Shown here: in pieces, positions 1 through 64,000 of the stretch
Layout: each line of letters begins with the position of its first letter
Position numbering within the stretch: the stretch's first letter is position 1
DNA from: an uncultured Desulfobacteraceae bacterium
GTDB lineage: Bacteria; Desulfobacterota; DSM-4660; Desulfatiglandales; HGW-15
DNA length: 64,000 nt
Direction of reading: 5' to 3'
Assembly: GCA_964459445.1 (NCBI GenBank)
Contig: CAYWMP010000004.1
Span: 14,469-78,468 of the forward strand
Position numbers and translations under genes: made by a program
The notes under the pieces: generated by a model
Seen by the model: the letters and a program-made list of their open reading frames with translations, nothing else
What the model was told of the DNA's origin: nothing
Database searches by the model: none

Positions 1-2645
1 CTCACGATTTGGCAAAGGCCGGATTTCGCCCAACCCTTATCGAGGCAGATGACAAGCTCGGAGGCCTCCTAAGGCAAGGGATTGCGCCCTATCGTCTCCC
101 GAGGGAGATCATCGAAGAGGAAATCGAACAGATATTGAAGCTGGGGGTCGATGTTAGATTCAATTCGCCGGTGACATCAGCGGAGGACCTGGAAAAGCTC
201 AAGGAGGAGGGTTTCGAGAAAATCCTTTTGGCCACAGGTGCTTCAAAGGACCTCAAAATGAACATTAGGGGAGAAGAGATTCAAGGCATCCATGGGTGTG
301 TTTCATTTCTGAAGAAACTGTGGATTGGAATCGTTCCCGAATCTCTCGGCGAGGTTGCCGTGATTGGGGGCGGCAATGCAGCAATTGAAGCAGCGCGGGC
401 CAGTGTTCGGACAGGGGCCCAATCCGTCACCCTTCTTTATCGCCGCACCAAAAAGGAAATGCCGGCAGACCCCCATGAGGTGGAGCAGGCCATAGAAGAA
501 GGCGTGAAGTTCATGTTTCTCACGACTCCGGTGGCATTCGAGGAAATAGACGATCGATTGGCTCGAATCAGATGCCTAGAAATGGAACTGAAAGAGGTGG
601 ATGCATCCGGACGACCTCGGCCAATTCCAATCTATGGGTCCGATTTTTTAGTCAAGGCGGATACCGCCATTGTTGCCATCGGTCAAAGGGCGCATGATTA
701 CTATGGAATTTTAAAGAATCCAGACCTGGCAACTCCGGGGATCCTGGAGAACGACAGTGAAGAAGAGACCGAAGTCCGCGGCATCTATGCCGCAGGGGAT
801 CTGGTTAAAGGTCCGACGACCGTGGTTGAGGCCATGGCATCCGGACGCAGGGCAGCTGAAAGAATCATGCATGACCTCAAACCCACTGAAAGACCTCATT
901 CAAAAAATACATCTGAGTCACCCTATGATGATTATGACCCGATCCCAAAGACGATTCAACGGCAATCACGACGTTCGATCCCTCATCGAATGATCACAGA
1001 GCGGATAAAGGACAGCCACGAAGTCATAGGTCCCTACTCGGAAGACGTGGCCATCGAAGAGGCCTCAAGATGCCTCCAGTGCGGGGTCTGCAGCGAATGT
1101 CTCAGGTGTGAAACCTCCTGTGAGTTGGACGCCATCTGCCATGATCGGAAAACAACCAAAAGGACCGAACATTTTGATCAGGTTATCCTGGCCGAGGATG
1201 GCCAAGGCATTTTGGAAAAGGAATGTTCTCGCGTCCTGAGGATAGGGGACCTTGCAAAAACAACGTCCTGGGCCAGGGCCATGGTAGCCGGCCGGGCAGT
1301 CGCCCTGGAGGCCCTTTCAGGGACGTCTCCCGCGGTGATGGAGACAATCTCCAAAAAACATTTGGGCGACGATGCACCAAGGATAGGCGTTTTCATCTGC
1401 TCGTGTAATGGGACATTGGATCTGGACGGGCAACTTGACAGGATGATCGCGCCCTTGGGAAAGATTCAAGGGGTGACCCATGCTGAAGTCTTGACATCTG
1501 CCTGTCACCCTGAGAAGGGGCAAATGATCGAAAAAGCCATACAAGAAAAGGGCCTGAATGGTGCCTTGATCGCTTCATGCGCCTGCTGTCATCTCGATTT
1601 TGCCTGCGAATCCTGCAACGACCAACGCATTAGACTGAAGCATCGGCTTTTCGGGGAGTCAGGATTTGAACCACGGGATATAGCCCTGGTCAATATCAAG
1701 GAAACATGCCTGATTCCATTTCAAAGTGAAAAAGAGAGGCTCGGCAGGGCATCCAGTGTGATTCGATCAGGGCTGCATCAATTAAAACACGAAAGGGCAT
1801 GGTCATTGATGGGTAAGACGCCGCCCCCCTGCCCGGCGGCCCTTGTCTTGGGAGCAACAGAGGCCGGGATCGCCACTGCAATGAGCCTTAAAGGGCAATT
1901 TTCTGAAGTGCTCCTTGCGGATGAGAGAAAGATCGATCGCCGACGTCTTCGGTTGCTCCAAGACAGCGGTATTCGCGTGATCGCTTCGGTCAGGCCTGTT
2001 CGGCTTGATGGGCAGCGGGGAAGATTTCATTTGATCGTAGAAAGGGTTAAAAGCTCTAATAGCAAAAGGGCGGAGGCTTTTAGACCACCTGGAGCGAGAA
2101 CGCGCAAAATGCTCCTGTCCATGGATGGCAAGGCCTTTGAGGAAGCCCCTGGCTATGAGAGAATCGAGGCTGGTATCATCCTATTGGGGAGAAAGGAATT
2201 CAAGGACATCCCCTATAAGAGAGATGACTTTGCACAAAGCCTTGCCAATGTTCCCAAAAAGGCCTTTGGTTCCCTTGAGACCGCCATCCCGGGCGTTTAT
2301 ATGGCATCATGGTCGCAAGTCCGGGGCGTCTCTGAAGGGATTCTGGGGAAATCCGCAGCGGCCGAGGCGATTGAAGGGATTTTTGAAAAAATCCATCCAG
2401 GGCATAACCTTGTTGCCCGGGTGGATGCTGAATTTTGCCGCGGCTGTGGCAAGTGCGCAGATATCTGTCCCGAAGGCGCCGCTCACCTTGAGGAGATACC
2501 CCGAGGGACAGCCAGCTCCAGGATAGAGCCCCTACTATGCACAGGATGCGGAAATTGCCTCGCAGAATGCCCGACAGGGTCCATTCTTTTGCCTGAAGCT
2601 GAGCAGGAATACTTCCAAAAGGTGATAAATGCATTCTTGGAATAG
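1..2645 (+). CDS. HdrL-type fusion flavoprotein: GltD-like NAD(P)H/FAD module, HdrA-like Cys-rich module and C-terminal 2x[4Fe-4S]. The 5' end is cut by the window edge.
   Basis: Frame is open from nt 3. Motifs: GGGNAAIEAA dinucleotide fold, AAGD..GPTTVVEAMASGRRAA (GltD type), CLQCGVCSECLRC, GVFICSCNG (HdrA type), CRGCGKCADICP and CTGCGNCLAECP. Confidence 0.7.
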   Translation, partial: HDLAKAGFRPTLIEADDKLGGLLRQGIAPYRLPREIIEEEIEQILKLGVDVRFNSPVTSAEDLEKLKEEGFEKILLATGASKDLKMNIRGEEIQGIHGCVSFLKKLWIGIVPESLGEVAVIGGGNAAIEAARASVRTGAQSVTLLYRRTKKEMPADPHEVEQAIEEGVKFMFLTTPVAFEEIDDRLARIRCLEMELKEVDASGRPRPIPIYGSDFLVKADTAIVAIGQRAHDYYGILKNPDLATPGILENDSEEETEVRGIYAAGDLVKGPTTVVEAMASGRRAAERIMHDLKPTERPHSKNTSESPYDDYDPIPKTIQRQSRRSIPHRMITERIKDSHEVIGPYSEDVAIEEASRCLQCGVCSECLRCETSCELDAICHDRKTTKRTEHFDQVILAEDGQGILEKECSRVLRIGDLAKTTSWARAMVAGRAVALEALSGTSPAVMETISKKHLGDDAPRIGVFICSCNGTLDLDGQLDRMIAPLGKIQGVTHAEVLTSACHPEKGQMIEKAIQEKGLNGALIASCACCHLDFACESCNDQRIRLKHRLFGESGFEPRDIALVNIKETCLIPFQSEKERLGRASSVIRSGLHQLKHERAWSLMGKTPPPCPAALVLGATEAGIATAMSLKGQFSEVLLADERKIDRRRLRLLQDSGIRVIASVRPVRLDGQRGRFHLIVERVKSSNSKRAEAFRPPGARTRKMLLSMDGKAFEEAPGYERIEAGIILLGRKEFKDIPYKRDDFAQSLANVPKKAFGSLETAIPGVYMASWSQVRGVSEGILGKSAAAEAIEGIFEKIHPGHNLVARVDAEFCRGCGKCADICPEGAAHLEEIPRGTASSRIEPLLCTGCGNCLAECPTGSILLPEAEQEYFQKVINAFLE

Positions 2646-3048
2646 CAGGAGGTCCATCGTAGCCTTTCTTTGCAATTGGGCACCCTATCGGTGTTACATG
2701 GATTTGTGTCAATCCGAGGCGTCGCTTCCCTATACTGTTTATCCAATCAGAGTGATGTGTGCGGGCCGCGTGGATCTTCCCATGGTGCTCTATGCCTTTG
2801 AAAAGGGTGCAGAGGGAGTCATGGTGATAGGATGCCAAGACAAGGCATGTCAATATGGACACGGTCCCCATCAGGCCGCGAAAAATGAAGAGTCTACCCG
2901 GGGTCTCATGGATATCTTGGGCCTGGAATCCGTACGATTCGCAAGGGCAACCTATTCCTTTGACGACCGAGAAGGATTTTTGGAGGACATAGAGGCATTT
3001 ACAGAAAGAGTATACAGATTGCCGAGATCACCCTTTAACAACAAATGA
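2629..3048 (+). CDS. mvhD: MvhD/FlpD-like hydrogenase iron-sulfur delta subunit domain protein
   Basis: IVAFLCNWAPY..IRVMCAGRVD..GAEGVMVIGCQDKACQYGHG is the MvhD signature. Overlaps the upstream gene by 17 nt. Confidence 0.8.
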   Translation: MHSWNSRRSIVAFLCNWAPYRCYMDLCQSEASLPYTVYPIRVMCAGRVDLPMVLYAFEKGAEGVMVIGCQDKACQYGHGPHQAAKNEESTRGLMDILGLESVRFARATYSFDDREGFLEDIEAFTERVYRLPRSPFNNK

Positions 3049-3437
3049 GCATACAAATTTAGCTTTTTTAAGCTGGGCGAGAGCTCAGCAATCTCTTTAC
3101 AGGGACGAAAGGTCTTTGAAGCAGTGCAGAAGGCGTTGCAAGCCAGCGGGCGGGGTGATGACTTTAAGGGAATCTGAGATCATCTTCCGGCACACTGTTG
3201 AGATAGTTCACCGCCCGCCATACTAAAGCAATGTGCAGATGACTACTCACTGAATCAAGTTTGTCCCTTCCAAGAGATCCCCAAGCTCTCGCTCTCAGAG
3301 ACATACTTTCAAAAGGCTAAAGTATAATAAATGAGCCAAGGACTGATTTATCCCGCGCATTCATCGACAGATTGGAATCCGTTGGTTATGTCCAACAAGG
3401 GCCATTCCAAAAACTGAAATGTTCCTGAGGATCTCAT

Positions 3438-4574
3438 TTGGAAAAAAGCGACACATTAGATCGACTCATTGAAGAGTCCCGTGTCTTCCATTGCGTGGAT
3501 TGCGGGAAGTGCACAGGAGCGTGCCCCCTAGCCCAGGTCGACAGGGATTTTTCCCCAAGGCTTATTGCTCGACACGTTATTGAAGAAGGGCTTGGGTCCG
3601 AATATATTCGAGAAAGGGTCTGGTCCTGTCTCACATGCGGCCTTTGTGATGAAAGGTGTCTTCAGGGGATTCCTTTCACGCATTTCATACGGAACCTACG
3701 CCTGCTTTTAAAAGAGTATGAAGAGGCCGGGCATCTCAGTCATGGCGGCTGCTTGCAAGGATTGATGCGCATGCAAACGGCCCTTAGCTTGAATCAGAGT
3801 CGTCTGGACTGGATCTCTCCTGATCTGAAGATATCCTCTCAGGGCGAAATTCTCTATTTTGTGGGTTGCCTCTCATTTTTCAATCGGTTTTTCCCCGAGA
3901 TGGATTTGGACCTGTTGAGGATTGCCGTCGACACGGTAAGAATTCTTAACGGGCTGGGCATTGAACCGGTTGTCCTGCCAAATGAGCGGTGTTGCGGTCA
4001 TGACCTCATTTGGACCGGGGATGAGTTGAACTTTCAAAGGCTTCGACGCATCAATATGGAGTCCTTCAAAAAGGCGGGAGCCAAGACGATCATCACGGCC
4101 TGCGGGGAGTGCAGTTATGTCTTGGGACATCTCTATCCGCAGGCCTCGGATGCCTTTCCCTTTGAGGTGATGCACCTGAGCGAATTCCTCAGACAAAGGG
4201 GTTTTAATGGGCAGAAAAGTCTGGGCAAGACCGTGACCTATCAGGATCCCTGCCGGTTGGGACGTTTTCAGGGCATTTATGAGGCGCCCAGAGAACTCCT
4301 CGGGTCGATTGCGCAGGTTCGCGAGATGCCCCACTTTGGTCCTGGGGCTTGGTGTTGCGGGAACTCCTCCTGGCTTCACTGCGATCGGTTCAGCAAGCAG
4401 ATGCAAGTTGAACGTCTCATGGAGGCCAAAGGCACCAAGAGCGATCTGGTCGTGACGGCCTGTCCCAAGTGCCAGATTCATCTAACCTGCGCCATGAGCG
4501 ATGTAAACCGATTGCAGGACCTTCACATTGATATTCAGGATATGGCCACCGTCTTGGCCGAAACAATGGCATGA
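3438..4574 (+). CDS. hdrD: HdrD-like heterodisulfide reductase (2x[4Fe-4S] plus two CCG domains)
   Basis: CVDCGKCTGACP and CLTCGLCDERC ferredoxin motifs, then CCG motifs RCCGHD and WCCGNS. TTG start is uncertain. Confidence 0.75.
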   Translation: MEKSDTLDRLIEESRVFHCVDCGKCTGACPLAQVDRDFSPRLIARHVIEEGLGSEYIRERVWSCLTCGLCDERCLQGIPFTHFIRNLRLLLKEYEEAGHLSHGGCLQGLMRMQTALSLNQSRLDWISPDLKISSQGEILYFVGCLSFFNRFFPEMDLDLLRIAVDTVRILNGLGIEPVVLPNERCCGHDLIWTGDELNFQRLRRINMESFKKAGAKTIITACGECSYVLGHLYPQASDAFPFEVMHLSEFLRQRGFNGQKSLGKTVTYQDPCRLGRFQGIYEAPRELLGSIAQVREMPHFGPGAWCCGNSSWLHCDRFSKQMQVERLMEAKGTKSDLVVTACPKCQIHLTCAMSDVNRLQDLHIDIQDMATVLAETMA

Positions 4575-4643
4575 ACTGTTACCATAAACTCCGATTTTTT
4601 TGTATAGATCTCAGGACCAAAGATATTACAAGGAGGGCCTTTC

Positions 4644-7112
4644 ATGACCCATTTGAAGACCGTGAGTACATCGGAGGAGGAAATCCGAATAGGGGTCTAC
4701 GTTTGCGAATGTGGGTTGAACATCGCTAATGCCGTGGACTGCGAGGCCACTGCCCAATGGGCGAATGATCTCGAGGGCGTGGTCGTCTCGCGGCACTATT
4801 CCTATATGTGCTCCGATCCCGGTCAACAGCTTGTGAAACAGGATATCGGTGATAATAGGCTAAACCGAATTGTTGTGGCCTCTTGCTCTCCAAGGCTTCA
4901 TGAACCCACCTTCCGGCAGATGTGCAAGGAGGCCGACCTGAATCCATACCTCCTGGAAATGGCCAACATCCGCGAACAATGCTCATGGGTCCATCCCCAT
5001 CAAAGGATGGAGGCCACGGAAAAGGCCAAAGATCTGGTCAATATGGCTGTAGGCCGTGCAAGGTTGCTGAAATCCCTCAAGGAGCAGGAGGTGCCCGTCA
5101 CACAAAAAAGCCTGGTTATAGGCGGTGGCGTGGCTGGGATTCAAGCTGCTCTCGATCTGGCCGACATTGGTTTTCATGTCTATCTCGTTGAAAAGAAGCC
5201 TTCCATCGGCGGTGTCATGGCTCAACTGGACAAGACCTTTCCGACCATGGATTGTTCCATCTGAATTCTTGGTCCGAAGATGACGGATGTCGGTCGACAT
5301 CCCAACATTGAGCTGATGACCCTGAGCACGATAAAGGACGTAAAGGGATATGTTGGCAACTTCGAAGTGACGGTCCAAAAAAGGGCACGGTTCGTGGGTG
5401 AGGGGGAGTGCACGGCCTGCGGTGATTGTGCGAAGGTCTGCCCGGTATTGAAGCCGGATGAATTCGAATTGGGCCTGGCTTCACGGAAAGCCATATTCAC
5501 GCCCTTCCCACAGGCCGTACCGTCAGCCTATGTATTGAATCCCTCAGAGTGCCTTGGCCAGAATCCTCTAATCTGCGGTAAGTGTAAAGAGGCCTGTGAG
5601 AAGGGTTGCATTGATTACGATATGAAAGACGAGGAGGTGACTTTCAAAGTAGGCACCCTCGTTGTGGCGACGGGAATGACGCCCTATGATCCCACAGCCT
5701 TGGATGAATACGGCTATACCCGTTTTTCGAACGTCTTGACGACCATGGAGTTTGAGCGACTGATCAACGCAGGAGGACCGACAAAAGGGGAGGTGATCCG
5801 CCTCAGCGATCTCAGAGTTCCCAAATCAGTCGCCTTCATCCAATGCGTAGGTTCGAGATCCCCTGGAAACGAAAAGGCAAATCCCTACTGCAGCAATATC
5901 TGCTGTATGAATACGATCAAAGACACCCTTATGCTGAAGGAGCATTATCCGGATATGGAGGTAAAGGTCTTCTATATTGATATCCGGGCCTTCGGCAAGG
6001 GCTTTGAGGACCTTTTCCAACGCTCCAAGGGCAAGGGAGTCAAGTACATCAGGGGACTTCCTGGAGACGTGCAGGCAGATCCCGCTTCTCGCGATCTGCT
6101 CCTTTTCGTGGAGAACACCGCGACCGATCGCCTGGAAAAGCATTCCGCGGAGATGGTTGTGCTCTCCCAGGGGCTGGTGCCCTCGGAAGACATGAACAAG
6201 ATCCAGGAGATGCTGGCTCTGCAAAAGACATCGGATGGTTTCTTTCTCGAGGCCCATCCGAAGTTGCAACCCGTCGATTCCGCTTCAAAGGGCATTTTTT
6301 TCGCGGGCACGGCAGAGTCTCCGAAGGACATAAAAGACGCCGTCACACAGGCCTCCGCAGCAGCCTCCAGAGCGGCCAGAATCATGTCACCCGGCAAGAT
6401 TACGGTCGAGGCGCTTACGAGTCGTGTGGATGAGAGCAAGTGTAATTCCTGCGGCATCTGCGCCAAGGTCTGCCCCTATAACGCCATCACGGTAGATAAA
6501 AAGAACAAAACGCCGGCCGTGGTGATCGAGGCTGCATGTGCCGGGTGCGGCACCTGCGGAGCCGAGTGCCCCCATGATGCCATAGAGATGAATCATTACA
6601 GCGATGCTCAGATTATGGCACAAGTCCAGGCGATATTAGAGGACAATTCGGATGAGAAGGTCGTCTGCTTTGCATGCAATTGGTGCTCCTACGCAGGAGC
6701 TGATTCCGCCGGAATAGCGCGTCTGAGTTATCCCCCCAATGTGCGCCTGATCCGAACCATGTGTTCCGGCAGGGTAGACGAGAAATTCATTTGGAGGGCT
6801 TTCGAGATGGAGGCACCCGTTGTTTTGGTTTCAGGCTGCCATTTTGGAGATTGCCACTATATTGACGCGAACCACTGGACCAAGAGGAGAATCGAAAAAA
6901 TCTGGAGAAGGATGGTTAAATGGGGGCTGAGGAAGGAACGCCTTCAATTGGAGTGGATCAGCGCTTCTGAAGGCGTACGTTTCTCTCAGGTCATGGCCAA
7001 GATGGAAGAGCTTCGAAAAACGGTGACGCGAGAAGAGATAGAAGAAACGAAAAAGGCGCTCCGGGACAACCTCAAGGGCAAAAATAAAAAGGCCGGTCCG
7101 ATGAGCAAGTAA
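4644..7112 (+). CDS. hdrA: Heterodisulfide reductase subunit A with C-terminal MvhD domain. Selenocysteine is encoded by the in-frame TGA at 5262-5264.
   Basis: ORFs 4644-5264 and 5280-7112 are in one frame, joined through TGA: ..[23 protein letters not shown]... Also [22 protein letters not shown], four CxxCxxCxxxCP motifs, and a C-terminal [21 protein letters not shown] MvhD module. Confidence 0.85.
5285..5302 (+). promoter_or_regulatory. Candidate bacterial SECIS apical hairpin for the hdrA UGA
   Basis: 7-bp stem GGATGTC/GACATCC with a GGTC loop, starting 23 nt after TGA 5262-5264. Confidence 0.6.
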
Positions 7113-7122
7113 GCATGGGGTA

Positions 7123-8802
7123 TTGGAAGAGGCAGTGAAAAGAAGATCCTATAAAGACGATTATCTTGGGATGAAACTGGTGCCTTTGAGCAGGACGGAA
7201 GCCCTCTGTTTTGTCAGCACCTATGATAAGCCCTTTCTTCTTAGTAAGGTGGCCGGGATCTTCACGATTCACGACTGCCACATCCTTGAGGCAGATATCC
7301 ATATTAAGGACGGGATAGTCACGGATCTGTACAAAATTCGTATACCCCAGAAATACGAACCTCCCTTTCTAGAGAACATGCTCTTCGAGTCTCTTCAAAA
7401 GGTGTTAAGAGGGGACACTAATATCGAGAAAGAAATTTTTCTGTGGGAGAAACGACGCCAGGTTATACAGGATCAGATTGTCCCGGGATTCAAGAGTGTC
7501 AACTTTGACAAGGGCACTCTCACTGTGAACACATCAAACAAAATAGGTCTTCTCCACAAGATCTCTTGGGCTTTGTCTCTGACCGGAATGAATATTGAGA
7601 AAGCCATCATATCCGCCACAGAGGATACGAAGGCTGAAAATGTTTTCTGGATCACTCAACGTTATGGGGAAAGCATTACACCCCAATATCAGAAGGAGGT
7701 CCTCGATCTATTAAGGGTCATTGTTAATGAGGGGAAAAACCTCATAGAGCAGGCTTTCAGGAAAGAGATCAACATGATCTATCGGCAGCAGCTTAGAAGG
7801 AAAGGCAGTGGCTTCAGGACGGCGCAGTTGTATGCGGATGTTCACCTGCGGCTGATGGAAGGGCTTTTTGAGCGGATCAAAGTACAATTGGACATCGAAG
7901 ACGCCCCGATTATCATTGGCGTCTATGGCGGCATCGGTAGCGGCGCCATCGGATTTACAAGCGATATCGATTGCGTCTTTCTCTATGATGGGGAGAAGAA
8001 GGAGGCCTACGATAAGCTAAAGGAAATTTTCAAGAAGGAATTCGAGCGGATCAGTGATCTGGAAGTGGACGAGTCTTTCCTCCCCTATCACATAAACTAT
8101 TTCTATTTGGGCAACTACGATGGGGAAAGTATCGTTTCTTTCAAGGATTTCTTTGATTATATCCATTACATCGATGAGATGCGAAGTCAGTCTGAAAACC
8201 GGCTATTCGAGCCCCAATTTTTCCATTTCCCTTGGGCCTTTTCCATCCGTTTTATCGGGGGTCGAAAAATATTAGAGGGTTTTAAAAACCAGATGCGGAG
8301 GCGGCTTCCAAGGGACGGAAAGATGGGATATCCCAGTGTGCGTGCCTATCTCCTGGGAGAGAAAAGAACGGCTATCAAGAAAAACTACAAATCTTACCTC
8401 AAAGGAAAGTACTTTCCCAAAGAACTGGCTTTTTTTGAATCCAAAGGACTCAAAAAGCTATACCGGACACGCGAATATGAAGCTTTTATCGAGTCGATAC
8501 GCCCCTACGAGGCTATCAAGTACGTATTCCGAAGAGGGGTCTTTCCTCTTCTACATATTCTCCACAGCAAGGGCCAAAGGACCGATATGGGTTTGTTGAG
8601 GAAGGAATATCGCCAGATTCGTTCTGCAATCGACTATATGCTGAAGGCCTTTAATGTCCGAAAGACTCTGTTCATCATGGGGCGATGGGACCTGAAGTAC
8701 TTTCTTTACATCATGAATTCAAAAAATGAGCCGGAATTTTGTGAGACCTATCTAAAATACCAGCAAGATATCATTCATTTCGTCAAGACCTTGAGGCGTT
8801 GA
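7123..8802 (+). CDS. ACT-ACT-nucleotidyltransferase protein (GlnD/GlnE-like NTase, permuted domain order)
   Basis: Two ACT-like segments (FVSTYDKPFLLSKVAGIF.., TVNTSNKIGLLHKISWAL..), then GVYGGIGSGAIGFTSDIDCVFLYDG (GlnD-type NTase G-S..D-x-D). Start is uncertain (TTG 7123 or ATG 7171). Confidence 0.55.
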   Translation: MEEAVKRRSYKDDYLGMKLVPLSRTEALCFVSTYDKPFLLSKVAGIFTIHDCHILEADIHIKDGIVTDLYKIRIPQKYEPPFLENMLFESLQKVLRGDTNIEKEIFLWEKRRQVIQDQIVPGFKSVNFDKGTLTVNTSNKIGLLHKISWALSLTGMNIEKAIISATEDTKAENVFWITQRYGESITPQYQKEVLDLLRVIVNEGKNLIEQAFRKEINMIYRQQLRRKGSGFRTAQLYADVHLRLMEGLFERIKVQLDIEDAPIIIGVYGGIGSGAIGFTSDIDCVFLYDGEKKEAYDKLKEIFKKEFERISDLEVDESFLPYHINYFYLGNYDGESIVSFKDFFDYIHYIDEMRSQSENRLFEPQFFHFPWAFSIRFIGGRKILEGFKNQMRRRLPRDGKMGYPSVRAYLLGEKRTAIKKNYKSYLKGKYFPKELAFFESKGLKKLYRTREYEAFIESIRPYEAIKYVFRRGVFPLLHILHSKGQRTDMGLLRKEYRQIRSAIDYMLKAFNVRKTLFIMGRWDLKYFLYIMNSKNEPEFCETYLKYQQDIIHFVKTLRR

Positions 8803-9337
8803 TTTTTTCGGCAAGTTGTAGCCCTAAGTCCATAGCCTTTCTGTTCATGTCTAGAAATCCGGGGGGGATCCTGGATTCAAGAACTTTTAGGATGGATTCC
8901 TCTTTGATCAGCTGGGTTAAACCAATCAGAGTTCCTAGAACACAGATATTGAATACAATGGATTTGCCGATATTGTCCATGATCGCCTTATACATCCCCA
9001 GGGACTCTTGACGAGCATCTATTTTTGGTTCCAGTTTGACAAAATGGCTGTCGGTAATCAAGAGACCGCCCGGACGAATCGTGCTCGAAAACTTGTTGTA
9101 GGCCTTCTGGGTCAGACAAATCAAAACATTGGGTTGGTTTACCTTCGGAAAACGAATTTCTTTGTCCGAGATAATCACATCGGACCTAGTTGCTCCCCCT
9201 CGAGCTTCCGGCCCGTAGGATTGTGACTGAACTGCATTCAGACCTTCGTGAAGCACGGCAGCCTCTGCGAGTATTATGGCGGCGGTGATAACGCCCTGAC
9301 CGCCTGAACCGGAAAAAATTAATCGACATCGTTCCAT
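8783..9337 (-). CDS. 2-oxoacid:ferredoxin oxidoreductase gamma subunit
   Basis: FSGSGGQGVITAA..YGPEARGGATRSDVIISD. Confidence 0.85.
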   Translation of the reverse strand: MERCRLIFSGSGGQGVITAAIILAEAAVLHEGLNAVQSQSYGPEARGGATRSDVIISDKEIRFPKVNQPNVLICLTQKAYNKFSSTIRPGGLLITDSHFVKLEPKIDARQESLGMYKAIMDNIGKSIVFNICVLGTLIGLTQLIKEESILKVLESRIPPGFLDMNRKAMDLGLQLAEKINASRS

Positions 9338-9342
9338 CGTAT

Positions 9343-10146
9343 CTATTTCCCTTCTTGAGCCCTTTCCACGACCTTTTCATATTCGGAACAATACTCGGGT
9401 CTTTCCTGCTCAACGAATATGCCCCTCTCGATGAAATCGGGATGCGCCTCCTTCTTTTTTGAGCCGACGGGCGCGGTATGGGTCTTATAATGGTTCAACA
9501 TGTCAATGGAATCGCCCACCTTATTCTTTCTTCCGAAATAGGTGGGGCATTGGGAAAGAATCTCAACCACCGAGAAGCCCTTGTGTTGAATGGCCTTCTT
9601 GAGGATCTTTTGCATGGAAGTCACGTGATAGGCCGTCGTTCTGGCCACGAAGGATGCCCCCGCTCCTTTGGCCAATTCCACAATGTCGAAGGCTTCATAG
9701 ATGTTGCCATAGGGTGCCGTTGTCGCCATGGCGCCGTACCCCGACAAGGGGGAAAACTGCCCGCCGGTCATGCCGTAGATGTTGTTGTTCATCACGATAG
9801 CCGTGATATCAATGTTACGGCGGGCTGCATGGATGAAATGGTTGCCCCCAATGGCGAGGGCATCCCCGTCGCCCATGGGAACGAGAACTGTTAGATCAGG
9901 GCGGGATAATTTGACTCCTGTAGCAAAGGCGAGGGCTCTGCCGTGAAGGGTGTGCAAGGTATGGAAATCCATGTAGCCGGAAATTCTGGATGAGCAACCG
10001 ATCCCTGTGGCCATGACGATGTCATTTTTTTTCAGTCCCATATCTTCAAGTGCACGAATCAGGTTGTTCATCACGATGCCGTGACCACATCCGGGGCACC
10101 ATATATGCGGCATGAATCTCTCACGTAAATAGTCTCTTACTGCCAT
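9343..10146 (-). CDS. 2-oxoacid:ferredoxin oxidoreductase beta subunit (TPP-binding)
   Basis: WCPGCGHG, GIGCSSR and GDGDALAIGGNHFIHAARRN motifs. Confidence 0.9.
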   Translation of the reverse strand: MAVRDYLRERFMPHIWCPGCGHGIVMNNLIRALEDMGLKKNDIVMATGIGCSSRISGYMDFHTLHTLHGRALAFATGVKLSRPDLTVLVPMGDGDALAIGGNHFIHAARRNIDITAIVMNNNIYGMTGGQFSPLSGYGAMATTAPYGNIYEAFDIVELAKGAGASFVARTTAYHVTSMQKILKKAIQHKGFSVVEILSQCPTYFGRKNKVGDSIDMLNHYKTHTAPVGSKKKEAHPDFIERGIFVEQERPEYCSEYEKVVERAQEGK

Positions 10147-10149
10147 GGT

Positions 10150-11298
10150 CTAAACTCCTTTTCCCTGGATAAGCCTGAGAATATTGCGAATATCCGCAGG
10201 GGTTATAAAGGTGCCGTCAATGCGGTTCGCCAGAAATACTTTGTCGGGATCATCCAGCGCCTTTCTCACCTCTTGCATAATTTGTCCCATGTTCATTTCC
10301 ACAACGATTACGAATTTCGCATACTCGCATTTTTCCTTAATCACTTCGGCCGGAAAAGGCCATATGGTTTGCAATTCCAACAGCCCCAAACGCTCTCCCC
10401 GGGCCCTGCGGTTTTCCACGACATGGAGCGCGGACCTGGCAGCGGAACCGTAAGAAATCAATATGCAGTCTGCATCATCCAAGAAGAATTCATTGATGTG
10501 GGTTATTTCATCAACATGGCCCTCGATCTTGTCCACCAGGTGCCGGAGCAGACCATAGGCGATCTGCGGATTATCCGTCGGGAAACCCCACATGTCATGG
10601 ACCAGGCCGGTCACATTGTAACGGTGGACGCCGCCGAAATCGGACATGGGCAATCTTCCATCCTCTCTCGGGAGATAGGGGTGGTAATCCGTTCCTTCGC
10701 CCACTGATGTACAGAGCCTTTCAACCAGAGGAATCTCACCCTGTTCAGGCATGATGAGTCTCTCCCGCATATGGCCTATCACCTCATCGAAAAGCAGGAT
10801 GACGGGCGTTCTGTAGGTTTCCGAAATGTTGAAGGCCTCTACGGTCATGGAAAAAAGGTCCTGATGATTGGAGGCGGTCAAGGTCACAATGGCATGATCT
10901 CCATGGGTTCCCCAGCGGCTTTGCATGACATCACCTTGACTGACGCCCGTAGGTAGCCCGGTTGAAGGGCCGCCCCTTTGAACGTTCACGATTACACAGG
11001 GGACCTCTGTCATGATGGCATAGCCGATGGCCTCCTGCTTTAGGGAAAAACCGGGACCGCTCGTGGCCGTCATGGATTTGAGGCCTGTAAGGGAAGCGCC
11101 GACAATGGCACACATTGAAGCGATTTCATCTTCCATTTGGATGAATTTGCCTCGCTTTTGAGGCAGGCGGCTTGAGAGAAGTTCGGCGATTTCCGTTGAG
11201 GGGGTGATGGGATAACCGGCGTAAAAGTCAAGTCCGGCGTATAGGGCAGCTTCAACACAGGCCTCGTTGCCTTGGATAAACATAGTTTTTTTGCTCAT
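10150..11298 (-). CDS. 2-oxoacid:ferredoxin oxidoreductase alpha subunit
   Basis: MSKKTMFIQGNEACVEAAL..YPITPSTEI..TSGPGFSL. The ORF is open to 11334, but Met at 11298 matches the family N-terminus. Confidence 0.85.
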   Translation of the reverse strand: MSKKTMFIQGNEACVEAALYAGLDFYAGYPITPSTEIAELLSSRLPQKRGKFIQMEDEIASMCAIVGASLTGLKSMTATSGPGFSLKQEAIGYAIMTEVPCVIVNVQRGGPSTGLPTGVSQGDVMQSRWGTHGDHAIVTLTASNHQDLFSMTVEAFNISETYRTPVILLFDEVIGHMRERLIMPEQGEIPLVERLCTSVGEGTDYHPYLPREDGRLPMSDFGGVHRYNVTGLVHDMWGFPTDNPQIAYGLLRHLVDKIEGHVDEITHINEFFLDDADCILISYGSAARSALHVVENRRARGERLGLLELQTIWPFPAEVIKEKCEYAKFVIVVEMNMGQIMQEVRKALDDPDKVFLANRIDGTFITPADIRNILRLIQGKGV

Positions 11299-11634
11299 GG
11301 ATTTCCAACCTTGACGGCTTCGTAAAAAATCCATCTGCCGTTCGACATGCTCACGGCCCTGAGCAAAGCCGAAGGGCGGCGTTGCGCTTCATCTTCAGTC
11401 ACTGCGGCGTACTTCTATGTACGCCTCATTCCTAAAGACTCGCGCGCCTTGCATCTGGAGCTTTTTTCTGTGCCGTCCATCTAAAGACTTATTATGAGAT
11501 TATCAACCTTCTTTAGTATCAAGAATTAAATATTAATGGGATCAAACCCGGTTTCCGCAAAACAGCTTAATTGTCTATATGACTCTAGGTTAAAGCGGCG
11601 AAGTCGCATTATATTAAATCGCGGAGCGATTTTA

Positions 11635-11874
11635 TCACTTCACTTCAATCGCGATATCCGGACAGCGAAGTTCACAGGATTTGCAGGCCGTGCAATTTTC
11701 AAGATGAGCGACAATGGCCTTTTCCTGATCATTGAGTTCGAGAACCCCCTCCGGGCAGAATTCAATACAGATTCTACAGCCTTTGCACAACTCGTTGTCG
11801 ATCTCGATTCTTGGTTTCTTCTTTCTGGCTTTCTTGGTCGTTTTTTTCACAGCAGGAACCACCCATATATTCAT
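11635..11874 (-). CDS. 2-oxoacid:ferredoxin oxidoreductase delta subunit (2x[4Fe-4S] ferredoxin)
   Basis: CKGCRICIEFCP and CTACKSCELRCP. Lies upstream of the alpha/beta/gamma genes on the same strand. Confidence 0.8.
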   Translation of the reverse strand: MNIWVVPAVKKTTKKARKKKPRIEIDNELCKGCRICIEFCPEGVLELNDQEKAIVAHLENCTACKSCELRCPDIAIEVK

Positions 11875-12081
11875 TTATTAATTCATTCCACGGATTTCTA
11901 AAGCCTACAAATATCGTGCCTAGTAGGGACTAAAATGAAATAGATCGCATCAAGACGAAACATTAAACATCGTCGTTGGGATGTCAAACCGTAGTGGCGT
12001 GAATTTTACACATGACTTAAAGGAGAATTGGAGAGATTTCAAGGATATTGTGACGGGGCGCAAATATTTTGCGCCCAATAG

Positions 12082-12368
12082 GGTTCAAGGTTGGACGGTT
12101 CAAAGTTCAAGGTTAAAGAAAAACAAAAATCGACTTGTTTCAAAATTTTAGTGATCTTTCAAATTGATGGTCATTGATGCTATTTATTGGCGCATAATCT
12201 GTTTCGAGCATTAAGAAAAAGGTATCCCCCCGTTCAAAGATGTCGCTTGCGCTGAGATGATAAAACCCTCGTATCTGACTAAGCAACGCTGGAGTCAGTT
12301 TTTTGATCAAACTGGCCGCTTAGGCGGCCAGAGGCGGCGCTGAACCTTGAACGCTGAACCTTATAACC
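12082..12368. repeat. Stutter-word inverted arms (ggttcaagg / ccttgaacc words) enclosing a ~220-bp interior
   Basis: Left arm 12082-12115 (ggttcaaggttggacggttcaaagttcaaggtt) is imperfectly complementary to right arm 12340-12368 (ctgaaccttgaacgctgaaccttataacc). Confidence 0.55.
12267..12345 (+). repeat. 79-bp perfect repeat, copy 1 (two terminator-like hairpins)
   Basis: Identical to 46914-46992. Hairpin CTGACT-N12-AGTCAG plus T6 at 12275-12304; hairpin CTGGCCGC-TTAG-GCGGCCAG at 12312-12331. Confidence 0.9.
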
Positions 12369-12380
12369 TAATTTGTCGCA

Positions 12381-13145
12381 TTATTTTTTTCGGTTTTCGA
12401 AAGTTTGGAGGGATTCCTGCCTTTCTTTTGTGGAGACGCAGGTCAAGCAGGCCTCAATTTCAAAATCCATGAGGGCATCGAGACTCACTTCGCCCCTCGC
12501 CATATTGAGGCCCTTTTTGATCATGGCAATAGAGAAGGCTGAATTTTCGGCGATCATTTTTGCCATAGCAACGGCCCCCTCCATCAGTTGATCAAGGGGA
12601 ACGGCTTTGTTGACGAGACCGATCCTTTCGGCCTCTTTTCCGTCAATGTTTTGTGCCGTGAAAAGAAGCTCTCTCGCCTTGCCCGGGCCCACTAAATCCT
12701 GCATGAGCCGAAAGGCGCCCCCAGTGATGGAAGAGGTCACACGGGCTTCGGGTGAGCCGATCTGGGCGTCTTCAGCGGCAATGCGTATATCACAGGCGAG
12801 GGCCAATTCATACCCTGACCCCAAGGCATAGCCGTTAATGGCGGCTATGGTGGGTTTTGGGAAGCGAATAATCCTTCGCGAGGTCTCCTGGAGTTCCACC
12901 AGATAGGCGCGATAATCCTCAATGCTCCTATCCTTTGATTCCTTCAGGTCAGCGCCCGTGGAAAAGGCCCTCCCTTCACCGGTGATAATGAGGGCCTTTA
13001 TCTGGGGATCATTTTCCACATCATCCAGGGCCGACTGAAAATCCAGCCATAGTTGTTTGTTCATGGCGTTTAATACTTTAGGGCGATGAAGCTTGATGAT
13101 GGCAAAATCCGCTTCTTTCTCATAGATGATGCATTCATAATCCAT
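12381..13145 (-). CDS. Enoyl-CoA hydratase/isomerase (crotonase) family protein
   Basis: KVLNAMN..ITGEGRAFSTGADLKE..INGYALGSGYELALACD. Confidence 0.85.
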   Translation of the reverse strand: MDYECIIYEKEADFAIIKLHRPKVLNAMNKQLWLDFQSALDDVENDPQIKALIITGEGRAFSTGADLKESKDRSIEDYRAYLVELQETSRRIIRFPKPTIAAINGYALGSGYELALACDIRIAAEDAQIGSPEARVTSSITGGAFRLMQDLVGPGKARELLFTAQNIDGKEAERIGLVNKAVPLDQLMEGAVAMAKMIAENSAFSIAMIKKGLNMARGEVSLDALMDFEIEACLTCVSTKERQESLQTFENRKK

Positions 13146-13426
13146 TCTTCATCTCCAGAGCCAATTTCAAAACGCCCGATTTTGGTCAATCTTCCGTCAT
13201 CGCTATCCGCCGCCGCCAAGGCTGTGGCGAACAAGAAGCTACGACGGGACAAGCGGCGTCAGACTCAAATCTCAATCCTCAAAATACTACATGTATTCCT
13301 GCGGTTAAGATTTTCGTCTTCCTTGACCCAGGCCAAACTTGAACGTTTTGAAAATGCCTCGCAAAAGAAATCAATTTCATTAACATAGTTTAGGGTTCGA
13401 AGGTTTAATCTGAAAACCGGGACCGA

Positions 13427-15574
13427 TCAATCAGTTTCTTCCAATTCTTCAAGAATCACCCGGGAATCAACAATGGATAACCCCTCTTCATGGACAATGA
13501 CCGGATTGAGATCGAGCTCTTTGATTTCCGGATTGTCCATGGCAATATCAGAGATCTTGGCGAGCAGCTCTTTTATGGCCTCGATATCCTTTGGGCTTTC
13601 ACCTCTTATACCAGTCAGAATAGAATAACTCTTTATCTCTTTGATCATTTCATCAATATCTTTATCCGCCAGGGGAGCGATCCTGAATGCCACATCCTTC
13701 ATGACCTCCACAAAGATCCCTCCCAAACCGAACATGACGACGGGTCCAAATTGAGGATCCCGAATCATTCCAATGATGCATTCCTGATCTTTCGAGATCA
13801 TGGGTGAGACCAGGGCGCCCACGACACGATCCTCTGTCGTCACTTTGCTGGCATTGGCCATGATCTCTTGGAAGGCCAGTTCTACCCCTTCCCTGTTCTT
13901 GAGTTCCAGCTTTATGCCTCCTGCGTCAGATTTGTGTAGGATATCAGGGCAAACCACTTTCATAGCCAGCGGATAGCGAATACTATCAGCCGCATCGGTG
14001 GCTTCCTCCAGGGTGCAGGCCAAGACTGCTTCGGGAAGAGAGATTCCGTATTCTATAAGGAGTTCCCGCGACTCGGTCTCCAAAAGGCTGGTCCGTTTTT
14101 CTCTCTTTACCTTCGTCAATAGCGCCCTAACCTTCGGCCGCGGATCTCCTTTTCCATTGAGCGGCCTCATATGCCGCATTTTTTTCTGGTTGACGGCAAA
14201 GGTCATCAGGGCGCCCAGGCACTGGGCAGCCCTTTCAGACGACTCCATTACGGGCACGCCGGCCTCTTTTAGGATGTTGAGGGAATCAATGGAGTCCCTC
14301 GCATAACTTGTATGAACAAAAAGAGGTTTTGCGTTATTCTCGACAAGGTCCACCAGTTGGCGTGCCGTGTTCTCCTCCAAAGCCGCCACATGGGACGCAA
14401 TGATATCCTTAAACCCCCCGAAAAAACCGGTCATATGAACCGCGTCCACTTCATCCGTTTCCATGCACACCTTCACACATTCCGCGATCATTTGAGGGTT
14501 TTCTTCGGCTGTACCGCCGTAATCGATAGGATTTGAGGCCGGCATGCCTTCGAGCAGGAAAGGTCTCATCCTCTGTTGCGTATCCTCAGAGAGAATGGGG
14601 ACCTCCATACCATAGGTTTCGGCATTGTCCGCAGCTATGGAATTGTCCCCGCCGCCCTCTGATAGAATAGCCACGCGCCTTCCTTTAGGCAGGGGACAAT
14701 GGCTGAATATTTCTGCCATATCAAACAGTTCGTCAACGTTGGTCACTCTTACGATACCTGCCTGTCTGAAGGCGGCATCAACAATGACATCATCACCCGC
14801 AAGGGATCCGGTATGGGAAGCGGCCGCCCTTGCGCCAGCTCCCGACCTGCCGACTTTGAGAGCAATAACGGGCTTTTCTTTGACGGTTTCCTTCACAACC
14901 CGCACCAGCCTGTTGCCGTCCTTAATGCCCTCCAAATAGGTTACGATAACCCGGGTATCGGGATCATCTTTCAAGTATTCGATATACTCGGGGAAGCTGA
15001 CCCCGATGGCATTTCCCAGGCTCATAATCTTGCTAAAGCCGACACCCCTTGTCCCGGCGAAGTGGGTCAGGGAGTCGATGACATTGCCGCTTTGAGCAAG
15101 GACGGAAATCGTCCCGCCTTTAAGGCGAGGCACGCCCAGTAGGTTCACCAGGGCGGAGGCACTGAACATCCCACTGCAATTGGGCCCTATAATATAGGTA
15201 CCGATCCTTGCGGCTTCATCCAGGATATCCGCTTCAATCCTTTTTCCCGCTTCCCCGGACTCTCCCAATCCTGCTGTGATGATGATGATGCCTTTGGCCC
15301 TTTTTTGAACGCATTCTTTTACAGATTGAGCAACAAATCTGGGGGCCACGACGATCATGGCCAGATCGATTTCATTTTCGACATCCAGAACGCTCTTGTA
15401 GGCCCTTCGACCGAAGATCTTGTCTCTCTTGGGATTGATGGGGTAGATCTCTCCCTTGTAGCCGCCTTCCAGAAGACTGCGGGTTCTTCTTTCCGCTGCC
15501 TTCCCAGCGACTTCGGAGGCGCCGATGATCGCGATGGATCGCGGGTTAAACACCCCTTCCAGAGAATTCGTCAT
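13427..15574 (-). CDS. ADP-forming acyl/acetyl-CoA synthetase (fused CoA-binding alpha and ATP-grasp beta domains)
   Basis: SIAIIGAS.., GPNCSG, SQSGN and ASHTGSLAG motifs, then a C-terminal ATP-grasp region (YPLAMKVV..DAGGIKL). Confidence 0.85.
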   Translation of the reverse strand: MTNSLEGVFNPRSIAIIGASEVAGKAAERRTRSLLEGGYKGEIYPINPKRDKIFGRRAYKSVLDVENEIDLAMIVVAPRFVAQSVKECVQKRAKGIIIITAGLGESGEAGKRIEADILDEAARIGTYIIGPNCSGMFSASALVNLLGVPRLKGGTISVLAQSGNVIDSLTHFAGTRGVGFSKIMSLGNAIGVSFPEYIEYLKDDPDTRVIVTYLEGIKDGNRLVRVVKETVKEKPVIALKVGRSGAGARAAASHTGSLAGDDVIVDAAFRQAGIVRVTNVDELFDMAEIFSHCPLPKGRRVAILSEGGGDNSIAADNAETYGMEVPILSEDTQQRMRPFLLEGMPASNPIDYGGTAEENPQMIAECVKVCMETDEVDAVHMTGFFGGFKDIIASHVAALEENTARQLVDLVENNAKPLFVHTSYARDSIDSLNILKEAGVPVMESSERAAQCLGALMTFAVNQKKMRHMRPLNGKGDPRPKVRALLTKVKREKRTSLLETESRELLIEYGISLPEAVLACTLEEATDAADSIRYPLAMKVVCPDILHKSDAGGIKLELKNREGVELAFQEIMANASKVTTEDRVVGALVSPMISKDQECIIGMIRDPQFGPVVMFGLGGIFVEVMKDVAFRIAPLADKDIDEMIKEIKSYSILTGIRGESPKDIEAIKELLAKISDIAMDNPEIKELDLNPVIVHEEGLSIVDSRVILEELEETD

Positions 15575-15616
15575 TTCATGTTCTCAGGTCGTTTTGTATA
15601 TCTCTAGGCGTTGCTT

Positions 15617-16066
15617 TCAACGGTAATGAAGCACAGGCACTGGGGCGTGGCGGAACATCTTTTCGGCCACTGAACCGACCAATGCATGCTCCAGATCCGT
15701 GCGCCCTTTAACCCCCATGACAACCAGGTCAACGCCCTCTTCTTTGACCACATTCACCAGTTGATTGAAAGGGTGTCCCATCTTGAAGACCACCTTCACA
15801 TTCTCTTTGGCATAGGCCGTGTTTGCGAGCATTTTATCCAATTCGGCCCGGTGATCTTGTTTGACACCTTTGATATAATCATCGGTATTAACCGAGTAAC
15901 CCATGGACTCCACGCTGCTTACGGCTTCAACGTCACGGCGATTAATGACGTTTGCCACAACAAGCTGGGCTTTCAGATCACCAGCCAATTTGGCTGCATA
16001 CTCAAGAATGGCAGGGGAATATTTTGAGAATGCAATAGCCACCATTATTTTTTTTATCTCACTCAT
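15617..16066 (-). CDS. Universal stress protein (UspA family)
   Basis: KIMVAIAFS..., ..DLVVMGVKGRTDLEHALVGSVAEKMFRHAPVPVL. Met at 16066 is preceded by GGGAGA. Confidence 0.8.
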   Translation of the reverse strand: MSEIKKIMVAIAFSKYSPAILEYAAKLAGDLKAQLVVANVINRRDVEAVSSVESMGYSVNTDDYIKGVKQDHRAELDKMLANTAYAKENVKVVFKMGHPFNQLVNVVKEEGVDLVVMGVKGRTDLEHALVGSVAEKMFRHAPVPVLHYR

Positions 16067-16324
16067 AATTGTCTCCCGATTGTTGTTTGTCCTTTGCCGA
16101 TGTGTGCACTTTAGGCGCAAAAACAGAGAACTTCGGCTGGAACGAAGGGACGTTGCGACGGATAGCTGAAACAAATATTACTTGGCCGCCCCGTCTCTCC
16201 GCTTTTTCACCCATTGTTCCCGCAGAATAACTGCAGGATCATACGCGCAGCCGTATGTCCAATGGCGATCGAGATTGCATAAATTCCGCAATATTCAATC
16301 GTCAATCTAAAATCTTCAATTTTA

Positions 16325-16819
16325 CTAATCGCCCGTCTTCAGCGTTCGGACTGCAAGAGCGCGGTAAGCCCGCTTATGAACCATGCGGTCGGTATAATGA
16401 TAGCCCCGCTGATAATTGAACACGCCGGCCGTCACATTCTGCTTTTCCGAAGACCACACCCATCCGCAGCTCAATCGAATTTCAGGGACGATTTTGACCC
16501 ATTGACCGCAGTCGCTCTCATAACCCTTATTGTCTTTGACGTACAGACTCTTAAGTTCCTCAAGGGTCGGCAGCCTCCAATTTTCCCTCTTTTCCATGGG
16601 CAGGCTAAAGGGAAAGGTATACTTGATCCATCGCTCTGCGCCTTTCCAATCGATATCCCCTTGATTGTCAGCCTTGGACCACAGGAGGCCTAACTGATGA
16701 TCGGTTACGGTGCCATCCCCGTTGTCTGTGAAACGTTCACCTGCATGGGTCCAGGCGACGCAAAGGAAAAGGCAGATGACCGTCATACCCACAAGCCTAA
16801 CTGATCTATTAAACATCAT
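16325..16819 (-). CDS. Secreted DUF1566 (Lcl C-terminal-like) domain protein
   Basis: Signal-like MMFNRSVRLVGMTVICLFLCVAWTHA, then VTDHQLGLLWSKAD..WRLPTLEELKSLY. AAGGAGGG RBS lies before 16819. Confidence 0.6.
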   Translation of the reverse strand: MMFNRSVRLVGMTVICLFLCVAWTHAGERFTDNGDGTVTDHQLGLLWSKADNQGDIDWKGAERWIKYTFPFSLPMEKRENWRLPTLEELKSLYVKDNKGYESDCGQWVKIVPEIRLSCGWVWSSEKQNVTAGVFNYQRGYHYTDRMVHKRAYRALAVRTLKTGD

Positions 16820-16856
16820 TCCCTCCTTTTCATATGCCATGAACGCCTTTAGACCC

Positions 16857-18932
16857 CTAGGCAGGTGCAACTGTTTCTGCATCCATAGGAATCCTGGGTC
16901 TTTGTAATAGGTAAACAGCGCCGAAAATGGCCAGTCCAATGAGGTATGTCCAGTAGCGTTGCTCATGGGCCAACCCGATCCAGCTTGCGATAAGGTCGGG
17001 ACGCATGAGGACCAGTGTGATTACAAGGAAAATGGGGATCTCGTAGACCCGGTTTTTGGCTACGAACCATCCCTGCGTGGCCGCTGCAAAGGCGAAATTC
17101 CCGCCACAGGTCATGATAAAGATGAGTATGGCCTGCGGCCAGCTATAAATGTTGTGCAGGATGATGTCGGTATTGAAGATGAACATGAATGGCAGGATAG
17201 CCGTTCGGATATCGTACATGAATCCCTGCAAGCCGGTAGGTATAGGTGGCGACTTAGCAATGGCAGCCGCAGCATAGGCCGCCAGACCAACCGGTGGGGT
17301 GTCATCCGCCAGGATTCCAAAATAGAAACAGAACAGGTGTGCGGCCATGAGAGGAACGATAAAATCCACATACCCCCCAAGTTCCACAATCACGGGCGCC
17401 GTGAGTGAGGCCATAACAATATAGGTGGCCGTGGTCGGCAGCCCCATACCGATGATCAGACTCGCGATGGCTGTGATGACCAACAATGCATAGATGTTGC
17501 CTCCGGAGATGGTGTCGATGACCTCGGTGATGAGCCCCCCTAAACCCATGGCGACCACACCCACAATGATTCCGGCTGCGGCGGTAGCCAGGGCAACGGA
17601 GCACATGTTTCTTGAGCCTGAAACCAAGGCTGAGAAGATTTCGGTGATGCCCACCTTAAATGCCGGACCGATAGGTTGCTTATTCCTGTAGGCCTGAATC
17701 GGGCGTTGGAAAAACATAACAATGGCCATGATCCAAATGGCGTTGAAGGCGGCCAATTCGGGGGAATGCCTGGCTATGATCAACTCATAGAGCAACACAC
17801 ACAGAGGGACAAGGAAGTGTACGCCACTGAGAAGTGTTTTAAAGAAAGGAGGCAGTTCTTTGCGGGGGATGCCCCTTAGACCGAGTTTCGATGCCTCAAG
17901 ATGGGTGATGTAGAAAAGGGCCGCATAGGAGGCAAAAGCCGGTATGGCAGCGGCCTTGATCACCTGCACATAGGGTACATTTACATATTCGGCGATAATA
18001 AAAGCTGCCGCCCCCATGATGGGCGGAGCAAGTTGTCCGTCCGTGCTGGCGGCCACTTCCACGGCGGCCGCCTTTTTTGCTGGATATCCCACTTTCTTCA
18101 TCAAGGGGATGGTAAAGGTGCCCGTTGTGACGATATTGGCGATACTTGAGCCTGAAACCAGGCCCGTAAGTCCGCTGCCCATGATAGCCGCCTTGGCCGG
18201 GCCCCCTTTGAAACCGCCCAGCAGACTCAAGGCAAGCTGGATAAAATATCTCCCCCCGCCGGCCTTGTCGAGCATGGCCCCAAAGAGGACGAAGAGGAAA
18301 ACAATGGTCGCAGACACATCAAGGGGGATACCGTAAATCCCCTCGGTGGACATGGTGATCTGACCCATGAACCGGCCAAGGGAGACACCCTTAAAGGCGA
18401 TGAGATCCGGCATGTATGGACCTAAAAAGGCGTAGGCACAGAAAAATGTCGCTATGACCGATAGGGCCGGACCGATTACGCGACGGGAAGCCTCCAACAA
18501 CAGAACCAAAAGGGCAAGGCCAATGACAACATCACGGGGAATGGGAGCGCCGTAACGGGTATTTATCCCAGCGTAATCTAAAGCAATATAGATTGCAGCA
18601 AAGCAGGCAATGATCGCAATGCCAAAATCAAAAATGGGAATTCGTCTTTTGGCTGAAAGAAATTTAAGACCCCACCGTGTTTCTTTGAATAAGGGATAGT
18701 TCAAAAAGACCATCAAAAGGGCAAATCCAAGGTGAATCGCTCTGATAAAGACCGTATCCAGGATGAGCCAACTGGCGATGGAAAGTTGAAACAGGGCCCA
18801 GACAACGCCAATGGTTGGGATTATCCATTTAACGGGACCTAATGGCCTTCTTCCAACGCCCTCTTCCTCTTCGGCCATCCGTTTTGCTAATTCGAGACCT
18901 TCGTCATTTTTTTCTAGTTGATTGTCAGTCAT
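16857..18932 (-). CDS. TRAP transporter fused permease (TAXI-type 4TM/12TM fusion)
   Basis: 691-aa polytopic membrane protein immediately downstream of the TAXI binding protein. Confidence 0.85.
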   Translation of the reverse strand: MTDNQLEKNDEGLELAKRMAEEEEGVGRRPLGPVKWIIPTIGVVWALFQLSIASWLILDTVFIRAIHLGFALLMVFLNYPLFKETRWGLKFLSAKRRIPIFDFGIAIIACFAAIYIALDYAGINTRYGAPIPRDVVIGLALLVLLLEASRRVIGPALSVIATFFCAYAFLGPYMPDLIAFKGVSLGRFMGQITMSTEGIYGIPLDVSATIVFLFVLFGAMLDKAGGGRYFIQLALSLLGGFKGGPAKAAIMGSGLTGLVSGSSIANIVTTGTFTIPLMKKVGYPAKKAAAVEVAASTDGQLAPPIMGAAAFIIAEYVNVPYVQVIKAAAIPAFASYAALFYITHLEASKLGLRGIPRKELPPFFKTLLSGVHFLVPLCVLLYELIIARHSPELAAFNAIWIMAIVMFFQRPIQAYRNKQPIGPAFKVGITEIFSALVSGSRNMCSVALATAAAGIIVGVVAMGLGGLITEVIDTISGGNIYALLVITAIASLIIGMGLPTTATYIVMASLTAPVIVELGGYVDFIVPLMAAHLFCFYFGILADDTPPVGLAAYAAAAIAKSPPIPTGLQGFMYDIRTAILPFMFIFNTDIILHNIYSWPQAILIFIMTCGGNFAFAAATQGWFVAKNRVYEIPIFLVITLVLMRPDLIASWIGLAHEQRYWTYLIGLAIFGAVYLLQRPRIPMDAETVAPA

Positions 18933-19121
18933 TTTGGTCTCCCGGGGTTATGAATTTGAAAGCCCTCATTTTGGGCGGCGCTCCGGTCAAATTGCGCGGA
19001 GCACAAAAGAGTCATTGCCGAAAAACAGAAAAAAGGAATGGGGTGGATGATATCGTTTTTTATCCGATTTTGAGGTTTGGAAGGGACGGCAGTTGAGGCT
19101 GCCGTCCCTGAGGTTGATCTG

Positions 19122-20102
19122 CTACATAAGACCGGCTTCTTTGTAATACTTCATGGCGCCCGGATGAATAGGTGCGCTCATGCCTTCCAGCATGTTTTTC
19201 TTTGTGAGCACCTGATAGGCGGGATGCAGTTTTTTAAAGGCCTCAAAATTGTCAAAGACCTCTTTCGTGATGGCGTAGACGACATCGTCCGGAACTTTAG
19301 CGGATGTGACAAAAGTGGCTTTCACACCAAAAGTAGCTACATCGCCTTTATTGGTGGATCCGGGATAGAGCTTGATGGGAATGAAGGCCTTAGCATAGTA
19401 GGGGAACTTTGAAAGGAGACCACTCACATCGGTAATGGGAACAAAGTGGACCTTCCTCTTCCCTGCCGTGGCCTCTTTGATCGCTCCACTGGGATGTCCC
19501 ACGGTGTAAAAGAAAGCATCGATACGGCCATCCTGAAGAAGCCCGGGGGCCTCAGCCGCCTTTACGCCCTCAGCCTTGAGAGCCGAATTGAAGTCAAGGC
19601 CCGCATTATCGAGGGCGTCGATGGAGTTCTGGCGTTGCCCGGAACCGGGGTTGCCGATGTTGACCCTTTTGCCCTTGAGATCCTGGATACCTTTAATTCC
19701 AGAGTCGTCTGCAGCGACCAGGGTGATGGATTCGGGATGGATGGTAAACATGGCCCTGAGATCCTTTTGGGGACCTTTGTCCTTCCATTCCGCGAGACCT
19801 TTCCAGGCTTGATACTGGCGGTCGGACTGGACCACGCCGAAGTCAAGGTCGCCGGACATAATAGCGTTCACATTAAAGACAGAACCACCGGTTGACTCGA
19901 CGGTAGCTCGAATCCCGTACTGTTTACGTTTCTTGTTAACAATCTTGGCAATGGCGCCGCCGGTGGGATAATAAACGCCCGTGATGCCGCCGGTGCCGAT
20001 GGTGACGAATTTGGTCTTGGCCTGGACAGGCGCCGATGTTGCGCCGGTCAACAAGACAACTCCGACCAATACAACCAATCCAACAATAAAGAACTTCTTC
20101 AT
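19122..20102 (-). CDS. TAXI-family TRAP transporter solute-binding protein
   Basis: Signal peptide, then TIGTGGITGVYYPTGGAIAKIVN. Confidence 0.85.
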   Translation of the reverse strand: MKKFFIVGLVVLVGVVLLTGATSAPVQAKTKFVTIGTGGITGVYYPTGGAIAKIVNKKRKQYGIRATVESTGGSVFNVNAIMSGDLDFGVVQSDRQYQAWKGLAEWKDKGPQKDLRAMFTIHPESITLVAADDSGIKGIQDLKGKRVNIGNPGSGQRQNSIDALDNAGLDFNSALKAEGVKAAEAPGLLQDGRIDAFFYTVGHPSGAIKEATAGKRKVHFVPITDVSGLLSKFPYYAKAFIPIKLYPGSTNKGDVATFGVKATFVTSAKVPDDVVYAITKEVFDNFEAFKKLHPAYQVLTKKNMLEGMSAPIHPGAMKYYKEAGLM

Positions 20103-20508
20103 GACAACCTCCTTTTCGGTAATAGATGATCGTTTTGGTTAACAGTTTGCTGGATGAAATTGGTTATTTGTTTACCGCCTTTTTCATTGAGCAGTTCCCC
20201 TCAAAAGAGGGTCGGGTTTCAATATCATTCACCTCCTTTCGAAATCGGAATAGTTAATTCAATCTTCATCGATTTAAGAGTCGCTTAGGTGTTGTCTGTT
20301 TCTAGGAATCGGTTATTGGTTTTGGGATAATGATAATCAAAATTGCATCTTAATTAATCAAGAAATATTGAATATCAAATGGTATATGCATGGGCAACGA
20401 TTAAATGATAACGAATAACTCCCGATTGAGCATTTTTTCGCTCAGATGGGGATCAAACTTACACCGTTGAAGCCGAGACCGTAAAATTCAAACAATTCAA
20501 AAGCGTCT

Positions 20509-21360
20509 CTATTGATCAAAGGTTTCAAACTCCTTGAATTCCCTTTCAAGAGCACTTAGGACAGGCAACGCAGTCTCCTTTTCGCGGAATGCAATGGCTG
20601 TGATCAAGGCGTTCAGCAAACTCATTGGGGCCGTGTATGATTCAAAGTAGGCCGGGATTTGAGTCTCTGCGACTAAAAGTAGGTCGCTCAATTGAGCAAT
20701 TGGCGAGAGCTCGCTATTCGTGATGCCGAGGATAAATGCTCCTTTTCGTTTCACCTTCTCGGTGATTCTAACCGTCTCATGGGTATAACGCTTGAAACTG
20801 ATGGCCACCAAAACATCTTCTGATCCGATGTCCCGTAATTGCTCCGGGGTGTCACCGATTCCCAAATCCACAAGACGTACGGAACTCAGAAAGAACCGGA
20901 GATCAAAGGCAAGGTAAAAGGCCAAGGCATAGCTGGAACGCAAACCCAAAACATAGATGGTTTTTGCGGAACAGAGCTTTTCAACAGAATGCCCGAATGA
21001 TTCCTCAGAGACCTGCGAGCTCAAGGCCCCAATGTTTTCAACGTCACCTTTCAGAATATCGGTGAATAGAGAGGAGCGGTCCTCCATGGCCTTCGATGAT
21101 TCCTCAAGTCGGGTGGCAGTTGAAAAATCTTCGAGGATTTTTTCACCTATGGTTCGCTTGAATTCGGCAAAGCCTGCAAAACCAAGGCTGGTGACGAAAC
21201 GCAAAACAGTTGCAACGGAAACTTCAGCTTCCGCGGCGAGTTGTGTGGAGTTGAGGAGAATCGCCTGATTAAGGTTATGGAATAGGTATTCCGCAAGCTT
21301 TCGCTGGCGAGGCGTTAAGGAGGGGTAATTCCGGGAGATCTCTTCGAGAATGTTTCCCAT
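20509..21360 (-). CDS. RpiR/MurR-family transcriptional regulator (HTH plus SIS domain)
   Basis: LTPRQRKLAEYL..STQLAAEAEVSVATVLRF.. followed by a SIS-like region. Confidence 0.8.
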   Translation of the reverse strand: MGNILEEISRNYPSLTPRQRKLAEYLFHNLNQAILLNSTQLAAEAEVSVATVLRFVTSLGFAGFAEFKRTIGEKILEDFSTATRLEESSKAMEDRSSLFTDILKGDVENIGALSSQVSEESFGHSVEKLCSAKTIYVLGLRSSYALAFYLAFDLRFFLSSVRLVDLGIGDTPEQLRDIGSEDVLVAISFKRYTHETVRITEKVKRKGAFILGITNSELSPIAQLSDLLLVAETQIPAYFESYTAPMSLLNALITAIAFREKETALPVLSALEREFKEFETFDQ

Positions 21361-21697
21361 GGGTTATAGCGGCCGCCTTGATGAGTGTGAACATTTATAT
21401 TCAGAGGAAAACATTTTGATTATTTTTTTTCAATTCAATTATTAATCTTAATTTCAATGATTTGTCAAGCAGTTTGATTGAAGGAAGAATTTTTTTTGAC
21501 CTGTATTTGCGATCACTTATGTATTCATCTGAAATCCCTTGAATTTTGGATCATCTAACCAGGCTTGACAGATCCCTGAGCTATCAGATACTTTCCAGTC
21601 CTTATATTTGGGATTCGCTAGATACTTATATTTGCCGTGTTTTTAAGATTTGAGTCAAGTCCCTATATGTTGTAGTGTAATATGGGAATAGATACTA

Positions 21698-21806
21698 GAT
21701 GCTGGTTTCTGGATGCTGGTCGAAGATTCCGTCTTTAGCGGAGATGTCGCAAGTAACGGTTCTTTTTTTGGTTTTATCCAGTATCGAGCATCGAGCAACC
21801 AGTATC
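21698..21806. repeat. Stutter-word hairpin (gatgctgg words)
   Basis: 21698-21719 pairs with 21785-21806: 18 Watson-Crick, 1 G-U and 3 mismatches over 22 positions, with a ~65-nt loop. Confidence 0.6.
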
Positions 21807-21845
21807 GCTTCGCCTAAGCAACTGCGGTGAATACTTTTCCGCTCG

Positions 21846-21879
21846 CCCGTCCTCCGCAGTAGCTTGCTACGGAGGGTGG
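21846..21879 (+). repeat. REP-like 34-bp palindromic element, copy 1
   Basis: cccgtcctccgcagtagcttgctacggagggtgg matches 23556-23589 at 31/34 positions. Internal CCTCC..GGAGG and GTAG..CTAC stems. Confidence 0.75.
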
Positions 21880-22019
21880 GTCGGTTTTCCCGTCCCCCAA
21901 CAAACAGGTTTCGGGACAGGAAGGCGTTGCTTCGTTAATGTGTTTGTTGGGTTCCAAACCTAATAGGGGGCGAATTTCAATCTCGTCGGTCATTTAAAAA
22001 AAGCCATTTGGAGGTGAAT

Positions 22020-23498
22020 ATGGACGGTGTCGTGGGTTTGTATGGGTTGAATGACAATGAATTGGTAGATAAAGCATACCTTTCGACCGGTGCCTGTCAG
22101 CACCGGGGCAAGGCCAGCACTGGGATGGCTATCGGAAACCGAAAGGGTATCTACATTCATAAAGGGCTTGGAAGGATTGCAGAGGTCATTGACCAAAACA
22201 TCATCAAATTTTTTAAGGGATTGGAGCCGGTGGCCGTCATCGGGAATATCGGTTACACAAAGAGAAAGGTCGCAGAGAAACTCAATGCCGAACCTGTAGA
22301 GATTCACCCAAAGGGCGGCAGTCGGTACCATCTCGTGTTAGCCATGGACGGTTATCTCATTAAAGAGGATGACCTAAAGGCGGAGCTTGAAACAGAATAC
22401 AGCCTACAGACAGACAACAAGACTGAAGTGGTTGGAGCCCTGCTGCACAAGTACATTGCCGAAGAGGGCATTACCTTCGGAGCGGGAGAAAGGCTCGTTG
22501 AGAAGCTGCATGGCAGGGCTACCTTCGCCTTAACGGCTCTGGTCCACGACGGCACGGAGATCTATTTGGTTGCCTTGAACGATGATCGGGCATTTGAGCC
22601 CTTCTGCTATGCAACCATAAACGGCACGTTCATAGCCAGTTCTGAGTCCTTTTCTCACAGGCGATTGAACGGTTTTACAGAGAGGGAATATGATGGTGCA
22701 GAGATGACCATTTGTTCTCCCAAGGGATTTGAAACAAAAAGGCTAAGGGAAGAGACCATGATGCCTGACATCTTCCAGGGCGTTTATTTCGGAAATGTGG
22801 CATCCCTTTTTAGGGGGAAGGAGATATTTCAAATAAGGAGAGAGTTGGGATTGGAACTCGTGAATCTCTATGGCGGCTCAAGGGCAGACATTGTTATCCC
22901 CAACCCGGAATCAGGTTGGGGGGTCACGGTCGGGATAGCGGAAGGTTTGGAAAAACCGCTCTTCCCTGCATTGATCAAGCTGCCTCAGGCGGTAAGGACA
23001 TTTCAGGAGGGAGAGAGGGCGGTAAGATCTCAGGAGGTTGGGCTTAAATTTGGGGGCATCGATTCGTTGCTCAGAGACCGAAGTATTGCCATGGGTGATG
23101 ACAGCATTGTGAGAGGAAGCGTGAGTGAGGGCGGGTCCGTATGGGTGGTCTACAATGCAGGCGCGCGGTATATTGAATTTTGGGTGTCTTACGGACCCAT
23201 GTTTTTTCCCTCCTTTAAGGAGTGGTATCGCGGGTCCGAATGCCTCCAGGAGTTGGCGGTCCAAAGGGCATTCAAGGGGGACAATCCCTACGACAAATCC
23301 CTGGAGGAGATCAATGCCGCCGTGGCGAAACTCGTGGGTGTGGATGAAGTCAAATACAATGCGCAGGAAAAAATAAATCGAGTCGCCGGTGACGGCTCTT
23401 TTCAGGCATTGGATGCAAGTTACCCGATCGAAGAGCAATACTGGCCGGATTGGTTAAAGGAAGAAGTGGAGAAATACCATTATCATAAAAAAGGATAG
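22020..23498 (+). CDS. Amidophosphoribosyltransferase (PurF)-like protein lacking the N-terminal Cys nucleophile
   Basis: ATG 22020 follows GGAGGTG. N-terminus is MDGVVGLYG versus the PurF MCGIVG. CQHRGKASTGMA is present. The PRTase loop IAMGDDSIVRGSV is conserved. Confidence 0.65.
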   Translation: MDGVVGLYGLNDNELVDKAYLSTGACQHRGKASTGMAIGNRKGIYIHKGLGRIAEVIDQNIIKFFKGLEPVAVIGNIGYTKRKVAEKLNAEPVEIHPKGGSRYHLVLAMDGYLIKEDDLKAELETEYSLQTDNKTEVVGALLHKYIAEEGITFGAGERLVEKLHGRATFALTALVHDGTEIYLVALNDDRAFEPFCYATINGTFIASSESFSHRRLNGFTEREYDGAEMTICSPKGFETKRLREETMMPDIFQGVYFGNVASLFRGKEIFQIRRELGLELVNLYGGSRADIVIPNPESGWGVTVGIAEGLEKPLFPALIKLPQAVRTFQEGERAVRSQEVGLKFGGIDSLLRDRSIAMGDDSIVRGSVSEGGSVWVVYNAGARYIEFWVSYGPMFFPSFKEWYRGSECLQELAVQRAFKGDNPYDKSLEEINAAVAKLVGVDEVKYNAQEKINRVAGDGSFQALDASYPIEEQYWPDWLKEEVEKYHYHKKG

Positions 23499-23555
23499 AG
23501 ATCCTACGGTCCTATTCTCGTGGCCCCATCGAGCAAACAAACACAAATAGGGCGA

Positions 23556-23589
23556 CCCGTCCTCGGCAGTAGCCTGCTACGGAGGATGG
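23556..23589 (+). repeat. REP-like 34-bp palindromic element, copy 2
   Basis: cccgtcctcggcagtagcctgctacggaggatgg, in the same orientation as copy 1. Confidence 0.75.
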
Positions 23590-23851
23590 ATTTTTATACT
23601 TGGAATTTGATACATGGATTTTGGGATTTTAAATCCATATCCATGTGCTATATTGTCTGTGTCCATTGCTCCTCCAATCCGTAGCAATTCTGCAATCGGA
23701 ATATCTCGACTGGCCGCCAAGGGCTCGCGCAAGGCCAAAGCCCGTTTTCCCCGAACAAGCCGAACAATCGCAAGCTGCTGATGCAGCGGGAAAGTGCGAA
23801 CGTAACGGCGAGTTCCGTTGTGAAAACCAAATTGAGGGCCAAAATATGTAC

Positions 23852-23880
23852 CTGAAAGGCTTGACAGTAACCGGGATTAG
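23852..23880 (+). promoter_or_regulatory. Candidate sigma70 promoter upstream of the second oxidoreductase cluster
   Basis: TTGACA at 23852-23857, a 16-nt spacer, then ACTAAT. The -10 is a weak match. Confidence 0.3.
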
Positions 23881-23915
23881 GGACTAATTATGAGTGTTTT
23901 ATCTCAGGATGCATT

Positions 23916-24665
23916 TTGTCGCTTTCAGGTAAGCATAGAGCGGCAAACAACCCGGGGGGGTTTTTGGAGATTAATTTAGAAGGTCTTATAGTTATTGTCG
24001 GTAACTACGGAAGCGGTAAGACCGAGGTTTCAATCAACCTGGCCGTGAAAAGGCGCCGGGATGGATTGGAGGTGCGTGTCGCCGACCTCGATCTGGTCAA
24101 TCCCTATTTCAGAACGCGTGAGGCAAAAGACCAGCTCGCTGACCTCGGGATTGAAGTGGCGCTGCCCCCTGAAAAATACCTCCATGCCGATCTGCCCATA
24201 CTGAGCCCGATCATTTCAGGCATAATCCGGCAGCCGGGTGAACTGACCATACTCGATGTCGGCGGCGACGACGCAGGGGCAACAGTCCTCTCGGCCCTTG
24301 CGGACTCATTGGAGAACCAGCAGATCGAAATGCTTCAAGTCGTCAATCCTTTCCGGCCTTTCACCGATACGATCGATGGGTGCATTAAAATGCGGGAAAT
24401 GATTGAGCAGGCGTCAAAGCTGACCATTACCGGGATCATCGGAAATGCAAATCTCATTGATGAAACGACGACCGATGAGATCTACAGGGGGTATGATTTC
24501 GTCAAAACACTCTCGGAAAAGACAGGGTTGAGTCTTCATTTTATCACGGCAACGCCGGAGCTCTTGGCCGCCATGGATGGATCGAAGTTCGACTGTCCGG
24601 TCCTACCTATTGAGAGACAGCTCGTTCCCCCCTGGAAAAAGCCTGTGAGTTTTGGACAGGTATAA
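23916..24665 (+). CDS. P-loop NTPase of unknown function (possibly GPN-loop-like)
   Basis: IVGNYGSGKTEVSINLA (Walker A), DLDLVNPYFRTRE and ILDVGGDDAGA. Start codon is uncertain. Confidence 0.5.
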   Translation: MSLSGKHRAANNPGGFLEINLEGLIVIVGNYGSGKTEVSINLAVKRRRDGLEVRVADLDLVNPYFRTREAKDQLADLGIEVALPPEKYLHADLPILSPIISGIIRQPGELTILDVGGDDAGATVLSALADSLENQQIEMLQVVNPFRPFTDTIDGCIKMREMIEQASKLTITGIIGNANLIDETTTDEIYRGYDFVKTLSEKTGLSLHFITATPELLAAMDGSKFDCPVLPIERQLVPPWKKPVSFGQV

Positions 24666-24753
24666 ATGGGTATTAAAAGGTCACAATTTCGAAGACAAGA
24701 TCATTCGATCCTTTGAATTTTTTATTCAAAACTGATGTTAGGAGCCATCGTAA

Positions 24754-24987
24754 ATGGGATTTATACACCAGATTGATAAGGATAGATGTAAAGGTTGCGG
24801 GCTTTGTGTGGAGGTTTGCCCTAAAGACGTTCTTGAGATTTCCAATGAAGTCAATACAAAGGGATACTTTCCTGCTTATCAGGCACGTCCCGATGACTGC
24901 ATACTCTGCGCAAGGTGTTGCACCATGTGCCCTGATGTGGCCATTTCGATTACTGAAACTGCTGAAAAGAAAGCTGCGGAAGGATAG
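24754..24987 (+). CDS. 2-oxoacid:ferredoxin oxidoreductase delta subunit (2x[4Fe-4S])
   Basis: CKGCGLCVEVCP and CILCARCCTMCP. Confidence 0.8.
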   Translation: MGFIHQIDKDRCKGCGLCVEVCPKDVLEISNEVNTKGYFPAYQARPDDCILCARCCTMCPDVAISITETAEKKAAEG

Positions 24988-24996
24988 GGGGGAAAC

Positions 24997-26064
24997 ATGG
25001 GCAAGGTTTTAATGAAAGGAAACGAGGCCATTGGCGAAGCTGCAATCAGGGCCGGTTGCTTGAACTATTTTGCATATCCGATAACGCCGCAATCCGAGGT
25101 TGCGGAATACCTGGCCCACCGAATGCCCGAGGTGGGCGGTGTTTTTCTCCAGGGTGAGAGCGAGGTGGCGGTATCCTATATGATTTACGGCGCCGCGGCC
25201 GCCGGCGAAAGAGTCTTTACAACCTCATCCAGCCCGGGCATCAGCCTGATGAGCGAAGGATTCAGTTATATGGCCGGGGGCCAGTGTCCCGTTGTCATCA
25301 TCAATATCATGCGGGGCGGTCCGGGCCTGGGTGGTATTCTGCCCTCCCAGGCGGATTATGCACAGGCAACAAGGGGCATCGGCCATGGCGATTGCAGGTT
25401 GCTGGTCATGGCACCGGCCAGCGTTCAAGAGGCCGTTGAAATGGTGATGTCGGCCTTTCCCCTGTCGGAAAAATACCGCAATCCTGTCATGATACTGGGG
25501 GATGGTCTAATAGGACAGATGATGGAGCCGGTGGAGTTTCCCGAGCACCTGCAAACCGAGCCGGCTAACAAAGACGACTGGGCCACAAACGGCATGGACA
25601 CGCGAAATAGAAAAGAGCGTAATCTTGTGAGGTCGCTCTATTTGGATCCAGCGGCATTGAACGATAATAATTTGGTATTGAAAGAAAAATACGAACAAAT
25701 GAAACGAGAAGAGGTGCAGTACGAATCCTATAACATTGATTCGGATTACAAGATTTTAATCGTGAGTTACGGCACCATGAGCAGGGTTTGTAAGACCGCC
25801 ATCGACAATATGAAAGAGGAAGGCATGGAAGTCGGAATGATTAGACCTCAGTCCCTCTTTCCCTTCCCGGCCGACGGGGTAAAGGAAGCCGCTTCAAAAG
25901 GTGGATGCAAATGTGTTTTGAGCGTAGAGATGAGCATGGGACAGATGGTTGAGGACGTGGAGCGATACGTGATGGGCAGAGTCCCGGTTCACTGGTATGG
26001 GAAATGCGGTGGGGATGTCCCTACGCCGGAAGAAGTTATCGACGAAGTGAAGGCCCTGTGGTAG
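24997..26064 (+). CDS. 2-oxoacid:ferredoxin oxidoreductase alpha subunit (VorB/PorA-like)
   Basis: KGNEAIGEAAIRAG..YPITPQSEV..SSSPGISLM. Confidence 0.85.
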   Translation: MGKVLMKGNEAIGEAAIRAGCLNYFAYPITPQSEVAEYLAHRMPEVGGVFLQGESEVAVSYMIYGAAAAGERVFTTSSSPGISLMSEGFSYMAGGQCPVVIINIMRGGPGLGGILPSQADYAQATRGIGHGDCRLLVMAPASVQEAVEMVMSAFPLSEKYRNPVMILGDGLIGQMMEPVEFPEHLQTEPANKDDWATNGMDTRNRKERNLVRSLYLDPAALNDNNLVLKEKYEQMKREEVQYESYNIDSDYKILIVSYGTMSRVCKTAIDNMKEEGMEVGMIRPQSLFPFPADGVKEAASKGGCKCVLSVEMSMGQMVEDVERYVMGRVPVHWYGKCGGDVPTPEEVIDEVKALW

Positions 26065-26111
26065 AGAGTCAGAAATGGCCGCAATGCGGCATAAAATGAG
26101 GAGCATTTAAC

Positions 26112-26864
26112 ATGGCAAAAGCATTCTGTAAGCCCGAAGCCCTTTCCGATCAACATACCCATTATTGCCCCGGGTGTACCCATGGTATTATTCATCGTCT
26201 GGTTGCCGAAGTGATCGACGAAATGGGTGTTCGCGGCCGCACGGTGGGTATTGCCCCCGTGGGTTGCGCGGTCATTTGCTACAACTATTTTACCTTTGAT
26301 TTCCAGGAAGCGGCCCATGGGCGGGCCCCGGCAGTGGCAACAGGGGTGAAACGAGTCCGCCCGGATCTCATCGTATTCACCTACCAAGGGGACGGCGACC
26401 TGGCAAGTATCGGTATGAGCGAGATCGTTCATGCTGCAAATCGAGGCGAAAAGTTCACCACCATTTTTGTTAATAATGCGGTCTATGGCATGACGGGCGG
26501 CCAAATGGCGCCCACGACCATGCCGGAGCAACGGACGACGACCTCACCTTTCGGCAGAGATGTGGCCGATGTCGGGATGCCGATCAAAGTCGCCGAGCTC
26601 CTCGCGGCCCTTCAAACGCCGGGATACATTACGAGACAGGCGGTTTTGGCGCCCAAGTACGTTGTGAAAACCAAAAAAGCGATAAGGAGAGCCTTCAACT
26701 ATCAGTTGGAAAATCGGTGTTTTAGCATGGTTGAAGTGGTGAGTACATGCCCGACAAATTGGGGTTTGACGCCTTTGGAATCTTTAAAGTGGGCAGAGGA
26801 CAAGATGCTTCCCTACTATGAACTTGGCGACAAAAAGACCCCCGAAGAATTCGAGGAGGCATAG
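26112..26864 (+). CDS. 2-oxoacid:ferredoxin oxidoreductase beta subunit (TPP-binding)
   Basis: YCPGCTHG, GDGDLASIG and MTGGQMAPTT. Confidence 0.85.
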   Translation: MAKAFCKPEALSDQHTHYCPGCTHGIIHRLVAEVIDEMGVRGRTVGIAPVGCAVICYNYFTFDFQEAAHGRAPAVATGVKRVRPDLIVFTYQGDGDLASIGMSEIVHAANRGEKFTTIFVNNAVYGMTGGQMAPTTMPEQRTTTSPFGRDVADVGMPIKVAELLAALQTPGYITRQAVLAPKYVVKTKKAIRRAFNYQLENRCFSMVEVVSTCPTNWGLTPLESLKWAEDKMLPYYELGDKKTPEEFEEA

Positions 26865-26868
26865 GAAA

Positions 26869-27405
26869 ATGCAGTGGGAAGTCATGTTTGCTGGATTTGG
26901 GGGACAGGGAATTCTATTAAGCGGGAAAATTCTTGCCCATGCCGGTATGGAGGAAGGTTATGAAGTAGCCTGGGTTCCCTCCTACGGTCCTGAAATGAGG
27001 GGAGGGACCGCCTATTGTACGGTGGTCATCGGCGACAGGCCTATCGGCTCTCCGATCATAAAGAACCCTATGCATCTCGTGGCCTTGAACCGCCCTTCAT
27101 TGGAGAAATTTGCACCGGTCGTAAAGCAGGATGGGGTTGTGCTTATCAACAGTTCACTCATACCTGTAAAATCCGGGCGCGAGGACGTGGATGAGCTCAT
27201 CGTCCCGGTCACCGAAATTGCTAAAGATTTGGGAAACGTAAGGGCAGCCAATATCGTGGCTCTTGGTGCATTTGTTGCTCGAAGCGAGATCGTTGGTTTT
27301 GATACGTTGCGCAAGTGTGTGGAGGAGGAGTTTTCCCATAAGAAAAAAGTGTTGCCCCTGAATATGGATGCCTTGGATGAGGGGAAAAAAGCGGCCCAAA
27401 GATAA
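26869..27405 (+). CDS. 2-oxoacid:ferredoxin oxidoreductase gamma subunit
   Basis: MQWEVMFAGFGGQGILLSG..YGPEMRGGTAYCTVVIGD. ATG 26869 was chosen over the longer ORF start at 26818. Confidence 0.85.
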   Translation: MQWEVMFAGFGGQGILLSGKILAHAGMEEGYEVAWVPSYGPEMRGGTAYCTVVIGDRPIGSPIIKNPMHLVALNRPSLEKFAPVVKQDGVVLINSSLIPVKSGREDVDELIVPVTEIAKDLGNVRAANIVALGAFVARSEIVGFDTLRKCVEEEFSHKKKVLPLNMDALDEGKKAAQR

Positions 27406-27733
27406 CGTCAGCGTTTGCCTAAACCCCTTTTTAAACCGGGCGATTATTTAGTTTATTCCCTCCTGGCATAAAAGAGATCAACAGCACTTGCCCATCCCCA
27501 AAAGGGTCTGTTTGGACATCAGGGTCTTTTTTCATCTATGCCGCACCACTGCCCCTAAATGGTAAGAATTCTTTTGAAAAATAGAGAATTTCTGGTATGT
27601 TTATGTGCCTTTTTTCCGGGCATTGACCCGCCTGATTGAGTCAATATCGTCCCTCGAGTTTGATCTGAGACACATACCCAACAAAGGGATAAGGTTGAAG
27701 AATTGAAAAGCAAATATAGGCATAGGAGCAAAA

Positions 27734-30505
27734 ATGGATAACGAAAACGTCATGGTTATCGATGGCCACGAACTATCCTTTACACCCGGGGAAACCATCC
27801 TCCAGGTGGCGAAGCGGAACGGAATGGATATTCCCACCCTATGCTACATGAAGGGGGCATCGCCGACCGGAGCTTGCCGGATCTGTGTTGTGGAAGTCGA
27901 GGGCGCCAGAAATCTAGTGGCATCCTGCGTCTCACCGGCGGCAAATAAAATGGCAGTGAAAACAGAAACCTCGCGGGTGGTCCGGGCAAGGAAGGTGACC
28001 TTGGAATTGCTGCTCTCCTCTGGTCAGCACAATTGTCTAGCGCAGGATCTGGATATAGATTCCTGGACCGATTTTCAACTTAAGGCTATGACGGAAAAGG
28101 AACATCAAGACCTTTGTCCCGCCTATGGGGAGTGTACTTTGCAGGATTTGGCTATCCGTTACCAGGTCAGAGCCAAGAAATACACGCCAAAAGAGCCCCG
28201 ATATCCTCTGGAAAATGTAAATCCCCTTATTGTGCGTGATTTTTCCAGATGTGTCCTGTGCGGACGATGTGTTCAGGCCTGCAATGAAATACAGGTGAAC
28301 AACGCCATTAGTTTCGGCTATAGGGGCTCCTCTTCAAAGATCGTGGCCAGGGGTGATTTCTCTCTTAAAGACTCGGACTGCGTGTTTTGCGGCGAATGCA
28401 TTCAGGCCTGCCCCACAGGCGCACTGGTTCCAGTAACGGATTTTCAAAGCGAACAACGAGACCTGGCCAATACAAAAAAGATCCGAACCACCTGTTCCTA
28501 CTGCGGCGTGGGCTGTCAGCTCTATCTCCATGTCAGAGACGGTAGGGTCGTGAAGGCCACGGGCGTGGAGGGCCTTGGGCCCAATTTTGGAAGTCTTTGT
28601 GCAAAGGGGAGATTCGGTAACGATTTCATCCATGATCCTGAAAGGCTTACAAAACCGCTCATTAAGGAAGACGGGGAATTCCGGGAAGCCTCCTGGGATG
28701 AGGCCCTGGATCTCGTTGCCGACAGGTTGAAGGGGATAAAACAGGAGGCGGGACCGGACTCCATCGGGGTTTTATCTAGTGCACGAATAACGAATGAGGA
28801 GAATTATCTGGCGCAGAAATTTACAAGGGCGGTCATTGGAACGAATAATGTGGATCACAGTGCCCGGCTCTGTCACGCCTCGACAGCGGTCGGTCTGGCC
28901 GCAGCATTTGGTAGCGAAGCCATGACAAATCCTATCGAAGATATCGAAAAAGCCGATGTGATCCTGATCACGGGCTCAAATACGACAGAGAACCATCCCG
29001 TATTATCCTCCTATGTAAAACGTGCGGTGACCCAAAAGGGCGCAAAGCTGATCGTTGTTGATCCGAGGAGAATTCCCATAGCGAAATTTTCCGAATACTG
29101 GCTTAGACAAAATCTAGGGACCGACGTGGCTTGGATCAACGGGATGATGCATGTCATTATCAAGGAAGGTCTCTACGACAAGGCGTACGTCGAAACCCGC
29201 ACTGTGGGGTTGGATGAGATCCAAAAAGCGGTTGAGAAATTCACGCCGGAATATGTCGAGAAGATCACCGGGATTCCCCAGGATGATCTCATGGCGGCCG
29301 CACGCCTATACGCGAATGCCAAAGCCGCCTCCATTCTCTTCGCCATGGGCATAACCCAACATATTACAGGAACGGACAACGTCAAGTCCCTTGCCAATCT
29401 GGCCATGCTTTGCGGAAATGTGGGCAAGAAAGGCGGCGGCGTCAATCCCCTTCGCGGCCAGAATAACGATCAGGGCGCCTGCGATATGGGCGCTTTACCC
29501 AATGTATATACAGGCTATCAAAAGGTTGTTGATTCCGCCGTTGCAGAGCGTATGGCAAGTTCATGGGGTGTCGAGAAACTTTCTGAAGAACCCGGACTTA
29601 CCGCGACCGAGATGATGGAGCAGATCCCGAAAGGGGGCATCAAGGCCATGTACATTATCGGAGCAAATCCCATGGTCTCGGACCCCAACCTGCATCACAC
29701 AAAGGAGGCTATCGAACAGCTGGATTTCCTGGTCGTCCAGGATATATTCCTGACAGAGACGGCACGGTTGGCGGATGTGATCTTGCCGTCGGCTTCCTTT
29801 GCAGAGAAAGAAGGAACCTTTACAAATACCGAGAGGAAGGTGCAGCGCGTCCGCAAGGCGGTGGCGCCGCCCGGTGAGGCCCGGGAGGATTGGGAGATCA
29901 TCGGCGATTTGTCAAGGCGCATGGGCTATCCCGTGGAATATGGGAACAGCCGGGATATTATGAAGGAGATTGCGGAGGTGACGCCCTCCTACTGCGGGCT
30001 AAATTACGATCGATTGCAGCAGGACGGGATCCATTGGCCCTGTACGGGCACCGATCATCCCGGTACGCCCTGTCTTCATATGGATCAGTTCACCTGCGGG
30101 CTGGGCGTATTCCATGCCATTGATTATGTTCCTCCAGCGGAAGTGCCGGATGATGAATACCCCCTCTACCTTACGACCGGCCGAATCCTCTATCAGTACC
30201 ACACGGGGACCATGACCATGAAATCCGAAGGCCTCAACGCGTTGGCCCCGGAGTGCTTTATCGAGATCTCATCCCAGGATGCAGATGACTACAATATTAA
30301 GGAGAACGAACCGATAAAAATTGCTTCCCGGAGAGGAGAGATCACCGCCAAGGCCAAGATATCGACAAAGGCTGTAAAAGGTACGGTGTTCTTACCTTTT
30401 CATTACGCGGCCGCCGCCAATACTCTGACGATTTCCGCTCTCGACCCCACATCCAAAATACCCGAATTCAAGGTGTGCGCGGTTCGGATTGAAAAGGCGG
30501 CATGA
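27734..30505 (+). CDS. fdhA: Formate dehydrogenase catalytic subunit (Mo/W-bisPGD) with an N-terminal NuoG-like Fe-S module; Cys-type active site
   Basis: N-terminal [2Fe-2S] CRICVVEV, CVLCGRCVQAC, CVFCGECIQACP, CSYCGVGC, and VDHSARLCHAST (Cys codon 28871-28873 where Sec-type enzymes have U). Confidence 0.85.
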   Translation: MDNENVMVIDGHELSFTPGETILQVAKRNGMDIPTLCYMKGASPTGACRICVVEVEGARNLVASCVSPAANKMAVKTETSRVVRARKVTLELLLSSGQHNCLAQDLDIDSWTDFQLKAMTEKEHQDLCPAYGECTLQDLAIRYQVRAKKYTPKEPRYPLENVNPLIVRDFSRCVLCGRCVQACNEIQVNNAISFGYRGSSSKIVARGDFSLKDSDCVFCGECIQACPTGALVPVTDFQSEQRDLANTKKIRTTCSYCGVGCQLYLHVRDGRVVKATGVEGLGPNFGSLCAKGRFGNDFIHDPERLTKPLIKEDGEFREASWDEALDLVADRLKGIKQEAGPDSIGVLSSARITNEENYLAQKFTRAVIGTNNVDHSARLCHASTAVGLAAAFGSEAMTNPIEDIEKADVILITGSNTTENHPVLSSYVKRAVTQKGAKLIVVDPRRIPIAKFSEYWLRQNLGTDVAWINGMMHVIIKEGLYDKAYVETRTVGLDEIQKAVEKFTPEYVEKITGIPQDDLMAAARLYANAKAASILFAMGITQHITGTDNVKSLANLAMLCGNVGKKGGGVNPLRGQNNDQGACDMGALPNVYTGYQKVVDSAVAERMASSWGVEKLSEEPGLTATEMMEQIPKGGIKAMYIIGANPMVSDPNLHHTKEAIEQLDFLVVQDIFLTETARLADVILPSASFAEKEGTFTNTERKVQRVRKAVAPPGEAREDWEIIGDLSRRMGYPVEYGNSRDIMKEIAEVTPSYCGLNYDRLQQDGIHWPCTGTDHPGTPCLHMDQFTCGLGVFHAIDYVPPAEVPDDEYPLYLTTGRILYQYHTGTMTMKSEGLNALAPECFIEISSQDADDYNIKENEPIKIASRRGEITAKAKISTKAVKGTVFLPFHYAAAANTLTISALDPTSKIPEFKVCAVRIEKAA

Positions 30506-30573
30506 GGAATGGACGACGCAGCATTCAATGATAAATGACTCATGACAGATGACAATAGTAAGGAGATGAAACC

Positions 30574-31074
30574 ATGCACCAGGCCAGGAATCTTGAAGCG
30601 ATAAATCCAGACCTCACCCCGGAGATCATGGCTAAGATAAATGACATCATCCGTGTCCATCGGGGCAAGCCGGGGAGCCTTATCCCGGTTTTAGAGGAGT
30701 GCCAGGGTATAACGGGTTATCTTCCGGTAGAGCTCCAGGAATACATCGCGGATGAGCTGAATATCCCAGGCAGCACCGTTTATGGCGTCGTCACCTTCTA
30801 CTCCTTTTTTTCAATGGTACCGAAAGGGCGACATACGATAAAGGTCTGTATGGGGACGGCCTGCTATGTGAGAGGAATCGGAGAGGTATTGAATCGCCTG
30901 CAAACGACCTATCACCTGGATGTCGGGGCCACGAGTGATGACCGGAGGTTCTCCCTTGAGGCCGTTCGGTGCCTCGGCGCCTGTGGCTTGGCCCCGGTAG
31001 TGGTGGTGGGTGAAGACACCCACGGTGGCGTAACGCCGGACAGCGTTTTAAAGATTCTGGAGAAATACGAATAA
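30574..31074 (+). CDS. NuoE/HndA-like thioredoxin-fold [2Fe-2S] subunit
   Basis: ..VCMGTACYVRG..CLGACGLAPVVVV. Confidence 0.85.
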   Translation: MHQARNLEAINPDLTPEIMAKINDIIRVHRGKPGSLIPVLEECQGITGYLPVELQEYIADELNIPGSTVYGVVTFYSFFSMVPKGRHTIKVCMGTACYVRGIGEVLNRLQTTYHLDVGATSDDRRFSLEAVRCLGACGLAPVVVVGEDTHGGVTPDSVLKILEKYE

Positions 31075-31125
31075 TTCGAATAATCCAAAATGGGGTGAGT
31101 TCCCCCATATCTATTAGGGATTGAA

Positions 31126-31485
31126 ATGAAATTATCCGAAATAAAAGAAGCACTCAAAGCAGAGATAGTTTTTGGCGATGACAGTCAGGAGATCGACATA
31201 GAACGCGGAGCGGCAAGTGATCTGATGAGCGATTTGCTAAGGGGACCTACAGACGGTGTTTTGGTTCTGTCGGGTCTCAACAATCTTCAGACCATTCGCA
31301 CTTCGGTTATCGCAGGTGTTGCTGCGGTTGTCTTTGTAAGAGGGAAACGGCCTGATGAAGATATGATTGCTCAAGCAAGAAAGCACGGGCTACCGCTTTT
31401 GTCTACGCCCTTTACAATGTTCACCGCCTGCGGCCGGGTGTTCGGCAAGGGTCTACGGGGCGTGGATCAAAAAAACTCCGGCTAA
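31126..31485 (+). CDS. DRTGG domain protein (1)
   Basis: LVLSGLNNLQTIRTSVIAGVAAVVFVRGKRPDEDMI..GLPLL resembles the DRTGG domain pattern. Confidence 0.6.
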   Translation: MKLSEIKEALKAEIVFGDDSQEIDIERGAASDLMSDLLRGPTDGVLVLSGLNNLQTIRTSVIAGVAAVVFVRGKRPDEDMIAQARKHGLPLLSTPFTMFTACGRVFGKGLRGVDQKNSG

Positions 31486-31546
31486 ATCCATACCCCTGTT
31501 TCACCGACAGACAAAAACATAAGGGCAAAACCGACGAGGCGTTGAT

Positions 31547-31981
31547 GTGCCCCATCTCTTAAAAAACTTTAATATTAAACCAAAGGATTTTATCAGGGCC
31601 GGGGAAGTGTCCCTTCAGGTACAGAGCGTCCTGAAGACGATTGGCTTTGAAGCGGATATCATCAGACGAGTTTCAGTATGCGCCTATGAAGCGGAAATGA
31701 ATGTGGTCATGCATGGTGGAAACGGCAATCTCTTTCTCATCGTGGATCCGGACTCGATCATCATGGAGGTGAAGGACGATGGTCCGGGCATCAAAGATAT
31801 CGACCTGGCTCTAAAGGAAGGCTGGTCTACAGCAGTACCTGAACAAAGGGAATTGGGTTTCGGGGCCGGCATGGGTCTCCCCAACATAAAAAAGAACGCC
31901 GATAAATTGGAAATTCAGTCCAATGAAGACGGGGGCACCCATCTAAAACTGCTATTCAAGGTGGATAATACCGGTGGCTAA
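31547..31981 (+). CDS. Histidine-kinase-like ATPase (RsbW/anti-sigma-type Ser kinase-like)
   Basis: EAEMNVVMHG (N box), DDGPGI (G1) and GFGAGMGLPNI (G2). Confidence 0.65.
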   Translation: MPHLLKNFNIKPKDFIRAGEVSLQVQSVLKTIGFEADIIRRVSVCAYEAEMNVVMHGGNGNLFLIVDPDSIIMEVKDDGPGIKDIDLALKEGWSTAVPEQRELGFGAGMGLPNIKKNADKLEIQSNEDGGTHLKLLFKVDNTGG

Positions 31982-33269
31982 AGGTTCCAAGAAAGGCAAA
32001 ACACCCCATTACGTTAAAATTAATGAAGAGCTATGCAATGGCTGTGTATTGTGCATGAAGGTGTGTCCCGCGAAGGCGATTCGCGTAAAGGCCAATGAGC
32101 TTGCGCGCATTGAAGGAGAATGCATCGATTGCGGGGAATGCATCAAGGCCTGTCCCAGAGGCGCGATCAAGGCCGTTACAACGGTTGATTCCGGCAGATT
32201 AGACAAGTCCAAGGCCATCGTCGGGGTCTCCCCTGTCCTTTTCACTCAATTCGGGGAAGATGTTACCCCGGATGACGTTATATCGGCGCTCAAGCGTTTG
32301 GGATTCTTGGATGTCTATGATCAAAGCGATGCCCTTGAGATGTTTAACATGGCGGTCGGTCTCTATATCGAGGAGAGCAAAAATAAACCGGCCGCGCCCA
32401 GGCCCCTCATTTCGCCGGTCTGCCCGGTCGTCACGAGGCTCATTGCCCAGCGTTTCCCGTCACTATTGAGTCATATACCCCCTCTTTTGACTCCTCGTGA
32501 ATTGGCTGCAAGGGAAGCCAAGCGGCGGGCGATCCAGGAATATGGACTAAAGGAGAACGAGCTTAAGGTGTACCATATCACGCCATGCTCGGCAAAAATG
32601 ATTGCCATTAAGAACCCCATACTGGTGGATCAGTCTTATCTGGACGGCGCCATAGGTATTAAAGATATATACGAACCGCTTTTGGGAGAGCTCAAGTCCA
32701 TGAATCTTTCCAAGAGATCAAATCATCCCATCAGGGCGATCATCGGATGGGCCAGATCAGGTGGCGAAATCGCCGGTATGGAGGGCGGCAACTTCTTGGG
32801 GGTATCGGGTATGCAAGAGACCATACGATACCTTGAAAAGATCGAAATGGGATTGCTTGATGATATTGATTACGTCGAGTTCAGGGTCACTCCTGAAGGA
32901 TGCATCGGCGGCGCCTTGACGGTTACGGACAAATACCAGGCAAAGCACACCATATCGAGGTTGACTCAGAAATATGGTTTGGAGAAGAAGGTCAAAACGG
33001 ATTACGTAAAAGAACAGTACGATAAGGGCTGGTTCTTCTTCCAGGGTGGGGTGAAGATGCCGCCAAAGAGTTCAGATATATCGCTATCTGAGGCCATCGA
33101 AAGGCAGCTGAAGGTCGAAGAAGTCAAGGAAATGCTGCCTGGAAAGGAATGCGGAATCTGCGGATGCCCGGACTGCCAGACCTTTGCCGAAGATGTCGCA
33201 GACGGCAGAGTGTTCGTGGAGCAGTGCATACTCCTGGATCGTGAAAAGGGGAAAGGAGAAAACAAGTGA
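31974..33269 (+). CDS. [FeFe]-hydrogenase-like Fe-S protein with degenerate H-cluster motifs and a C-terminal CGxCGxxxC domain (putative sensor)
   Basis: CNGCVLCMKVCP and CIDCGECIKACP. H-domain motif equivalents: SPVCPVV (versus TSCCP), TPCSAKM (versus MPCxxK), EFRVTPEGCIGG (versus ExMxCxxGCxxGG). C-terminal CGICGCPDCQ. Confidence 0.6.
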   Translation: MAKGSKKGKTPHYVKINEELCNGCVLCMKVCPAKAIRVKANELARIEGECIDCGECIKACPRGAIKAVTTVDSGRLDKSKAIVGVSPVLFTQFGEDVTPDDVISALKRLGFLDVYDQSDALEMFNMAVGLYIEESKNKPAAPRPLISPVCPVVTRLIAQRFPSLLSHIPPLLTPRELAAREAKRRAIQEYGLKENELKVYHITPCSAKMIAIKNPILVDQSYLDGAIGIKDIYEPLLGELKSMNLSKRSNHPIRAIIGWARSGGEIAGMEGGNFLGVSGMQETIRYLEKIEMGLLDDIDYVEFRVTPEGCIGGALTVTDKYQAKHTISRLTQKYGLEKKVKTDYVKEQYDKGWFFFQGGVKMPPKSSDISLSEAIERQLKVEEVKEMLPGKECGICGCPDCQTFAEDVADGRVFVEQCILLDREKGKGENK

Positions 33270-33613
33270 AGTTGGATGATGTGAGGAACGCCCTCAATCT
33301 CGAAGTGGCGGCCGGTGACAAATATCTTGATCGGGAAATAACCGGAGGCTATTGCGGGGATCTCCTGAGTGATGTGATGGCGAATTCACCGGACGGCGCC
33401 CTCTGGATGACAATCCAATCGCATCAGAACATTGTGGCCGTTTCAGTGCTGAGAGAGCATGGCGCCATTGTCCTAGTGAATGGGCGGGTTCCCGACGATG
33501 ATACAAAGGCCAAGGCTGAGGAAGAAGGCATTCCCATACTGCTTTCTCCCTTGTCGGGCTATGAACTGGCGGGGCGGCTCTATGAAATGGGGATTGGCAA
33601 GACGAAAGAGTGA
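33266..33613 (+). CDS. DRTGG domain protein (2)
   Basis: Paralog of 31126-31485: CGDLLSDVM..WMTIQSHQNIVAVSVLREHGAIVLVNGRVPDDD..GIPIL. Confidence 0.6.
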   Translation: MKLDDVRNALNLEVAAGDKYLDREITGGYCGDLLSDVMANSPDGALWMTIQSHQNIVAVSVLREHGAIVLVNGRVPDDDTKAKAEEEGIPILLSPLSGYELAGRLYEMGIGKTKE

Positions 33614-34344
33614 GACAATTTAAGGCCGATTTGCATATTCATTCCTGTCTGTCGCCCTGTGCGGATCTTGATATGAGCCCGAGGGCCATTGTAGAAAAGA
33701 GCCTGGAAATGGGAATGGATATCATCGCTGTTTGTGATCACAATTCCGCCGAAAACGTGGGTGCGACCATAAGGGCGGGTGTTCAGAACGGGCTGTTCGT
33801 ATTGCCGGGCATTGAAATCAATAGCAAAGAGGAAGTCCACACCCTAGCGATTTTTGAGAACGAAAAGCAGGCCTTGTCCATGCAAGACATCATTTATCGC
33901 CACCTCAAAGGCATCAATAGGCCGGAAATTTTTGGGGAGCAGGTGGTCGCTAATGAGTTTGATGAGGTCGAAGGGTTTAATGATCGGATGTTGATCGGAT
34001 CATCGCAACTGGGGTTGCAGGAGGTCGTCAAGGAGGTTCGGCGTCTTGGGGGCCTGAGCATCGCATGCCACGTGGACCGTCCGAGTTTTAGTATTGTGAC
34101 GCAATTGGGATTTATCCCTCCGGACTTGGGGCTGGACGCCCTTGAAGTCTCTCGATCTGAAAAATTAGAGAGAATTCGTGAAGAGGTGCCTGAAGCAAAC
34201 AACCTTGCCATGATAGTCTCTTCAGACGCGCATTTTCTCGATGACCTTGGGCGCCAATTTACAACCTTTGCCATAGAAAGCCCCAGTTGGGACGAGATGC
34301 GCAAGGCCTTTAGGTCGGAATCGGGAAGGAAGGTTAGAATTTAG
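33610..34344 (+). CDS. PHP-domain phosphoesterase
   Basis: ADLHIHSCLSPCA..IIAVCDHNS..SSDAH metal-binding pattern. Confidence 0.7.
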   Translation: MRQFKADLHIHSCLSPCADLDMSPRAIVEKSLEMGMDIIAVCDHNSAENVGATIRAGVQNGLFVLPGIEINSKEEVHTLAIFENEKQALSMQDIIYRHLKGINRPEIFGEQVVANEFDEVEGFNDRMLIGSSQLGLQEVVKEVRRLGGLSIACHVDRPSFSIVTQLGFIPPDLGLDALEVSRSEKLERIREEVPEANNLAMIVSSDAHFLDDLGRQFTTFAIESPSWDEMRKAFRSESGRKVRI

Positions 34345-34360
34345 GGGCTTCGCCCCAATT

Positions 34361-34510
34361 GGAATGTTGGATGACTGGAATGATGGAAAAATGGGTTCAG
34401 GGAAAATGGGCAAATAGGTAGCTGGTTGAATTACTATGGATAAGGAAGTCATAAGCATTAAAAAGGGCATACTTCCTTAAAAAACCATCATTCCATTATT
34501 CCACCATTCC
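34361..34510. repeat. Stutter-word hairpin (ggaatg/cattcc words) inside the fdh-nuoF operon
   Basis: 34361-34386 pairs with 34485-34510 (22 of 26 positions; a perfect 10-bp core at 34377-34386/34485-34494). Inner 8-bp hairpin at 34442-34449/34471-34478. Confidence 0.7.
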
Positions 34511-34594
34511 ATAATTCCATGTTTGAGGCAAAAACACTTGGCCTCGTTAATTGCTTATAAGTTCAAAAAGTTGCAGAAATAGCGAGACGGTTAA

Positions 34595-35170
34595 TTGAGG
34601 GAAGTATCCCTTCACATAATGGACATCATCGAGAACGGCATCAATGCAGGGGCAACACTTATCCATTTGACCGTTATCGAAACCAGGAAAAATAACCGGT
34701 TATATGTGACCATAAAAGATGACGGGCAGGGGCTTTCGGACGAAAAACTTCAGGAGGTCATGGATCCTTTTTATACAACGCGTACAACACGGCGTGTCGG
34801 ACTCGGGCTTTCTTTATTTCGGGAAACGAGCAGACGATGTGAAGGAACCTTTGATATCAAATCCAGGGAAGGGGAGGGGACCGAAGTCTTCGTGTCATTT
34901 CAACTCGACCACATTGATCTTCCGCCTCTTGGCGATATGGCTGGATCAATGGTTAGTCTTATCGTGGGGAATCCGGAGGTGGATTTCGTCTACACCCATG
35001 AGGTGGAGGAAGATACCTTTGATTTGGATACGAGAGATGTAAAAGGCGAACTCGATGAAGTGCCGATAACCCATCCGGAAGTCATAAAGTACTTAACCGA
35101 GACAACGCGTGAGTCTTTGAAAAAAATTGGGGCAGGGAATTTCGCAGCGTCTATTAACAGCCCAAAATAG
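34595..35170 (+). CDS. Histidine-kinase-like ATPase domain protein (2)
   Basis: IIENGINAGA, DDGQGL and TRRVGLGLSLF. Start is uncertain (TTG 34595 or ATG 34619). Confidence 0.6.
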   Translation: MREVSLHIMDIIENGINAGATLIHLTVIETRKNNRLYVTIKDDGQGLSDEKLQEVMDPFYTTRTTRRVGLGLSLFRETSRRCEGTFDIKSREGEGTEVFVSFQLDHIDLPPLGDMAGSMVSLIVGNPEVDFVYTHEVEEDTFDLDTRDVKGELDEVPITHPEVIKYLTETTRESLKKIGAGNFAASINSPK

Positions 35171-35215
35171 AAACTCGGGTTTGCCCGCTTTTGGCAGGGA
35201 CAAGGAGGAAGTCGG

Positions 35216-35587
35216 ATGGCTAAACTGACAATTGGCGATCTTAAAAAAATCAAGGAAAACGCACAAAAGGCAACAGCCCTAAGAGAGGGCGAGGCTACGG
35301 TCAAAATTACGGTCCACATGGGAACCTGCGGCATAGCGGCAGGGGGAAGAGAGGTGATGGATGTCCTATTGGAAGAGCTGGCGGAGTCGGAACGCCAGGA
35401 TATCAGGGTTGTCACCTCCGGGTGTATGGGCATGTGCAGCAGCGAGCCAAACGTCACCGTGGAAATCAAAGACCATGCGCCGGTCATCTATCAACTTATG
35501 GACAAAAACAAGATGCGACAGGTGTTCAAACGACATGTCATGATTGGAGAGGTCCAGAGCGATTTTGCCCTGGCCAGAATGACCTAG
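35216..35587 (+). CDS. Thioredoxin-like [2Fe-2S] ferredoxin (HndB-like)
   Basis: VHMGTCGIAAGG..SGCMGMCSSEPNV. Confidence 0.75.
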   Translation: MAKLTIGDLKKIKENAQKATALREGEATVKITVHMGTCGIAAGGREVMDVLLEELAESERQDIRVVTSGCMGMCSSEPNVTVEIKDHAPVIYQLMDKNKMRQVFKRHVMIGEVQSDFALARMT

Positions 35588-35714
35588 AACCGGTTTCAGA
35601 AAAGAATTTGACCGGATAACAGGATAGACCAAATATGGGGACCCATGGGTCTGGTTCTTAATGTTGGAGAGAGAAAGGTCGAATTCAAACGTAAGGGCAG
35701 GGATCGGTTCTAAG

Positions 35715-35754
35715 CGATCAACAGGATAAAAAAATCAAATCAATCCTGTTATCG
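35715..35754 (+). repeat. Hairpin in the hndB-like/nuoF spacer (aacaggat word)
   Basis: cgat(c)aacaggat-N15-atcctgttatcg: 12 bp with one bulge. The word aacaggat also occurs near 35620. Confidence 0.6.
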
Positions 35755-35826
35755 TGTCGAAAAATATCTGAACTGTTATGGATATGCAGCATTGAAAGAC
35801 TGGCGGAGGAATGAGGAGGCCATAGA

Positions 35827-37614
35827 ATGAGCACGTTCCGAACTGATTTGCTTATTTGCGGAGGGACAGGTTGTCACGCGTCGGGAAGTCAAGGGGTAAA
35901 GGAATCCCTTGAAAAGGAGCTTGTCCAACGGGATCTCCAACGTGAGATTCGGGTGGTTGAAACCGGTTGCAATGGTTTTTGCGCACAGGGACCCATCATG
36001 ATCGTCCAACCCGAAGGCATCTTCTATCAAAAACTCAAACCAAAAGACATTCCACATTTGGTTGAAGAGCATTTTCTTAAGGGACGACCGGTGAAGAAGC
36101 TTTTCTATAAGGAACCGGCTTCAGCGGAGAGCATCCCGGGAATGGATGATATACCCTTCTATGCCAAACAGCAGTTGATCGTGTTGAAAAATAGGGGAGT
36201 GATTGATCCGGAGAGTATTGACGAGTATATCGGTCGGGACGGTTATATGGGATTGGGCAAGGCACTCCTGGAAATGAAACCGCAGGAGATCATTGAAGAG
36301 ATGAAAAAATCCGGTCTTCGAGGCCGGGGAGGCGCCGGATTCCCGACAGGCCTGAAGTGGGAATTCGCCAGCAAGGCGACCGGAGATATGAAATACGTGC
36401 TTTGCAATGCCGATGAAGGAGATCCGGGGGCGTTCATGGATAGAAGCGTCCTTGAAGCGGATCCCCACGCCGTGCTTGAAGGGATGGTCATCGCCGCAAG
36501 GGCCATCGGCGCCAAGCAGGGCTATATCTACTGCAGGGCCGAATATCCATTGGCCCTGAGAAGACTCGATATTGCGATTGACAAGGCCAGGGAATACGGG
36601 CTCTTGGGCGAAGATATCCTAGGCAGTGGTTTTGATTTCGATCTGGAAGTATATCAGGGGGCGGGCGCATTTGTATGCGGCGAGGAAACGGCCCTCATTC
36701 ACTCCATCGAAGGAAAACGGGGCATGCCCCGGCCGAGACCGCCATTTCCGGCACAACAGGGCCTCTGGAAAAAACCGACGGTACTGAACAACGTGGAAAC
36801 CTACGCCAATGTCGCCCAGATCATGATAAACGGGGGCGACTGGTACGGGAGCATAGGAACGGAATCGAGCAAGGGCACAAAAGTATTTGCACTCACAGGG
36901 GCCGTAAACAACATCGGTCTTGTGGAAGTGCCCATGGGAACCACCCTCAGGACCATCATCTATGATGTAGGAGGCGGTGTTCCCAATAAGCGAAAATTCA
37001 AGGCTGTCCAATTGGGCGGTCCCTCAGGGGGATGTGTGCCAGAGCAATTTCTGGATACGCCCATCGATTATGAGTCCATAGCCAAGGTGGGGGCCATCAT
37101 GGGATCGGGGGGTATGATTGTCATGGACGATCGCACCTGCATGGTGGATATGGCGCGTTTCTTCATGGATTTCATCCAGGACGAATCCTGCGGCAAATGC
37201 ACGCCGTGCCGGGAAGGGACGGGACGCATGCTCGAGCTCGTTGAGAAGATCACTCGCGGCGAAGGAGAGCCGGAAGACATCGAAAGCCTAGAGGCGTTAA
37301 GCGATGTTATCAGCGATGCCGCCCTATGCGCCCTGGGCGGAACCGGGCCAAATCCGGTCCTATCCACCCTGCGCTATTTTAAGGATGAATACATGGCCCA
37401 CATCCATGAAAAAAGATGCCCTGCCAAACGCTGCCCATCCCTGCTTGATTTTGTGGTAGGCGAGGACAGGTGCAAAAAGTGCGGCCTGTGCTATAAAGCC
37501 TGTCCCGTGGAGGCTATCCAATGGCAAAAGAAAGAGACGGCTTACATAGACAAAAATAAATGCATCAAGTGCCTGAGTTGTTTCTCAACCTGTCCCTTTG
37601 ATGCGATCGATTAA
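35827..37614 (+). CDS. NuoF/HndC-like NAD(P)H-binding FMN flavoprotein with N-terminal [2Fe-2S] and C-terminal 2x[4Fe-4S]
   Basis: GRGGAGFPTGLKW, CNADEGDPGAF, ESCGKCTPCREG, CKKCGLCYKACP and CIKCLSCFSTCP. Confidence 0.9.
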   Translation: MSTFRTDLLICGGTGCHASGSQGVKESLEKELVQRDLQREIRVVETGCNGFCAQGPIMIVQPEGIFYQKLKPKDIPHLVEEHFLKGRPVKKLFYKEPASAESIPGMDDIPFYAKQQLIVLKNRGVIDPESIDEYIGRDGYMGLGKALLEMKPQEIIEEMKKSGLRGRGGAGFPTGLKWEFASKATGDMKYVLCNADEGDPGAFMDRSVLEADPHAVLEGMVIAARAIGAKQGYIYCRAEYPLALRRLDIAIDKAREYGLLGEDILGSGFDFDLEVYQGAGAFVCGEETALIHSIEGKRGMPRPRPPFPAQQGLWKKPTVLNNVETYANVAQIMINGGDWYGSIGTESSKGTKVFALTGAVNNIGLVEVPMGTTLRTIIYDVGGGVPNKRKFKAVQLGGPSGGCVPEQFLDTPIDYESIAKVGAIMGSGGMIVMDDRTCMVDMARFFMDFIQDESCGKCTPCREGTGRMLELVEKITRGEGEPEDIESLEALSDVISDAALCALGGTGPNPVLSTLRYFKDEYMAHIHEKRCPAKRCPSLLDFVVGEDRCKKCGLCYKACPVEAIQWQKKETAYIDKNKCIKCLSCFSTCPFDAID

Positions 37615-37723
37615 CAGACCGTCGAAAAATGTCCACTTTTTTGCTAAGGCGGGATATTTGGAGGAGTATAGGGTTGGTGTAAGGCTCAGCGTATAAGGCG
37701 CGAGGCGTATTCCTCTGTATTCG

Positions 37724-37752
37724 TTGACAATCATTTGAAATCAATATAGAAA
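37724..37752 (+). promoter_or_regulatory. Candidate sigma70 promoter upstream of the FecR-domain gene
   Basis: Perfect TTGACA at 37724-37729, then TATAGA/TAGAAA 15-17 nt downstream. Confidence 0.35.
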
Positions 37753-37826
37753 CCAGGCACCCGTAAATGGTTATAGTCCCTGTGATTGGAGCCTCAAAGC
37801 GGATCAAAATCGTCGGATGAATCGAA

Positions 37827-39779
37827 ATGTTTAAAAATGCTCTTGCATACATAACTCTATTCCTCTGTTTCTTTCTCCTTGTGATTCCGGGCACCCTATT
37901 GGCCCAAGCAAACCGAGGGGTGGCCGTGCCTGTTAAAGACCTTCCTGATGAACTAAAGAATCTCGATATTAAAGATCATTTTATGCCTTCCACTCTCAAA
38001 AGAGTCGGTGTTATCCATGCCCTTAACGGCCGGGTTGTCGTCATCCACAGGATCTCAAAACAAGCCTATTTCGGAATGGCGGGAGACGCTATTTATGAAA
38101 ACGACGCCATCACAACACTTCGAAATTCCAAGTGCCGAATCCGATTCGCAGATGAAGACGTCGTCACCCTGGCCTCTCAAACCAATCTCAATGTGGAAGA
38201 ATTTCGAGATCAGAGGGGGGAAGGGAAAAAGACCTCTCTATTGAGCATGGCAAAGGGCAAGGCCATGTTTTACGCCCTCCGGCTGTTCAGCTATAAGGAG
38301 ACTCGATTCAGGGTCAGGACCCCCACGACCGTTGTTGGTGTAAGGGGAACCAAATTCGGTACACATGTCTATTGGATAGAAGGGGATCAGGCCACTCGTA
38401 ATAATCTGAAGGTCGCCGATCTCGGAAAAGGATTGGGACATTATCTGACCCAGGTCAGCCCCGAAGCCCAAGGAAAGAGCTATACGGATGCCTTCTCAGA
38501 GGACGGCTTCCTGGATGTGGAGGGCAAAGTCGTCGGTCCGGGAGAGATTTATCGGGGTGATACAGGACAGATTACACTCACACCTCCTGAATATATCAGC
38601 GCCTTCGAAGAGGAGACCGAGGTAAAGAAAGAAGAAGAAAAGGTCGGCGAAGAGGAAGCCAAGGAAGAAGAAAAAGAGGCCGAAAAAGAAGCTGAGAAAG
38701 AAGGGGAGGGCGAGGAAGCCGACGATGAAACCACGGAAGAAGTAGCTACTGATGATACTGGGGAAACCACTACTACGGATATCGCCGATATAAGCGAAAA
38801 TCTATCGGACACGACGCAACAGGAAATCGCGACAACGACCGAAACTGAAAACGTTGCGGCTGCCGCAACGGGATCTCAGGCAGTTGTAGGGGGCGGAATC
38901 CTTGCAGTGGGCAAGACTGCGGGAGAGGTAAGCGCCATTGCTACAATCATATTGTTGAATAGCGCAACCGGGGAGGCCAAGAAAAACACATCTCCCGCCA
39001 AGGATCCCATATATATTTCCGAAGATCATAACCACCTCATAGGAGGTGCGGAAACCCATATTGCCTATGAAGTTGGACATCAGAACGATCCGAATTTCAT
39101 CATGAAAGTCCAGGAGGAATCCGCCGCGAGTATGGATGCCAAGGTGACGGATGTCCGCTGGGGAAGTCCATCCAACCAGGCCATTGGTTCGCCCCATTCC
39201 TTTACATGGACCCAGGCCGGGCAATATACTGATGCAAATGGAAGTGAATACCTTCGTTGGGGATTTTGGGAAGACCTTAACGCCAACCCAGGGCTCATCG
39301 GAAATGACGGAAATGATTTCTATGCCGCCACCGCGAAGATTTGGGAGGTGGAAGGGGACCTCACGCATCCGGATATCATTTCAGCTCTACAACAACAGGG
39401 AACGGTGTATACCTATAAGGGAGAGGCCAAAGGCGTTTATGCCGACAGTTCTGCCGCTGACACCGCGAATTTGACCGGCGATTTTTCCTGTTCGGTAGAC
39501 TTTGGGAATACCCAAGTCTCAGACTTTACAATTGACGTAGACGATGGGGCGGGCGGCCATGCAGTCAACCTATCAGGGGGCAGCGGAAGTCTTAATTCAG
39601 AAGGGGGTTTCAATATAGACAACTTCAGTGGAACGATCAATGGATCAACCATCCCATCCGGCGATAGCCTAGCCAGCGGAGGATTGGTAGGCGGTAAGGC
39701 TGAGGGTGTGGGCGGCGTGTGGGCAGCCCATGATGGCAATGATAAGTGGGCAACCGGTGAATTCCACGGAAAGAGATAA
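37827..39779 (+). CDS. Secreted FecR-domain protein with an acidic E/K-rich linker and a C-terminal TbpB-like beta-barrel domain
   Basis: Signal peptide ..LLAQA. FecR pattern DAIYENDAITT..IRFADEDVVTL..FRVRTPTTVVGVRGTKF. EEEKVGEEEAKEEEKEAEKEAEKE linker. C-terminal GGLVGGKAEGVGGVWAA....ATGEFHGKR. Confidence 0.6.
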   Translation: MFKNALAYITLFLCFFLLVIPGTLLAQANRGVAVPVKDLPDELKNLDIKDHFMPSTLKRVGVIHALNGRVVVIHRISKQAYFGMAGDAIYENDAITTLRNSKCRIRFADEDVVTLASQTNLNVEEFRDQRGEGKKTSLLSMAKGKAMFYALRLFSYKETRFRVRTPTTVVGVRGTKFGTHVYWIEGDQATRNNLKVADLGKGLGHYLTQVSPEAQGKSYTDAFSEDGFLDVEGKVVGPGEIYRGDTGQITLTPPEYISAFEEETEVKKEEEKVGEEEAKEEEKEAEKEAEKEGEGEEADDETTEEVATDDTGETTTTDIADISENLSDTTQQEIATTTETENVAAAATGSQAVVGGGILAVGKTAGEVSAIATIILLNSATGEAKKNTSPAKDPIYISEDHNHLIGGAETHIAYEVGHQNDPNFIMKVQEESAASMDAKVTDVRWGSPSNQAIGSPHSFTWTQAGQYTDANGSEYLRWGFWEDLNANPGLIGNDGNDFYAATAKIWEVEGDLTHPDIISALQQQGTVYTYKGEAKGVYADSSAADTANLTGDFSCSVDFGNTQVSDFTIDVDDGAGGHAVNLSGGSGSLNSEGGFNIDNFSGTINGSTIPSGDSLASGGLVGGKAEGVGGVWAAHDGNDKWATGEFHGKR

Positions 39780-39805
39780 AAGACGGTCAAAAAAGGGTAA
39801 TAGGT

Positions 39806-40192
39806 ATGGACATAAAAAATGAACGGGTAGTGGCATACGGTATTGCGGTCGTTTTGTTTGTTGTCGGCGTGGTCTGTTACGCAGGCTTTCCGCCGGAGCC
39901 GCCGGAGGAGCCCATCAGGATCTATTTCACGAGTACCGCGGGGAATTTACTCTTTGACCATAAGGAACACACCTCGGAAGAGGGATATGGCTTTGATTGT
40001 GCTGAATGCCATCATAAGTGGGAGCAGGAAGAAGGCACCAAGCCCGAGGCATGTGGTAAATGTCATTTGGTTGAAAGTGAGAAGGAGGACGTACCAAAAC
40101 GGACCGACTCCTTTCACCAGCAATGCAAAGGGTGCCATGAGGAGGCTGAGGAGGGACCCATCGATTGTTTTGAATGCCATTTCAGCGGCTAA
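39806..40192 (+). CDS. Membrane-anchored tetraheme cytochrome c (c3 family)
   Basis: N-terminal TM helix and four CxxCH motifs: CAECH, CGKCH, CKGCH, CFECH. Confidence 0.85.
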   Translation: MDIKNERVVAYGIAVVLFVVGVVCYAGFPPEPPEEPIRIYFTSTAGNLLFDHKEHTSEEGYGFDCAECHHKWEQEEGTKPEACGKCHLVESEKEDVPKRTDSFHQQCKGCHEEAEEGPIDCFECHFSG

Positions 40193-40277
40193 ACCTTCCG
40201 CTACATGAATCAGGACAAACAGGCGCTATCTTGAATTGGATAGCGTAAATGTGAACGGTATAAAAGGAAGTGGAAGG

Positions 40278-40447
40278 AAATACGAATATCGAAATTCGAA
40301 ACCCGAAACAATATCGAAAAAGAAATGTTTAAAATCCAAAACAAACGGATTAATCCAATATAGTCTAGAAGAGCTTGCATGTTTTGGCCATTTAGAATTG
40401 GATCATTGGTATTTGTTTCGTATTTCGAGTTTCGAATTTCGGATTTG
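40278..40447. repeat. Stutter-word hairpin (cgaaat/atttcg words) between the cytochrome c gene and rnfC
   Basis: Perfect 13-bp core 40290-40302 (cgaaattcgaaac) / 40429-40441 (gtttcgaatttcg), with degenerate flanking arms. Confidence 0.7.
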
Positions 40448-40538
40448 TGGTCAAGAAACCTCTGACCAACTTTGATTAAGTGCCAAATGTATGTTTGATG
40501 CTCCTGAGTTTTAAGGGAGCCGCGTCCAGGAGGAATAG

Positions 40539-41798
40539 ATGATAAAAAGACCATTCTTCTCCCTAACTAAAACCAGGATAGAATATCCAGCCCTAAAGGA
40601 GCCCTACGAGGAAACTGCCATCGAGATCCCTTTACCCAAAAGGGCGGCATTGTTTCTTGAAGATCCCGGCACGGCACTGACTGATCTTCATCTAAAGGAG
40701 GGTGATAGGGTAAGGACAGGGCAAAGAATAAAACTCTTTGAGGGGGAGCAAGAGCATTTTGTTTCAACGGTAACCGGAACCGTTTTTTCTATTGAACGAC
40801 AAACCGGATACCTGAAGCAACCCTATATAGAAATAACCATTGATGTAGATGACGATGAATGGGATGAAGAGTTCAATCAAGAGGACCAGACATTAAGCCT
40901 AACCCTTTCCGGCTTGCCCATCTTTGCCGATCTGTTCGAGCCCCAATCCTCTCTGAAGACGATTATCATCTGCGGCATCGATCGAGAACCCCTTGTTAGG
41001 ACCAATCAGATCACTGTGCTCCAGGAATTTGAGCTTTTAAAGGACGGCATTGATTATCTGAAAGGCGCAGTAAACGGAAGCCGGATTATCCTCATAGTTC
41101 CGGCGCACATAGAGTTTATGGGACAGCAATCGGGGGTCGAGGTGCAGGCGTTAAACCCTCTTTATCCCAATGCCCTGCCTGAATTGGTTGTTAAAGCGAT
41201 TCTGGGTAGGGAGGTGCCTGCCGGCAAGTGTCCAGAAGACATCGGGGTCAAGTTTGTCAGCGCGGATGCGGTAGTCAAACTTGCGAAAGCCCTTAAGGAT
41301 GGCGAAATGCCTGTTCACCAGAGGCTCACGGTGATCGACAAGAAAGGCAACACCTTTCTGGTAAAGGCCCGGATCGGAACGCCCGTGCAGGATATCCTTG
41401 AAAACCTTCAAATTGAAACGGCCCATGGAGACAGACTTATCCTGGGTGGCCCCATGTCCGGAAAACCCATATTATCTGAGGATTTTCCCGTGCTTCAGGG
41501 CATGAACGCCGTCATGGTCCAGGATAGGAGCGAGATCATATTGAGCACCGACACCCACTGTGTGAACTGCGGGGAGTGCGTGAGGGCCTGTCCTGCTAAG
41601 ATTCCGGTCAATATGTTGGTGCGACTCCTAGAAAACGGGCTCTTTGAAGAGGCGGCCGATCAGTATGACATGTTGTCCTGTATTGAATGCGGGCTTTGCA
41701 GCTACGTGTGCACCGCGCGGATACCAATATTTCATCACATCACGCTCGGCAAGTATGAGTTGTTGCAGATAAGAACTGCGGAGGAAGCCAATGCTTAA
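40539..41798 (+). CDS. rnfC: RnfC-like subunit lacking the flavin/NADH glycine-rich loop
   Basis: N-terminal barrel GDRVRTGQRI, SLBB-like RLTVIDKKG..ARIGTPVQDIL, LILGGPMSG, CVNCGECVRACP and CIECGLCSYVC. No GGxGAGFP-type motif is present. Confidence 0.75.
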   Translation: MIKRPFFSLTKTRIEYPALKEPYEETAIEIPLPKRAALFLEDPGTALTDLHLKEGDRVRTGQRIKLFEGEQEHFVSTVTGTVFSIERQTGYLKQPYIEITIDVDDDEWDEEFNQEDQTLSLTLSGLPIFADLFEPQSSLKTIIICGIDREPLVRTNQITVLQEFELLKDGIDYLKGAVNGSRIILIVPAHIEFMGQQSGVEVQALNPLYPNALPELVVKAILGREVPAGKCPEDIGVKFVSADAVVKLAKALKDGEMPVHQRLTVIDKKGNTFLVKARIGTPVQDILENLQIETAHGDRLILGGPMSGKPILSEDFPVLQGMNAVMVQDRSEIILSTDTHCVNCGECVRACPAKIPVNMLVRLLENGLFEEAADQYDMLSCIECGLCSYVCTARIPIFHHITLGKYELLQIRTAEEANA

Positions 41799-42759
41799 TC
41801 AGAAGTTGTTGCTGGGATCCCACGCCCCCTACTGGCATAACGGGAGCAGCGTAACTGAAAAGAACTACCATATCATGGTGGCAGCCCTTCCGGCCGTCAT
41901 CGTGGGCATTATCCAATATGGTTTCCCGGCCCTTGCGGTCGTGGCCCTATCGGTCTCAAGCGCCATGTTATGGGAACTCCTTATGAACGTCATAATGCGC
42001 CGATCCCATACCATTGGGGATTACAATGCGGCACTGATCGGACTTCTGTTCGGTATGCTGATGCCTGCAACTATTCCCTGGTGGGCTGTCCTGGCCGGGA
42101 CCTTTGTGGCCGTCATCATAGGCGTGCAAATTTACGGCGGGATCGGATGTAATCCCCTTAATCCGACTTTGGTTGCCGTGGCTATGCTGATTCTATCCTG
42201 GAAATCTCTATTGGATTTCAACGGCATGCTGGCGGATTATGAGTTCGCATTTCCCATGCTCTATCCCCTGTCGGCGGTGAAGTACTTTGGGGCTGATGCT
42301 GCTGTAAATTACAGTACAATCGATTTGCTTCTTGGACAACAAGCAGGAGGGATAGGCGCCACATTCGGGCTGGGCCTTCTTATTGGCGGTATATATTTGA
42401 TCCTCAGAGGCTTCATCAGGTGGGAAATCAGCCTGTCATTCCTCGTCGGCCTGTTCATAACCGCCCTCGTCTTTAATATCGCGAGCCCCGATAAATATGC
42501 CGGCCCCATGTTTCATATCCTGACCGGGTATACATTAATCAGCGCCTTTTTTCTCCTTACCGAGGATTCATCATCACCCGTCAACTTCATCCCCATGTTG
42601 ATTTATGGGGCACTGGCCGGTGTCCTGACCGTTCTTATTCGCAACATTGGGGCCTTTGTAGATGGTGCGGTTTTCGCCGTGCTTATTGTAAATATTGCCA
42701 ACCCGGTATTAGATAAAATCAGACCAAGAGCGCTAGGAAAGGGAGCAGAACATGCGTGA
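41791..42759 (+). CDS. rnfD: Rnf complex subunit D
   Basis: Polytopic membrane protein with ..GQQAGGIGATFGLGLLIGGIYLI... Position in the cluster fits rnfD. Confidence 0.85.
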   Translation: MLNQKLLLGSHAPYWHNGSSVTEKNYHIMVAALPAVIVGIIQYGFPALAVVALSVSSAMLWELLMNVIMRRSHTIGDYNAALIGLLFGMLMPATIPWWAVLAGTFVAVIIGVQIYGGIGCNPLNPTLVAVAMLILSWKSLLDFNGMLADYEFAFPMLYPLSAVKYFGADAAVNYSTIDLLLGQQAGGIGATFGLGLLIGGIYLILRGFIRWEISLSFLVGLFITALVFNIASPDKYAGPMFHILTGYTLISAFFLLTEDSSSPVNFIPMLIYGALAGVLTVLIRNIGAFVDGAVFAVLIVNIANPVLDKIRPRALGKGAEHA

Positions 42760-43345
42760 TATGGCAAAACTCTTCGTTACGGTAGCCATTTTCAGCTGTA
42801 TTGCAGGCGGGTTGCTGGCTGCTGTTCAGGGTGGGACAAAGGAACGGATTGAGTTGCAGGTCCTCAAATTCGTCCAGGGACCGACAATCCAGGAAATACT
42901 TGAGGGATGTTCCAATGACCCACTCATCGATCGGTTCAAGATCCTTGACGGAGAAGAGGAGCGAAACTTCTTTGTGGGTGTTTTCGACGGCAAGCCGAAC
43001 GTCGTGGCCTTTGAATCAGTCGGAAAGGGATTCGGCGGCGATTTAGGCGTTATGGTGGCGATTAATTTGGAAGATGACAATATCGTTGGCATTGGCGTGA
43101 CTACCCATAGTGAAACACCCGGGGTGGGATCGCTGGCCAAGACGGATCCGGATTTCAAGGGGCAGTTTCAAGGTAGATCGATAAAGAACCCCTTTAAGGT
43201 GAAGAGCGACGGCGGAGACGTGGATGCCGTCAGCGGGGCCACTATTTCTTCACGAGGAGTCTGTGCTGCGGTGATGGCCACGGCGGCAGTCTATGAGCGG
43301 TTGAAAAAAGAAATCGTTGAAAAGGCAAAGGCCTTAAGCGCATAG
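42752..43345 (+). CDS. rnfG: Rnf complex subunit G (FMN-binding)
   Basis: N-terminal TM helix, ETPGVG, and the flavinylation motif VDAVSGATISS. Confidence 0.85.
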   Translation: MRDMAKLFVTVAIFSCIAGGLLAAVQGGTKERIELQVLKFVQGPTIQEILEGCSNDPLIDRFKILDGEEERNFFVGVFDGKPNVVAFESVGKGFGGDLGVMVAINLEDDNIVGIGVTTHSETPGVGSLAKTDPDFKGQFQGRSIKNPFKVKSDGGDVDAVSGATISSRGVCAAVMATAAVYERLKKEIVEKAKALSA

Positions 43346-43359
43346 GGAGATAAAGGAAT

Positions 43360-43971
43360 ATGGCAAAAAGTGTTGCTCAGGAATTTACAAAGGGACTGTG
43401 GGCCGAGATACCCCCGTTTCGCCTAGTGCTGGGCTTATGCCCCGTTTTGGCCGTTACCAAGACATTAGAAAATGGCGTGGGTATGGGCGTAGCCACCACC
43501 TTTGTGTTGGTTTGTTCCAATATACTGATCTCATTGCTAAGGAATTCTATCCCAAAGCAAGTAAGGATAGCCTGTTTCATTATAGTAATTGCCACCTTTG
43601 TGACCGTTGTTGAGCTATTGATGCAGGCCTTTACCTATCCTCTATTTCTCAAATTGGGGATCTTTATTCCCCTAATTGTCGTGAACTGTATTGTTCTGGG
43701 TCGCGCTGAGGCCTTCGCATCGAAAAACGGGGTTGTCGCGTCCCTTGCTGATGGGCTTGGAATCGGTGTGGGTTTTACGCTTTCCCTGTCTGCTTTGTCC
43801 GTTTTCAGGGAGGTGCTCGGAAGTGGAACCTTGACAATGCCAGGCACAGGAACCGCCTACACCCTGTTCGGCTCCTCCTTTGAGCCCTTTTCGTTCATGG
43901 TCGAGGCGCCGGGGGCCTTTGTGTGCCTTGGATTGATGCTGTGTATGATGAATATGCTTGGAAAAAAGTAG
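43360..43971 (+). CDS. rnfE: Rnf complex subunit E
   Basis: LGLCPVLAVT..FIPLIVVNCIVLGRAEAFA. Confidence 0.85.
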   Translation: MAKSVAQEFTKGLWAEIPPFRLVLGLCPVLAVTKTLENGVGMGVATTFVLVCSNILISLLRNSIPKQVRIACFIIVIATFVTVVELLMQAFTYPLFLKLGIFIPLIVVNCIVLGRAEAFASKNGVVASLADGLGIGVGFTLSLSALSVFREVLGSGTLTMPGTGTAYTLFGSSFEPFSFMVEAPGAFVCLGLMLCMMNMLGKK

Positions 43972-44009
43972 GCACGATATTTTCTAGCGACAGGATAAGG
44001 AGATATTAA

Positions 44010-44585
44010 ATGGGCGACATGTTTTTGCTTTTCATAAGTTGCATCTTTGTGAACAACATCCTCCTTATGCAGTATCTGGGGAATTGCCCTTTTCTTGGTG
44101 TCTCCAAGAAGATGGAAACGGCATTGGGCATGGCCATGGCTGTTATATTCGTTCTGGTCATGGCGGGCGCGATTACCTGGATTACGAACACCTTTTTATT
44201 GAAACCCTTTGGGTTTGAATATCTGAGGACCCTTGCCTTTATTCTCGTAATCGCATCGCTCGTGCAATTTGTCGAGATGTTCCTGAAAAAGAGCATTCCC
44301 GCTCTATATGCAGGCCTCGGCATATTCTTGCCCCTTATCACGACAAACTGTGCGGTCATGGGCGTTTGTCTCATCAATATCAAAGAGGAATACGATTTTG
44401 TCCAGGCCCTGGTTTCTTCTTTTAGCTATGCGGTGGGATTTGGATTGGCGTTGGTTCTTTTTGCGGCGGTTCGCGAAAGGATCATCCTGGCCCGTGTTCC
44501 AAAGCCATTACAGGATACTTCAATCGGATTGGTGTCCGCAGGGATGATGTCCCTGGCATTTTTTGCCTTCAAAGGCATGGTATAG
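44010..44585 (+). CDS. rnfA: Rnf complex subunit A
   Basis: LGNCPFLGVS..FLPLITTNCAVMGV. Confidence 0.85.
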   Translation: MGDMFLLFISCIFVNNILLMQYLGNCPFLGVSKKMETALGMAMAVIFVLVMAGAITWITNTFLLKPFGFEYLRTLAFILVIASLVQFVEMFLKKSIPALYAGLGIFLPLITTNCAVMGVCLINIKEEYDFVQALVSSFSYAVGFGLALVLFAAVRERIILARVPKPLQDTSIGLVSAGMMSLAFFAFKGMV

Positions 44586-44603
44586 TTATCGCGTAAGAAG
44601 GGT

Positions 44604-44706
44604 ATTCGGTTTTAAAACCCGACCTGTTCAGTTAAGTTTAGTTAAGGTTGAGTGGTTCAACTTTCCCGTTTGAAAATTGTTATACCATTTGAACCCTGAA
44701 CCGAAT
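44604..44706. repeat. Nested inverted repeats in the rnfA-rnfB spacer
   Basis: attcggtt 44604-44611 / aaccgaat 44699-44706, plus inner ggttcaa 44654-44660 / ttgaacc 44689-44695. Confidence 0.5.
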
Positions 44707-44724
44707 GAAATCGGAGGTTTTTGA

Positions 44725-46803
44725 ATGTTAGGTGGATTTTTGATCATGGGAGGCTTGGGGATCTTTGTGGGTGTAGGATTGGCCCTGGCTTCAAAAATTT
44801 TCTACGTCTATGTTGACCCCAAGATCGAAGCGGTAGAAGAGGCGTTGCCTGGGGCCAATTGCGGTGGGTGCGGCCTGCCGGGATGTAGCGCAAATGCAGT
44901 AGCCGTGGTTGCCGGGCAGGCAGCGGCTACTTCATGTGTTGCCGGCGGCCCGGAAGTCGCCGAGCAGATCGCCGCTATCATGGGCGTAAAAATCGAGGCA
45001 AAGGAACCCGATATCGCAAGACCGGGATGCACCTACGGATTCCAGGATGCTGACCTGAAATATCTTTATGACGGGGTCAGAGATTGCAGGGCCGCCGCCC
45101 TCCTGAGCGGAGGCACAAAGGTGTGCCCCATAGGGTGCCTGGGACTGGGGACGTGCGCTAGGGCATGCCCCTTTGATGCCCTTTCAATGGGACCCGACAA
45201 CCTCCCGGTAGTTAACCTTGAGCGTTGCACCGGGTGCGGCACATGCGAACGTATCTGCCCTAAAGATATTATCACCCTGAGTTCCAATACCAGACGCTTT
45301 CAAGGAGAATATACCACGGATGAGTGTACGGCCCCCTGTCAGCGGGCTTGCCCTGCGGGAATCGAAATTCCGGTTTACATCAAACAGGTCAAAGAAGGAG
45401 ATTATCTCGGGGCTGTTCGGACCATCAAAGAAACGAATCCCTTTCCCTTGGTATGCGGAAGGGTTTGTGTGCATCCCTGTGAATATGAGTGTCGTCGAAA
45501 CCTGGTTGATGAACCGGTGGCTATCAACTATTTGAAGCGTTTTGCATCTGACTATGAAATGACCTCCGGCCAGAGGGTCCAGGTCCCTCGGGCGCCTGAA
45601 TCAGGGCTAAGCGTTGCCGTAGTTGGGGGAGGGGCTGAAGGATTGACTGCTGCCTATTTCTTAAATCGTCTCGGCCATGAGGCCGCTGTTTACGAAGCAT
45701 CTTCACAGCTCGGCGGGCTGTTGCGTTCGGGCATTCAAGAGAATAGACTCCCGCGGGATGTCCTGGACTATGAGATTGGCGGTATCCTTGAAGCGGGGGT
45801 CCAGGCCAAGACCAACCAAAAACTCGGGAAAGACTTTACCCTAGAGTCCCTGTTGAAGGAGGGCAATGCAGCGGTTTTGATCGCGATCGGTGGATGGGAC
45901 TCACAATTATCGGAAAGGGTTGAAGCAGGTAAACCGGTTCAAGTTTTGCCGGGCTTCATGCTCTTGATTGATTTTATCATGTACCAAAGGGCCGGTAATG
46001 GCCCTGCCATCGGAAACCATGTCATGATACTCGGTGGAGGAAACGCCGCTCTGGAGGCCGCCTTTACTTGCCTCAAGACGGGAGCGGAGAGCGTGGATAT
46101 CGTTTTTAGGGGTTCTCCCAACAAAACCCAAATCCCGAAGGATGAGTTGAAAAAGGCCGAAGATCAAGGCATTCGGTTACATTTCAATAGCGCTCTGACC
46201 AGGATGATGGGAGAAGACTCCAAACTCACGCATGTGGAGATTGCCCGGATTTCGGAGGAACAAGAGCTAACGGAAGATGGGGAGAAGCAAACCCTTCCTG
46301 TGGATATCCTGCTCACGGGTGCAGGGCGATTCCCGGAACTCATCTATGTGCCGCGACGGGGCGAGGGTGAAGAGGAAAGCGAGCCAGGCAAGGGTCATTT
46401 GCTTTGGGAAACCCTGCCGCCCTATGCGAGTCCTTACGCCGATAACGATATCGGAATCTTTCGCCCAGGGGAAGTAACCGGGGACTATAAGGCGGTCGTC
46501 GAAGCCATTGGCGCGGGAAGAAGGGCCGCAAGCTCGGTTAACCATTTTCTAAATGGCGAACCCTTGAAGGCGCCGGATCACATGATTCGGAAATATACAG
46601 AAGTTCTTAACGTTATTGAGCTTGAGCCGGTCCCAAAGTCTACCAGACAGGAAATGCCTGCAAGAGAACAGGAATTGCAGATCTCCGATCCTTCGGCCGA
46701 GATCGAGTTGGGTTATTCGGATAGTCAGGCTATTAAAGAGGCGGATCGATGTTTGCAATGCGGGCTGATTTGTTATCGTCGGGTGAGCGGGGATTTACAC
46801 TAG
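44725..46803 (+). CDS. rnfB: RnfB fused to a GltD-like NAD(P)H:FAD oxidoreductase module
   Basis: RnfB N-terminus (TM helix, ANCGGCGLPGCSANA, CPIGCLGLGTCARACP, CTGCGTCERICP). Then the GltD signature CQRACPAGIEIP..NPFPLVCGRVCVHPCEYEC, VAVVGGGAEGLTAAY and VMILGGGNAALEAA. Confidence 0.8.
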   Translation: MLGGFLIMGGLGIFVGVGLALASKIFYVYVDPKIEAVEEALPGANCGGCGLPGCSANAVAVVAGQAAATSCVAGGPEVAEQIAAIMGVKIEAKEPDIARPGCTYGFQDADLKYLYDGVRDCRAAALLSGGTKVCPIGCLGLGTCARACPFDALSMGPDNLPVVNLERCTGCGTCERICPKDIITLSSNTRRFQGEYTTDECTAPCQRACPAGIEIPVYIKQVKEGDYLGAVRTIKETNPFPLVCGRVCVHPCEYECRRNLVDEPVAINYLKRFASDYEMTSGQRVQVPRAPESGLSVAVVGGGAEGLTAAYFLNRLGHEAAVYEASSQLGGLLRSGIQENRLPRDVLDYEIGGILEAGVQAKTNQKLGKDFTLESLLKEGNAAVLIAIGGWDSQLSERVEAGKPVQVLPGFMLLIDFIMYQRAGNGPAIGNHVMILGGGNAALEAAFTCLKTGAESVDIVFRGSPNKTQIPKDELKKAEDQGIRLHFNSALTRMMGEDSKLTHVEIARISEEQELTEDGEKQTLPVDILLTGAGRFPELIYVPRRGEGEEESEPGKGHLLWETLPPYASPYADNDIGIFRPGEVTGDYKAVVEAIGAGRRAASSVNHFLNGEPLKAPDHMIRKYTEVLNVIELEPVPKSTRQEMPAREQELQISDPSAEIELGYSDSQAIKEADRCLQCGLICYRRVSGDLH

Positions 46804-46913
46804 GGAAGCGAAGCTCCGCCTCAAGTCTTATGCCCACCTTCAGCGACGAAAGTCGTCAAATAATCTATCTTTTTGGTTTCAAGTTTCGGGTTTCAGGAAA
46901 GCAACGGCTGACA

Positions 46914-46992
46914 CCTCGTATCTGACTAAGCAACGCTGGAGTCAGTTTTTTGATCAAACTGGCCGCTTAGGCGGCCAGAGGCGGCGCTGAAC
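46914..46992 (+). repeat. 79-bp perfect repeat, copy 2, between convergent rnfB and rseC-like genes
   Basis: Identical to 12267-12345. Hairpin plus T6 at 46922-46951; GC-rich hairpin at 46959-46978. ctgacacct occurs at 46908-46916 and again at 46994-47002. Confidence 0.9.
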
Positions 46993-47063
46993 ACTGACAC
47001 CTATTCTCTTTTTTCATCCAGCGTCCAAGAACCGGCATCGCGTATCAACTAGTGCACGAAACT

Positions 47064-47534
47064 TCAAGCCTTGTCTTTTTGCCCATCCCTGATCCGCCCT
47101 GATGTCCTAGAGACGATCCGAGTCATTTGAGGGAGATACTCGGATTTGCCCTGAGCGGCTCGATCTATCCATTTGAGCGCATAAAACGTCAACCCAACAG
47201 CAAGGGCCCCGCCAAATAGTGAAGCCAGGTGGGGATGTATTTGAAAATATTCCGCCCATTCTCTTCCAAGGTAAGCGCCGATGATAAGCGTAATAATGGG
47301 CAGGATATAAACGAGCAATGAAAGTTTTATTAAAGATCGGGTGGGCACGGTGATCTCCACACGATCCCCTTCCTTTGCATGAAGATTATTTTTCACTTCA
47401 ATCAGCATTTCCGAATCACTTAGGCTGCGGCAGGCGCCACGGGATGAACACCTTGAGCAGGCACCGCTCTTTTGGATGCGCACCTCGGCCTTCATCCCTG
47501 ATATACCTTCTATAATTCCCTGTTCAGTGCTCAT
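47064..47534 (-). CDS. RseC/MucC-family protein (SoxR-reducing system type)
   Basis: ..AEVRIQKSGACSRCSSRGAC.. followed by two TM helices. Confidence 0.7.
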   Translation of the reverse strand: MSTEQGIIEGISGMKAEVRIQKSGACSRCSSRGACRSLSDSEMLIEVKNNLHAKEGDRVEITVPTRSLIKLSLLVYILPIITLIIGAYLGREWAEYFQIHPHLASLFGGALAVGLTFYALKWIDRAAQGKSEYLPQMTRIVSRTSGRIRDGQKDKA

Positions 47535-48508
47535 TACTCAACCATGTAACGCTTGAATTCCTTTTTTTTACCGACAACAATGTCACGCTGTCGGTTTCCA
47601 TCATGTCCCGATACATTGATCATTATGCGATCTCCCCCATTTGCGTCGCTATATGAGGCGGTAATCGCAGCAGCCAAACTCTCATCTTCCGGCGAGGCCT
47701 CACCGAGTATCAACGCGGTGGGCCCAGGTATAGGTTCCGTACTGAGGAGATAATCGTATCCTCTGGACCATCCCCTGATTGCTTCATTCTCCTGTTTGTT
47801 TCGACCCACAATCAGTTTTGAGTGGGGGTTGATACGGAAATGACGTCCGAGCTTCAGCAGTTCGATCTCGCGTATATCGGGAAAGGGGTTGGCCGAAATT
47901 AAATCCTTTAGTCTTCGGGAGAATCGCGGATCAGTCAGCAAACAGCCTCCGGCAGGGGTCGGATATTTTGCTACGCCCAATTCCCTAGCGAGGGCCATCT
48001 GAGGCTTTCGAGAACGACCTGAGAAATCCATGAGTTTTTCCCTGTCGACCCACCCTTTTTCTTCTGGGATTGTGATGGGAAGACGTTTAGCGGAGAGCGG
48101 TCTCAGGATGAGCCCTGGATAACCGCTTTCTTTGGCTACAACAGAAAGGGCCTGTTTGTTCTGAGACATCGGTCTCTGCCCAAGGACTTCGCCGGTGACG
48201 ATAAAGCGGGCTTCTTCTTCCTCCAGGAGATCGCCCGCATGACGTATCATCAAGGCATGGCAGTCTATGCACGGATTCAAGTTGCCGCCATACCCGTGTT
48301 TTGGATCCTTAACGACATCAAAATGCGGTTTTGTGAGATCAATTACTTTGAAAGGCAAGTCCAGGCTGGCTGCAGAAATTTTTGGTTTCGCGGATGAAAA
48401 AAAGGGTGTTTCAAAAAAAAGGGCCAGGACATCAATCCCCTGGGCCTTTATGAGTTGCGAGGAGAGCATACTGTCGAGCCCCCCTGAAAAAACGCACAAC
48501 GCTTTCAC
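47534..48508 (-). CDS. PP-loop ATP pyrophosphatase family protein (ThiI/MnmA-like tRNA thiolation enzyme)
   Basis: ALCVFSGGLDS PP-loop, NPCIDCH, and TGEVLGQRPMSQ. Confidence 0.6.
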   Translation of the reverse strand: MKALCVFSGGLDSMLSSQLIKAQGIDVLALFFETPFFSSAKPKISAASLDLPFKVIDLTKPHFDVVKDPKHGYGGNLNPCIDCHALMIRHAGDLLEEEEARFIVTGEVLGQRPMSQNKQALSVVAKESGYPGLILRPLSAKRLPITIPEEKGWVDREKLMDFSGRSRKPQMALARELGVAKYPTPAGGCLLTDPRFSRRLKDLISANPFPDIREIELLKLGRHFRINPHSKLIVGRNKQENEAIRGWSRGYDYLLSTEPIPGPTALILGEASPEDESLAAAITASYSDANGGDRIMINVSGHDGNRQRDIVVGKKKEFKRYMVE

Positions 48509-49453
48509 TTAAAATCCTGACTCGGTCATCTCCTTGACCAAGGCCTTTTGCTTTTTGTTCAACTTCTTGGGCACGGCAATGCCAACCACCACATAGGCGT
48601 CTCCCCTTTCAGAACCGTTCATACGGGGCATGCCGTAGCCTTTAAACCTGAATTTTGAATTGTTTTGGGTGATCGGCGGCACTTTAAGGAGTAAAGTTTT
48701 TTTGTCGATGGTGGGGATCTCGATTTCCGATCCTGAAATCGCTTCCGTAAACCGGATATCCATATTCAGGTAAAGATCGTCACCTTCCCTTTGGAACAGG
48801 GGGTGATCAAGGACCTTTACCCGGATGTACATGTCCCCGTTCGGGCCTCCATAGGGGCTGGGTTGGCCTTTGCCCGGAAGCCTCAGTTTCTTGCCCGTTG
48901 AAATACCGGCCGGGATCTTGACTGATACGCTTTCCTGGCGATCGCCGATCTGATAGCTGACCACCTTGTTGGTTACCTCTGCAGCTTCTTCAAGTGTGAT
49001 GGCTAACTCATAAATGAGATCCTGGCCTTTGGCGGTTTGTGAATGGCCGTCAAAACCGCCGAATTGATCTCCAAAGGGTGAACCGCCGGATCTGAACTGG
49101 GTCTGCCCGCCGCCACCGCCAAATATATTGGTGAATACCCGGCCGCGTCCGCCACCGCCAAAGCCGAATTCTCGAAATATGCTGCCAAAATCAAAATCAC
49201 GAAAGATGTCATCCTGCGTAAAACGTCTTTGAAATCCTTCGGCCCCAAACATGTCATATTGCTTTCGCTTTTCGGAATCACTCAGGACGGCATAGGCTTC
49301 GCTGATATCCTTAAATTTGGCTTCAGAGGCCTTGTCTCCTTTGTTTCGATCCGGATGGTATTTAAGGGCGAGTTTTCGGTAGGCCTTTTTGATTTCATCG
49401 GAAGAGGCCGATTTGGCAACACCAAGTATTTTATAATAGTCCTTGCCTGACAT
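48509..49453 (-). CDS. DnaJ-family co-chaperone without zinc finger (CbpA-like)
   Basis: J domain [15 protein letters not shown] and a G/F-rich region. No CxxCxGxG repeats. Confidence 0.8.
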
Positions 49454-49624
49454 ATCCCTAAATATTCATTTCAATTTTTGTACCATAACAAGTATTTAAT
49501 GCTTAAAAACATTAATCATTATGTCAAGTTAGTCAAGAAGAGGCCGGTAAGGGATTGCAGGGCCCGTCGTTCTTGAAATGATGGGCCCATTTAGGGTTTT
49601 TTCATAAGAAAATAGGGCGAAGAT

Positions 49625-50266
49625 TTAAGGATTAGCCTTTGCCGATGTCAAACGATAATCGAAATTGGCAATGATGTTTAGTCGGCCTACCAGGATATGA
49701 TCGGGAAAGGGCGGGAAAGGCACAGCGCTTTTAATCGCCCTGAGAGCTTCTCTATCGAGAATATCGTGGGCAGAGGCCTTCTTGATCTGAATCCGGGTCA
49801 TGTCACCGTCAGAGGCTAGGCTGAAAATGACCACAAGCCCTCCCTCAAGCAAATCCTTTTTGGCTCCCGGCGGATAAGTCCATAGCTTCAAGATTTTACT
49901 CTTGATTACCCGGGCATAATCCACGTATCGTTCGTCTTCTGTGTCTAAAGAGATAGTTTCCTGACCGCCCTCAAAGGTGAGTTCCGGTTCTTTTCTATCC
50001 AAGGTTTTTTCAATTTCGGAATTCTTGCCCTCATCGAGATCATGCACCGGAGGCCTGAGCAGTTCCACATAATAGGTTCGAAGCTCCTCATTCATGCCCA
50101 GCCATGGGATGGTTTTTTGAAAGGCAAGGACAATACAGGCATGGATCATGAAAGAAACTGCCAAACAGATCTGCATGATCCTCCTTGTGTGATAAGGGGG
50201 AAGGCTATTCGTTGCCCGTTTGATCATTGTTGGGTCCTTTTGCCCATAATTCCGTTCGTTTTTCAA
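49625..50266 (-). CDS. TonB C-terminal domain protein
   Basis: TM segment ICLAVSFMIHACIVLAF and C-terminal YPPGAKKDLLEG.VVIFSL...G....I.K.S....LD.EALRAIK. Start is uncertain (internal Met codons at 50227 and 50176). Confidence 0.65.
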   Translation of the reverse strand: MKNERNYGQKDPTMIKRATNSLPPYHTRRIMQICLAVSFMIHACIVLAFQKTIPWLGMNEELRTYYVELLRPPVHDLDEGKNSEIEKTLDRKEPELTFEGGQETISLDTEDERYVDYARVIKSKILKLWTYPPGAKKDLLEGGLVVIFSLASDGDMTRIQIKKASAHDILDREALRAIKSAVPFPPFPDHILVGRLNIIANFDYRLTSAKANP

Positions 50267-50837
50267 ACCACCACTCGGTACTGTCTGTCTTGAGAATCTC
50301 TGCGGCCATCTCTTTTGCTACCTCCGTCTCCAGTCTCTTTAGAGCGTAGCGGAGCCACTCTGTTGCGTATTTATTGCCCAGATCTTGCTGTTCTTTCAAC
50401 TCAAGGATCAAATCAATTTGGTCCGCATCTCTTGATATCCGGGATTCTAGAGTTATTCCCTCATTGAATTCCTCAGAAAGGGAGAGGATTTGATTTCCGA
50501 TGGGCAGGCCTTTGGTCAAATCTTTTAGGGCCTTTTCTTCGTCTACTCTCACATACCTCTTATTGACGTAATTCTGGTCACCCGTTCTGGCTTCATGGAG
50601 ATCGTGAAACAGGCACATGAGTGTTGCCTTCATAGAATCCGCACCCGGTTCTTGGGTAGCGAGCAAATACCCTATAACCGCGGTCCGAAATGAATGTTCA
50701 GCAACGGTTTCACCTCCCGATCCCAGGAATTGATATCCGGTGCGGGGCGTCTTTTTCAACATACCGACTTCAAATAAAAAGTTTACCAGCGCATTCATAA
50801 TGCCCTTTTGAATAGGAGTACGGTTCGAAAAAGTCAA
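50205..50837 (-). CDS. HD-domain phosphohydrolase (YfbR-like)
   Basis: VAEHSFRTAVIG..LFHDLHEARTGD. Confidence 0.75.
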   Translation of the reverse strand: MTFSNRTPIQKGIMNALVNFLFEVGMLKKTPRTGYQFLGSGGETVAEHSFRTAVIGYLLATQEPGADSMKATLMCLFHDLHEARTGDQNYVNKRYVRVDEEKALKDLTKGLPIGNQILSLSEEFNEGITLESRISRDADQIDLILELKEQQDLGNKYATEWLRYALKRLETEVAKEMAAEILKTDSTEWWFEKRTELWAKGPNNDQTGNE

Positions 50838-50954
50838 GTCGGTTTTGTAAAGCTCTTAACTTGATTTATAGAGAATGAGGCTTTAACATTAGCAAATATT
50901 TTCGCTTACCAAAGTTGATCGGTTTAATTTTGAAGACCCTAACTGGTAAACCGT

Positions 50955-50985
50955 AACCCTTGAACCCTTGAACCCTTGAACCCTG
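50955..50985 (+). repeat. Tandem 8-mer stutter (aacccttg x3 plus degenerate copies) upstream of def
   Basis: aacccttg at 50955, 50963 and 50971, then aaccctg and aacctta. Confidence 0.8.
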
Positions 50986-51006
50986 AACCTTAAACAAGGT
51001 TTTGAC

Positions 51007-51516
51007 ATGTCGGATAAATTTAAAATACTCACCTACCCTGAACCTGTCCTAAGAATAGAGACTGAACCCATCTCGGACATTGACGAAGATATTCAGGACC
51101 TCGTGGACGGCATGGCTGAAACCATGTATGCGGCGCCGGGCATCGGTCTGGCCGCCAATCAGGTTGGTGAGTCGAAACGGATTCTCATTTATGATCTTAC
51201 CCCAAAGGAAGACGGCCGAAAGCTCTCCGTTATTATCAACCCTGAGATTGTCCTTGTTGAAGGGAGCATTCTGCATGAAGAGGCCTGTCTCAGCGTTCTG
51301 GACTATACGGCCGAGGTTAAACGCCACTCCCAGATAAAGGTTCGTGGTGTGGATAGAGACGGCAAGCCTGTGGACATCGAGGCCGAAGGGTTATTGGCTA
51401 TTTGCCTTCAGCACGAAATCGATCACCTTAACGGAAAACTTTTCATTGATCACATCAGCAGCCTCAAGAGAGCCCTGTACAAGAAAAAGCTGAAGAAGAT
51501 GCTCAAGAACGGGTAG
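51007..51516 (+). CDS. def: Peptide deformylase
   Basis: GIGLAANQVG, EACLS and HEIDHLNG. Confidence 0.95.
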   Translation: MSDKFKILTYPEPVLRIETEPISDIDEDIQDLVDGMAETMYAAPGIGLAANQVGESKRILIYDLTPKEDGRKLSVIINPEIVLVEGSILHEEACLSVLDYTAEVKRHSQIKVRGVDRDGKPVDIEAEGLLAICLQHEIDHLNGKLFIDHISSLKRALYKKKLKKMLKNG

Positions 51517-51619
51517 GCCCCTGGAAGGTAAATTACCCCCAAGGAGCTAAGTTGTTTTACAAAATTCACGGATAAATTTATACCGTGCGGGTTTGTTGTA
51601 AGCTGAACGTTGAACATCG

Positions 51620-51789
51620 AACATTGAACGTCCAACGTCGAATGAAAAATAATCATCCAATATCGAATAATAAAGTGGCATTTCTTCTTGGCCGTTTTGA
51701 TACGTATTCACGAACAACCTTTATTCAGGATCATTAGTCTTTTTCTTTATCTTTTTGAATTCAACATTCGATGTTGGGCGTTCGATGTT
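51620..51789 (+). repeat. Long stutter-word hairpin in the def-fmt spacer (25 contiguous pairs)
   Basis: 51620-51644 pairs with 51765-51789: 22 Watson-Crick plus 3 G-U pairs on the + strand, no mismatches, 120-nt loop. Confidence 0.8.
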
Positions 51790-51856
51790 AATATTTTCGG
51801 GAAACCACCGATCGTCCTTCCATTACAAGATTAGTTCAGTATAACGGCGATTAAAA

Positions 51857-52834
51857 ATGATGTCCCATTCTAAAGAGAACTTTCCCCGTAACCCAAAACT
51901 GATATTTATGGGAACGCCCGATTTTGCGGTGCCCACATTGGAGGCTCTTATTGAAGGGGGATATGATATCCACGCGGTGGTCACGCAGCCCAATAGACCG
52001 AAGGGAAGAGGGAAGAAGATGGCGGCGCCGCCCATTAAGGCGCTGGCCGTAGAAAAACGCCTGAAAGTGCTGCAACCGGAAAAGGCTTCGGATCCCCATT
52101 TCTGTGAATTGATCAAGGGCGAGAATCCTGACCTCATTATCGTGGTTGCCTTTGGGCAGATATTAAAGAAAAATCTGCTGGAAATACCTCATTGGGGTGT
52201 TCTCAATATCCATGCCTCTCTTTTGCCCGAATACCGGGGCGCCGCCCCGATACAACGGGCCATCATGAACAATGAACAAAACACGGGTTTGACCATCATG
52301 CAGATGGATGAGGGGTTGGATACGGGGCCGATCCTATTTCAAGAAAAAGTCCCCATCATGGAGGACGAAACCGCAGGCCAATTGCATGATCGGCTCGCTG
52401 CCATAGGTGGAGGCTTCATGGTCAGGTTTTTAAGGCAGACGGCCGGGAAGCCCCTCTCAGGAAATTCGCAGGATGGCACAAAGGCTACCTATGCAGGAAA
52501 GATTGAGCGCCGACATTGCCTGATTGATTGGCGGGACAAGGCCGTAAAAGTGTGCGCCCACATCAGGGGCCTTGATCCGATTCCCGGCGCACGCACAATC
52601 CTCGATAGCAAGGAATTGAAGCTTTTCTCCGCCACTGTAGTGGATGAAGGGCGCTCCGGCGGTGTTCCGGGGACGGTGTTGGGACACGAAGAGAAAAGAC
52701 TGCTTGTGCAAACCGGGAAAGGCATCGTGGGGATGAGCGAGATCCAGTATCCGGGAAAAAAAAGACTTCCTGTGGTTGATTTTTTAAGGGGATTTTCCTT
52801 ACCAGAGGGGACGGTATTCGGAGTCAATAAATAG
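51857..52834 (+). CDS. fmt: Methionyl-tRNA formyltransferase
   Basis: FMGTPDFAVPTL..VVTQPNRPKGRG..NIHASLLPEYRGAAPIQ. Confidence 0.95.
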   Translation: MMSHSKENFPRNPKLIFMGTPDFAVPTLEALIEGGYDIHAVVTQPNRPKGRGKKMAAPPIKALAVEKRLKVLQPEKASDPHFCELIKGENPDLIIVVAFGQILKKNLLEIPHWGVLNIHASLLPEYRGAAPIQRAIMNNEQNTGLTIMQMDEGLDTGPILFQEKVPIMEDETAGQLHDRLAAIGGGFMVRFLRQTAGKPLSGNSQDGTKATYAGKIERRHCLIDWRDKAVKVCAHIRGLDPIPGARTILDSKELKLFSATVVDEGRSGGVPGTVLGHEEKRLLVQTGKGIVGMSEIQYPGKKRLPVVDFLRGFSLPEGTVFGVNK

Positions 52835-52996
52835 ATACGGAAATTGAACCATTCTTGGAAGGCCCGAGCGTATTTTCGGACATATCAATTTAAGTTTCAA
52901 AGTGCATTTGTTTAAGCGGGGGCTCGGGGATCAAAAAGAAATGGCATAAGGCAAAGGGTATGGGGCACAAGGAAGAAATTTTTTGCCTTGAGCCTT

Positions 52997-53022
52997 AGGC
53001 CTTAATCCCTAGGCCTTTTTTT
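52997..53022 (+). terminator. Candidate intrinsic terminator/attenuator after fmt
   Basis: AGGCCT-N8-AGGCCT stem followed by a T7 run. Preceded by a stutter hairpin at 52961-52997. Confidence 0.45.
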
Positions 53023-53032
53023 ATTTGTCCCC

Positions 53033-54445
53033 GTGAAGAGATTGTTGAGTCCCCGCTTATTGAGAAGTTCTAATTGCTGCCATGGATGGATATTGGACAA
53101 GCCACGGGACATAGCACTGAAAGTACTGGATCGGCTGTCATTAAAACAACAGCCAAACGCATACCTTTTGGACGAGGCCCTTGGCAATCAAGATCAATTG
53201 GATGCCAGGGACAGGGGCTTTATTATCCATTTGGTCCAGGGTGTTCAACGCTGGCGGCTTCGGCTCGATTGGATCATCGGGCAGGCCGTTCATTTCCCCC
53301 TAAGAAAGATTACGCCCCGGAATCTAAATATTCTCCGGCTCGCCCTCTATCAAATCTACTTTATGGACAAGGTACCTGAATCCGCCGCAGTCAATGAAGC
53401 AGTGAAACAGGTGAAGGTCCGCGAGTCTAAGCATGTGGTTTCTTTTGTAAATGGGGTTCTCAGAAACATTTGCAGAAACAAGGACGATTTCTCTTTCCCC
53501 GATCCAAAGAAAGATCCTATAGGGTATCTTTCAACCTTCTTTTCATATCCGGAGTGGCTGGTAAAAAAGTGGACAAGAGAACTTGGAAAGGATACCGCAC
53601 AGGACCTTTTGGAGGCGGGAAATAGAGTCCCAAAGCTTATTGTCAGAACGAACACTCTGAAAATCAATCGAACGGCCTTGATAGAGCGGCTCAAACAAGA
53701 AAATGTTGTGGGAATACCAACGCCAAAGGCTCCGGACGGCATCTTCTTGGAAGGACTTAAAGGAAGGATAGACGGTCTAAATACCTTTCGGGAAGGGCTG
53801 CTTCAGGTCCAGGGCCAGGCAACACAACTCATGTCCCATCTCCTGGCGCCCCAACCGAGGGATTCAGTGCTCGACGTATGCGCCGGATTAGGGGGCAAGG
53901 CCGGTCATATGGCAGAACTCATGCAAGGGCGGGGAAATGTTCTCGCCCTTGACATAAGCGCAAGGAGGCTGATAGACCTTGCGAGGAACTCAGAAAGGCT
54001 CGGAATTCATAACATCGATCCGGTTGTAGCAGATGCGGCTTTTGGTCTGTCGTCGCTTATTCGGTGCCGGTTTGATGGAATTATGGTAGATGCACCCTGC
54101 TCGGGGCTTGGAGTCCTTTCTAGGCATCCCGACGGTAAATGGAACCGGGATGTAAAGGACATCAAACGTCTGGCTAGGTTACAGAAGACGATATTGAAGG
54201 GCGCAGCTTCCGTCCTCAAAAAGGGGGGGAGGATGTTGTATGTGACCTGTACGATTTCAAAAGAGGAGAACGAAGAAGTCGTAGAGGACTGCCTTGAGAG
54301 AAACAAGGATCTGGAATCAATAAATCTTGCCTATGACGCCCCTGTTTGGGCTCGGCCTCTTGTCAATAGGGAAGGTTTTTTTCAGTCCTATCCCCATATC
54401 CATGAAATGGACGGCCTTTTTGCAGCGCTGTTTACAAAAAGCTAG
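53033..54445 (+). CDS. rsmB: 16S rRNA (cytosine967-C5)-methyltransferase
   Basis: NusB-like N-terminal region, DVCAGLGGKAG (SAM motif), DAPCSGLGV and TCT. Start is uncertain. Confidence 0.85.
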   Translation: MKRLLSPRLLRSSNCCHGWILDKPRDIALKVLDRLSLKQQPNAYLLDEALGNQDQLDARDRGFIIHLVQGVQRWRLRLDWIIGQAVHFPLRKITPRNLNILRLALYQIYFMDKVPESAAVNEAVKQVKVRESKHVVSFVNGVLRNICRNKDDFSFPDPKKDPIGYLSTFFSYPEWLVKKWTRELGKDTAQDLLEAGNRVPKLIVRTNTLKINRTALIERLKQENVVGIPTPKAPDGIFLEGLKGRIDGLNTFREGLLQVQGQATQLMSHLLAPQPRDSVLDVCAGLGGKAGHMAELMQGRGNVLALDISARRLIDLARNSERLGIHNIDPVVADAAFGLSSLIRCRFDGIMVDAPCSGLGVLSRHPDGKWNRDVKDIKRLARLQKTILKGAASVLKKGGRMLYVTCTISKEENEEVVEDCLERNKDLESINLAYDAPVWARPLVNREGFFQSYPHIHEMDGLFAALFTKS

Positions 54446-54455
54446 CATAGAGCAA

Positions 54456-54476
54456 GGAGCATGGAGCATGGAGCAT
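54456..54476 (+). repeat. Tandem 7-mer stutter (ggagcat x3) in the rsmB-rpe spacer
   Basis: ggagcat at 54456, 54463 and 54470, then ggagcaa. A second word series taatggctaatgaccaatgactaat lies at about 54528-54552. Confidence 0.8.
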
Positions 54477-54565
54477 GGAGCAAAGAAAGGTTTTTTGATT
54501 CAGCCCGAGCATCCAAACCACAAATGTCTAATGGCTAATGACCAATGACTAATACGGAGAAGAAT

Positions 54566-55219
54566 ATGAAGAAGATAGCACCCTCAATACTCTCGGCTGA
54601 TTTTTCAAGGCTAGGGGAAGAAGTGCAGGCGGTTGAGAAGGCAGGCGCGAACTATATCCATGTTGATGTCATGGACGGCCATTTTGTCCCCAATATTACG
54701 ATTGGGCCACTGGTGGTGAAAGCGGTACGACGAGTTACAAAATTGCCCCTTGATGTCCATTTGATGATTTCAGATCCCGATCATTTTACTGAGGAATTTG
54801 TGAAGGCCGGTTCAGATTCCCTCACGGTCCATGCCGAGGCCGTAGACCACCTGCACAGATCAATTCAGCACATTAGAAAGCTTGGGGCGAAGCCGGCTGT
54901 ATCATTAAACCCTGCAACACCTATTGAAGCGATTGAATATGTCCTGGATGATGTGGATATGGTCCTGTTGATGACCGTGAATCCCGGTTTCGGCGGTCAA
55001 GCATTTATATCTAATATGATACCGAAGATCGAACGACTGAAAGGGATGATAGATCGGAGGGGTTTGGATGTTGACATCGAGGTTGACGGCGGCATTAGTC
55101 CCAATACCATAGGCCCAGTGTCTGAGGCAGGCGCCAATGTTTTTGTGGTGGGTTCGGCGATATTTGGCAGCGAAGACTATGGTGCAACCATCCGTCTCAT
55201 GAGAGAAAAAATGGGCTGA
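54566..55219 (+). CDS. rpe: Ribulose-phosphate 3-epimerase
   Basis: [37 protein letters not shown] 54566 follows GGAGA. Confidence 0.95.
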
Positions 55220-55323
55220 AAACCCTTTGACTCCTTAGTGAGGAAGTATTAATATCCACTTTTTTGTAGCATGCTACTAGCAACAAGCTAATAGCAACCA
55301 GTAAATCGCTGTGGCGATTTCCC

Positions 55324-55411
55324 GGAGGGATGGCCGAGTGGTTGAAGGCGGCGGTCTTGAAAACCGTTGTCCCGAAAGGGACCGTGGGTTCGAATCCTAC
55401 TCCCTCCGCCA
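55324..55411 (+). tRNA. tRNA-Ser (anticodon UGA), CCA encoded
   Basis: Acceptor GGAGGGA/TCCCTCC, anticodon loop CTTGAAA, long variable arm GTCCC-GAAA-GGGAC, T loop TTCGAAT. Confidence 0.9.
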
Positions 55412-55438
55412 AGAAATCCAGTTTTACAGGATTTCACT

Positions 55439-55889
55439 TGTGGCTAGTAGCTTTTGGCATTTAACTGAGTGGAATTGTGGTTATTAGGGTAGCAATTGAA
55501 GCGCTTCAGATTCAAAGAGTTTCGCGTCTATCAAGATGCCAAAGAATACTGCAAGTACTGCCGCGATATTGTAAAAAGGCATATAGAGAAAAAGGATAAG
55601 GGTCTTTCTGATCAGCTAGGAAGGGCGCTCAATTCTATTGTTCTTAATATAGCAGAGGGATCAGGTGATAATTCCGACGCCGAATTCGCGAGGTTTCTAG
55701 GAATCTCAATTCGGTCTGTCTACGAAACTGTTGCTGGTTTTGATCTAGCCACACTTTATGAACTCATAGACAATAATCTGAATGATGATATTGAAGAAAG
55801 GGCTCACAAGCTAGTAAAGCAACTCGTATCATTCAGAAAAAAGCTGAAGGAATAAATTGTAAGCTACTGGCCGAGGGCCAATAGCCACA
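55439..55889 (+). repeat. Hairpin cassette enclosing the four-helix-bundle gene
   Basis: tgtggcta 55439-55446 pairs with tagccaca 55882-55889. gtagctt 55447-55453 pairs with aagctac 55861-55867. The bulge 55868-55881 folds as TGGCC-GAGG-GCCA(A). Confidence 0.65.
55496..55855 (+). CDS. Four-helix-bundle protein (23S rRNA intervening-sequence protein / Avd-like family)
   Basis: FKEFRVYQDAKEY.., ..ALNSIVLNIAEGSG..., FARFLGISIRSVYET match the family pattern. TTG start. Confidence 0.75.
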   Translation: MKRFRFKEFRVYQDAKEYCKYCRDIVKRHIEKKDKGLSDQLGRALNSIVLNIAEGSGDNSDAEFARFLGISIRSVYETVAGFDLATLYELIDNNLNDDIEERAHKLVKQLVSFRKKLKE

Positions 55890-56017
55890 GGTGGCCTATA
55901 GCTTATGGCATGTGGCTTAAAGGGGAATAGGAGCAAGTCAATTAGAGATTAGACAGCGAAAAAAAAGCTACTGGCTAATAGCCAATAGCTACCAGTGTTT
56001 CGCATCAGCGAAACCGC

Positions 56018-56110
56018 GGAGAGATGGCCGAGTTGGCTGAAGGCGCTCGCCTGCTAAGCGAGTGTAGGGCGAAAGTTCTACCGAGGGTTCGAATCCCTCT
56101 CTCTCCGCCA
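56018..56110 (+). tRNA. tRNA-Ser (anticodon GCU), CCA encoded
   Basis: Acceptor GGAGAGA/TCTCTCC, anticodon stem CTCGC/GCGAG with loop CTGCTAA, long variable arm, T loop TTCGAAT. Confidence 0.9.
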
Positions 56111-56122
56111 TTTCAATAACTT

Positions 56123-56146
56123 AGGCGGCGTAAAGTCGCCTTTTTT
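56123..56146 (+). terminator. Intrinsic terminator after tRNA-Ser(GCU)
   Basis: AGGCGG-N7-TCGCCT stem followed by T6. Confidence 0.6.
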
Positions 56147-56286
56147 ATTTAGGGACAGGGATTGTCTACTGAAGATTGATGAGTTGAGTTATTGAGTTGA
56201 TAACAACTCTTTTTTTCCAAGGAAGCAGCGAAGAGTGTTGCAGAGGTGAAGGAGCAAACGGGGCGGCCGAAACCTCATTGGAGAAG

Positions 56287-56919
56287 CTACCTCTTCTTGC
56301 CAACCATAAATGCCATAGGAATGGCATCTTCGATCACCTCCCGTTTGATCAGGGAAAACCCGGAGTCACGTATCAGGTTCGCTAATGCCTCGATAGTGAA
56401 GCGATGATAGGCCGGAAAACCTGTGAATCCCATAAGCATGGACAAGAGCCTTGATTTGAAACCCTCGCCATGACAGAAGGTCGGGGTCAGGAGCTTGCCA
56501 TCTTCTTTAAGGACCCTTCTCATTTCGGACAGGGCGATCTCCGGCGCCTTCATGTTATGCAAAGCATTGCTGCATATCGCCGCATCAAACACCTCGCTTT
56601 CAAGGGGCAGCGCATAGGCATCTTCAACCAAAAAGGTTACGTTTTCAAGTCCCCTCGCAGCAGCCTTTTTTCGCGCCTGCTCTACCATGGCCGGAGAGAT
56701 ATCGACCGCGTAGACGCGGCCCGCTTTTTCAGCCATCTTCAGGGCAAGCAACCCGGTTCCGGAAGCCACCTCCAGTACGGTCGAGCCCATCGGGATTTCC
56801 AGGGAGATCCTTTCCAAGAGCAAGGGGTAGCTTTTGATCCACCGATCCACGAACCTGTCGTATCTTCCAGCGAACCGGTCCCAGAATTTTCGCTCCATTT
56901 GAATTCTGTTATCCGTCAT
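56287..56919 (-). CDS. Class I SAM-dependent methyltransferase
   Basis: VLEVASGTGLLAL (motif I), VYAVDISPAM, and ..FDAAICSNALHNM. Confidence 0.8.
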   Translation of the reverse strand: MTDNRIQMERKFWDRFAGRYDRFVDRWIKSYPLLLERISLEIPMGSTVLEVASGTGLLALKMAEKAGRVYAVDISPAMVEQARKKAAARGLENVTFLVEDAYALPLESEVFDAAICSNALHNMKAPEIALSEMRRVLKEDGKLLTPTFCHGEGFKSRLLSMLMGFTGFPAYHRFTIEALANLIRDSGFSLIKREVIEDAIPMAFMVGKKR

Positions 56920-57227
56920 GGCCTTTCCTCCACACCAGGCGCCGACAACAGAACCGACCTGCGCCTAAAAAAAAATCCCAGATGCCATTTTCACGAAAGA
57001 ACTCAAGTATGATGTGGACAAAGATCCCGCCAAGCTGATATTCGATCTCATTGTGTGGAAGCGTTGTCCCCCTACTCGTTGCCTATTCCGATCCTATACC
57101 AGGGGCACGACCATGGGATTCCCCTTGTGGTAATGGATTTCGACGGGCAGGCCGCACACCGCTTCCAAAACGGAAAGGGCCGCCCCAACCAGCAAGGCCT
57201 GCCGTTGGTTGCCCCGCCCTTATTCGG

Positions 57228-58445
57228 TCAATATAGAAATCCAAATAGCCATAATGGTATAAAATTCCCATGTCCTATTTCTATGTCGTCCTTCACGATG
57301 AAGGCGTCTTCCTCAGCGCCTGCGATTTGTCCTTTCCCCTTCTTTTTTCCCCCAATTTCGAAGAGGTATCTGCCTTCAACCAGAAAGTCCCCCTGATTGG
57401 GAATTCGCATACTCAACCCAGCGGCCTTGAGCTGATGTGCAAAAAAGGTCTCACGTGCTGCACCCTCCTGGTTTCTTAAGCCGATTTCCCCAACCACGGC
57501 CCTCAAGAGATTTGTGTTGTCCATGTAGACCTTTGAGGGCTTGCGTATGAGTCTGTAACCCGTCAAGGAAGGCAAAAGGCTCAGGAGCAAACCAGCCCGC
57601 TCCAAGGAGTCCAAATAATTATACACGTATTCCTTGGAGATTCTTAGATCTCGGGACATTCTCTCGATATTCGGTGTAAAAGGTTGTGAGGTGGCGATAA
57701 GCCACAATATGCGTTTCAGGACAGGAATGCTGGAGGGTTTGATGCCCGTCACCACAAGGATGTCTTCATAGAGGACCTTTTCAATAACGTTTAGGAGCTT
57801 GGGAAAGTACTCTTCACGTCCCTCAAGGAAGAAGGGATAAACACCATAGTTCATGTATTCCTTGAAATGACCTAAAATCGGTCCTCTTGTCAAGATCTCT
57901 GAAGCTATGGCCGCATGATCTTCTAGGACACTCTGTAATGAAACCGGCAGCATCCTCAATCCATGAGCAAAATGAAGGTATTCGCGAAACGACAAACCGG
58001 GGAGCGTATAAAAGACCGCTCGTCTCGAAAGATCGCCTTTTCCCTTTTGAAGGGCCAGAGTGGAACTTCCGGAAAAAAAGATCTTTGCCCCTGGAAAAGA
58101 GTCATACAGATTCTTCAACTCCTGCTGCCAATTAGTATACTTGTGCACTTCATCAATAATAATCTTTTCACCCCCGAGGCGAAAGAAACTCGAGGCGATT
58201 TCGTAGAGTCCCACGGACTGCACATGGATATGGTCTGCGGAGATGAAGAGTTCCCGCTGCTCTCGGGTGTCAGTTTCTGCAAGGTGCTGAAGCAGCATGG
58301 TTGTCTTGCCGGTTCCCCTACTCCCGACAATACCCATAAGAGGCGTATTCCAGTCGATACCGGAGTATAAAAACCGTTTTCGATCCCTGGTCACACTGGC
58401 AACGAGGCTCGTTTGAATGCCAAAAAACTCACTTAGGTCCAGCAA
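57228..58445 (-). CDS. AAA+ ATPase of the DUF4143/COG1373 type
   Basis: Walker A GSRGTGKTT, Walker B IIIDEVH, and a C-terminal region typical of the ~400-aa orphan ATPase family. Confidence 0.7.
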   Translation of the reverse strand: MLDLSEFFGIQTSLVASVTRDRKRFLYSGIDWNTPLMGIVGSRGTGKTTMLLQHLAETDTREQRELFISADHIHVQSVGLYEIASSFFRLGGEKIIIDEVHKYTNWQQELKNLYDSFPGAKIFFSGSSTLALQKGKGDLSRRAVFYTLPGLSFREYLHFAHGLRMLPVSLQSVLEDHAAIASEILTRGPILGHFKEYMNYGVYPFFLEGREEYFPKLLNVIEKVLYEDILVVTGIKPSSIPVLKRILWLIATSQPFTPNIERMSRDLRISKEYVYNYLDSLERAGLLLSLLPSLTGYRLIRKPSKVYMDNTNLLRAVVGEIGLRNQEGAARETFFAHQLKAAGLSMRIPNQGDFLVEGRYLFEIGGKKKGKGQIAGAEEDAFIVKDDIEIGHGNFIPLWLFGFLY

Positions 58446-58824
58446 TTGTATCTCCTCCGTAAATCAAAATGAACGTTTATTTGCAAAAATCGTCGAGTAG
58501 ACTTTACGGTATTAGGTGTATATTGTCAAGTGTGTCGAACGGAAGGCTCCGTCCTGGCTGGATGAAAATCCCCTATTCGTGGAAAATCCGACGGTACAGG
58601 TTTCTTTCTCATGCCGCCGATGCCCTTCACTCCGGGCTCTTTGCTATGCGCTGGTGAAATTCCGTCAAACCTTTGGCGGAATTTCCTCATATTGACAATT
58701 GGAAATCAGAATTTTCCATAAATACTCCAAGGTAACTCGATAGGGCTTTCGTCGATTAATCTCATCTGATTGGAATCATTTACTATTGCTGGAATTTGAT
58801 TTTATTCCTCAGCATGCCCCCTAT

Positions 58825-58840
58825 TGGCATCCCTGTTGCT
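58825..58840 (+). promoter_or_regulatory. Candidate sigma54 (-24/-12) promoter
   Basis: TGGCATCCCTGTTGCT fits TGGCAC-N5-TTGCW with exact GG/GC spacing. It lies 123 nt upstream of ATG 58963. Confidence 0.55.
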
Positions 58841-58962
58841 ATAAGAAATAGATGACCGGAGTCTCTTCCCGTGGCTACTTCAAACCCGATAGACTACAAA
58901 TGAAAACCTTAAGCGATAAGAGAGCCAAACTGTTAAGGAACTAAACCGCCAAACAACTGGTT

Positions 58963-60012
58963 ATGGAATCGACCGCTCTGAGAAAAGGAAAGAGAATCGT
59001 GACCTGGAAAAAGATGACCATAGTCCTGATGCCCGAAGACACGAATGAACTCAGACATTTCAGAGTTCCGAGGATCCTCTTGTTTTTATTCATACCTATT
59101 ATGCTCATCTCCTTAACAACCCCTGTCTGGTTCATTCGCGATTATCTCTCCCTCAAGGCACAGATTCCAAAGCTGGCAAAAATGGAACAGGAAAGCCAAT
59201 TCCAGGAAGGGCATTTTATCAAGTTGGCTGGGCGAATCAAACAATTGGCCTATAAAGTAAAGGCTTTAACCGAGTTTGATTACAAGCTGAAGGCCCTGGC
59301 CGGCTTGGAGAAAACCGATGCAGAAGCAGATCATAGGGGAATGGGCGGATCCCCCATGCATCTTGATGACGGGGATTTTCTCGAATCCGAAAAACAGGGG
59401 ATTCAAGAAAAAACAGCAAAAAGCCAGACACAAGACAAGTCCGCTGAAGAACCAAACAGGTCGATACTTTCAAGTCTTCCGAATATCCCTCTTAAACATG
59501 AAACGCAAAATCCGGATACCCGGCCTGATTTTAAACCCATGGTAAGGCAAAAGATCAAACGCACTGCTGGAGTGGGAAAGGACAAGATAGAAAGGCATCA
59601 AACTAAAACATACGCCAGTCCAGTGGCCGTTAAGCCAAGTCCCTTGAGAAAGAAAACGGAGAATGACAGACCTAAGATAAGCGACATCCCTTTGCTTCAA
59701 ACGAAAAAGGCATACTCGGTTCAGGTAGGGGCATTCCTTGTGAAAGAAAACGCGGAAAGGCTGGCGGCTCGTCTCAGGCAAAGAGGGTACAATCCCTATG
59801 TGAAGGGGCTCTTAGACAGATTGGAAAAGGAATGGCACACCGTGAGGCTTAGGGATTTCACTGATTTCGAGGAGGCCCTTCGTTTGGCGGAAACATACAG
59901 AATTCAAGAAGGGAAGCTGGCCATCGTGACCCCCCTTGATTCACTTACCCAGATAATCTCCAATCGCACCAAGCGCCCAGCTTCCACGCAATTGAGTTCT
60001 ACGGGAGACTGA
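58963..60012 (+). CDS. SPOR-domain membrane protein
   Basis: TM segment ILLFLFIPIMLISL, charged linker, and C-terminal YSVQVGAFLVKENAERLAARLRQRGYNPYV...VRL. Confidence 0.7.
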   Translation: MESTALRKGKRIVTWKKMTIVLMPEDTNELRHFRVPRILLFLFIPIMLISLTTPVWFIRDYLSLKAQIPKLAKMEQESQFQEGHFIKLAGRIKQLAYKVKALTEFDYKLKALAGLEKTDAEADHRGMGGSPMHLDDGDFLESEKQGIQEKTAKSQTQDKSAEEPNRSILSSLPNIPLKHETQNPDTRPDFKPMVRQKIKRTAGVGKDKIERHQTKTYASPVAVKPSPLRKKTENDRPKISDIPLLQTKKAYSVQVGAFLVKENAERLAARLRQRGYNPYVKGLLDRLEKEWHTVRLRDFTDFEEALRLAETYRIQEGKLAIVTPLDSLTQIISNRTKRPASTQLSSTGD

Positions 60013-60076
60013 TTGCAAAAGTAAGGCCTCAACCAGCTTCATCTTCAACTTTTCCTCTTCATCCACCAGGAGTTTT

Positions 60077-61591
60077 CTATTCCGAAAGGATAGAATCACC
60101 CCCGATAGTTTCCATTAGTTTTTGCACGATTTCTTTATCCAGCTTACCGTCTTCCACCTCTTGATAAAGGATTTCGAGGGCCTTTTCTTTGGTCATGGCC
60201 TTGCGGTAGGGTTTGTCGGTGGTCATGGCATCATACATATCCGCGACGGTCATAATCTGTGAAGGGATCGTGAGTTCTTCGCCGCTTAGGCCGTCCGGAT
60301 AACCCGAGCCATCCAGTCTCTCATGGTGATGCCGAATGATATCCAGAGCAGGGCCCAGATTCTTGGCCAAGGGGAGACAACTTCTGTAACCCACATCAGT
60401 ATGCCCCTTGACAACTTCCCACTCTTGGTCATTGAGAGTACTCGGCTTATTCAAGATGTCGCCGGATACCCCGATCTTCCCTATGTCATGGAGGATGCCC
60501 CCGAGTCTCAGGGCCTGGATATCGGTCTCGGGGAGGCCCATGGTGCGCCCCAAGGCTACGGCCATACTCGCCACTCTTTGGACATGTCCCTGCGAAGAAT
60601 CGTCTTTTGCCTCTGCCGCATTTGCGAGGGACATCAGAACTTTCTCAACCGTAGTCAAGCTATTATTAAGATATTTTATCCTCAAAAGAGATTTCACCCG
60701 GGCTTGAAGCTCCACCCTTTTGGGTGGTTTTGTAACGAAATCATCGGCGCCGTACTCCAGGGCTTTGACCTTTGCCTTGGTATCATTCAAGGCAGTCACC
60801 ATCACCACGGGGATAAGGTTTGTGGCTTCACTTTGTTTCAAACGACGACAAACCTCATAACCATCTATGCCGGGCATCATGATATCCAGAAGGACGAGAT
60901 CCACACCCATATTATTGACAATGGACAGGGCTTCTTCTCCGTCATATGCCTTTACGATCTCGTAGCTTGAATGAAAGAGATAGGCCTCCATCAGTTTGAC
61001 GTTGGTTGGGTCATCATCCACAATCAGAATAGTTGGTTTGGAATGAGACTGCGGTGTATCTTCTTCGAAATAGTAGAGATTGTTCTTACCCATCATCTTG
61101 GCATGCAGTAAAGCCTCTTCCGCCTTGCTCAAAAGCCCCTCCTGGCTCTTGGCATTAGCAGGGTGGCTGGCAAGACCCACACTGACGGTCGGTTCGCTAT
61201 CAAAGGTCCTTTTTACGGCCTCCCTGATTCTCTCTGCAGCTTCAGCGGCCGGGGCGATATCTGATTTTGTATAGATGACAGCAAAGACATCCCCCGAGAA
61301 CCTGGCAGCAATATCCACTTGTCGGATGTTATTCTTGACTATCTCAGCAACTCCCTTCAACACGCGATCGCCCTTGCAGTGGTCATGGCGTCTGTTAAAA
61401 CTCGCAAAAGCGTCAATATCGAACAGGGCCAGGGTCACCGGTTCACCATATCTCATGGATCTCCCGATTTCCATGCCCAATGATATCGAGAAAAACCCGT
61501 GGTTGAAAAGACCGGTGAGGCTGTCCGTTATCGGAGAATCCACCTCCTCTTCATACCTCTTTATAGATGCTGCATCGTTTAACATCGCCAT
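60077..61591 (-). CDS. Degenerate GGDEF - receiver - HD-GYP c-di-GMP phosphodiesterase
   Basis: GGDEF fold with SGDVF in place of GGDEF, preceded by RQVD (RxxD). REC ILIVDDD..LLDIMMPGIDG. HD-GYP ILHDIGKI..HHERLDGSGYPDGL. Confidence 0.8.
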   Translation of the reverse strand: MAMLNDAASIKRYEEEVDSPITDSLTGLFNHGFFSISLGMEIGRSMRYGEPVTLALFDIDAFASFNRRHDHCKGDRVLKGVAEIVKNNIRQVDIAARFSGDVFAVIYTKSDIAPAAEAAERIREAVKRTFDSEPTVSVGLASHPANAKSQEGLLSKAEEALLHAKMMGKNNLYYFEEDTPQSHSKPTILIVDDDPTNVKLMEAYLFHSSYEIVKAYDGEEALSIVNNMGVDLVLLDIMMPGIDGYEVCRRLKQSEATNLIPVVMVTALNDTKAKVKALEYGADDFVTKPPKRVELQARVKSLLRIKYLNNSLTTVEKVLMSLANAAEAKDDSSQGHVQRVASMAVALGRTMGLPETDIQALRLGGILHDIGKIGVSGDILNKPSTLNDQEWEVVKGHTDVGYRSCLPLAKNLGPALDIIRHHHERLDGSGYPDGLSGEELTIPSQIMTVADMYDAMTTDKPYRKAMTKEKALEILYQEVEDGKLDKEIVQKLMETIGGDSILSE

Positions 61592-61908
61592 GTTCTTTCC
61601 CTCGCTTATTTGAGTTTCAGAGAAGAGTCAAAAGGCTCTTTTGCAAAGAGAGCCCCTTATCTCAGTGAACTTATCCCTTCCCCGAAGGAATTCAACTTCG
61701 CGACCTTAGAGAGCAAGGTCACGCATAAATCATCTGACCCTCGAGCTGTTTGTTGGCGAGAAACGTCTCTCGACCTGAGCAACGAGGGCATTTAAAATTA
61801 CATTCACATTTGGGAGGTTTTTGTCAGTGATTTCAAAATGCAAATATCAATCATAATATCGGTAAAGAACCGAAAAAACTTTAATATTAAACGCCCAATT
61901 CTCGGAAT

Positions 61909-64000
61909 TCATGGGGTGTTCTCAATTTCCGGCGTTTGCCTCAGAGCCTTTGCAGCCCTGGAAATGGCGTTCGAGTGAGACCTTTTCTTATTTCCGGGCT
62001 TTCCACTATCAGCCCAACTGCCGTTCTCATTAAGTTGCACGGCGGCATCACCCCTCTTATTGTGGGAGACATGGAGTCCCATGGACCCGGAGCTCTTGTA
62101 TGAATCTTTTAGTGCATTGGAGACTAAGCCAAGGGCATCCCTGTTTCCGACAAGGTGATGGGAATCATCTTGAGATACCTCGTCTTCTTCAGAAATAGCT
62201 GATGCTGTTTTGTGTAACTTCGACCCTTCCGATTTCGGTCTTTCTGGCTCAGCGCTCCCGGGGAAGGGGGCATATAATGCATCAACCTCTGGCATGGGAG
62301 CAGCCTGGTCTGGTGAAAGGGCTATGTTCATCGGGTCAGCGGTTTTGCTGGATTCGGCGCTGTCCACTATTTCTTTTGTATCTCCCTGGCCAAGGGGGGC
62401 ATCGTGGCCGTCATGCCCTGTTGAACCGGCTTCATCAACATGGGACGCCGTCTGCACCTGACGGAGGACATTATCATCGGCATCGGCTAATGTTAAGCCG
62501 GGCTCTGCAACTGGGTGGGTTGCGTTTCCCTTCGACGTGATCCTGTTATCCACTGCCGTGACTTCTGAAATTTCATCAATGGCGCCGGGGTTGGCTTGTC
62601 TCAAACAGACGACACGATTACGTCCGCCGTCCTTTGCAGCATAGAGGGACTTATCGGCCCGGTCGATGAGTTCCGACACATCGCCGACGCCGGAATCTAC
62701 ACAGGAAACACCAAAACTGGCGGTGACGGATATGCCCGAGAAATCGTAAGATTCTATCCCCCGTCGGTAGCGTTCCGCTGCCTGGAGGGCGCCATCGATG
62801 TCAATGTGCGGCAAAACAATGCAGAACTCCTCGCCGCCGTACCGGCCAATGGCGTCGGATTTTCGCAACAGCGAGGTAAGAACGCTGGCCACACCCTTAA
62901 GCACCCGATCTCCGGCAGCATGTCCGTGGGTGTCGTTAATATTCTTAAAGTGATCGATGTCGAGCATGATGCAGGACAGATCATGGCCGTATCGCTTGGA
63001 TGAACTGAAATCTATTTCAAATCTCTCAAAAAAGGAGCGCCGGTTCAGGCAGCCGGTCAGGGGGTCCGTTGTGGCAAGAATCTTGAGTTCCTTGTTCTTA
63101 CTACGTATCTCATCGCGGGACTTCTCGAGCTTTTTCAACATGACTTGAAGCTGTTCATTTTGCTCTTCCATTTTGGTCACGTCATCGAATGTCGCCAATG
63201 CCCCCCGGCAGTTCCCCCCGTCATCAAGAATAGGCGCCCCATTAACCATAAACGTTTGCCATTGGCCTGCTGCCGTGGGCAGGCCCAGTCGGAGGCCGGA
63301 GTGGCTTTGTTTATCACTCAGTGCCTGAATCCAGGGAAACTCTTGGGCTGCTTCTTTGGATTGCGGCAGGGTCCAGTTCAACTTCGTGGCCTTGACCCCC
63401 AGCAACGACGAGGCGGGTTGGCCGACTTTCTTCGCAAAGGCGGCATTGGCCAGGACAATGCGTTCGTTCTTGTCCACGATGACAATGCCTTCCGACAAGG
63501 TGTCCAGGGCCGCTTTGACTCGGGGTGGTACGACAGAGGAGGGATCTAAATGCCGAAGCGTTTTCTTCAAGAAGAAACGGTATACGACGAAGCCCGCAAG
63601 AAGGAAAAACAGAATCAACCTGACAAGCGTTCCCATCAGAATTCCTGAAATGCCTCTTCCGCCGATCTGCTTGAAGCGGACCTCGATCATGCCCCAGAGC
63701 CTGTCCTCATTGAAGACGGGGACGCGAACGTTTGTCGATGAAGACGCCTTTATGTGGGTCCCTTTCCAGTTTGCGCTGTGATCCCCTGCCTGTACCAGGA
63801 GTTTCCCGCCCACTCTGAAGGCTGCTGCGGAGAGGATGTCCTCATTCCTTTTCACCAGAGCTTCCACAGTATTCCGAATCGTCTCGGCATCGTCCCTTTG
63901 AGCCGCTACCGAGCAATGCACCGCCAGTGATTCGAGGGTCTTCTTTCTCTCATCAAGAACGACCTTGGAGCGGTTTGGAATGAGGCCGATCAGATCGGCG
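61909..64000 (-). CDS. Membrane sensor PAS-GGDEF diguanylate cyclase with a long low-complexity C-terminal tail; 5' end beyond the window
   Basis: Frame stays open to nt 64000. TM segment, PAS-like region, TDPLTGCLNRR..RKSD..RYGGEEFCIVL, then a ~230-aa Ser/Asp/Ala/Pro-rich tail. Confidence 0.8.
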   Translation of the reverse strand, partial: ADLIGLIPNRSKVVLDERKKTLESLAVHCSVAAQRDDAETIRNTVEALVKRNEDILSAAAFRVGGKLLVQAGDHSANWKGTHIKASSSTNVRVPVFNEDRLWGMIEVRFKQIGGRGISGILMGTLVRLILFFLLAGFVVYRFFLKKTLRHLDPSSVVPPRVKAALDTLSEGIVIVDKNERIVLANAAFAKKVGQPASSLLGVKATKLNWTLPQSKEAAQEFPWIQALSDKQSHSGLRLGLPTAAGQWQTFMVNGAPILDDGGNCRGALATFDDVTKMEEQNEQLQVMLKKLEKSRDEIRSKNKELKILATTDPLTGCLNRRSFFERFEIDFSSSKRYGHDLSCIMLDIDHFKNINDTHGHAAGDRVLKGVASVLTSLLRKSDAIGRYGGEEFCIVLPHIDIDGALQAAERYRRGIESYDFSGISVTASFGVSCVDSGVGDVSELIDRADKSLYAAKDGGRNRVVCLRQANPGAIDEISEVTAVDNRITSKGNATHPVAEPGLTLADADDNVLRQVQTASHVDEAGSTGHDGHDAPLGQGDTKEIVDSAESSKTADPMNIALSPDQAAPMPEVDALYAPFPGSAEPERPKSEGSKLHKTASAISEEDEVSQDDSHHLVGNRDALGLVSNALKDSYKSSGSMGLHVSHNKRGDAAVQLNENGSWADSGKPGNKKRSHSNAISRAAKALRQTPEIENTP

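Follow-up and report, generated by a model that had tools for sequence, protein, structure and literature searches.

A gene between two tRNA-Ser genes

In this study, we analysed a 606-nt spacer (55412–56017) separating a tRNA-Ser(UGA) gene from a tRNA-Ser(GCU) gene within a 64-kb stretch of DNA (the whole stretch analysed, hereafter the window). The spacer holds a gene for a 119-aa protein of the four-helix-bundle family, set among hairpins and arrays of short words. The features of the locus, all on the + strand, are the following.

55227–55255 (+): sigma-70-like promoter candidate (TTGACT, 17 nt, TAATAT), 5′ of the tRNA unit; a consensus match only
55262–55302 (+): leader word array of the armB type (GTAGCATGCTACTAGCAACAAGCTAATAGCAACCAGT), seen as a word cluster
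55303–55320 (+): hp2-type hairpin, AAATCGC TGTG GCGATTT, 3 nt 5′ of the first tRNA gene (tRNA1); present in the MFE fold
55324–55411 (+): tRNA1, tRNA-Ser(UGA) (ARAGORN, anticodon tga; Rfam RF00005, 60.2 bits)
55413–55435 (+): hp1 hairpin, GAAATCC AGTTTTAC AGGATTTC, beginning 1 nt past the CCA end; in the MFE fold
55436–55465 (+): armA, an 'AC' anchor plus heptad words (ACTTGTGGCTAGTAGCTTTTGGCATTTAAC), defined by comparing 48 loci at their anchors and by a period-7 signal
55486–55489 (+): Shine-Dalgarno-like AGGG, 6 nt 5′ of the TTG start, read from the sequence
55496–55855 (+): four-helix-bundle protein gene (PF05635/TIGR02436), TTG start, 119 aa, from HMM, predicted fold and selection
55861–55893 (+): armB′, a mirror word array (AAGCTACTGGCCGAGGGCCAATAGCCACAGGTG) immediately 3′ of the stop codon, from repeat search and the sequence
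55886–55918 (+): armA′, a second armA-type array (CACAGGTGGCCTATAGCTTATGGCATGTGGCTT), a 77% direct repeat of armA
55967–55996 (+): armB, mirror heptad words with the 'GT' anchor last (GCTACTGGCTAATAGCCAATAGCTACCAGT), its register beside hp2 conserved
55997–56014 (+): hp2 hairpin, GTTTCGC ATCA GCGAAAC, 3 nt 5′ of the second tRNA gene (tRNA2); in the MFE fold
56018–56110 (+): tRNA2, tRNA-Ser(GCU) (ARAGORN, anticodon gct; Rfam, 60.7 bits)
56123–56146 (+): intrinsic terminator, AGGCGGCGTAAAGTCGCCT then a T-run, from a terminator scan

No + strand terminator was found between the promoter-like site and the terminator at 56123–56146, and this arrangement is consistent with the single tRNA transcription unit that an earlier sequence-only reading of this DNA had proposed. 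Near-identical TTGACTCC...TATATT motifs occupy the same position in the syntenic loci L087, L089, L104, L108 and L153. Gene calls up to about 2.5 kb away in either direction gave RsmB, Rpe, a SAM methyltransferase and an AAA_14/DUF4143 ATPase. In the 64-kb window, ARAGORN and Rfam found no rRNA gene, and no second gene of the PF05635 family is encoded there; Rfam assigned no family to the spacer, its weak matches overlapping the tRNAs. The order of rpe followed by tRNA-Ser is not kept in the relatives sought through the upstream rpe gene (the best 70% identical).

The encoded protein is under purifying selection

The 119-aa protein matched both PF05635 (E 1.7e-21; 76.9 bits against a cut-off of 33.8) and TIGR02436 (E 1.4e-22; 80 bits against a cut-off of 24). 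Its AlphaFold model (pLDDT 93.1) has four helices, at residues 10–30, 35–56, 61–87 and 93–118, for which Foldseek returned 2gsc (TM 0.86–0.90), 2rld (TM 0.76–0.88) and the Avd structures 4dwl and 8ub7 (TM 0.72–0.85), the sequence identity to Avd being just 8–11%. The gene thus belongs, as first proposed from the sequence, to the family known from 23S rRNA intervening sequences (IVSs) and resembling Avd. By homology to XCC0516, BT_0352 and Avd, the protein is probably a pentameric nucleic-acid-binding bundle. It has 525 close homologues. With dN of about 0.15–0.2, saturated dS and a median dN/dS of 0.075 (11 computable pairs), the protein is under purifying selection and is therefore functional. 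An origin in a defence system or a phage was also considered and was rejected, given that the sole PADLOC match was to HamA (E 0.003, 14.8 bits), that PHROGs gave none and that IMG/VR held no relatives.

The gene is a conserved module of tRNA-Ser loci

The sequence-only reading had raised the possibility that related strains carry the two tRNA genes without the insert; what we found instead is a conserved module. In 65 out of 65 metagenomic loci having both flanks, the gene lies between two same-strand tRNA-Ser genes, with homologues of 65–87% identity, and in 20 incomplete loci a tRNA is present on the side that remains. At L123 a 3′ remnant of a tRNA-Ser adjoins an integrase, and L084 is too short to tell. 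A search for an insert-free allele in metagenomes of the organism itself showed the insert on the contigs at its depth; apparent 'skips' of the insert proved to be tRNA-Ser genes of other organisms aligning to the two tRNAs. The flanking protein genes vary among the loci checked. In the Desulfobacterota the linkage covers all four isoacceptor types of tRNA-Ser, and on the protein family tree the types of tRNA pair are intermixed.

The loci share one anatomy, consisting of a tRNA, hp1, AC with about four heptad words (nnnTRGC), the ORF, mirror words (GCYAnnn) with GT, hp2 and a tRNA. Of 60 non-identical units, 55 have both hairpins, and 48 of these 55 also have the AC and GT anchors. Among the surveyed loci, hp1 has 22 distinct outer-stem sequences with pairing kept, and hp2 has 28 at the same position. 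These two hairpins, conserved and abutting the tRNAs, had gone unnoticed in the earlier reading. Spacers of like design that lack the ORF occur at L088, L099, L110 and L134, tandem duplications of hp1 plus array at L081 and L112, and words of the AACTGAC type at L177. In the minimal loci L096, L110, L144 and L149, the arrays stop right at the start codon. At our locus, the leader array region is 73% alike to the leader of tRNA2 across 67 nt, and the syntenic L089 has, where the window has the leader array, a full cassette of hp1, array, pseudogene, array and hp2; the leader array is probably the remnant of an earlier upstream cassette.

The arms are complementary as a word class

The sequence-only reading had described the gene as enclosed by a stem in which 55439–55453, a part of armA, pairs with two half-arms contained in armB′. 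The complementarity is exact: the reverse complement of 55439–55453 (TGTGGCTAGTAGCTT) is AAGCTAC (55861–55867) plus TAGCCACA (55882–55889), the 14 nt between these two forming a mini-hairpin. The same arm is also complementary to the leader at 55273–55287 (15 nt, 93%), which is the pairing that RNAfold selects, and to 55975–55997 just 5′ of tRNA2 (19/23, by hand), whose pairing register is the one conserved in other loci. Among the competing pairings in RNAfold, one sequesters the Shine-Dalgarno-like AGGG, which falls within 55465–55493, a segment that RNAfold pairs with armB. In a local fold armB also pairs with armA′, the start of an ORF-less hairpin. TRF makes no call on the window's own arms, which are too degenerate; the 7-nt phasing is visible by eye.

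Arm pairs were counted in a fixed register with their own controls, and a MAFFT alignment of the arms, which introduced gaps, was set aside. The arms pair at 18.3 of 30 positions against 12.1 ± 2.6 in shuffles, with a period of 7, and their word type changes jointly (TRGC/GCYA in 30 loci, TRAC/GTYA in 21, discordant in 4; Spearman 0.74, p 1.6e-11). Pairing stands at 0.626 for cognate arms and at 0.649 for non-cognate arms that share a word type, and displacing the arms by +7 or −7 leaves it as good as at shift 0. Since the arms are arrays of a quasi-palindromic heptad word, their complementarity is generic to the word class. Hence the complementary arms of the proposed enclosing stem hold good, while its specificity to this locus does not. 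The R:Y position is without within-locus covariation (38 observed against 37.75 expected), and mismatches of the G.U type stand to those of the A.C type at 136 to 107 in the window's subfamily and at 50 to 33 (p 0.08) in distant loci. Because the former do not clearly exceed the latter, selection at the RNA level is not demonstrated; neither locus-specific covariation nor a G.U excess could serve to prove an RNA stem, both being null or weak. With 4–5 of each 7 positions pairing in the window's subfamily, the helix is a weak one. The word sequence itself (T, C and the central G/A) is conserved past the needs of pairing, and word type follows the protein clades and also tracks host phylogeny.

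Heptamer arrays flank distant family members

In a Microgenomates genome, a 59%-identical homologue lies in a like design between tRNA-Arg and tRNA-His, the remaining spacers of that tRNA cluster being without it. Other family members adjoin tRNA-Trp or lie between protein genes. Among 13 more distant family loci, 10 have tandem heptamer arrays on both sides, mostly inverted (TRF, period 7), so that, as the earlier reading had asked, other members do carry flanking word arrays of their own. These array-flanked loci come from Patescibacteria, Cyanobacteria and Omnitrophica, and their arrays are STRR/TAACTGA-like. In the first 11 distant loci, the flanks carry 5.15 heptamer arrays per kb, compared with 0.40 per kb elsewhere. 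Array copy number spans 3 to more than 20, and at two Nostoc loci the consensus units of the two arrays complement each other perfectly (AGTAGGG/TCCCTAC and AGGGAAC/CTGTTCC). At two cyanobacterial loci the family gene runs antisense to its neighbours on both sides, and riding a host transcript is therefore not universal.

In the window itself, inverted arrays without an ORF number at least seven, no two sharing a word, and the spacer gene is the sole ORF-bearing example, as had been noted from the sequence. The further statement that hairpin cassettes occur throughout the window agrees with the inverted period-7 or period-8 arrays, built from other words, in its other intergenic regions; clusters of the gctac/tagcc type are confined to this locus. 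Our literature search found no published link of the PF05635 family with heptamer arrays or tRNA operons.

A model for the cassette and its alternatives

We favour, with moderate confidence, the view that the cassette is an IVS-like, hairpin-insulated gene unit within a stable-RNA operon, co-transcribed with the tRNAs and then released. A single precursor would run from the promoter at 55227–55255 to the terminator at 56123–56146, and RNase P acting at tRNA2, together with 3′ processing of tRNA1, could free the middle piece in the manner of 'tRNA punctuation', leaving hp1 and hp2 as end hairpins that may protect the mRNA ends. Pairing of the mirror arrays would loop out the ORF and offer a double-stranded target, as for RNase III in the 23S IVSs, so that release might proceed by tRNA processing and/or dsRNA cleavage; with the ORF looped out, the tRNAs could mature normally. 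The cassette would have been inherited as a unit and have moved among tRNA-Ser spacers and into another phylum, and ORF-less versions would remain as spacer or intergenic hairpins. The search for RNA runs turned up one metatranscriptome, with 3% of the sampled words, and none for L094; no run contains the locus. The IVS-like model gives no reason for the heptad periodicity of the arrays.

The arrays could also be features of DNA. On this account, which we consider rather unlikely, the unit is a mobile cassette whose inverted arrays are terminal structures (cruciforms, or arrays of recombination or binding sites) serving insertion, excision or copying, with RNA pairing irrelevant and the arms evolving in concert via slippage and quasi-palindrome templated repair. 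Complementarity at the level of the word class only, without a G.U excess, speaks for it, as do the recurrence of arms and hairpins in another phylum between other tRNAs, the mixing of tRNA-pair types on the protein tree, the family members wedged among unrelated operon genes in both orientations, the tandem duplications at L081 and L112, the decayed second cassette at L089 and the MITE-like ORF-less copies. However, no recombinase or nuclease is encoded, a 119-aa helical bundle not being a known one, and no target-site duplications were seen. The subfamily has kept its position while synonymous sites diverged to saturation, evidence against frequent movement, and the fixed distances of hp1 and hp2 from the tRNA ends (1 nt and 3 nt) resemble a constraint of RNA processing. 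Less readily still would we take the arrays to be binding sites of the encoded protein, a presumed pentamer sitting on 3–5 phased heptad words of RNA or DNA and either autoregulating translation or mRNA stability or building an RNP on the precursor. TRAP, for comparison, binds phased triplets. The typical number of about four words per arm in the window's subfamily, the conservation of the words beyond pairing and the agreement of word type with protein clade all fit such a reading, as does the binding of nucleic acid by Avd in the RNP of diversity-generating retroelements (DGRs), 8ub7 being among the fold matches; the arrays that end at a start codon do so like TAACTGA repeats (PMC4679880). 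Nevertheless, with at least seven differing array words and one family gene in the window, one protein would not be specific for all of them. The range of copy number, 3 to more than 20, also speaks against it; binding of single-stranded RNA would leave the mirror-image arms unaccounted for, and since word type tracks host phylogeny too, its agreement with protein clade need not mean co-evolution.

A role specific to tRNA-Ser (maturation, modification, protection or use), with the gene kept in place for co-regulation and the arrays incidental, would account for a linkage that in the Desulfobacterota is strict, old and common to all four isoacceptor types, and for the strong purifying selection. 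We think it very improbable, given that the closest out-group member lies between tRNA-Arg and tRNA-His, that others lie by tRNA-Trp or protein genes, and that the wider family is scattered over rRNA, tRNA and protein operons; moreover, tRNA-Ser genes cluster and share spacer modules, so that local hopping explains the linkage, and we found nothing in support of a serine- or selenocysteine-specific link. That the ORF is a product of chance or of annotation within a long tRNA spacer, its inverted repeats being fortuitous, might be suggested by the TTG start and the shortness of the individual repeats; the HMM scores far over curated cut-offs, the many close homologues, the conserved position and anatomy and a dN/dS far below 1 refute it, and its probability is negligible.

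Beyond the IVS-like reading of this locus, we tentatively raise a broader possibility, which we hold to be less than probable, that PF05635 Avd-like genes and inverted heptamer arrays make up one widespread class of element. Its autonomous form, array-ORF-array, would have colonised 23S rRNA, tRNA and protein operons, ORF-less hairpins of the STRR and TAACTGA types would be non-autonomous derivatives or landing pads, and the pentamer would act on the array structure, as RNA or DNA. The function of the IVS protein and the origin of the tandem heptamers of cyanobacteria and other bacteria are old open questions; were this idea true, it would provide a function for the one and an origin for the other, both unexplained for about 30 years. 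Mirror-image heptamer arrays stand beside the gene in nearly every phylum sampled. The family's habit of residing in a hairpin within a stable-RNA precursor would extend to tRNA operons, where the gene has long been kept under purifying selection. For annotation, long tRNA-operon 'spacers' and 'structured intergenic regions' may be such cassettes.

Comparison with known systems

Among the closest parallels are the 23S IVSs with an ORF of the PF05635 family, whose ends are complementary and which RNase III cleaves (PMC4990558). As in Leptospira and in Coxiella burnetii (S23p; PMC4990558), a PF05635 ORF lies between complementary ends in a stable-RNA unit, and ORF-less versions exist in both settings. 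The host here, however, is a tRNA operon spacer rather than a 23S helix, the arms are phased arrays of heptad words rather than a near-perfect 28-bp stem, two additional hairpins adjoin the tRNAs, and the distribution is conserved rather than sporadic. The ORF of the Coxiella IVS is reported to be decaying and untranslated, whereas the ORF here is intact and under purifying selection; RNase III cleavage, shown there, is predicted here by analogy. With Avd, the protein shares its fold, and Pfam and CDD group the two (PMC10053308). Unlike in the DGRs, no reverse transcriptase is among the genes called within about 2.5 kb.

In mitochondria, tRNAs punctuate polycistronic transcripts, and RNase P together with 3′ tRNA processing frees the flanked mRNAs. 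An mRNA directly flanked by tRNAs could be released likewise at our locus, a resemblance in working and not in membership, although the operon here is bacterial and has terminal hairpins and arrays in addition. Integron cassettes with attC sites and MITE/REP hairpins are alike in combining a small promoter-less ORF with an imperfect inverted repeat and in having many ORF-less hairpin copies. There is a likeness between TAAC/GTTA words and the attC core sites, but the window's own words are TAGC/GCTA, and the ORF has on each side an arm of at least four phased words, where attC has two core sites. No integrase is among the genes called within about 2.5 kb of the window's cassette; tyrosine integrases occur at tRNA genes at L086 and L123, and integrases are common at tRNA loci. 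A likeness of TAAC/CTTTAAC words to integron attC or to the rrn boxA was considered and rejected on the TAGC words, the four phased words per arm and the lack of an adjacent integrase.

The arrays can also be compared with known heptamer repeats. Those of cyanobacteria, the STRRs, were reportedly described by Mazel in 1990 and by Vioque in 1997. The TAACTGA-type heptamers of Beggiatoaceae, Cyanobacteria and Bacteroidetes are likewise tandem 7-nt intergenic units that often end at a start codon (MacGregor 2015, PMC4679880). In that work the repeats end 1 nt before start codons and are regarded as direct repeats bound by a factor not yet identified, with no mention of the PF05635 family or of mirror-image pairing around an ORF (PMC4679880). 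In contrast to both kinds of repeat, the arrays of the window's subfamily are short (3–4 words) and degenerate; they resemble them in that the words are lineage-specific and the phyla concerned are rich in the PF05635 family. The runs of words found with PF05635 genes in several phyla may thus link the rRNA 'intervening sequences' to the heptamer repeats of cyanobacteria.

Results

The four-helix-bundle gene lies in the 606-nt spacer that separates tRNA-Ser(UGA) and tRNA-Ser(GCU), with genes for RsmB and Rpe upstream and, on the opposite strand, genes for a SAM methyltransferase and an AAA_14/DUF4143 ATPase downstream. Its product scores far over the curated cut-offs of both PF05635 ('23S rRNA-intervening sequence protein', E 1.7e-21) and TIGR02436 ('four helix bundle protein', E 1.4e-22). 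AlphaFold modelling from 36 homologues gave four helices (pLDDT 93), and the model's top PDB matches are XCC0516 (2gsc), BT_0352 (2rld) and Avd, the accessory protein of diversity-generating retroelements (DGRs; TM 0.72-0.85 for Avd); a sequence-only search had 2gsc as its sole match.

Features of the tRNA-Ser unit in the window
55324-55411, + strand, tRNA-Ser(UGA) (ARAGORN, Rfam)
55413-55435, hairpin hp1
55436-55465, word array armA
55496-55855, four-helix-bundle ORF, 119 aa, TTG start
55861-55893, armB', an extra array past the stop codon
55886-55918, armA', a second armA-type array, folding locally onto armB
55967-55996, mirror array armB
55997-56014, hairpin hp2
56018-56110, + strand, tRNA-Ser(GCU) (ARAGORN, Rfam)

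Comparison of 60 non-identical units gave the anatomy of this cassette. Hairpin hp1 is positioned 1 nt past the CCA end of the first tRNA; it usually reads GAAAWTT..AAWTTTC (22 distinct outer-stem sequences) and is followed by 'AC' and a run of about four heptad words, which are of the form nnnTRGC in the lineage of the window and nnnT(T/G)AAC in other lineages. The ORF start coincides with the end of this array in minimal loci. Mirror words (GCYAnnn or GTTAnnn) lie 3' of the ORF and terminate in 'GT', after which come hp2 (28 distinct outer-stem sequences), about 3 nt and the second tRNA.

The arms reported by the sequence-only reading proved exact: 55439-55453 is the reverse complement of 55861-55867 joined to 55882-55889, two segments separated by a 14-nt mini-hairpin; this partner arm belongs to armB'. 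Given the extra armB' and the folding of armA' onto armB, the spacer reads as an occupied cassette followed by an empty one. The leader of the first tRNA (55262-55320) consists of an armB-type array and an hp2-type hairpin, and in three syntenic loci (L089, L091 and L109, of which L089 was checked for Rpe and has it upstream) a whole second cassette with a decayed gene occupies this place. In L089 this cassette (1150-1490) occupies the tRNA-Ser(UGA) leader, 5' of the intact one, and its gene is interrupted by an in-frame stop and has lost an internal segment. Most leaders directly behind a promoter have no arrays or hairpins, the window being among the exceptions, and 3' of the second tRNA these occur only if another tRNA follows. 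The tRNA genes are clustered as Ser-Ser-Arg-Ser-Ser in several genomes (L088, L099, L110), and ORF-less spacers of identical design are found between Ser and Ser in these three loci and between Ser and Arg in L134.

Some loci carry additional elements. In L081 (3639-4003) and L112, the hp1-plus-array unit is tandemly repeated between the first tRNA and the ORF (3-4 copies of about 100 nt); these modules duplicate as units. An element of about 70 nt recurs directly 3' of tRNA-Ser in L094, L096, L099, L103, L110, L149, L163 and L164; it comprises a hairpin TCATTTTTGC..GCAAAAATGA, then GGCGAGATCTCGCC..GGCGGATCCGCCAG, and in at least L094, L096, L099, L110, L163 and L164 ends in ..GCCA, with hp1 next. 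The 3' end of the element looks like a mimic of a tRNA acceptor/T-arm. In L160 (about 324-600), the tRNA and hp1 are set apart by a duplicate of the tRNA-Ser 3' end and about 180 nt of structured sequence, and in L123 (2600-3000) the 3' remnant of a tRNA-Ser directly adjoins a tyrosine-integrase gene; both arrangements resemble the outcome of integration at the tRNA adjoining the cassette.

A protein search revealed 525 relatives, the best 120 of which are 70-87% identical to the window protein and nearly all from metagenomes. We retrieved 86 loci and mapped the tRNAs and the four-helix-bundle gene in each. Each of the 65 loci that extend far enough in both directions has the gene between a pair of tRNA-Ser genes on one strand (UGA>GCU 38, CGA>GGA 20, CGA>GCU 5, UGA>GGA 1, GGA>UGA 1); it is a conserved module rather than an insert. 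In the 20 loci truncated on one side, the tRNA was found on the side that remains; L123 has the tRNA-Ser 3' remnant noted above, and L084 is too short for its tRNA context to be called. The flanking protein genes vary among the loci checked (MoeA, DUF1015/DnaX, NiFe hydrogenase, Rpe). Non-synonymous divergence of the gene is 0.15-0.2 with synonymous sites saturated, and median dN/dS is 0.075 for the pairs where it was computable. On an NJ tree of the proteins the tRNA-pair types are intermixed, indicating that the cassette moved among tRNA-Ser spacers. A HMMER search of 1.84 billion representatives yielded 1,860 members of the family. No more than about nine clusters reach 59% identity to the window protein, indicating that the tRNA-linked group is a tight subfamily.

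The closest out-group member, a Candidatus Microgenomates protein with 59% identity (L167), is encoded between tRNA-Arg(UCU) and tRNA-His(GUG) with the subfamily design (hp1, AC, TAGC words, ORF, GCTA words, GT, hp2), which the remaining spacers of that tRNA cluster do not have. In the tRNA-Pro/tRNA-Gly spacer of the same Arg-His-Leu-Pro-Gly cluster (3437-3810) lies an 82-aa GIY-YIG ORF, a second small and possibly selfish gene with a home between tRNAs. Patescibacteria members at greater distance (40-50% identity) are found beside tRNA-Trp or in PGK/RNase T, T2SS E/F and DUF378/rpoD gaps, most with (nnTTRAC)n on the 5' side and (GTYAAnn)n on the 3' side. Cyanobacterial plasmids contributed four members (29-37% identity; in nrdB/nrdA, between secretion genes, in cas6/cas4 and after a TraM-domain gene), all of them flanked by tandem heptamers, which are inverted in three, such as (AGTAGGG)x7.9 with (TCCCTAC)x4.9 and (AGGGAAC)x3.9 with (CTGTTCC)x7.4, and direct in the gene-adjoining arrays of the Pseudanabaena locus. 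The latter, the cas6/cas4 gap of a Pseudanabaena galeata plasmid (L183, 955-1654), has very long arrays beside the gene, (GCTTTTA)x11, (AAAAGCT)x15.6 and (AAAAGCC)x14, words of the TAGC/GCTA type like those of the window. An Omnitrophica member with flanking arrays lies between two heptosyltransferase genes, and a further lineage (L186) has arrays of 12, 21 and 16 copies. Overall, 10 of 13 distant loci have TRF period-7 arrays both upstream and downstream of the gene, no more than 150 nt away. In the first 11 of these loci, array density is 5.15 per kb in gene flanks vs 0.40 per kb elsewhere. The arrays go with the gene family and not with tRNA spacers. In L177 (4067-4387), the N-terminus of a 1147-aa protein matches PF05635 and starts just past a period-7 array (AGCGGTT x3.3), pointing to a fused version of the domain.

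A survey of the window for period-7 or -8 arrays of at least 2.5 copies found only non-coding, intergenic arrays, most of them in inverted pairs.

ORF-less arrays in the window
12098-12118 with 12338-12359, inverted pair
21700-21720 with 21775-21806, inverted pair
34360-34388 with 34485-34520, inverted pair
40277-40301 with 40416-40446, inverted pair
51605-51642 with about 51765-51795, inverted pair
52940-52975 with 52992-53017, inverted pair
54444-54482 with 54523-54553, inverted pair
46875-46897 and 50955-50989, further array sites

Each pair has its own word (e.g., AGCATGG, GCCTTAG, GAACATC, TGGAATGA, TTTCGAA), a loop of 12-220 nt without an ORF and a fold of z -1.3 to -4.5. No remnant of a four-helix-bundle gene was found in these other pairs, and the earlier remark that the tRNA-Ser spacer holds the one occupied cassette is therefore correct. 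The array pair at 52940-53030 ends, as a terminator does, in a T-run. An identical 46-nt dispersed repeat, TTTTTGATCAAACTGGCCGCTTAGGCGGCCAGAGGCGGCGCTGAAC, for which chance expectation is none, occurs at 12300-12345 and 46947-46992, with similarity running about 35 nt further upstream; the second copy follows a lone heptad array at a distance of about 50 nt, and the first, lying inside a heptad-array cassette and continuing into GCTGAAC-type words, looks MITE-like.

In anchored register, 18.3 of 30 arm positions pair (12.1 +/- 2.6 in shuffles), mainly at 4-5 positions per heptad. Between lineages the middle position of the word changes from G-C to A-T, in both arms jointly (TRGC with GCYA in 30 loci, TRAC with GTYA in 21, discordant in 4; Spearman 0.74, p 1.6e-11). 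However, complementarity at shifts +7 and -7 is as high as at shift 0, pairing is 0.626 for cognate arms and 0.649 for arms that share a word type but come from different loci, no within-locus covariation was found at the R:Y position, and G.U-type mismatches are in no clear excess over A.C-type ones in the tRNA-Ser-linked subfamily (136 to 107) or the distant loci (50 to 33, p 0.08), which argues that the complementarity is generic. RNAfold gave z = -5 for the whole unit, with both tRNAs, hp1 and hp2 all folding, and paired armA with the leader array and 55465-55493 (SD included) with armB. Given this generic complementarity and these competing pairings, the mirror symmetry of the arrays is certain but their action as an RNA helix only plausible.

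Discussion

We lean, with modest confidence, towards a co-transcribed, IVS-like cassette that is released by tRNA processing and whose arrays are able to pair. The cassette would be transcribed together with the tRNAs from 55227-55255 to a terminator at 56123-56146. Judging by the constant spacing of hp1 (1 nt) and hp2 (3 nt) from the tRNAs, tRNA processing would free an hp1...hp2 mRNA with its ends shielded by the terminal hairpins. The mirror arrays could pair, looping out the ORF and offering a dsRNA cleavage site, by analogy with IVSs carrying the same gene family, which are excised by RNase III (PMC4990558). The four-helix-bundle protein is probably made and functional, given the purifying selection on its gene. 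This model does not account for the heptad periodicity of the arrays.

Other explanations have to be weighed. A role of the arrays at the DNA level, in cassette mobility, is conceivable but rather improbable. That they are phased binding sites of a presumed pentamer is somewhat less probable still. We consider a tRNA-Ser-specific role of the protein very unlikely, and chance is a negligible explanation.

STRR are known heptamer repeats, and Cyanobacteria and Bacteroidetes are presumably the phyla richest in the four-helix-bundle family. TAACTGA repeats are likewise known heptamer repeats; the paper on them lists these two phyla and seeks a factor that binds the repeats, but never mentions the PF05635-type family (PMC4679880). 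ORF-bearing 23S IVSs, Avd and heptamer repeats are thus each already known. Full-text literature searches, incomplete in coverage, turned up no publication that connects the family with tRNA operons or heptamer arrays, and the family-wide array regularity may be new. Compared with ORF-bearing 23S IVSs, the cassette of the window is IVS-like but lies in a tRNA operon.
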